This document shows positions 1 through 34,336 of a DNA stretch of 34,336 nt, piece by piece; the stretch's first letter is position 1, and the number at the start of each line of letters is the position of its first letter. The notes below the pieces were generated by a model. The model was given only the letters and a program-made list of their open reading frames with translations. It ran no database searches and had not been told where the DNA came from. Made by a program: the position numbers and the translations under genes. Source of the DNA: Octopus bimaculoides (taxonomy: Eukaryota). The stretch spans positions 24,873,016 through 24,907,351 of the forward strand of contig NC_068998.1 of the NCBI RefSeq assembly GCF_001194135.2, in the 5' to 3' direction.

Positions 1-2956
1 TGTATATATATGTACACACACACACACTTAAACACACATATAAACATACGTATGCATGTATGTGTATGTGAAGTCGGTGCACCTGCATACCAGTAATCCA
101 GTCCTTGAGACCAATAAAATTAATCAATCTTGGATTTTAGGTTGTTTTTTTTAAACTTCTTGTATCATTATTTCTATCGTTAGTCTCCAAGGTCTACTGT
201 TTCATATTGCTAGAAAGATAAATATTACTAGAAAGAAACGAAATCCTTATAGAGACTGGTAAAAGTAAAATTTCTATAAATGATTTTTGAAAAAAATGTT
301 ATTCTGACCCTTGGTTTATTGTGCTTGGATTTTTCCAAATATGGCAACATTATGTCTCCTAAGAGACATAGGATTTACGAGTTTTCTTATTTTAGTTTTA
401 TTGAAATGACAAGCTGTATTGTAAGGTTATATTCTGAGGATATTAATGATAGGGAGATTTCATTTGCAAAATGCATTATTTTTAAAATTTATTGCATACA
501 TAAGTTATGTATGCATATATGTGTGTGTGAGTGTGTATGTCTGTGTGTGTATTAGTGTGTGTTCGTGATGTGTGGTTGTGTTTCTGTGTGTATTTCACTG
601 TGTGTGCGTGTGTAATTTTGTACTGGAAGAGGAAGATTTTCTAAATTGCTTTTTACATTAATACACTTTTGTATGGCTTTCCAAATATTCGTACGTATAC
701 ATATAAAGATTATTACTCATGCACATATATATTCAAATATATTATCTTTCATTTGCTTTCTTAAATTATTTACATTTTAGAATGTTTAGTAAATCACCTC
801 TGTTTACTCTCCTTATGACATTCGTATATATTGTGTAAATATTTATATGGTCCTTGAAACACAAAATAGTTATTCCTTATCGTAAATCATACCTCAACTT
901 TTGTATGTTAAGTTTCAAATATCCGGTTCTGATTTTTTAAAAGTAACTTAGTAACTAAGTTACTATGGATTCTGCATTTGGCATACATACTATTCTTAAC
1001 ACAATCTTACTATAGAAATTTATCGGCCCAAAATATATTTCATTTTGTGTGACATTTTGATACATTTTACAATTCTAACATTGATTACCACTCTAGATGT
1101 GAAATAAAGTGATATATTGATTCGGAAAATTTGTTCCAACTTTTCAGCTCATTCTTTAACATTGCAACCCAATAACGTAGCTGCTTTAAAAGAAGTGTTC
1201 GTAGTACAACTATACTCACAGCACTTAGTAATTATAATTATTCAGTACACGATTGGATTCAATTTAGATTCGTCTAGGCTATCAGTTTAGAAAATCAGAG
1301 AAATATTTCAAATGTCAGAAATACATTTAGATTCCCAATAATTATGTAATTACATTAGCCACTTCCATAAAATCCTTTTTCCTCTATATGATCTATGAAT
1401 ATGATCTATCATGAAATTTGTTATAAAATAGCATATTGATTTGTACAATTGTATTAGTCAATATAGTACGGACGTTTTTCTACTATACGATCTATTATTA
1501 TAGAATATGTTACTGTAACCCATGACTTTCTAAGCATAACATATAACGTTAAAAAGTTAATTACTGAAGCGAATTAGCGTTAATCGTAAACTAATATTTC
1601 ATACACTGTTTATACAGTGAAGCATTTGCAATCATATTCCATTAGTGAGGTATAATCTCTATTAATTGAGTAATATTCTAAATTACCCTGCTATACGAAA
1701 AAGTGTCTTAGAAAATGGGATAATGGCACGTAAAAGCGTCGGATCTGTTAATGACTAGTGAGAGCTACCTATATGGTGTGTTTCATACTTCCCTGACCCA
1801 CCACTTTTTCATAAGCTTTCACTGTTTCATAAACACTGTTTCCTTGACCCACCACTGTTTCATACAAAATTGTATTGGATAAATAGTTTCCTCATTCAAT
1901 TAAGCCATAAAAACATAATTGCATATATTGCATAGTTAAACATATGTGATAAAATGTTTCCATTTACTAATAAATATATAAGAAAATGTATACACTATTG
2001 TCAAACAGGCGCTTCATTTTGAAATGATATTTATGACGTGACATAACTTTGAATGAAATTGTGACTGGTGTAGCTACTACAATTCATACACTATTAAGTG
2101 ACATTGAATATTACTGATTTTTGGCACGAAATAAAAACATACACACTGCCTTCTTGTAAAAATTTTTACATGCAGAAAAAACATAATACTTTAGCTCTAT
2201 TTTTACGTTTTAGCTTGTTTTATAAATTCTTGTTGTAATTCGCAACAACACTAACGTGCATAAAACCAGTAACATGCTTTTAATTATTTTTCCTATGCCT
2301 GATGACGACGGTATGTTGTGTAAGAAGAATTTGTTTTCTTATCTCTAATAAAGACATTGATCTTTGTCCCTCCTCAAAAAGAAAGAAATATCTAAAGAAT
2401 AAGTATGTTTCTTTTAATAAAGTTGCCCGTAACTAATTTTCTTGTATATTATTGCTTTTCAGTCATTTTGTACATTAATTATGTTTTCATTCTGAAATTG
2501 TATTATCTTATTTCATTCCGCTTTAGCTAAACTTTTCAGCGACAAATATTCTATAGACTATATTGTTGATTTTTATAGAGTGTACAAAATAGTGTCCAGA
2601 TTTCGGTAGTCCTTTATTCCATTTAAATCTAAAAGAGAGTATTTTGGTTTCTTTGTTTTGTTTTTGTTTTGTGTTATGTATAACCGAACGTAGTATATTG
2701 ATCAATCTCCATTAAGAAATTCTTTATATTAGTGAAACAACTTGAATTGTCTGTCTGAAATCTTGTAATATAATTATTCATGAATTGCGTTTTGTTGCTG
2801 TTATCTTCAGGAGAGGGTCAATAGATATTGTCATATACTTTGTTTTCTCTGTAAAGCATTATTGAAGAAATTGAAAATATGACTGCGAGAAATCGAACCT
2901 CCATCACTGAAATGATTCATCACAAACTACGTACTATCTATTAGTATTACATAAAG

Positions 2957-3165
2957 AAGGACTCAGATGGCACGCCGAAAAAAATGCTTCGCAGCAATTT
3001 CATCCGGCTTTACATTCTGAGTTCAAATGCCTCTACTATAGACTTTGCCTTTCATACCTTCGGAGTGATAAAATAATGTACAAGACGATCACTGGGGTTG
3101 ATGTCATCGATTAATTCTCGCCTACAAATTCCAGGGCTTGTACCTAGTTGCAAAGATTATTATCA
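2957..3165 (+). mobile_element. tRNA-derived SINE, family A, decayed copy with tail type 1
   Basis: Aligns by eye to the better copies at 17292 and 27670: 'aaatgcttcgcagcaattt...ttctgagttcaaat...gactttgcctttcataccttcggagtgataaaataa...actggggttgatgtcatcga'. B-box-like GTTCAAAT present. Ends approximate. Confidence 0.8.
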
Positions 3166-3628
3166 TATAAGGAAAATGTGCATTTAAGCAAAGAAAAATA
3201 GATAACTAAATCTATATTGGGTTTGTTTTGTTATTGCCTTTTATCATCGTGTATCATATGATGGATATACGCTATTTCTGTCAAGTTGAATAACCATGTA
3301 GTGGCTTGCTGTTTAAGGTTTGTCAAATAACAGAATTCATCTAAGTGATTAGTAATGGCATGAACTGTTTTAACCAGATGTAATACAGGAAGCACATAGC
3401 AAGTGCTTATTATGTTATTGATCAACATAGAGCAGGAGTAAAATTGTTTTCTACGTAGTAGCACACGCCTGTTATAAGCAGTATCTCTCGTAAAATACCC
3501 CAAACATCTAAAAGGGTTTCATAACTCTAAACCTGATATGGATGTATGATAGAATTTTGTCATAAGTTACTACGATTTGTACATGTGTAAAAGTTTAAGC
3601 ACAGCAATAATAGCATCCAAATACGATG

Positions 3629-3651
3629 TAATAATAATAATAATAATAATA

Positions 3652-3697
<46 letters not shown>

Positions 3698-3720
3698 TAA
3701 CAATAATAATAATAATAATG
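3629..3720. repeat. (ATA)n microsatellite, about 30 units, slightly interrupted
   Basis: Seen directly; explains the poly-Ile and poly-Leu ORFs in the track. Confidence 0.98.
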
Positions 3721-3881
3721 ATGAGAAGCGAATACCAAACAGCATGGAAGCCTAACAGTAAGCTGTCGGGAAGATAGATCAAATCTGAAGTTATCATGAA
3801 GTAGGTATTAAGAATATGCAAAAACAATGAGAGAAAGCTAAGAAGCCATCTCAGGAAACTGAAGGAGTTTTCTTGTATGGA

Positions 3882-3882
<1 letters not shown>

Positions 3883-3912
<30 letters not shown>
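3883..3912. repeat. (TA)n microsatellite
   Basis: Seen directly. Confidence 0.97.
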
Positions 3913-3915
<3 letters not shown>

Positions 3916-4019
3916 GATTAGCTCCCGCTTCGACAGTAACATGTGCGTAAAAATGTAAACACTTCTACGAAAACTGCAAAACTGCGACTAAAATTTAAAA
4001 ATTTTAGATTTTAATTACA

Positions 4020-4860
4020 TATGCATCCATATATCCATTAAGTGTCGAAAGAAGAAAGATTTTGCAGAGGCGACAGAGCTTCTTCCAAAGAGGTAAGCCT
4101 GAAAAATTTGAAGAATTTTGAGAAAATGTTGAATAGATAAGGTGATGACGTGAAATTGTCACCACATCAAGAAGTTATAAGAAATATTGAAGAAAGGAAT
4201 ATAATCTATAAGGTATATTCAATTAAAGAAAAAAAGAATCGAAAGCGAACCTACGGAAGTAATAAGAAAGGCTTTGAGGCCAATCTGGCAAGATATGACA
4301 TATCTTGCCAGAGGAAGCTGATATGGAAAGGTGGACGAGCTTTTTAAAAATAAGGAAAAGACGAGGAAATACTCATGAAACACAATGCAGACAGAAAGGG
4401 TGATCTTCTTACCCACTACCTTGGAAGAAGAACTTCCAGAGTCAAGGTGAAGGGAATCACCCTTCAAATAGACATGGCTTGAGTGGCAGCGGCGGTGCTT
4501 CTAGGAAGTGAAAACGATGTAACCATGCTCCAATACACAGAGACGGAGTCCACAAACTGGGAAGGAAAGGTGCTAGGCATCATTATACAAAGATGGCGGA
4601 AACGGTGATAGTGGGAGAAACGGTGTTGGGAGTGTGGGTAGAGAGCAGAATCTCTCGTTGCTATAAATGTAGCCAAATGCGCCACATTACAGTGGACTGC
4701 CCACTAAAAAGCAACAAGGAAGTCCAGAATGAAGCTGAGGAGGAGAGAATGGAAATGGTAGAAATGACCAAGGAAGAAACATAGAAGGTCACGGGAGGAG
4801 GAAGACAGAGGAAGTGGAAGAAGACAGAGGAAGTGGAAGAAGAAAAGTCAATGTTAACTG
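4020..4860 (+). pseudogene. Decayed retroelement ORF1/gag-like fragment with CCHC zinc knuckle
   Basis: CYKCSQMRHITVDC at 4659-4700 fits CX2CX4HX4C. The upstream frame reads GRRTSRVKVKGITLQIDMA*VAAAVLLG with stops and frameshifts, and a charged low-complexity tail follows. Assignment to non-LTR ORF1 is inference; ends approximate. Confidence 0.65.
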
Positions 4861-4908
4861 CCAACCAGTACCTATCCCACCCGGCTGTGATTTGGGGCTA
4901 GCTTTAGT

Positions 4909-5235
4909 GAAGGCGCCTGGCTTAGCGCTTAGGGCATTCGGCTCACGATCGTAAGGTCGTGAGTTCAATTTCCGGCGACGCCTTGTGTCCTTGAGCAAGA
5001 CACTTTATTTCACGTTGCTCCAGTCCACTCAGCTGACACAAATGAGTAGTATCTGTATTTCAAAGGGCCGGCCTTGTCACACTCAATGTCACGCTGAATC
5101 TCCCTGAGAACTATGTTAGGGGCACACGTATCTGTGGATTGCTCAGTCACTTGCACGTTAATTTCATGAGCAGGCTGTTCCGTTGATCTTATCAACTGGG
5201 ACCTTCGTCGTCGTAACCGACGGAGCGCTCTGATT
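4909..5235 (+). mobile_element. tRNA-derived CORE-type SINE, family B1, with 10-bp TSD
   Basis: tRNA-like head (ggcgcctggcttagcg...gtcgtgagttcaatttcc), then 'tgtgtccttgagcaagacactttatttc...cagtccactcagctg...aaatgagta', which resembles the MIR CORE domain. Flanked by perfect direct repeat tagctttagt at 4899-4908 and 5236-5245. Confidence 0.85.
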
Positions 5236-6069
5236 TAGCTTTAGTAGCTCTTTCTACCAAATATTGCGACCATGTAGAGCACCATCATTGACTTGATGCT
5301 ATGTAGTTTCATCACATATGAACCAAAAAATCAGATGACGAAAGAATAGCACTCTACATCTCGTAATCCTTTACGCAGGTTTGAATAAAAGCTGGGTATC
5401 ATAACGTCGATTGAAAAAAAGGATATCTCTTCGTCAATAGTGCAAATAAGTCATCTTCTGTTCATAATACGTTTTCATTATGGCTGCAATATCAATACGT
5501 TTTGCTGGATAACTACAAGAAGTCTTCATAATACTTCTTGGTTTATTATAGTAAAATTGATCGCATCCCTCTTAGTTAAGTCAACGTTCTATCTCCATAA
5601 TATGAATGTTTATGTAAGTAATAAATTAGCAACTTTCGTTTAGATGACCAATCGAGTAAAATATAAATAACATAAACCGTTATTTACAGGGTAAAACACA
5701 CAATCAAGAAACAAGCTGTGATATCATTTTAAGAGGAAAAATACCACGTCTTCACAAAGTTTGCCATGTTATTGCTATTATTGTGGAATAGATTAGAGGT
5801 AAACATTGCTATGGCCACATCGCTATTGCGTTTCGAATACAGCACCACTTGGATCTAGCCGTCTCATCATATACTATTAATAATATAATTTGCATATTGA
5901 ATTTTCTGGAATTCATGAATAGTTTGTTTCCTCGTGTATTGAAATAAATCAATTCTACTTTCTTTACTTGAATACTTTGTTTGTCTTACTTCCCTGGTAT
6001 GGTATATAAAAGAGTTATCACGAAAACTGATCTCTATCTAATTTAGATCTTTACTCTAGCATGACATCC

Positions 6070-6440
6070 AGCTAATATTGCATTATGATGAAAGTAATAT
6101 GGTTGCAACTGGAGATGTCACAACACGTTGCATTCCAGATGAGCGACCTGAACTTCGCTTCTCAAACGAGAAAATTAATATCCTGTCTGAAGGCCTGTCG
6201 TTCATATGCTCAAGCTAAGAGCAAAATTTGCGATGGGAAATCGGCAGCGTCGAAAACTGCTTTAGACACATCATTCAGTGTGACGCAGCAAAAGTAATAT
6301 TTTCTGCTAGCTGCAATAAGAAAGTGGGTGCCCTACGATCTCGCCAGGCACATAGTTCCACAAAGCCCCACACTCAGCTTGTTCATACTCAGAGTCTGAA
6401 ACGTAAAGCAACTCCAATGCTTGAGAACTCATTGCTATAG
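6070..6440 (+). pseudogene. Possible N-terminal fragment of a Penelope-like element ORF
   Basis: About 120-codon frame with one stop, including FSNEKINILSEGLSFICSS*EQNLRWEIGSVENCFRHII. It resembles the L-S-x-G-L-x-F...SVE..R motif I recall from Penelope ORF N-termini. Recall only. Confidence 0.35.
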
Positions 6441-8821
6441 ACGGGGCGGCTCGTCGAAGTGAGTACCACAATGAGATAGGCACCGCTGTTCGTGAAGTAT
6501 TCAAAATAATGTTAGCCGAAGTATGTTTGAAGTATCGTGCTGCTGGAATTATATTTCATGTTATCCCAGTGTTATTCATTGACTTCATTCTGAGAGACAG
6601 TGAATCGAAATATCTTGTGATGCCTTTAAGAGATGGATGTCAACATTCTTAGAGGAAAATTGGTTTAACAATTTCACGCCGATATAACTCACAGCTCAAA
6701 TCTGATTACACATCACTACTCTTCATATTCATAACCTTAAATTCTTGTTCTGCGTTGGATAACCATTTAAACTGAAATGTACTGGATGTCATACTGCAAA
6801 ACAAGTAAATTATGAACATTACGTTAAATTGTTAGGTAATACATGTAGCTAAATATCTTTTTAAAGAAATCATGAAATGCTGTCATTTATATAATGTTAA
6901 GTGAATTTTAAGTATCTTGATATTTTTTCATTGTCTTTGTAAGATTTCGCTTTATGCTGTCAATTCTGAAGACAATAACAGATATCATTGACAGAAAATG
7001 CTCGTTCAAGAAATATAACATTTGAGTTGAAGCCTGAGTAATATGAGTGAAAGGGACAATAGTACTATTGTAAATATCGCAGCTATCTTGTAAAGCGATA
7101 CATATCTATTACAATAAGAGTATACAGGCATCTTTATCTTGTAGCTCAATTTAAAATTCGTAATTTATTTAAATTCTAACTATACAGATGATGAAAATAA
7201 ATTAAGCCTTCACATTCTGATATTTAGAACTCTCATTAGATACATTAAGTCAAAGCTATAAGAACCACGAACAAAATCTAAATTTGAAAGTGCAAAATAG
7301 TTGAGAGGGTGACAGCTTTAATTAAAATCAGTATGTTTATTAGTAATATATCGGTGTTTGGGGGATGTAATTACGTAAAGGACAGCTAATACGTAGGAAT
7401 TCTACAAGCCTAGAGAATGTTACAGATACTAGACATAGCTGCTAATTTTGCTTTAAAGTTCAGTCATTACGGGGTTAAATTTATTTGACATTGGAACATA
7501 ACTGATGTGGTTAGTAACATTTCATTGCTTTCATCAGACTACATTTTGAAATAATTGTCAAATGAAATATATTCTGAGCACCATTAGGTAGCTTAATGCT
7601 CGTGTGACAGCAATGAAGTAACCAATAAATCAGTATTATAACTATTAGCTTTGTTTTATCAAGTACTAAAAGAAGATTGCTGATGCAAATCTCATCAGTA
7701 ATGCAGTCATTAATAGTAAAGCAGATTTAATCATGTGCAAACATTAAGAGTAGTTAAATGATACCTTGTGCAATACTCAAATATCCCACGTATGTTCTTT
7801 ATTGTTTAAATCAAATATACTGATCAGCACTTAGTGTTTCGCGTTAATGTATACATCATTCAGTGTTGTGTTACTGAGTTATACTGCTGTGTTGATTCTA
7901 ACTCGAAATATGATGGCACGTGCGTCTACCCATGGATTTATATCTAGCTTTAGCATCATGTGATATTTTAAACTTAAACTTCGTTCAACTTGTATTTAAA
8001 ACAATGATAATTTAAAACAATGATAATTTATGTAAGATGTTTTTTGTATATAATATACATGTTATTATAATGGATGAAGGGATGATTATTGAATGGTTAT
8101 TATTTTGATATTTTGATATTTTTTAAAATAATTCTTCTATCTTTATATAATAAGTATTTCATATTAATTCATTTGCTANNNNNNNNNNNNNNNNNNNNNN
8201 NNNNNNNNNNNNNNNNNNNNNNNNNNNNNNNNNNNNNNNNNNNNNNNNNNNNNNNNNNNNNNNNNNNNNNNNNNNNNNNNNNNNNNNNNNNNNNNNNNNN
8301 NNNNNNNNNNNNNNNNNNNNNNNNNNNNNNNNNNNNNNNNNNNNNNNNNNNNNNNNNNNNNNNNNNNNNNNNNNNNNNNNNNNNNNNNNNNNNNNNNNNN
8401 NNNNNNNNNNNNNNNNNNNNNNNNNNNNNNNNNNNNNNNNNNNNNNNNNNNNNNNNNNNNNNNNNNNNNNNNNNNNNNNNNNNNNNNNNNNNNNNNNNNN
8501 NNNNNNNNNNNNNNNNNNNNNNNNNNNNNNNNNNNNNNNNNNNNNNNNNNNNNNNNNNNNNNNNNNNNNNNNNNNNNNNNNNNNNNNNNNNNNNNNNNNN
8601 NNNNNNNNNNNNNNNNNNNNNNNNNNNNNNNNNNNNNNNNNNNNNNNNNNNNNNNNNNNNNNNNNNNNNNNNNNNNNNNNNNNNNNNNNNNNNNNNNNNN
8701 NNNNNNNNNNNNNNNNNNNNNNNNNNNNNNNNNNNNNNNNNNNNNNNNNNNNNNNNNNNNNNNNNNNNNNNNNNNNNNNNNNNNNNNNNNNNNNNNNNNN
8801 NNNNNNNNNNNNNNNNNNNNN

Positions 8822-8858
<37 letters not shown>

Positions 8859-8866
8859 ATAAATAA

Positions 8867-8904
<38 letters not shown>

Positions 8905-8940
8905 TGATAGATAGATAGATAGATAGATCGATAGATATAC
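8822..8940. repeat. (GATA)n microsatellite at gap edge
   Basis: Seen directly. Confidence 0.98.
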
Positions 8941-8951
8941 ATATATAAGTA

Positions 8952-10216
8952 CAGCCGTTAGACATAATAATGGAAACACATTAAAATTTCAAACAAATTT
9001 ATTTCAATATTGGAGTACGACCGCCTTTGACTGAAATTACAGCTTGAATTCTATAAAGTATGGACTCGCACAAAGTTCGAATTGTTTCCAAAGGAATTTT
9101 TGTCCATTCTTCAGCTAAAATAGGTTCCAGTTCTTGTAGTGATGATGGTGGAGGATATCGACTCGTTTCCTGTTTTTCTAAAATGCACCATAGATGTTCA
9201 AGAACGCTGCGATGTGGGGACTGTGGTGGCCAGATAAGATGTTCAACTTCACTAGAATGTTCCTCGTGCTATTCAGTAACAACTTTAGCTGTGTGAATTG
9301 GTTCATTATCATCCTGACAGATTGCGTTTTCCTCCGGAAACAGTTACGCAACCATAGGATGAATTTGATCAGATAAAATGCTTAAATAGTCTTCACTATT
9401 AATTCTGCCATGAAAGGAAACCATTAGGCAGGCGGATTTCCAAGAATTATCACCCCACCCCAGATCATTACAGATCCTCCTCCATGTTTAACAGTTGGAA
9501 GAAGGCAGTCTAGGTCAAATGCTTCTATCGGCTGTCTCCACACCTGTACTCGGTCAGTGGTGGCAAATAAAGTAAAGGATGAGTCATCCGAGAAAATAAC
9601 ATTCTTCCACTGCTCTAGGGACCAATTCTGTAGGTTTTTACTCCACTCTAAACACTTTGCAACTTTTGTTTTTGAAAGTAGTGGTTTTGTGATTGCAGCC
9701 CTCCCGTAAAATCCGGCTTTGTGCAGCTACCAGCGAAGAGTTTGTTTGGGGAACTGTGTTCTCGAGGTGGTCATTAAGCTCTGCAGTACTTTTAGGAGCT
9801 GTACTTTTGTGACCCTTTCTAACAATTCGCGTACGAGTCTGATAGTCGCTATCTGAAAGTTTAGGTTTTCTTCCGGAGTTTTGTTTCGACGAGGAGGTTT
9901 TTCCCTCTTTCTCAAAGGCTGTCACTACTTTCGAGACAGTATTTCTTGATACACCAAACATTTCGGTTGATTTCGTCACGCTAGCGCCTGCCATTCTAGA
10001 ACCAATAATTTGATTTCTTTGAAAGTCCGATAGATCTGTCATTTTAATGGATTTTTATTACCTTTTTCTGTTGATATCTGGAAAGAAACGGCAATTTTAG
10101 CAAAACAGATTAAGCAACACTAATAATAAAATAAATAAAAATGAACAAGTTTTATATATGCTTCAAAATTATGATGCTATGATCCTAGGTGTTTCCATTA
10201 TTTTGTCCAACTCCTG
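8952..10216 (-). mobile_element. Tc1/mariner-superfamily DNA transposon, full length, inactive, DD36E spacing
   Basis: TA at 8950-8951 and 10217-10218. TIRs 8952-8979 (cagccgttagacataataatggaaacac) and 10189-10216 (reverse complement caggagttggacaaaataatggaaacac) match at 24 of 28 positions. A transposase pseudogene lies inside. Confidence 0.95.
9004..10042 (-). pseudogene. Tc1-like transposase pseudogene, about 345 codons, with stops and frameshifts
   Basis: HTH N-terminus MTDLSDFQRNQIIG...GVSRNTVSKV...SGRKPKLS; WKNVIFSDDS (D1 at 9588-9586); TVKHGGGSVMIWG; QDDNEPIHTAK (D2 at 9310-9308); WPPQSPHRSVLEHLW (E at 9199-9197); C-terminal KGGRTP. Confidence 0.95.
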
Positions 10217-10218
10217 TA

Positions 10219-10246
10219 CATAAATATACGTATATATGCACACAAT

Positions 10247-10283
<37 letters not shown>

Positions 10284-10475
10284 CACACAGACATACACAT
10301 ACACACACACAGACGCACACACACACACACACATACATACACACACATATATACAGAAAGAGAGAAAGAAAGAGAGATAAACAGATAGCAGGATAGATAC
10401 ACTGATATCAACTAGTTCACATACATACACGCGTGCGCACACACACACACACGCACACACACACGCACACATGTA
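10219..10475. repeat. Compound CA/TA/GA microsatellite tract
   Basis: Seen directly; flanks the Tc1 element. Confidence 0.95.
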
Positions 10476-11643
10476 TAGACATATGTTAACTGCAATATGT
10501 AGAAGCAGAAAAAAATGCTACACAACGTGGATAAGTTATAATAAATCTGTTGTTGCTAAATGTTCAAAACAAAAGGAAGTACTTTATTAGAGCGACAGCA
10601 TAAGAATGAGAACAAGAAAAAGGAAACGGGTGAAGAGATAGGAGCCTGGCCGATACGCACTTCAAATGGGGTTAAAATGCTGGAAATGATATGTGTGCAC
10701 GTATTGCAAAGAGAAAATATATTGAGTTGTGCCAGAGCGGACGTATAGCGGAGTGGACAGTGATGAACTGTGTTGTTGTGTGTGTGTGTAATCGCATTTT
10801 TAGTTTGGAGAGAAATTTTGTGAGGCTCACAGAAAGGCAAGAGGTATACGATTGATGTGCATTCATATGTGGAAAGCTTTACTGTGTGACATGCGTAGAC
10901 ACGTCTACCACTTTCATCTTGTCTTTCTGCATAATCCATTAATTCATTTTCTTATTCCATTTATGTAAATACTTTTTTCTTCTAATGTTTCATTAGAACT
11001 ATTATTCTCAAGCTTTTCTCTTTTTTTTACGTCTCTCTCCTCCCTGACCTCACACCTCTCCTTCGGTTTTGCTTCTGTTATTCATACCTTTTTTTTCCAT
11101 GTAACTCTTGCACATACTTTATCACACACACTACATTTCTTTTGCCTACTCATTTATCTCACTCTCGCAGCCGCGTCCATTTCTTACTTTCACGCTTTCT
11201 CACGCACTATACAATTACACGCAAACACGCACACAAACATAGTTAAACTTCACCCCCACTAACCCATGCTACTATTTTCCACAACTGTAGACCTTTATAC
11301 ACATGTTCGCCGCCGTCAGGTCATCACCATACAAACTCCTCCTCCATATGCACATTTCAAAACACGGATACGGACATATACATATCATCCGCTCCTTCCT
11401 TCTCAACTTAAACCACAGCAACGCGTACTTTGTACTCATCAACCTATTTTTTCACTAATATATTTCTCGTTATTTTAACCCCTATTTTTCTACTGATGAA
11501 TAACTAAGGCCGGATCGTTAAACCTTTTTGTTTGTTTTTAAGAATTAATCTAATACAATGCTTGCAAAAAATTCCCATTCCCATGACTTTTTTCCTTGCA
11601 TTTACAATATATTTTTAACGTTTACCTGCATTTCTTATGTATT

Positions 11644-11667
11644 TATATATACATATACATACATACG

Positions 11668-11705
<38 letters not shown>

Positions 11706-11730
11706 GTATATATATATATGTATATATATA
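11644..11730. repeat. Compound TA/CA microsatellite at gap edge
   Basis: Seen directly. Confidence 0.95.
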
Positions 11731-12440
11731 NNNNNNNNNNNNNNNNNNNNNNNNNNNNNNNNNNNNNNNNNNNNNNNNNNNNNNNNNNNNNNNNNNNNNN
11801 NNNNNNNNNNNNNNNNNNNNNNNNNNNNNNNNNNNNNNNNNNNNNNNNNNNNNNNNNNNNNNNNNNNNNNNNNNNNNNNNNNNNNNNNNNNNNNNNNNNN
11901 NNNNNNNNNNNNNNNNNNNNNNNNNNNNNNNNNNNNNNNNNNNNNNNNNNNNNNNNNNNNNNNNNNNNNNNNNNNNNNNNNNNNNNNNNNNNNNNNNNNN
12001 NNNNNNNNNNNNNNNNNNNNNNNNNNNNNNNNNNNNNNNNNNNNNNNNNNNNNNNNNNNNNNNNNNNNNNNNNNNNNNNNNNNNNNNNNNNNNNNNNNNN
12101 NNNNNNNNNNNNNNNNNNNNNNNNNNNNNNNNNNNNNNNNNNNNNNNNNNNNNNNNNNNNNNNNNNNNNNNNNNNNNNNNNNNNNNNNNNNNNNNNNNNN
12201 NNNNNNNNNNNNNNNNNNNNNNNNNNNNNNNNNNNNNNNNNNNNNNNNNNNNNNNNNNNNNNNNNNNNNNNNNNNNNNNNNNNNNNNNNNNNNNNNNNNN
12301 NNNNNNNNNNNNNNNNNNNNNNNNNNNNNNNNNNNNNNNNNNNNNNNNNNNNNNNNNNNNNNNNNNNNNNNNNNNNNNNNNNNNNNNNNNNNNNNNNNNN
12401 NNNNNNNNNNNNNNNNNNNNNNNNNNNNNNATATATATAT

Positions 12441-12910
12441 ACCCATAGGTATTCGTGCATACACCCACGATGTTACAACACAACCGACCAAATACCGTTA
12501 TGTGGGACCACAAAGTAAAGGTGTGTTCTCTTGTGGAAATCAGCTGTCCTTTGGACACGAATGTTAGAAAAATACAAGAGGAAGAGGACATCTATGGACC
12601 ATTGATAAAGAATTTGAAAATCCATTATCGAAGATACACTTTCAGCATCATACCCATTATTACTGTAGTAACAGGATACATACCAAGCTGTTTAGAGCAA
12701 ATTATGGCTGAAATTGAAATCTTGAGCAGAGAATGTAAATCCTTAATGCATACGCTACAAATGATCAGGATATCTGGGACAAATGAAATGTGCAAGGCCT
12801 TTTTAATGTTTAAAGGGTAACGGTTAAATCAAGATACGTTCTTTTATAACCTTGCTACCAAGTCGAAGGCCGGTTAGAATTTACTCTAAATTAAAAAAGT
12901 GAAAGAGAAG
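12441..12910 (+). mobile_element. 3' end of an RLE-bearing non-LTR retrotransposon (R4/NeSL-like): endonuclease domain plus short 3' UTR
   Basis: ORF 12455-12820: HNRPNTVMWD...VEISCP...YGPLI...IIPII..TGYIP...LQMIRISGT...KAFL. This fits the RPD-x(12-14)-E/D...K-Y restriction-like endonuclease pattern; the PD aspartate and the K are decayed. Clade is inference. Confidence 0.8.
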
Positions 12911-12913
12911 ACA

Positions 12914-12942
<29 letters not shown>
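12911..12942. repeat. (ACAT)n microsatellite
   Basis: Eight units seen directly, right after the RLE element's putative 3' UTR. Confidence 0.95.
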
Positions 12943-12945
<3 letters not shown>

Positions 12946-14069
12946 ATGCATCTGTTTATGCGTGCATGTTTATGTTGTATGTTATATGATTATATGATAT
13001 GTGAATATGTGTATGGTTAAATTTAACAACATTCTTACTTCATGCACGAAGCCCATAAGCATAGACTTTCCTCGCCCGTAAAACGGGAGCTAACGACGAC
13101 TACAAATTAATTTGAATTTTAGTAGCAATACGAAAGTACTTTTTATAAAGCAGGACTCCGTTACAAAATTGTGTCTCTATTTCTAAAGCGTGTTAAACAT
13201 ACCGTCTCTCCAAAAAGAAACATAGTTCTCACTTATTTAAATTCATGCAAAATACAGAGAATACGATGAAACTAAAACATTATTTGTGATTCTCCGTGTG
13301 TATGGTTTCCCCACGTGTCCTGCAGTTCTTTTTCTGATGTTATGTGAAATGACAAGACCAGTCAAATGGAAAGGAAAATACCGTTATTATTTCATTTTAT
13401 AACCCGAAATATTGATATAAATTCCCAATAGATTTCCTTTGCATTTCATATTTCTAGAGTCTTCCTTAATAGAAATGATTAAAACAAGTACGAAACATGC
13501 TCAGCACCATGAATTTTGATTAGGCAAAATTCATTCTTGGAGTAATTAGATATATTGATCACTGGCTTTCTAAACTTGAGTCTCGCGTTTATATTTTATA
13601 TGAGTGACTATATTTTCCCGTGTCTAAATTAGATTTTAAAATTAGTCAGACGGGAATGAAATGGCGTTTGATTGTCATTTTTACTAGATCGAGCGATACT
13701 TGTTCGTTTTACATGCTCGTATGACATTGTAGCATTAAATTCATGTTATCCCAGAAGTGACCTTAATCAAGTAGTCTCGTAATTTTTACATCAAACATTA
13801 GTTCTCTCACTTACAATGCAATACAATTTGTATCATTATCAAGGATAAATGGAGTTTTCGAGTTTCTTATATAAACTGAAAGCAAGAAAGGGAGATTATA
13901 TTTAGACAACCATAAACAGTAATAAGAAATATCAAAATAACACTTAGATTGCACCTCTACTTTCTAATAAGCGAAGGTTTGCATGCGAATATATGTCTAC
14001 GTAAAACCACTTTTGTAAATAATAATACTGCATTGATGCAGTTTTATTTTATCTAAGATGGATATTATA

Positions 14070-14288
14070 TATAATCCTTTCAACTAAAGGCACAAGGCCT
14101 GAACTTTTGGGGTAGGGAGTAGGCGATTATATCGATTCTAGTACACAAGTGGAACTTATTTTATCGACTCTCGAAAGGATGAAGGGCACAGTTGACCACG
14201 GCAGAATTTGTACTCAGAACGTAAAGACGGGCGAAATGTTACTAAACATTTTGCCCTCTGTGCTAACGATTATGCCAGCTCATCACCT
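14070..14288 (-). mobile_element. tRNA-derived SINE, family A, tail type 1
   Basis: Reverse complement reads gagctggcataatcgttagcacagagggcaaaatg...cgttctgagtacaaattctgccgtggtcaactgtgcccttcatcctttcgagagtcgataaaataagt...ccccaaaagttcaggccttgtgcc. Confidence 0.88.
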
Positions 14289-15289
14289 CTGAAAAGTTAT
14301 ATAATATGTGAGTTTATATGTGTTTTTCACACACACACAGACACACACACACGCACGCACGTACATATACTTATACAGGGTAGCACAAAAGTAGGTCTAC
14401 AGTTATTCAACTATCTCTCGCATTCATATATCAAGGGTTTAGATCTTAATTGTAAAAGAATATGAAAGCATTATTGTATGCTAGTTTAGTTACTTTCGTC
14501 AGGCTCCCTTTTCAGTTTGTAAGATAGAAATTTAAATGTAATAAGATGTTTTAGAAGAAACTTAAAGTGCCTACGTGATAACTGTATACCTACTTTTGGG
14601 ACACACACACACTCTCTCTCTCTCTCTCNNNNNNNNNNNNNNNNNNNNNNNNNNNNNNNNNNNNNNNNNNNNNNNNNNNNNNNNNNNNNNNNNNNNNNNN
14701 NNNNNNNNNNNNNNNNNNNNNNNNNNNNNNNNNNNNNNNNNNNNNNNNNNNNNNNNNNNNNNNNNNNNNNNNNNNNNNNNNNNNNNNNNNNNNNNNNNNN
14801 NNNNNNNNNNNNNNNNNNNNNNNNNNNNNNNNNNNNNNNNNNNNNNNNNNNNNNNNNNNNNNNNNNNNNNNNNNNNNNNNNNNNNNNNNNNNNNNNNNNN
14901 NNNNNNNNNNNNNNNNNNNNNNNNNNNNNNNNNNNNNNNNNNNNNNNNNNNNNNNNNNNNNNNNNNNNNNNNNNNNNNNNNNNNNNNNNNNNNNNNNNNN
15001 NNNNNNNNNNNNNNNNNNNNNNNNNNNNNNNNNNNNNNNNNNNNNNNNNNNNNNNNNNNNNNNNNNNNNNNNNNNNNNNNNNNNNNNNNNNNNNNNNNNN
15101 NATGGTGCTTTAATTATTGACATTTTTTTCTTCCGTTAGTGAATTGCTATACCGAAACCCGTTTGAACAAGTTTATCATTCTCGCATTTGTTTTCAATTT
15201 TGACTTTAAATTCAATAAGTATAATTCTAAGAAATGAATAGTCTGCACTCAATTTAGTTTGGTGCCTTCATCTGACAAATATATTGTGT

Positions 15290-15352
15290 ATACATGTATG
15301 TATGTATGAATGTATATATTAATGTATACATGTGTGTGTGTGAGTGTGTGCA

Positions 15353-15394
<42 letters not shown>

Positions 15395-15425
15395 TAAGGT
15401 GTCTGCGTGCGTGTGCCTGTGTCTG
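15290..15425. repeat. Compound (TATG)n/(TG)n microsatellite
   Basis: Seen directly. Confidence 0.95.
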
Positions 15426-16190
15426 TGAGATTATAATAAGTTAAGTTCTCTTTAACAATCAACTATTGCAAGTTCATTTAACCCTAACATTTAAATCTCA
15501 TTAACTCCTTGAAACAATTAATGAAATATTTGTGAAAATTAAGAATATCAACTTCATCAAGATTGTTACTTGTTTTCATTCGACTTTCGATTATTGCTTT
15601 TGAGAGGAAAAATATTTTCCAACTTTTGGAAAGCAAAGAAAATTACTAACTGTTTTTGCTTAACATTCTGGATCTAAAAGTAGAATTATGTTTTTGTTAG
15701 CTCTATACTATGAATAGTAAACAGTATTGGTAGTTTTGAAAATATAGTGTTTCTCAAAAGATTTGTCTTCGGCTACGGAGCAGTATTTAACAACTATCGA
15801 TGAAGTGAAACGATTTATGGAGTTCTTCATAGCAATGATGCCTAACCATTAGACAATATGTCAGGCCTTGCGGCAAAAATGTCCAACAAGTTCACTAAAG
15901 TATGTTTTATGGAATGGAATAAATCTAATGTGTTATATGAATCAATTTAATGGGCTGCAGAATTTCCTTAATAGCCATTTGTCTCGGGTCAATAAATACT
16001 GCGACAGAGAATTGACCTCGATCAGGAAGCACGCAATGAAGCTATGTCAGAAATCTTTGATTTTATCGTACCTATAGAAGAGGTCGAAATAAATCATAAA
16101 TGAGCGTGATTGTTTTAACTACATACCTACCTTCCAACCGACCTACCTACCAACCTACCTACATACATATATACACACATGTGTGTATCA

Positions 16191-16223
<33 letters not shown>

Positions 16224-17291
16224 TATATNNNNNNNNNNNNNNNNNNNNNNNNNNNNNNNNNNNNNNNNNNNNNNNNNNNNNNNNNNNNNNNNNNNNNNNN
16301 NNNNNNNNNNNNNNNNNNNNNNNNNNNNNNNNNNNNNNNNNNNNNNNNNNNNNNNNNNNNNNNNNNNNNNNNNNNNNNNNNNNNNNNNNNNNNNNNNNNN
16401 NNNNNNNNNNGATCTATATATAAACATACATATGAATGCATGTATCTATAGATAGATAGATATACCCAGATGTATATGTGTCTGTCAGTGTGTAGACCAA
16501 TTTAATTTATCAATACATTTATTATTTGTATTTTTGTAAAATATAAACTCTTCTGTAAATGGCTTAATATTTTGGAAAATTTAAATATCCCTTTTTGCAA
16601 TTTGTACTATGAAAATATATTCCCAATATGATTGTTATTCAATCAAGCGTTTCCATTCATATAATACAGCTTTTTTTAATTCTTACGTTTAATGTTGCCG
16701 TTGCAAGTCGAAAACTGGTAGCCGTGCTAGAGTGACAAAGAAAATTACTTTGAATAGGACATTGCAGTTCAATACCGAAGTGGTTCATATAGCCTCTCAC
16801 CTTTCGGTAGCAGTAAACAGTATAGCTGTATAGTATCAGTTTCCAAATTTCCCCCTGCCTTCTCCCCTTCGTTAATATCCGTTTGGATCATACCAGACAT
16901 TTTAAGATACATTCTTTTTTTCAAATTATGCCATAGAGATAAGGGCTCAGAATTTTGTTAAAAATACACAACCATGTGATTAAAAAAACAGCTGATTAAA
17001 AAAATTTATCACCGGTAGCAGTTAGTGTTAGAGTAATTAAAACAGAGTATCTCCGTTTTCCGGCGTATTGAGAGACCACCTGTGCTAACTTGTGTCAAAT
17101 TTGCCTTTCCTTTCTCCATTCGGTTAAATGCCAACTTCTTCAGCTGAAAACTATATAATTGTTACTACTCCCACCTCACTACCATGCTATGTATTTTTCT
17201 TCGAAGTAAATTAAAGGTATGGATTACTTGTCATAGAGTGGAGTAACTGAAACGATAAGGTCTATTAATACGTTTAATATTTCATAATTTC

Positions 17292-17495
17292 AAAGCGGCG
17301 AGCTGGCAGAAGCGTTATGGCGACGGGCGAAATGCTTCGCAGTATTTCGTCTGTTTTTACGTTCTGAGTTCAAATTCTTCCGAGGTCGACTTTGCCTTTC
17401 ATCCTTTCGGGGGCCGATAAATTAAGTACTTGCTGCGTAGTGGAATCGACGTAATCGACTGGCCCCTTCCCCCAAAATTTCGGGCTTTGTGCCAA
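17292..17495 (+). mobile_element. tRNA-derived SINE, family A, tail type 1
   Basis: gcggcgagctggcagaagcgtta...gggcgaaatgcttcgcagtatttcg...ttctgagttcaaattc..ccgaggtcgactttgcctttcatcctttcggg..gataaattaagtac...gtaatcgactggccccttcccccaaaatttcgggctttgtgcc; A-box-like and B-box-like motifs present. Confidence 0.92.
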
Positions 17496-17753
17496 GTATT
17501 TTATGACCTCATTCTAGAAATTTGGTATTGCAGTCTACATTTGAATTAATTGATGATTATAACATTATATTTTATATTGCTATTAATGTTTCGTACTAGG
17601 CTCTAACTGGATTTACACCAAATTATTTGCATTAACATGTGATATTCCTTCACGTCCAGGAATTTAGTTAATCGTAGATAGCACACGTGAGGATTTTTAT
17701 GAGAAAGACATGTATGAAATAACTGATTCAAACCGTACCAAGGGCCTAATTTT

Positions 17754-17815
17754 CTCTCTCTCTCTCTCTCTCTCTCCCTCTCTCTCTCTCTGTATATTTA
17801 TATATATATTATATA
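17754..17815. repeat. (TC)n + (TA)n microsatellite
   Basis: Seen directly. Confidence 0.95.
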
Positions 17816-17949
17816 TGCACTCTGATAAATGCAAGCAAACAGAAACCTCGAATTTACTGTCAGCATTTTGCTTGTAAAAGTTAATACGTAAAAACATATT
17901 CATGGCTGTGAATATACATATGCTAGCATTGGAACGTACTCTCACAACT

Positions 17950-18460
17950 ATAAAGAGTGGTATTGAAATTGAAACCGACATCTTCTTCAAACCAACGGAC
18001 TCAAAACAATATCTTCTATTCTCCTCTTGCCACCCAAAACTTACTAAAATAAATATACCGTTCAACTTAGCGAAAAGAATTTCCACGATTGCATCAAATC
18101 CCAAAACCCGAGAAAAACGTCTCCAAGAACATAAAAACACATTACTGGATAGAAAATACCCGGCCAGTCTAATCAAAAATGGAATAGAACGTGCAAAAAT
18201 GATAAACATCCAAGAGTTACGGAAAACAAGAAAGCACCATGACACAATTAAAACTCTATCTTACGAATCAACACACAATCCAAGAAACATGGAAGCATAC
18301 AACATCATCCACTAAAACATACCCCTCCTTATGAAGGACCCGCGAATGAAAAAGGCACTGGAAACATAGGATTATTAAAAGCTAGTTACAACCGCTATCC
18401 TTAAATAAACTACTCACCAGCGCCAAATTACCCACCAAAAATACAACCCCACAAGTCAAA
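17950..18460 (+). mobile_element. Penelope-like element fragment (reverse transcriptase thumb/linker region), runs into gap
   Basis: IETDIFFKPTDSKQYLLFSSCHPKLTKINIPFNLAKRISTI...RLQE....LLDRKYP...I..GIERAK...YESTHNP matches the Penelope TDxxxKPTD...YLxxxSxHP...IP motif. Stops accumulate downstream. Confidence 0.9.
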
Positions 18461-19272
18461 NNNNNNNNNNNNNNNNNNNNNNNNNNNNNNNNNNNNNNNN
18501 NNNNNNNNNNNNNNNNNNNNNNNNNNNNNNNNNNNNNNNNNNNNNNNNNNNNNNNNNNNNNNNNNNNNNNNNNNNNNNNNNNNNNNNNNNNNNNNNNNNN
18601 NNNNNNNNNNNNNNNNNNNNNNNNNNNNNNNNNNNNNNNNNNNNNNNNNNNNNNNNNNNNNNNNNNNNNNNNNNNNNNNNNNNNNNNNNNNNNNNNNNNN
18701 NNNNNNNNNNNNNNNNNNNNNNNNNNNNNNNNNNNNNNNNNNNNNNNNNNNNNNNNNNNNNNNNNNNNNNNNNNNNNNNNNNNNNNNNNNNNNNNNNNNN
18801 NNNNNNNNNNNNNNNNNNNNNNNNNNNNNNNNNNNNNNNNNNNNNNNNNNNNNNNNNNNNNNNNNNNNNNNNNNNNNNNNNNNNNNNNNNNNNNNNNNNN
18901 NNNNNNNNNNNNNNNNNNNNNNNNNNNNNNNNNNNNNNNNNNNNNNNNNNNNNNNNNNNNNNNNNNNNNNNNNNNNNNNNNNNNNNNNNNNNNNNNNNNN
19001 NNNNNNNNNNNNNNNNNNNNNNNNNNNNNNNNNNNNNNNNNNNNNNNNNNNNNNNNNNNNNNNNNNNNNNNNNNNNNNNNNNNNNNNNNNNNNNNNNNNN
19101 NNNNNNNNNNNNNNNNNNNNNNNNNNNNNNNNNNNNNNNNNNNNNNNNNNNNNNNNNNNNNNNNNNNNNNNNNNNNNNNNNNNNNNNNNNNNNNNNNNNN
19201 NNNNNNNNNNNNNNNNNNNNNNNNNNNNNNNNNNNNNNNNNNNTATATATATATATATATATATACATATAT

Positions 19273-19437
19273 ACGACGGGCTTCTTTTAGTTTCCGTCTA
19301 CCAAATCCACTCACAAGGCTTTGGTCGGCCAGAGGCTATAATAGAAGACACTTGCTCGTAGTGCCACGCAGTAGGAATGAACCCGGAAACATGTGGTTGG
19401 TGTGCAACCTACTTACCACACAGCCACTCCTGCGCCT
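19273..19437 (-). mobile_element. tRNA-derived CORE-type SINE, family B2
   Basis: Reverse complement: aggcgcaggagtggctgtgtggtaag...ccgggttcattcctactgcgtggcactacgagcaagtgtcttctattatagcc...gccgaccaaagccttgtgagtggatttggtagacggaaactaaaagaagcccgtcgt, then (TA)n. Confidence 0.85.
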
Positions 19438-22400
19438 TGACTGTATTATATATATATTTACATGAATCAGAAAAGTTGAAAACAATAGATATTATTGCAC
19501 TTACTTGATTTGAAAAGTTTCGATTATTATGAAAACAGCTATATTTATTGAATAAAATCAACTGCTACACCACATAGGATAGCAGAATAAGGCCAAGTGT
19601 ATCGAAAACGCTGAAATAAGTGGCGATCATCATAGCAAATACTCAATTGAAATAACACAAATATATAAATATTCCAGAGTATCATAAGATAGCACACACG
19701 AAATAAGAACTAACTTAAGAATGAGAGTAGCCCAAAAGCATCTGAATGAGTTTACAGGTGGAAAAAATTAACAGGAAATATTTGAGAAAAAGAGATTTTC
19801 AGACATATCAAAGTGAAACTATGAAGAAAGGAAATAAAAGTGGACACATATGAAAGAATAATACAGAAAATTCTGAAAGCAAATTAAAGGGATAAGAAAT
19901 AGTAAATCTCTTAATACACGTCGCTTGTGAGCGAGACTCAAAATCAATAATAAACAATCAGCGTAGAAGAAAAAAAATCAGAATATCGAAGAGCTTAAAT
20001 TGCAACTCTAGAAGACATTTCAGAGCTTTTAGAAATAAGAACAGAATGTTTTCGAATACATGCTCACATATTTTGCAAGTTCCTGATATTCGGATATAGT
20101 CGATATTAAACATAAAGGCCATTTCATGCACCTTCCCCAATCTCATCATTTTATGCACCTTCCTCTATCAAACCATTTTATGCGCTTTTCTCGGTTAGGT
20201 ACTGAAATCATAAGGTGAAATTAATTGGTAATTTAGCCTGCTTTTAAAAACACACTGATGCACTTTATTGAAGTAAAAAAATAACATATAATGAAAGGCG
20301 TCTTTTATATAATATATAACGTTTAACGAGGACTGTAATGTTAGAACGAGTTATAGCTTATATACAACACAATAAATAGACATAGTAGTTCGGATCAGTG
20401 AAGGAGACTTTAGCTTTAATAAAGATTTCGACGTTTATTGAAAGTAGAATGTAGAATTTTCGGCGGTTAGTTTAAACATTTTAATTGTAAATTTGGATCA
20501 CTTGGCGGTCTATGATCTGATGTTTTCCCTTTGACAAGGTAGGTTGTTGCTAAGCAAAAATAGATTCCATTGTTGAGAACAATAAGCGGTTAAATATTTC
20601 AGGGCTATTATATAAGTTTTCAAATGTAAAGGTGAAGTTAAGAAACTCTGCTTGGCCTTTTATGTTTCAGTAATGATGACCTGTTCACATTTCTCGGTTG
20701 AAACAAACAAAAAAAAAATTGTGCCTTGAATGTTGAGTGGTACCGCGTTTTGATGGATGAACTAATGTGTAAGGTCTAAAGCAGGTCAAATTGGTTGAAC
20801 AGTAATTTAGCTGATTTCTAAGGCTCACTGAGGAATTTCAGAGCATTTTGATGATTTCCAAACACCAACATTAACCAGATCCATATATAATAAAAATTCA
20901 AGAACGAGTTTCTATCAATAACCCTCAATTGTGAAACTAAGTCCATGATGCATGATCCTTGCATTGAACAGAATATAAATTTCCATGGAGGAAAACACTT
21001 CTCTCATTAATTATAACCAAAAGAAGAAGAGTTTTCAATGTATCTGAACTCGAATATTGGATATTGAATAAGAAATTCATTCTCCATTAGGTTAGTGATA
21101 TACTGTTCTATTGAATAAATACGGTATTTATATGATATTTTGACATATTAATATAGAAATCTAATCACAAATTAAATCTGTCATTTCTATGTACATGTTC
21201 ATGTACGGTGTATATAAATATATCCAAGCACACTGGGAACGAAATGCGATGAAATTACCCATCATATTGATGCATGATATATTTATTGCCCAGAGGACAT
21301 GTAACGCATGCTAGCGGTTCAAACACACAACAAATCATGTTCACATTCACTTAGCCATGTTACTTTCATGCATATCAGTTGTGGCATTTAGATGAAAGTG
21401 ATGAAACAAGTGCACTGGATAGAACTCAAGAGGGAATACACTTCATATTACATTCTTTTACACTCGGTTATTTTGATGAAAATACAACAAAGCTATAATG
21501 TTCCCATATTCCATACAATTATGTGTTCTGTTAAAAAGAAAATATAAAACAGTGTGACTGTCACACTGGAAAGCAGCGGATAATTTTATTCTGAGAATTT
21601 ATTAACTGAACAAAGATTCAGAAAAATGTCTTTTAAATCTCCCATCACAGTTATAATGTTCAGTGAATTATTGTTGGTACAGTGTACAACAGCTATAAAT
21701 GAACTCCTGTACAAAGAACCTTGTTCGTATTTGATGATGGATTGTAGGGATTCATGACAAACGTATAATTAATTCAATCGTCCTTGTAGCTGAAGCATCA
21801 GTAACTCCATTTTGTATTTGTGCGCTTTGAACTCTATTGGATGTTTGAGGAGCAAATAATTGCTGTAAAAATACATTGGGAGATGTGGACACCTCTCTGT
21901 CAGTATAAGTAATAAATTGTTATGGCCTTGGTTTTCACTCTTTAAACTTTTCTTCCATAAAGAAATCAAAGAAAATTCTTCCATTGACTTTCTACAAAAT
22001 CTTGACAGGCGTTTAGCAAGTTTAACTAAAATTCAGTAACAAGTATTTCAGCAATTACTTTCTTCAGCTCGAAATGTCCCTTATGGCATATAGTTTCGGA
22101 AGAACGTATCTTCAGACTACAATGGACATTTTCTTCAGAAAGTAAAACCAACTTGTGTGCCTTCTAATGCTGCAAGAGGCACTGCAGCAATATATTATAT
22201 AAGAATCAAACAATGCATAAATGTTTGGCAACTTTTACGAAACAGGAAACATCTAACAGCCTCATGGATATGCTGTCTGAGGATTCTCAAAATTACAATA
22301 AGCGCAACTATATACACACACCAGATACTTAAATAAAGGCCATATAAAAGGCAAAATAAACATCGAAGATGCTTTCCCACATGCAGAAACTACAGAGCTG

Positions 22401-22539
22401 TTCTGATGTATTGCAAGCTCTTCTTCTGAAAGCATAGCAGTATCAGGAACCATGCCGTATCATGAACAGGTATCTCAGGGTAACAAACGTTTTACTACTT
22501 ATCTAGTATGCTTCACCTGAGTGGGGCTGTGAGGAATAA

Positions 22540-23440
22540 ATTAGTCTTCGCTTGCGGAAGGATTCCACTTGCAGTTCCTTGTAAATCACAACCATCTTGA
22601 GCTCGTTTCATCTATGCTGCCTATATGTTTGGTGCCTTTTTTCAGACATTTTGGTTCCAAACTAATTTTCTGCAGGTACTTGTGCATCAGGCTTTGCTTG
22701 AAAGCAGTCGCCATCAGCTGAGAACGAGGCCATGTGCCATTCCATGACGCGGGCTTCATCAACCAAGTTTTAATGTTTGTTTTCTTTAGCTGGCGTGAGA
22801 TGTTGAGTTTCTTCTTCCAGGGCACTCTGCGTTCAGACACGATGATTGAATGATTGCTTTTGAATTCCTGGAGATCCGGAATGAGTCCGGTTGAAGTTAT
22901 TCTACCAATAATTACTCTGGGAAGATGAATCTACTCTTTTGATCACTTGCATCTTCCAGTCTCGTGGTGAACGCAGAATAGAAATCATGTCGCCTATTGT
23001 TGCCTTCATCTTAACCTTGTCGCCTTCCCTTATTAATCTGATTCCCGTGGGTGGTGATGGCTGCTGTTTTTTAGCATTAATCTTTGTGCAGGTCTATAGA
23101 TTTGGCGATTTCTACAACGAAATTGCCGACTTACATATGCTTTAAATCCTCTAAGACATGAAGTCAAAAAGTTGTCCAATGCGCAGACAATTGGTCCATA
23201 CTGCCTGGATGTTGGCTCTTGCTCTTTGCACAATAATGGAAGTCGTTTGGGTTTGGTAACACCACGCAGAAGAAAAGCGAATAATTTATGATCAGTATTC
23301 TAGAGAACCCTCCTGGACTACGGGCGCTCCAGTGCCCGGTCCTACTGTATTCATAGTCCTTCACGGGTAAGTCCTACTGCTACCACACGGCCATCGTCCT
23401 CTATTGAATCGCAAATCCTTTGCACTGTGAGTTCCTTTTT
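22540..23440 (-). mobile_element. Decayed C-terminal region of a HERO-like RLE non-LTR retrotransposon
   Basis: Frame-broken motifs in the expected order: VAVGL; VVLPNPNDFH; C...CALDNFLTSC (zinc-finger remnant); RDWKMQV; FIFPE..LQPD; RVPW(E)EE; SLMHKYLQKISL; ETSSRWL. Matches the pattern DVLPSP.NL / DW.M.VDL / LRPD / ELTVPWEE / SRWLW that I recall for HERO. Confidence 0.72.
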
Positions 23441-24239
23441 GCTCATTGTATTAGCATTTTCCACCTCTTAGCGTTGTAGTTGCGCTCTTAGTAGTTCCAC
23501 ATCTTATCACTGTAGTGAAAAATGATGTTATGCAATTCTAATATAATATCAAAAATGTCAGTATATTTAAGATTATTACGAAACGTGAGGCTGAAGTCTA
23601 TGTTCATGAAAATAATTCTAATTCTTTTCCTAAAGCGTTCAAACTCATAACTGTTGGATCCATGGATGGAAAATGAAGCCGCGTCTCTATGAAGACTATG
23701 AAGTAGAAATAACATACAGGCAACATAATATATATATATATATATATATTATATAAAATAGACCTGTGTATGCGTATTATTCGCTTTTCACGCGAGAGCG
23801 GCTGCGTGAATTGCTTCCATACTTGGGATGCGTGAATAATTTGACCTTGGATACATAAAAGGATCATCAGTTTATTATTTCTTTTCTTTATTAAAAATAA
23901 ATTATATTACCTTATATATATGATTCACTACTTTAAAAAGGTTTATTAATATCAACTTCGTTATTGACGTAGCAACGGCAAAATTTCCGAAATATTTGCG
24001 AAATATCCCACTCTCTGTTTCAATCTTTTCATTTCAAATTTTAATTCACTGCTTGCAAACAACTACGATAAATTGCCAAAAGAAATATTTACTAAATTCA
24101 TAAATTTCACTTGAATCCGCACACTTGGTTAATTTCCGTACAATTTTGTATTTATTTATATTTTGCGCGCCGTATTCAACTCTATGTATGTGTAGCCAGT
24201 GACACACGCACGCGGGAGTTTTTGTAGGTACATTTGTAG

Positions 24240-24647
24240 ACATTTATGTATGCGCGTGTGCGTGTGTGCGTGTGTGAGAGGAAGAGCGAGTGAGTGAGTG
24301 AGTGAGAGAAGGGGTGTGTTGTCTTGTATACGTACATACATAAATATATATGCACACAACTTTTTTGTGTGTATGTGTGGGTGTGTGAGAGAGACAAAGG
24401 GATATATATATGTATATNNNNNNNNNNNNNNNNNNNNNNNNNNNNNNNNNNNNNNNNNNNNNNNNNNTATATATATAGATAGATAGATAGATAGATATAT
24501 ATATATAGAGAGAGAGGGAGCGAGAGGGGGAGAGAGAGAGGGAGAGAGAGAGAATGAAGTCTAACTGGCACTCTATCTCTCTCACACACACATACAAAAA
24601 AGATGTATGCATATCCATTTCTGTATGTACGTATACATGACAACACT

Positions 24648-24705
<58 letters not shown>

Positions 24706-24842
24706 TACACACAGCCACACACACACATACACACAGCCACACACGTCCATTTCCTTTGATGTTTGATATTATAGGTATGTATGTTTGTGTATGTGTGTGT
24801 ATGCGTGCGTGTTTGCGCGCGTGTGTTTGTGTGCATGCGTGC
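24240..24842. repeat. Compound microsatellite block (TG, GA, GATA, TC, CA) containing a long inverted repeat
   Basis: Seen directly; 24316-24372 matches the reverse complement of 24590-24646 at 50 of 57 positions. Confidence 0.9.
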
Positions 24843-27116
24843 TCAATATACACTCTTATGCAGAAAGGCAGTGAGCAGATAAATAAAAATGATGAAGTTG
24901 CAGGATATGACAGAGGAAGATACACCAGTACTAATGAGGAGGTTTTGGGTGTATCTTCAATTTTACCCTTCAGGAGAGGCACCCAACCATCATTCATCTG
25001 AGTGTTCGTCTAGAGAATGGCCACAGGGTTATCTTTACAAAACAAACTGCTTGTAACAAGCACTTTCTCCAGAAGAAACTACCCTTATTGCCTTTTTTTA
25101 AAGTTATGTCAAGTAGATGAAGATGCAAGAAAACTCCCTTACCCATAATTACCCAAGTATTACACCTGGAAAAACAATAAATGGTGCAAGAGGAAACGTG
25201 GTGCTGACACCCTTGCAAGAGTTTACAGCGTCCACCCAAGCCAAGCAGAATGCTACTACTTACGACTCTTTTAGTATGAAGGACGTGGTCCCAAATTATT
25301 GCAAGATTTGAGGAGAGTAAGTGGTTGTGTGTGTGAAACTTATAAGGAAGTATGCTATCAACATAGTTTTTTAGAACATGATGAGCATTGAGACCTTGCA
25401 TTGACTGAAGCATCAGTATCAGATTCTCCAAGGAAACTAAGTAACCTTTTTTGCAATTATACTGAATATGTGTGAACGTGGCAGTCCCCTACAGCTTTAG
25501 ATGAAACATCGTGAGGACATGGCTGAGGACTGAAATTATGCAGGCAAACCCCAAAATCAATATTAAGTTCTGTGAACTTAATATTGTCCTTTTTAACCAA
25601 ACACTGATTGAAATTGTGAATTAAGGTTTGTCCATGGGAGGCAAAAAATTGCATTTTTTTATCTCGACTGTGAAAAATAGATTCTTAAATTAGTGATTTA
25701 TCTTCAAGAGACATAACAAGAGAGACAAATTATGACATCACAGAGTTGGCTGCATTTGCGAATGAACATGAACCTAAATTTCATCCAGAACAACGCTGTG
25801 CGTATGATAGATTTATTTCATCAGTCAGAGAAAAATGCAGAGGAATTTTCTCTCTTGATGCTCCTGGGGACACTTTTGTAACAACATTGCTTCTCTCCAA
25901 GGTAAGGCGACAAAAAGGAATTGCAGTTGCTGTAGCATCGTCATCGTCTGGAATTGCTGCTACCCGTCTCCCAGGAGGACGAACAGCTCATTCTGCTTTT
26001 AAATTACCGTTAAATCTGGTCACAAATAACAGTTCAATTTGTAACATAAGCAAAGGTTCAAGTTCAGCAAAAGTGTTGCGCCAATGCCACTTGATCATTT
26101 GGGATGAATACACCATGTCACATAGAGGTGCAAGGAATCTCTGTATCAAACTTCACAGGACATAAGAGCCAACAATAAATCTATCGGGGGAGTTACATAA
26201 GTTTTAACAGGAGACTTCAGAGAGGCATTACCAGTCATTCCAAAAGCATGCATTAAGTCTTCACACTTATGGAATANNNNNNNNNNNNNNNNNNNNNNNN
26301 NNNNNNNNNNNNNNNNNNNNNNNNNNNNNNNNNNNNNNNNNNNNNNNNNNNNNNNNNNNNNNNNNNNNNNNNNNNNNNNNNNNNNNNNNNNNNNNNNNNN
26401 NNNNNNNNNNTCCAATCAAGAAATGGCAAAGTACCATTTGATGGGAATGGTGATTTCAATTTGGCTCATATTGCTATCATCGTGAATTCCACAGCTGAAT
26501 TGAAGAACAGGATATTTCTAGACTTAAGTAATAATTATAATTCACATAAATGGTTGTGTGAAAAGGCAATTCTTGCTAAAAATGAGACAGTAGCAAGGAT
26601 TAGCCATGAATTAGCTGATTCAGTCCTTGATGAAAATCAAGCTGTCTATTACCGAAGAGAATTCCTTAATTCTCTTGAGCCACATGAAATTCCTCCACAT
26701 AAATTTTTTCTTAAGGTGGGAGTCCTAATAATACTTCTAAGTAACTTAGATCTTCTTAAATTATGCAATGGGACAAGGTTGATTGTGAAGGCATAATCAC
26801 CTAATGTGATAGAGGTTACCATCATCACTGGATGTGCCCCTGGGAAAGAAGTTTTCCAGGACTTCAAATCAAACCAAAAGATGTGCCATTTGAGTTCACA
26901 TGAACTCAATTCTTAGAGCAAATTTGCTTTGCAATGTCTATTAATAAAACTCAAGTTCAGAATTTGAAATCTACTGACTTGCACGTAACTGAGCCTTGCT
27001 TTTCTCATGGTCAACATTATGCTATTTGCTCCGGGATTGGTAGTTTGCAAGTCTTATTTGTCTATACTCCATACCAGAAAACAAAGAATGTTGTTTACCC
27101 AGAAGCTCTTAGGTAA
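24843..27116 (+). mobile_element. Helitron Rep/PIF1-helicase pseudogene, 5'-truncated, with internal gap
   Basis: Rep C-terminus: SIYTLMQKGSEQ, DEVAGYDRGRYTSTNE, ERHPTIIHLSVRLENG, ETTLIAFF. Helicase motifs: LDAPG.TF, AVASS..GIAATRLPGGRTAHSAFKLPL, IIWDEYTMSH, VLTGDFREALPVIP, LCNGTRLIV, FAMSINKTQVQ, FSHGQHY. Typical end KTKNVVYPEAL*. Many frameshifts and stops. Confidence 0.96.
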
Positions 27117-27669
27117 TTTGCTTCAACAAATGTGATAGAGTTTATTTCCCTTCATAAAAGTGGTAAATTTTGTATATTTGTTTATTATTATCATTATTAT
27201 TATTATTAGTAGTAGTGGTAGTAGTAGTATGAATTCGGAATTGATTTCCCAGTTGAAAAATAGATTGTATCCTAATTGAAGAATATATTGAATTTAAACT
27301 AACAAATTNNNNNNNNNNNNNNNNNNNNNNNNNNNNNNNNNNNNNNNNNNNNNNNNNNNNNNNNNNNNNNNNNNNNNNNNNNNNNNNNNTATATATATAT
27401 ATATTTGTGTGTGTGCGCGCGCGTTGTGTGTATGTATGTATGTATGTTCACGTAATCTCTAGCTTAATGGGTGTTGCAAAACCTCATAATGATGTCGCAG
27501 TTACTTCTAGTCTATAGCTCAGCATCGTACTTCAAAACGGTGCGACGTGCTGTGAGGACAGTATCATTTCTAGTATGATCAGTTGCAAGTGATTTGTTTT
27601 AGCAAGATATGGGGAAGTGCTAGAATAATAGTTATAAATATTGACTTGCATAAATTTACTTTTATCTGT

Positions 27670-27905
27670 CTTATTTCTTTTATTGCCCACAAGGGGCTAA
27701 ACATAGAGGGGACAAACAAGGACAGACAAAGGGATTAAGTCGATTACATCGACCCCAGTGCGTAACTGACACTTAATTTATCGACCCAGAAAAGATGAAA
27801 GGTAAAGTCGACCTAGGCGGAATTTGAAATCAGAACGTAACGGCAGACGAAATACCGCTAAGCATTTCGCCCGGTGTGTTAACGTTTCTGCCAGCTCGCC
27901 GCCTT
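27670..27905 (-). mobile_element. tRNA-derived SINE, family A, tail type 2, best-preserved copy
   Basis: Reverse complement: aaggcggcgagctggcagaaacgttaacacaccgggcgaaatgcttagcggtatttcg...gttctgatttcaaattccgcctaggtcgactttacctttcatcttttctgggtcgataaattaag...gtaatcgacttaatccctttgtctgtccttgtttgtcccctctatgtttagccccttgtgggcaataaaagaaataa. Confidence 0.93.
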
Positions 27906-28214
27906 ATAATTTACATTTATTCTTCTGTTCTGTTAATAACATCAGAGATCTCGGATAACTGGTTCAGTTTGACACTAAGATCAAGTATTATCCTATCCAG
28001 AATAAATTTGCCAATCCTGTCAATATCGGATCTAAATGGACACATCAGGCAAGCGGATGGTTAGCGATAAAGCTGTTCTTGCGATCCTTTAGGTTGAAAC
28101 GTGGGACTCCAGGCACAAAAACACCAGTCCATTCCTCAAAACCACGGTCGAAAACGATACTTACATTGTGGCAGAAACAAGAGTGCTTTTTCACTATTTA
28201 GATTCCTACATTTA

Positions 28215-28245
28215 CACACGTGAACACACGCACGCACGCACACGC

Positions 28246-28297
<52 letters not shown>

Positions 28298-28342
28298 ATA
28301 CAAATACACACAACCACACACATACACACACGCACACACACG
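28215..28342. repeat. (CA)n compound microsatellite
   Basis: Seen directly. Confidence 0.96.
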
Positions 28343-28682
28343 GAGAGTAATAGTAAGTAACAGCATTGTTAGAAATACGAGTCAAAACAACTCTTAGCCA
28401 AGTGAGAGCAATATTCTAACCACTGACAAAAGAGACAGGCTGATTTCAGATTTAGTTAATCTTCACCAGTGACCCATTACCCTGTCGCCCAGGGTTAAGG
28501 CACCTAAGTCAACTCGTCAGCCTTATAGAGAATACCATAGGAAACATCGATAGATTTCGAAAATGGTGAAGTGAGAATCATAAACTATTAAGGTGGGTAT
28601 TCGCAATTTAGAACCGGAAGGCACCAAGTATAGTCGTCACAAAAGTGACGGAGGGTATGAGTAAGCAGCAGCATTGGTAGAA

Positions 28683-28725
<43 letters not shown>

Positions 28726-28822
28726 TGTACGTACACAGACAGACAGACAGGCAGACAGACATACAGAAAGAGAGAGAGACAGACAGACAGAAAGAGAGAC
28801 AGACAGACAGATAGATAGATAT

Positions 28823-28853
<31 letters not shown>

Positions 28854-28870
28854 CTTAGATAGATATGTAC
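28683..28870. repeat. Compound (TG)n-(GACA)n-(GATA)n microsatellite
   Basis: Seen directly. Confidence 0.96.
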
Positions 28871-29001
28871 GTATACTTTTATTTGTGTGAGCATGTGTTA
28901 TTTCTTGTAGATAGCTACAGATAAAATCATATGAAAAGGTTATGTTTCTTTGTTATAAGCTTCCTTGTTGAGATACACCTGAAAACAAAGACAAATGATG
29001 T

Positions 29002-29858
29002 AATGTGGCAACTGTAAATTTGACAGTTTGCATAAAGGGAAAAGAAAACACGATATCACGTCCAAAATTAAAAGTATTTTTTAAAACATTACAAAATATC
29101 AACAAAATTATTGGTGGAAGACAACAACTTACTGAAAATAGCCACCCTCAGCTTTTACCTCGGCCTCAAGATGGCTCCAGAATCTGGCTTATACGGTTCT
29201 CACTATGTCCTCGGGAGGATCTTCGAACACTTCCTTGATCTTGTCTAACAGCTTGATCTTGGTAATGGACGCAGAGTGGTTGGTATCTTTGCGCTACACA
29301 TGGTAATTCATGGGATTACAATCAGAGGAATTAGGAGGCCAAAAATTAGGCCTAGAGAAGTCATAAAAATCCTTCGACACCTATTACTGACTCTCTTCGG
29401 AGGTGTGGCAAGGAGCTGAATTTTGCTACCACATATGGTCTTCCAGCAGCAATCCGCTTCAGCTTGGGTTTGACTATAGTATCCAGCAACTTAACAATGC
29501 CGCCTGAATTGAGCCTAGAACCTTGTTCAAAGATGTGACAATGAGCGCTGGTGTGCGGAGGCAATCAGAACGCCCTTCCTGTTGGCCTCTGTTTCATAGT
29601 CTCTGTTGCAGCTGTCCATGTCACGTCTTACGTAGCTGCAGTCAAGATGTCGGCATTTTGATACCAGACGCGAATCGTCATATTACAGGTAACACTTTCC
29701 TAATATTCAGATGACTTCCAGACGTCAATGCCAGCTAACTTTTTCTCGACTACAAATTTTCTTTTTATGTTCTCCAAAACTGTTGTATGTTTACCAATAC
29801 ATGAAGCTGTTCCTGAAAATGGGAGACAAAAATCTTCAAATTTAGCCCGACCATTCTG
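29002..29858 (-). mobile_element. Internally deleted Tc1/mariner element of the DD37D (maT)-like type
   Basis: Minus strand: HIFEQGSRLNSGGIVKLLDTIVKP...AAGRPYV, frameshift, QNSAPCHTSEESQ**VSKDFYDFSRPNFWPPNSSDCNPMNY...KAEGGYFQ* (stop at 29131-29129). There are 37 residues between the D2 and D3 positions (29422 and 29308), both now Asn. The right end ...ctg|ta is at 29858; the left end is approximate. Confidence 0.82.
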
Positions 29859-30084
29859 TAATTATGTATAATTTGCAATGAAAACTGTTGTGACTTTCCT
29901 CAAATTCCTGCAGAAAATTGCATGTATTTTTTCAAATTAACTAACGGAAATGAACTGCTGTAGTTGTTATATGAACAAATATTACGTTGTTAAAACGAAC
30001 AAATGTTTGTGTAAAGTGAATGAGTTATAAGTTCAATAAAAACAGGGACGTTATTTTGACCTGTTCATTATGCATAAAAAAATC

Positions 30085-30243
30085 CACACGTATCTTTATA
30101 TATTTGTGAGTGTATGTGGGTGTATGCATTTATACATATATATGTACACTTACAACTACGTACATGGTTACATATACATACATAAATACATACACACACA
30201 CACGCACATATATACATATATATGATTGTATGTATGTATGTAA

Positions 30244-30275
<32 letters not shown>

Positions 30276-30336
30276 GTATTATATAAAGACACATGTACAT
30301 ATAAATACATATGTGTGTGTGTATTAATGTATATAT

Positions 30337-30369
<33 letters not shown>
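30085..30369. repeat. Compound TA/CA/TATG microsatellite tract at gap edge
   Basis: Seen directly. Confidence 0.95.
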
Positions 30370-31026
30370 NNNNNNNNNNNNNNNNNNNNNNNNNNNNNNN
30401 NNNNNNNNNNNNNNNNNNNNNNNNNNNNNNNNNNNNNNNNNNNNNNNNNNNNNNNNNNNNNNNNNNNNNNNNNNNNNNNNNNNNNNNNNNNNNNNNNNNN
30501 NNNNNNNNNNNNNNNNNNNNNNNNNNNNNNNNNNNNNNNNNNNNNNNNNNNNNNNNNNNNNNNNNNNNNNNNNNNNNNNNNNNNNNNNNNNNNNNNNNNN
30601 NNNNNNNNNNNNNNNNNNNNNNNNNNNNNNNNCTAGAAATCTATAGTAGTAACAAGATACAGATTAAGGAACTAAGGAAGAATAGAATTATGAAACATGA
30701 ACTAATTTCAATAGCGAATTCTGACCATTTTTCTGTGGTAGAATTTGAATTGAAGAATAAATTTCCCGTACATTATTTTTTCATTCGTTGTTTTTGCTTT
30801 AATATTCATATGTATGTTTTATACTAAATATTTCATGTTTCTTTGATTTCAATATTTAGATTTGTGGTTAACATTAACTGACAACTCAACAAGAAAGTGA
30901 TATATTTCTTTTGAACATTAACTTTCATAGCAACTCAATTCTCGTTATCTTCTCAATGTTGATTCACATAAGCACAAACACACGCAAACAATTTCTTTTA
31001 TATATGTGTATGTTTCTTCTTTTACT

Positions 31027-31235
31027 TGTTTCAGTCATTAGACTGCAGCCATGCTGGGGCACAACTCTGGATGACTTTAGTTGAAGGAATTGCCACCAGT
31101 ACTATGGTTTTAAAACCTAGTACTTATTCTATCGGCTACTTTTACCGACTCCTAAGTTAGTAGAACTTAAACACGCCAACACCGGTTGTCAAGTGGTAGT
31201 GAGAGACAAACGCAGTCACAAAGACACACACATAT
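31027..31235 (+). mobile_element. Short interspersed repeat running into a CA microsatellite
   Basis: tgtttcagtcattagactgcagccatgctgg...cctagtacttattctatcgg...ctaagtta...aaacacgccaacaccggttgtcaag...gacaaac resembles an abundant octopus repeat that I recall. No second copy in the window. Confidence 0.6.
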
Positions 31236-31257
31236 ACACACATAATCACACATATAA

Positions 31258-31305
<48 letters not shown>

Positions 31306-32469
31306 NNNNNNNNNNNNNNNNNNNNNNNNNNNNNNNNNNNNNNNNNNNNNNNNNNNNNNNNNNNNNNNNNNNNNNNNNNNNNNNNNNNNNNNNNNNNNNN
31401 NNNNNNNNNNNNNNNNNNNNNNNNNNNNNNNNNNNNNNNNNNNNNNNNNNNNNNNNNNNNNNNNNNNNNNNNNNNNNNNNNNNNNNNNNNNNNNNNNNNN
31501 NNNNNNNNNNNNNNNNNNNNNNNNNNNNNNNNNNNNNNNNNNNNNNNNNNNNNNNNNNNNNNNNNNNNNNNNNNNNNNNNNNNNNNNNNNNNNNNNNNNN
31601 NNNNNNNNNNNNNNNNNNNNNNNNNNNNNNNNNNNNNNNNNNNNNNNNNNNNNNNNNNNNNNNNNNNNNNNNNNNNNNNNNNNNNNNNNNNNNNNNNNNA
31701 TATATATAGATATATATATATATATATATGCATACATACACGCACGGACATAAACACACACATACGCATGGGCTCACGCGTTCCTCCACATATACACACA
31801 CTCACATTTATATAAGATGACATTCTGCAAGTTTCAGTTGCGAAATTTCACTCATAAGTATTAGTCAACCGAAAGAGTCTGTTGGCGTTGCTAGCCTAAA
31901 CTATATTAATCTACTACTCTTCTTCTGTGGATACTTTTGTTTGCGGAGATACTTATGGTTTTCTACAGAGAAGGCAAGTTTGTATTAGATTGTAATACAA
32001 ACAACAAAGTACCAGAATTGCAGAGGCAGATACTCTTGTCAGACAGACAATTTGTAGTGGAGATAAGTACAGAGAATGTAAAAGAGATAAAACAATGTAT
32101 GCTACAGAATAGGTTGAAGACAATTGCACCTGCCACAGATAATGACGTCACCTTAATCGATAGAGGCGGAAATATTCAAAAACAGAAGAACAGAAATGGC
32201 GAAAGAAACAAATGAATTACACAGACAACCAAATACTTCTTGATAAATAGCATTAGTGGGAAGGACAGAATAACTGGTATAGAAAGGAGCAGAGAAACGA
32301 GATTGAAAAAAAAAAAAAACATGAAAAGTAAATGTAGCAAACTTTTAAATTTTGCCCTCGGAATTGATATTCTTTAACCTGGCATTCTAATGGGGTCAGT
32401 CAGAAAATAGATCTCCTTTAAGCAGAACAAAAGGTGCCCACGCGCAAGGATAATTCCTTCCCCAGTAAC

Positions 32470-32749
32470 TGTTGTGGCAAGAGTCATGACTCCCCCTGCG
32501 AGAATAGACTTGACCGAACGACTATAAATAGTAGCGGTCTGAATGAGAGAGTGGGCATCAATCGCGGTAAGTCGTAATTGTCGATTTTGGTAGTTAGTCA
32601 GAATATCGTTTGTTGATTCTTGTATAATTCGTGGAGAGTTTCTTGGATTGTTACGTTGTTGTTATCCTGCCTCGTTATATGTTTTATTGTTACTTCACGG
32701 TCATAATGTAAACAAGTATCGCCACGCCCTAACTAATGGCGATACTACA
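32470..32749 (+). mobile_element. LTR 1 (280 bp, TG...CA) of a Gypsy-like retrotransposon
   Basis: Starts tgttgtggc and ends gatactaca. Contains TATA-like ctataaata. Direct repeat of 33176-33456. Confidence 0.85.
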
Positions 32750-32751
32750 AT

Positions 32752-33069
32752 CCAACTAAACATTTTGATGTCGGAGACAAAGTCCATTTCAAAGTATGCT
32801 AGAATAGTAAAGAGAGTTGGCAGAATGGTGTAGAGACTAAAAGAATTGGAAACATGATGTATTTAATAAAAGGCCAACGATGGGAGCATAAACGACACAT
32901 AAATCAATTGAAAACCTGACATACAGAAGAAAAGAAGGAAATTCCAATGGAAGTGTTTTACACGTTCGATGTGGTAGCACCGAAAGAGATTGAACTTGGA
33001 AGGAGCAGCAACAGAAAACGTAAACTGACTGAACATTCAGAAATAATTCCTAAGCGGAAAAGGTTCTGA
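32752..33069 (+). pseudogene. Gypsy-like integrase C-terminal fragment
   Basis: One frame, two internal stops: PTKHFDVGDKVHFKVC*NSKESWQNGVETKRIGNMMYLIKGQRWEHKRHINQLKT*...KRKRF*. Fits the F.VGD.V...W..G.V..R.G...Y......RH.NQL pattern of Ty3/Gypsy integrase tails. Confidence 0.78.
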
Positions 33070-33159
33070 ACTCCTTGGGGAAGCAAAATTTCAAAAAGGG
33101 AGAAGCGTTGGAAAGAAAGAATAAAAAATTATTTTCGTTTCGCACGGAAGTCGAAATAT

Positions 33160-33175
33160 AAAAAAAAAGGAGAGA
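33160..33175 (+). other. Polypurine tract (PPT) immediately 5' of LTR 2
   Basis: aaaaaaaaaggagaga directly abuts tgttgtggc. Confidence 0.75.
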
Positions 33176-33456
33176 TGTTGTGGCGAGAGTCACGACATCC
33201 CCTGCGAGAATAGACTTGACCGAACGACTATAAATATTAGCGGTCTGAGTGAGACAGAGAGTAGATATTAATCTCAGGAAGTTCTAGGGTGTTGTTTTTG
33301 GTAGCTTGTCGGAATATCGTTTATTGGCTCGTGTATAATTCAAGAAGAATTTACTAGATTCTTACGTTGTTGTTTACCCTGCTTCGTTATATGTTTTATT
33401 GTTATAACATGTTTATAGTATAAACAAGTATCGTCATAAACAGTGGCGATGCTACG
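33176..33456 (+). mobile_element. LTR 2 (about 281 bp) of a Gypsy-like retrotransposon
   Basis: Starts tgttgtggc and ends gatgctacg (terminal CA changed). Shares a perfect 38-bp block (cccctgcgag...ctataaata) with LTR 1 and is more diverged elsewhere. Confidence 0.85.
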
Positions 33457-33461
33457 ATAAT

Positions 33462-33471
33462 TGGCGACGAG
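33462..33471 (+). other. Putative primer-binding site (PBS)
   Basis: tggcgacgag lies 5 nt after LTR 2. The TGG start complements tRNA 3' CCA, and TGGCGACGAG is a PBS-like sequence I recall from Gypsy elements. tRNA identity not determined. Confidence 0.7.
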
Positions 33472-34336
33472 TAACTACGTTACAATAGTAACCAATGCTT
33501 CAGCACATGAATCCTTTCGCCTTGATCGTTACTTTTTCACATCCCGTAACGGACGAACAAGCACCCGCAGAAGACGCCTACGTGGTTATTTTCCTCTCAT
33601 AAGGATATTGGAAGTGTTTGACGAAGCAAAATTACTCAATGAGAGTTCCTGTGCAGATGAATATAATTATAAGATATTAAAATACAGTTATACGCGAAAC
33701 ACAGGGATGAGTTTGTTTCCAGATTATTTTGGTACAGTTGTTAAGAAGCAAATGAACCTAAACGTGTGCAAATGAAACAAAAAAAAAACAAAAACAGATA
33801 TTCCAAAATTCTGAATTAAGCAAAGAGAAATATCAAATTAGTTTAAGTGGAAAATTCAGCAAGCCACAAATAATTTCACCACCATAAAGAAGCTAGTAAA
33901 CTTTTCGTTCTTGATCTAAGCAAAATTCAACACATTGGCAAAAGTTGCTCAACCGTGATAGGCTATTTATAATATGACATTCCGAGCGTCCTACAGAGAT
34001 GTAAATAAATATATTTAATTAGTATAACACAAATTCAACAGAAAAAAAAAATCACAGACTGTAACACAAGAAAACGAAAACAAATCAACAGCGCACCATA
34101 AAGGAAACTACACACACTGAGAAACAAAACTTTAAAACATATCCATCTTCACGAAAGTAAATTTACAACAAAACAATTCATTCTACCAAAGTTTGATGAA
34201 AAAGCAAACAGTCTTAATTAGGTTAACAAGTAAGTTCAGAAAAGAAACAAAACGATAAAATAAAGCAACCACAGATAATGGAAATAAACGGTATCTTTTC
34301 CTATCTATATGGTTACACACGCATCACAAAGCGGCA

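What the first reader, a model, noticed from the sequence alone, without database searches (positions are those of the whole stretch)
8950..10218. Complete Tc1-like transposon with DD36E spacing in an apparent cephalopod genome
Seen: exactly 36 codons separate D2 (9310-9308) from E (9199-9197) in an unbroken frame, against 34 in canonical Tc1. The element is 1265 bp with 28-bp TIRs, a TA TSD and an ORF of about 345 codons. Known: these dimensions match the DD36E 'Incomer' family, which as I recall was reported mainly from vertebrates plus a few arthropods and is linked to horizontal transfer. Inference: a mollusc copy would extend the host range or represent an independent two-residue insertion.
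Basis: partly seen in the sequence, partly recalled or inferred. Interest (0 to 1): 0.7.

Follow-up and report, generated by a model that had tools for sequence, protein, structure and literature searches.

The report
Dead Incomer-like DD36E Tc1 transposon copy
This is a full-length but mutationally dead copy of a cut-and-paste Tc1-like transposon from a widespread animal family, related to the known 'Incomer' family and sharing its unusual catalytic spacing, so it modestly extends a known family's host range and is not a new kind of element.

Summary
Exactly 36 codons separate D2 (9310-9308) from E (9199-9197).

It is not complete. The longest ORF is 134 aa. Reading the roughly 345-codon transposase requires correcting two frameshifts and three in-frame stops, and one TAG lies inside the D-to-E interval.

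The 36 spacing is a family trait. Every measurable relative (45-77% identity, about 30 proteins) has it, including an Octopus bimaculoides fragment and intact 343-aa copies with perfect TIRs from marine and other assemblies.

The family is not one of the published Incomer clusters. It has FQDDNAPIH/VKHGGGS where the references have FQQDNAPCH/VQAGGGG. It groups as their sister, with the same D(90)D(36)E spacing and the 2-residue insertion in the same column. In a 133-sequence tree, 36 of 37 DD36E sequences form one clade, but bootstrap support is weak.

A cephalopod host is plausible but unproven. The bivalve DD36E elements (TLEWI) are a different group.

Verdict: an ordinary decayed transposon and a new member of a known kind.

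The parts
10217..10218 (-). TA target-site duplication at the 5' end of the element
   Evidence: Read directly from the sequence. TA also flanks the TIRs of relatives L004-L007.
10189..10216 (-). 5' terminal inverted repeat, 28 nt: CAGGAGTTGGACAAAATAATGGAAACAC
   Evidence: It has 1 mismatch to the family consensus CAGGGGTTGGACAAAATAATGGAAACAC, with 0 matches expected by chance.
10043..10188 (-). 5' untranslated region between the TIR and the ATG
   Evidence: The ATG at 10042 aligns with the start codon of intact relatives.
9752..10042 (-). Coding segment A, residues 1-97: N-terminal DNA-binding region with helix-turn-helix motifs and the GRKPK motif
   Evidence: tblastn against P0002 gives 71% identity. 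Pfam HTH_23 E = 0.00036, below the curated cut-off, and HTH_Tnp_Tc3_2 E = 4.5e-8.
9745..9751 (-). Frameshift 1: 7 nt where relatives have 6, in a C/A homopolymer run
   Evidence: The reading frame changes between tblastn segments; the sequence is.
9451..9744 (-). Coding segment B, about residues 100-197, holding the in-frame TAG at 9729-9727 and the first catalytic D at 9588-9586 (FSDDSSF)
   Evidence: D152 aligns with the SDE motif of all relatives.
9453..9462 (-). Frameshift 2: tandem TGGGG/TGGGG, read as a 5-nt duplication inside the conserved MIWG motif
   Evidence: tblastn segments in frames +1 and +3 overlap here; sequence. The duplication itself is inferred.
9002..9457 (-). Coding segment C, about residues 194-345: rest of the DDE domain, with TAA at 9346-9344, D2 at 9310-9308, TAG at 9271-9269 and E at 9197-9199
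   Evidence: Pfam DDE_3 E = 9.6e-8.
8999..9001 (-). Stop codon TAA ending the transposase frame, two codons later than in relatives
8952..8979 (-). 3' terminal inverted repeat, 28 nt, with 4 mismatches to the 5' TIR
8950..8951 (-). TA target-site duplication at the 3' end of the element
   Evidence: Read directly from the sequence.

Best explanation
The region is one old, full-length but inactivated insertion of a Tc1/mariner cut-and-paste DNA transposon.

How intact members of the family work (inferred from established Tc1/mariner biochemistry): they are about 1265-1272 bp and encode a 343-aa transposase. The transposase's N-terminal paired-like helix-turn-helix domain binds the 28-bp terminal inverted repeats. 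Its DDE domain, spaced D(90)D(36)E, excises the element and inserts it at a TA dinucleotide, which becomes duplicated.

This copy inserted into TA-rich microsatellite DNA. It then decayed by two frameshifts, three premature stops and substitutions in conserved motifs. It can no longer make transposase. At best it could be moved in trans by an intact relative, and its degraded 3' TIR makes even that unlikely.

The family carries the DD36E spacing as an ancestral trait shared with the published Incomer (DD36E/IC) family. It appears to be a separate, sister lineage of Incomer. It occurs in crustaceans, fish, frogs, spiders and octopus.
For: Anatomy:
- TA plus 28-nt TIRs at both ends, 1265 bp.
- Pfam HTH_Tnp_Tc3_2 and DDE_3.

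Relatives:
- There are 93 relatives. Intact 343-aa proteins share 67-72% identity, and a copy 88% identical at the nucleotide level exists (L002).
- L006 is a 1276-bp contig made of TA, perfect 28-nt TIRs and an intact 343-aa ORF. The same TIR flanked by TA occurs in L001, L002, L004, L005 and L007.

Decay: frameshifts and stops were mapped by tblastn.

Spacing:
- It is 36 in every measurable relative and 34 or 38 in more distant hits.
- The triad is D152/D243/E280, that is D(90)D(36)E. The window element, P0002, P0004 and the Incomer element of Pygocentrus nattereri (IC_Pyna) all share this spacing.
- The 2-residue insertion is in the same alignment columns as in Incomer.

Relationship to Incomer:
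- In the 48-sequence NJ tree the family is monophyletic at 96%, the Incomer references at 98%, and family plus Incomer against all else at 94%.
- Full-length P0002 against IC_Pyna gives 45.7% identity and 327 bits. Against DD34E- and DD38E-type transposases it gives 158-232 bits.
- An Incomer HMM outscores a DD34E HMM by 10-30 bits (typically about 20) for every family member.
- In the 133-sequence tree, built with unbiased nearest representatives, 36 of 37 DD36E sequences form one clade that contains no non-DD36E sequence. The insertion columns were not used for the distances.

Octopus: the O. bimaculoides fragment shares subfamily-specific residues with the window copy.
Against: - With dense sampling the DD36E clade has weak bootstrap support. 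The exact clade is recovered in 30% of replicates, and 52% have no non-DD36E taxon inside the common-ancestor clade of family plus Incomer.
- Only neighbour-joining was available. Named references for DD35E/Traveler, DD38E/Intruder, DD37E/TRT and TLEWI were not in the tree.
- The family lacks Incomer's FQQDNAPCH and VQAGGGG motifs. It has VKHGGGS as in DD34E elements, and some near neighbours with QDDNAPVH have 34 or 35 spacing.
- Identity to the Incomer references (45-51% in the DDE domain) is below the range seen within Incomer (53-62%).
- No transposition activity was tested, and no other copy from the host genome could be examined.
Confidence: 0.8

Rival explanations
1. The DD36E spacing arose independently by a two-residue insertion in a DD34E Tc1 lineage. 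On this reading the family is not specifically related to Incomer, and the resemblance in size and spacing is convergent.
For: - Bootstrap support for the DD36E clade is weak under dense sampling (30% and 52%).
- The family keeps the DD34E-like VKHGGGS motif. Its near neighbours with QDDNAPVH have 34 or 35 spacing.
- One DD36E sequence (P0316) lies outside the clade, so the spacing can arise more than once.
- Puzakov et al. note that spacer length alone cannot delimit families (10.1101/656579).
Against: - The insertion is in the same columns as in Incomer, with similar sequence there: EH(S/D)xE(F/V).
- The D1-D2 spacing of 90 is identical.
- The N-terminal motif DLSDF(E/Q)RG..VGAR is shared with Incomer.
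- The two are reciprocally closest by bit score.
- 36 of 36 clade members are DD36E, although the insertion columns were excluded from the distances.
Confidence: 0.15
2. The window is not from a cephalopod, so no mollusc host-range extension exists. The element would then sit in a crustacean, fish or other animal genome where this family is already present in databases.
For: - No host gene was identified in the window.
- The closest full-length relatives come from unnamed metagenome or read-archive assemblies. The named full-length ones are from an amphipod.
- The look-up of the window's own ORF found no record.
Against: - The best named hit of the element (74% over the DDE C-terminal part) and of the unrelated PIF1-like helicase fragment (56%) are both O. 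bimaculoides.
- The window copy and the O. bimaculoides fragment share subfamily-specific residues (YLSILSDQIH, MVAELF, AKVVTEWH, EHSSE) that the amphipod, fish and frog copies lack.
- The 35% GC content and heavy microsatellite load fit octopus genomes. This last point is from my own knowledge and was not tested.
Confidence: 0.2
3. The element is a recently transferred or still mobile copy, as the reader's link to horizontal transfer implies.
For: - Other subfamilies show near-identical transposases across an amphipod, a fish, a frog and a stomatopod.
- Intact copies with perfect TIRs exist elsewhere.
Against: - This copy has 2 frameshifts, 3 stops and 4 TIR mismatches.
- Its K2P distance to its nearest known relative is 0.12.
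- There is no second copy in the 34-kb window.
Confidence: 0.03

Closest known systems
DD36E/Incomer (IC) family of Tc1/mariner transposons (Sang et al. 2019, PMC6875036)
   Same: - D(90)D(36)E spacing, with the 2-residue insertion in the same alignment columns.
- About 1.2-1.27 kb long, a 343-346 aa single-ORF transposase, 28-bp TIRs and a TA duplication.
- The N-terminal DLSDFxRG..VGAR motif.
- Reciprocally best bit scores and sister position in the trees.
   Different: - None of the published Incomer alignments contains the family's NAPIH or VKHGGGS motifs; NIIEH occurs in only one reference, Xenocatantops brachycerus.
- DDE-domain identity to Incomer references is 45-51%, against 53-62% within Incomer.
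- The Incomer references form their own clade (98%) that excludes this family.
- The fish Incomer TIR shares only 14 of 28 positions.
- Published Incomer hosts are vertebrates, insects and arachnids, with no molluscs or crustaceans.
TLEWI, the DD36E Tc1-like elements with introns of bivalve molluscs (Puzakov et al., bioRxiv 10.1101/656579)
   Same: A mollusc host and DD36E spacing in a Tc1-like transposase.
   Different: [quoted passage not shown]
- They were reported absent from cephalopods and gastropods.
- The element here has TIRs and is colinear with uninterrupted 343-aa ORFs.
- No bivalve protein appeared among its 93 homologues.
Canonical DD34E Tc1 elements (Sleeping Beauty, Passport, Frog Prince, Quetzal)
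   Same: The same superfamily architecture, TA target, CAG-initiated TIRs and the PTVKHGGGS motif.
   Different: - Two residues fewer between D2 and E.
- About 40% DDE-domain identity.
- FQQDNDPKH instead of FQDDNAPIH.

Membership tests
Tc1/mariner superfamily (Tc1-like) | TA target-site duplication flanking terminal inverted repeats | tested here: met
   TA at 8950-8951 and 10217-10218; 28-nt TIRs, 24/28 complementary.
Tc1/mariner superfamily (Tc1-like) | Transposase with a paired-like HTH DNA-binding domain and a DDE catalytic domain | tested here: met
   Pfam HTH_Tnp_Tc3_2 (E = 4.5e-8) and DDE_3 (E = 9.6e-8) on the frame-corrected translation. D152, D243 and E280 align with the triad of the references.
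DD36E/Incomer | 36 residues between the second D and the E | tested here: met
   36 in the window copy and in all measurable relatives.
DD36E/Incomer | About 1.2 kb total length, a single ORF of about 346 aa (range 335-382), TIRs of 22-32 bp, TA duplication | tested here: met
   1265 bp here and about 1272 bp in the intact L006; 343-aa ORFs in relatives; 28-bp TIRs. Criteria are from PMC6875036.
DD36E/Incomer | Phylogenetic placement in a clade with Incomer, separate from DD34E and other families | tested here: inconclusive
   Family plus Incomer is supported at 94% with 48 sequences. With 133 sequences all members of the recovered clade are DD36E, but bootstrap is 30% for the exact clade and 52% for purity. 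Neighbour-joining only.
DD36E/Incomer | Falls within one of the four published clusters A-D | tested here: not met
   The 12 Incomer references, drawn from frogs, fishes, a hagfish, insects and spiders, are monophyletic (98%) to the exclusion of the family. The family's motifs are absent from the published Incomer alignments, apart from one NIIEH in Xenocatantops.
TLEWI (bivalve DD36E) | Spliceosomal introns in the transposase gene and absence of TIRs | tested here: not met
   TIRs are present. The coding region is colinear with uninterrupted 343-aa ORFs of relatives.
DD34E/Tc1 sensu stricto | 34 residues between the second D and the E | tested here: not met
   36 here; the DD34E references and outgroup hits have 34 in the same alignment.
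DD37E families (TRT, Mosquito, L18) | 37-residue spacing, which would require the first D of QDDN to be catalytic | tested here: not met
   By alignment, the D followed by N is homologous to the catalytic D of the Sleeping Beauty, Mos1 and Incomer references. The first D occupies their Q/H position. This was not tested biochemically.

The most novel reading that the evidence does not exclude
The family may be an unnamed, deep-branching sister lineage of Incomer (in effect a fifth DD36E cluster) that the 2019 survey missed. On this reading it is spread across crustaceans, teleosts, frogs, spiders and octopods. Some subfamilies are at least 90% identical in protein between an amphipod, a fish and a frog, and intact copies with perfect TIRs occur in ocean metagenomes. 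That would point to ongoing cross-phylum horizontal transfer in marine food webs and to a candidate naturally active transposon. The octopus copy would be an old relic of one such invasion.
Probability: 0.4. Interest if true: 0.4.

Novelty: new member of a known kind. Interest (0 to 1): 0.27.

Why it matters
The finding adds a cephalopod, and crustaceans via the relatives found, to the hosts of DD36E Tc1-like transposons. It also indicates that the DD36E group is broader than the four published Incomer clusters. This is useful for transposon classification and repeat annotation in cephalopod genomes, where Tc1 elements are counted only at superfamily level (PMC8967140). It does not change how these elements are understood to work, and this copy is non-functional. 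Intact relatives such as L006 could interest groups looking for naturally active transposons.

Tried and rejected
- Host identification by exact look-up of the window's ORF and of the O. bimaculoides chimeric protein found nothing on record.
- A second protein search with the PIF1-like fragment gave O. bimaculoides as the best named hit, but at only 56%. A third search, with the ORF at 12449-12817, found nothing.
- The sample accessions of the closest contigs are not mentioned in any held paper.
- A JGI metagenome scan with P0008 found no relative.
- I tested whether a virus might carry the element. The TIR 20-mer occurs in three IMG/VR contigs, but they hold no transposase and no full TIR, so these are chance A-rich matches.
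- I tested whether L002 is the orthologous locus. The alignment runs past the TIR only because both flanks are TA-rich microsatellites.
- There is no second copy or MITE of the element in the window.
- I looked for Traveler (DD35E) and Intruder (DD38E) reference sequences in paper supplements. The family's motifs are absent there, but I could not extract the reference sequences for the tree.
- A Biopython bootstrap run timed out and was replaced by my own NJ code.

Full report
**1. What is in the sequence**

The element reads on the minus strand. It starts TA|CAGGAGTTGGACAAAATAATGGAAACAC at 10218 and ends GTGTTTCCATTATTATGTCTAACGGCTG|TA at 8950. That gives a 1265-bp element (10216-8952) with 28-nt terminal inverted repeats, 24 of 28 complementary, and a TA on each side. 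The consensus TIR of the family matches the window once within three mismatches. None is expected in 100 shuffles.

The flanks are microsatellites: (GATA)29 at 8822-8937 and (CA)55 at 10239-10347. The immediate insertion site is TA-rich.

**2. The coding region is broken**

- The longest ORF is 134 aa (9638-10042).
- tblastn with intact relatives maps three frame segments: 10042-9752, 9744-9451 and 9457-9002.
- The segments are joined by a +1 frameshift at 9751-9745 and a second shift at 9462-9453, where TGGGG is tandemly repeated.
- In-frame stops lie at 9729-9727, 9346-9344 and 9271-9269.
- The frame-corrected translation has 345 codons and matches Pfam HTH_Tnp_Tc3_2 and DDE_3.
- D1 is at 9588-9586, D2 at 9310-9308 and E at 9199-9197.
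- The motif before E reads SPHRSVLE instead of the family's SPDLNIIE.

The words 'complete', 'unbroken' and 'ORF of about 345 codons' are not.

**3. The spacing is a family trait**

A protein search returned 93 relatives.

- Intact 343-aa proteins share 67-72% identity with the window copy.
- One copy shares 77% protein identity and 88% nucleotide identity (L002).
- Spider proteins share about 45%.
- A fragment embedded in an Octopus bimaculoides gene model shares 74%.

In every relative where the motifs could be located, about 30 proteins including the octopus fragment, the spacing is 36. Hits at 34% identity or less have 34 or 38.

The D followed by N aligns with the catalytic D of the Sleeping Beauty, Mos1 and Incomer references. 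The first D of QDDN replaces their Q. By homology the triad is therefore D(90)D(36)E, not DD37E.

**4. Intact members exist**

- L006 is a 1276-bp contig made of TA, two identical 28-nt TIRs and an open 343-aa frame.
- L004, L005 (a TARA ocean metagenome scaffold) and L007 carry the same TIR with flanking TA.
- The family unit is therefore about 1265-1272 bp, and the window copy is a full-length relic.
- Its K2P distance to the nearest known copy is 0.12.

**5. Relation to known families**

The Incomer paper (PMC6875036) defines DD36E/IC as follows:

- about 1.2 kb long;
- a transposase of about 346 aa;
- TIRs of 22-32 bp and a TA duplication;
- found in vertebrates, four insects and nine arachnids, with no mollusc.

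Its published alignments read FQQDNAPCH, VQAGGGGVMVWG and LNPIEH. None contains the NAPIH or VKHGGGS motifs of this family. NIIEH occurs in one reference only, Xenocatantops brachycerus. The Intruder supplement lacks NAPIH and LNIIEH. The Traveler supplement lacks NAPIH, NIIEH and the N-terminal DLSDF motif.

Evidence that the family is nevertheless related to Incomer:

- In a 48-sequence neighbour-joining tree of the DDE domain, the family is monophyletic at 96%. The twelve Incomer references are monophyletic at 98%. The two together separate from DD34E, DD38E-type, mariner, maT and DD41D sequences at 94%.
- Full-length P0002 scores 327 bits (45.7% identity) against the Incomer element of Pygocentrus nattereri. 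It scores 158-232 bits against DD34E- and DD38E-type proteins, and the preference is reciprocal.
- An Incomer profile outscores a DD34E profile by 10-30 bits (typically about 20) for every family member. The two extra residues fall in the same alignment columns.
- D1-D2 spacing is 90 in both.

To avoid biased sampling I ran the exhaustive representative search with P0002. I then rebuilt the tree with 85 unselected full-length neighbours, 133 sequences in all.

- The neighbourhood is a continuum of Tc1-like lineages with 32, 34, 35, 36 and 38 spacing.
- The tree recovers one clade holding 36 of the 37 DD36E sequences and no other sequence. The insertion columns had been excluded from the distances.
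- Bootstrap support is weak. The exact clade appears in 30% of replicates. In 52% of replicates the common-ancestor clade of family plus Incomer contains no non-DD36E taxon.

My reading is that the family belongs to a broader DD36E group together with Incomer, as a separate sister lineage. This is likely but not settled. Neighbour-joining was the only method available.

**6. Molluscs**

DD36E Tc1-like elements are already described in molluscs. These are TLEWI, known from pteriomorph bivalves. They lack TIRs, have introns, carry YQDNDSKH, and were reported absent from cephalopods. They are a different group.

Cephalopod repeat surveys count TcMar-Tc1 only at superfamily level. In the held literature I found no report of a DD36E element in a cephalopod.

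**7. Host**

- No host gene was found in the window.
- The best named hits of two independent transposable elements, this one and a PIF1-like helicase fragment at 25689-26162, are both O. bimaculoides.
- The window copy, the O. bimaculoides fragment and P0008 share residues that other subfamilies lack: YLSILSDQ, MVAELF, VTEWH and EHSSE.

A cephalopod, probably octopod, host is therefore plausible but not shown.

**8. Mechanism**

Shown here: the anatomy of a Tc1/mariner element, and its inactivation.

Inferred from the established biochemistry of the superfamily: intact relatives move by transposase binding to the TIRs, DDE-catalysed excision and insertion at TA. This copy cannot supply transposase, and its diverged 3' TIR makes it a poor substrate.

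**9. Verdict**

This is an ordinary decayed transposon insertion. The novelty is limited to a host-range extension and a probable additional DD36E lineage beside Incomer.

Noticed in passing
window 25689-26162 and 26411-26796 (+): Two ORF fragments of a PIF1-like helicase (Pfam PIF1 E = 2.9e-23; Pif1_2B_dom E = 1.3e-12), separated by an assembly gap. This is probably a decayed Helitron-type element. The best named relative is O. bimaculoides at 56% identity.
   Followed up: partly
proteins P0007, P0127, P0129, P0003, P0045, P0053: Another subfamily of the same DD36E family appears in very different hosts. An intact 343-aa copy in the amphipod Trinorchestia longiramus is nearly identical to a metagenome copy. 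Fragments from the fish Sphaeramia orbicularis fall in the same 90%-identity cluster. Fragments also occur in the frog Dendrobates tinctorius and the stomatopod Oratosquilla oratoria. The pattern suggests horizontal transfer, or contamination.
   Followed up: partly
proteins P0265, P0268, P0273 and others (top): The highest-scoring proteins in the exhaustive search are 600-1360-aa proteins containing two to five tandem Tc1-like transposase units. Their motif is YQQDNARPHTA...PDLSPIEHVW, with an apparent spacing of only 32 residues by my pattern match. Fused or concatenated transposases with an unusual spacing were not examined further.
   Followed up: no
window 17878-18312 (+): An open 145-aa frame containing FKPTDSKQYLLFSSCHP. 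From memory this motif resembles retroelement-encoded proteins. It has no Pfam match at E <= 0.01.
   Followed up: partly
window 12449-12817 (+): An open 123-aa frame next to an assembly gap, with no Pfam match and no homologue in the word-indexed protein search.
   Followed up: partly
window 4512-4781 (+): A 90-aa frame with a CCHC-like zinc-knuckle pattern (CYKCSQMRHITVDC), possibly a remnant of a retroelement gag. It has no Pfam match at E <= 0.01.
   Followed up: partly
window, ten N runs (8179-8821, 11731-12430, 14629-15101, 16229-16410, 18461-19243, 24418-24467, 26277-26410, 27309-27389, 30370-30632, 31306-31699): The window is a gapped scaffold with 35% GC and very dense di- and tetranucleotide microsatellites. 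One gap ends 130 bp from the element's 3' end.
   Followed up: no
L001 2160-4015: In a 15.6-kb long-read contig, a copy of the same DD36E family lies between two ORFs with piggyBac-type DDE_Tnp_1_7 matches. This suggests a nested insertion into a piggyBac-like element.
   Followed up: no
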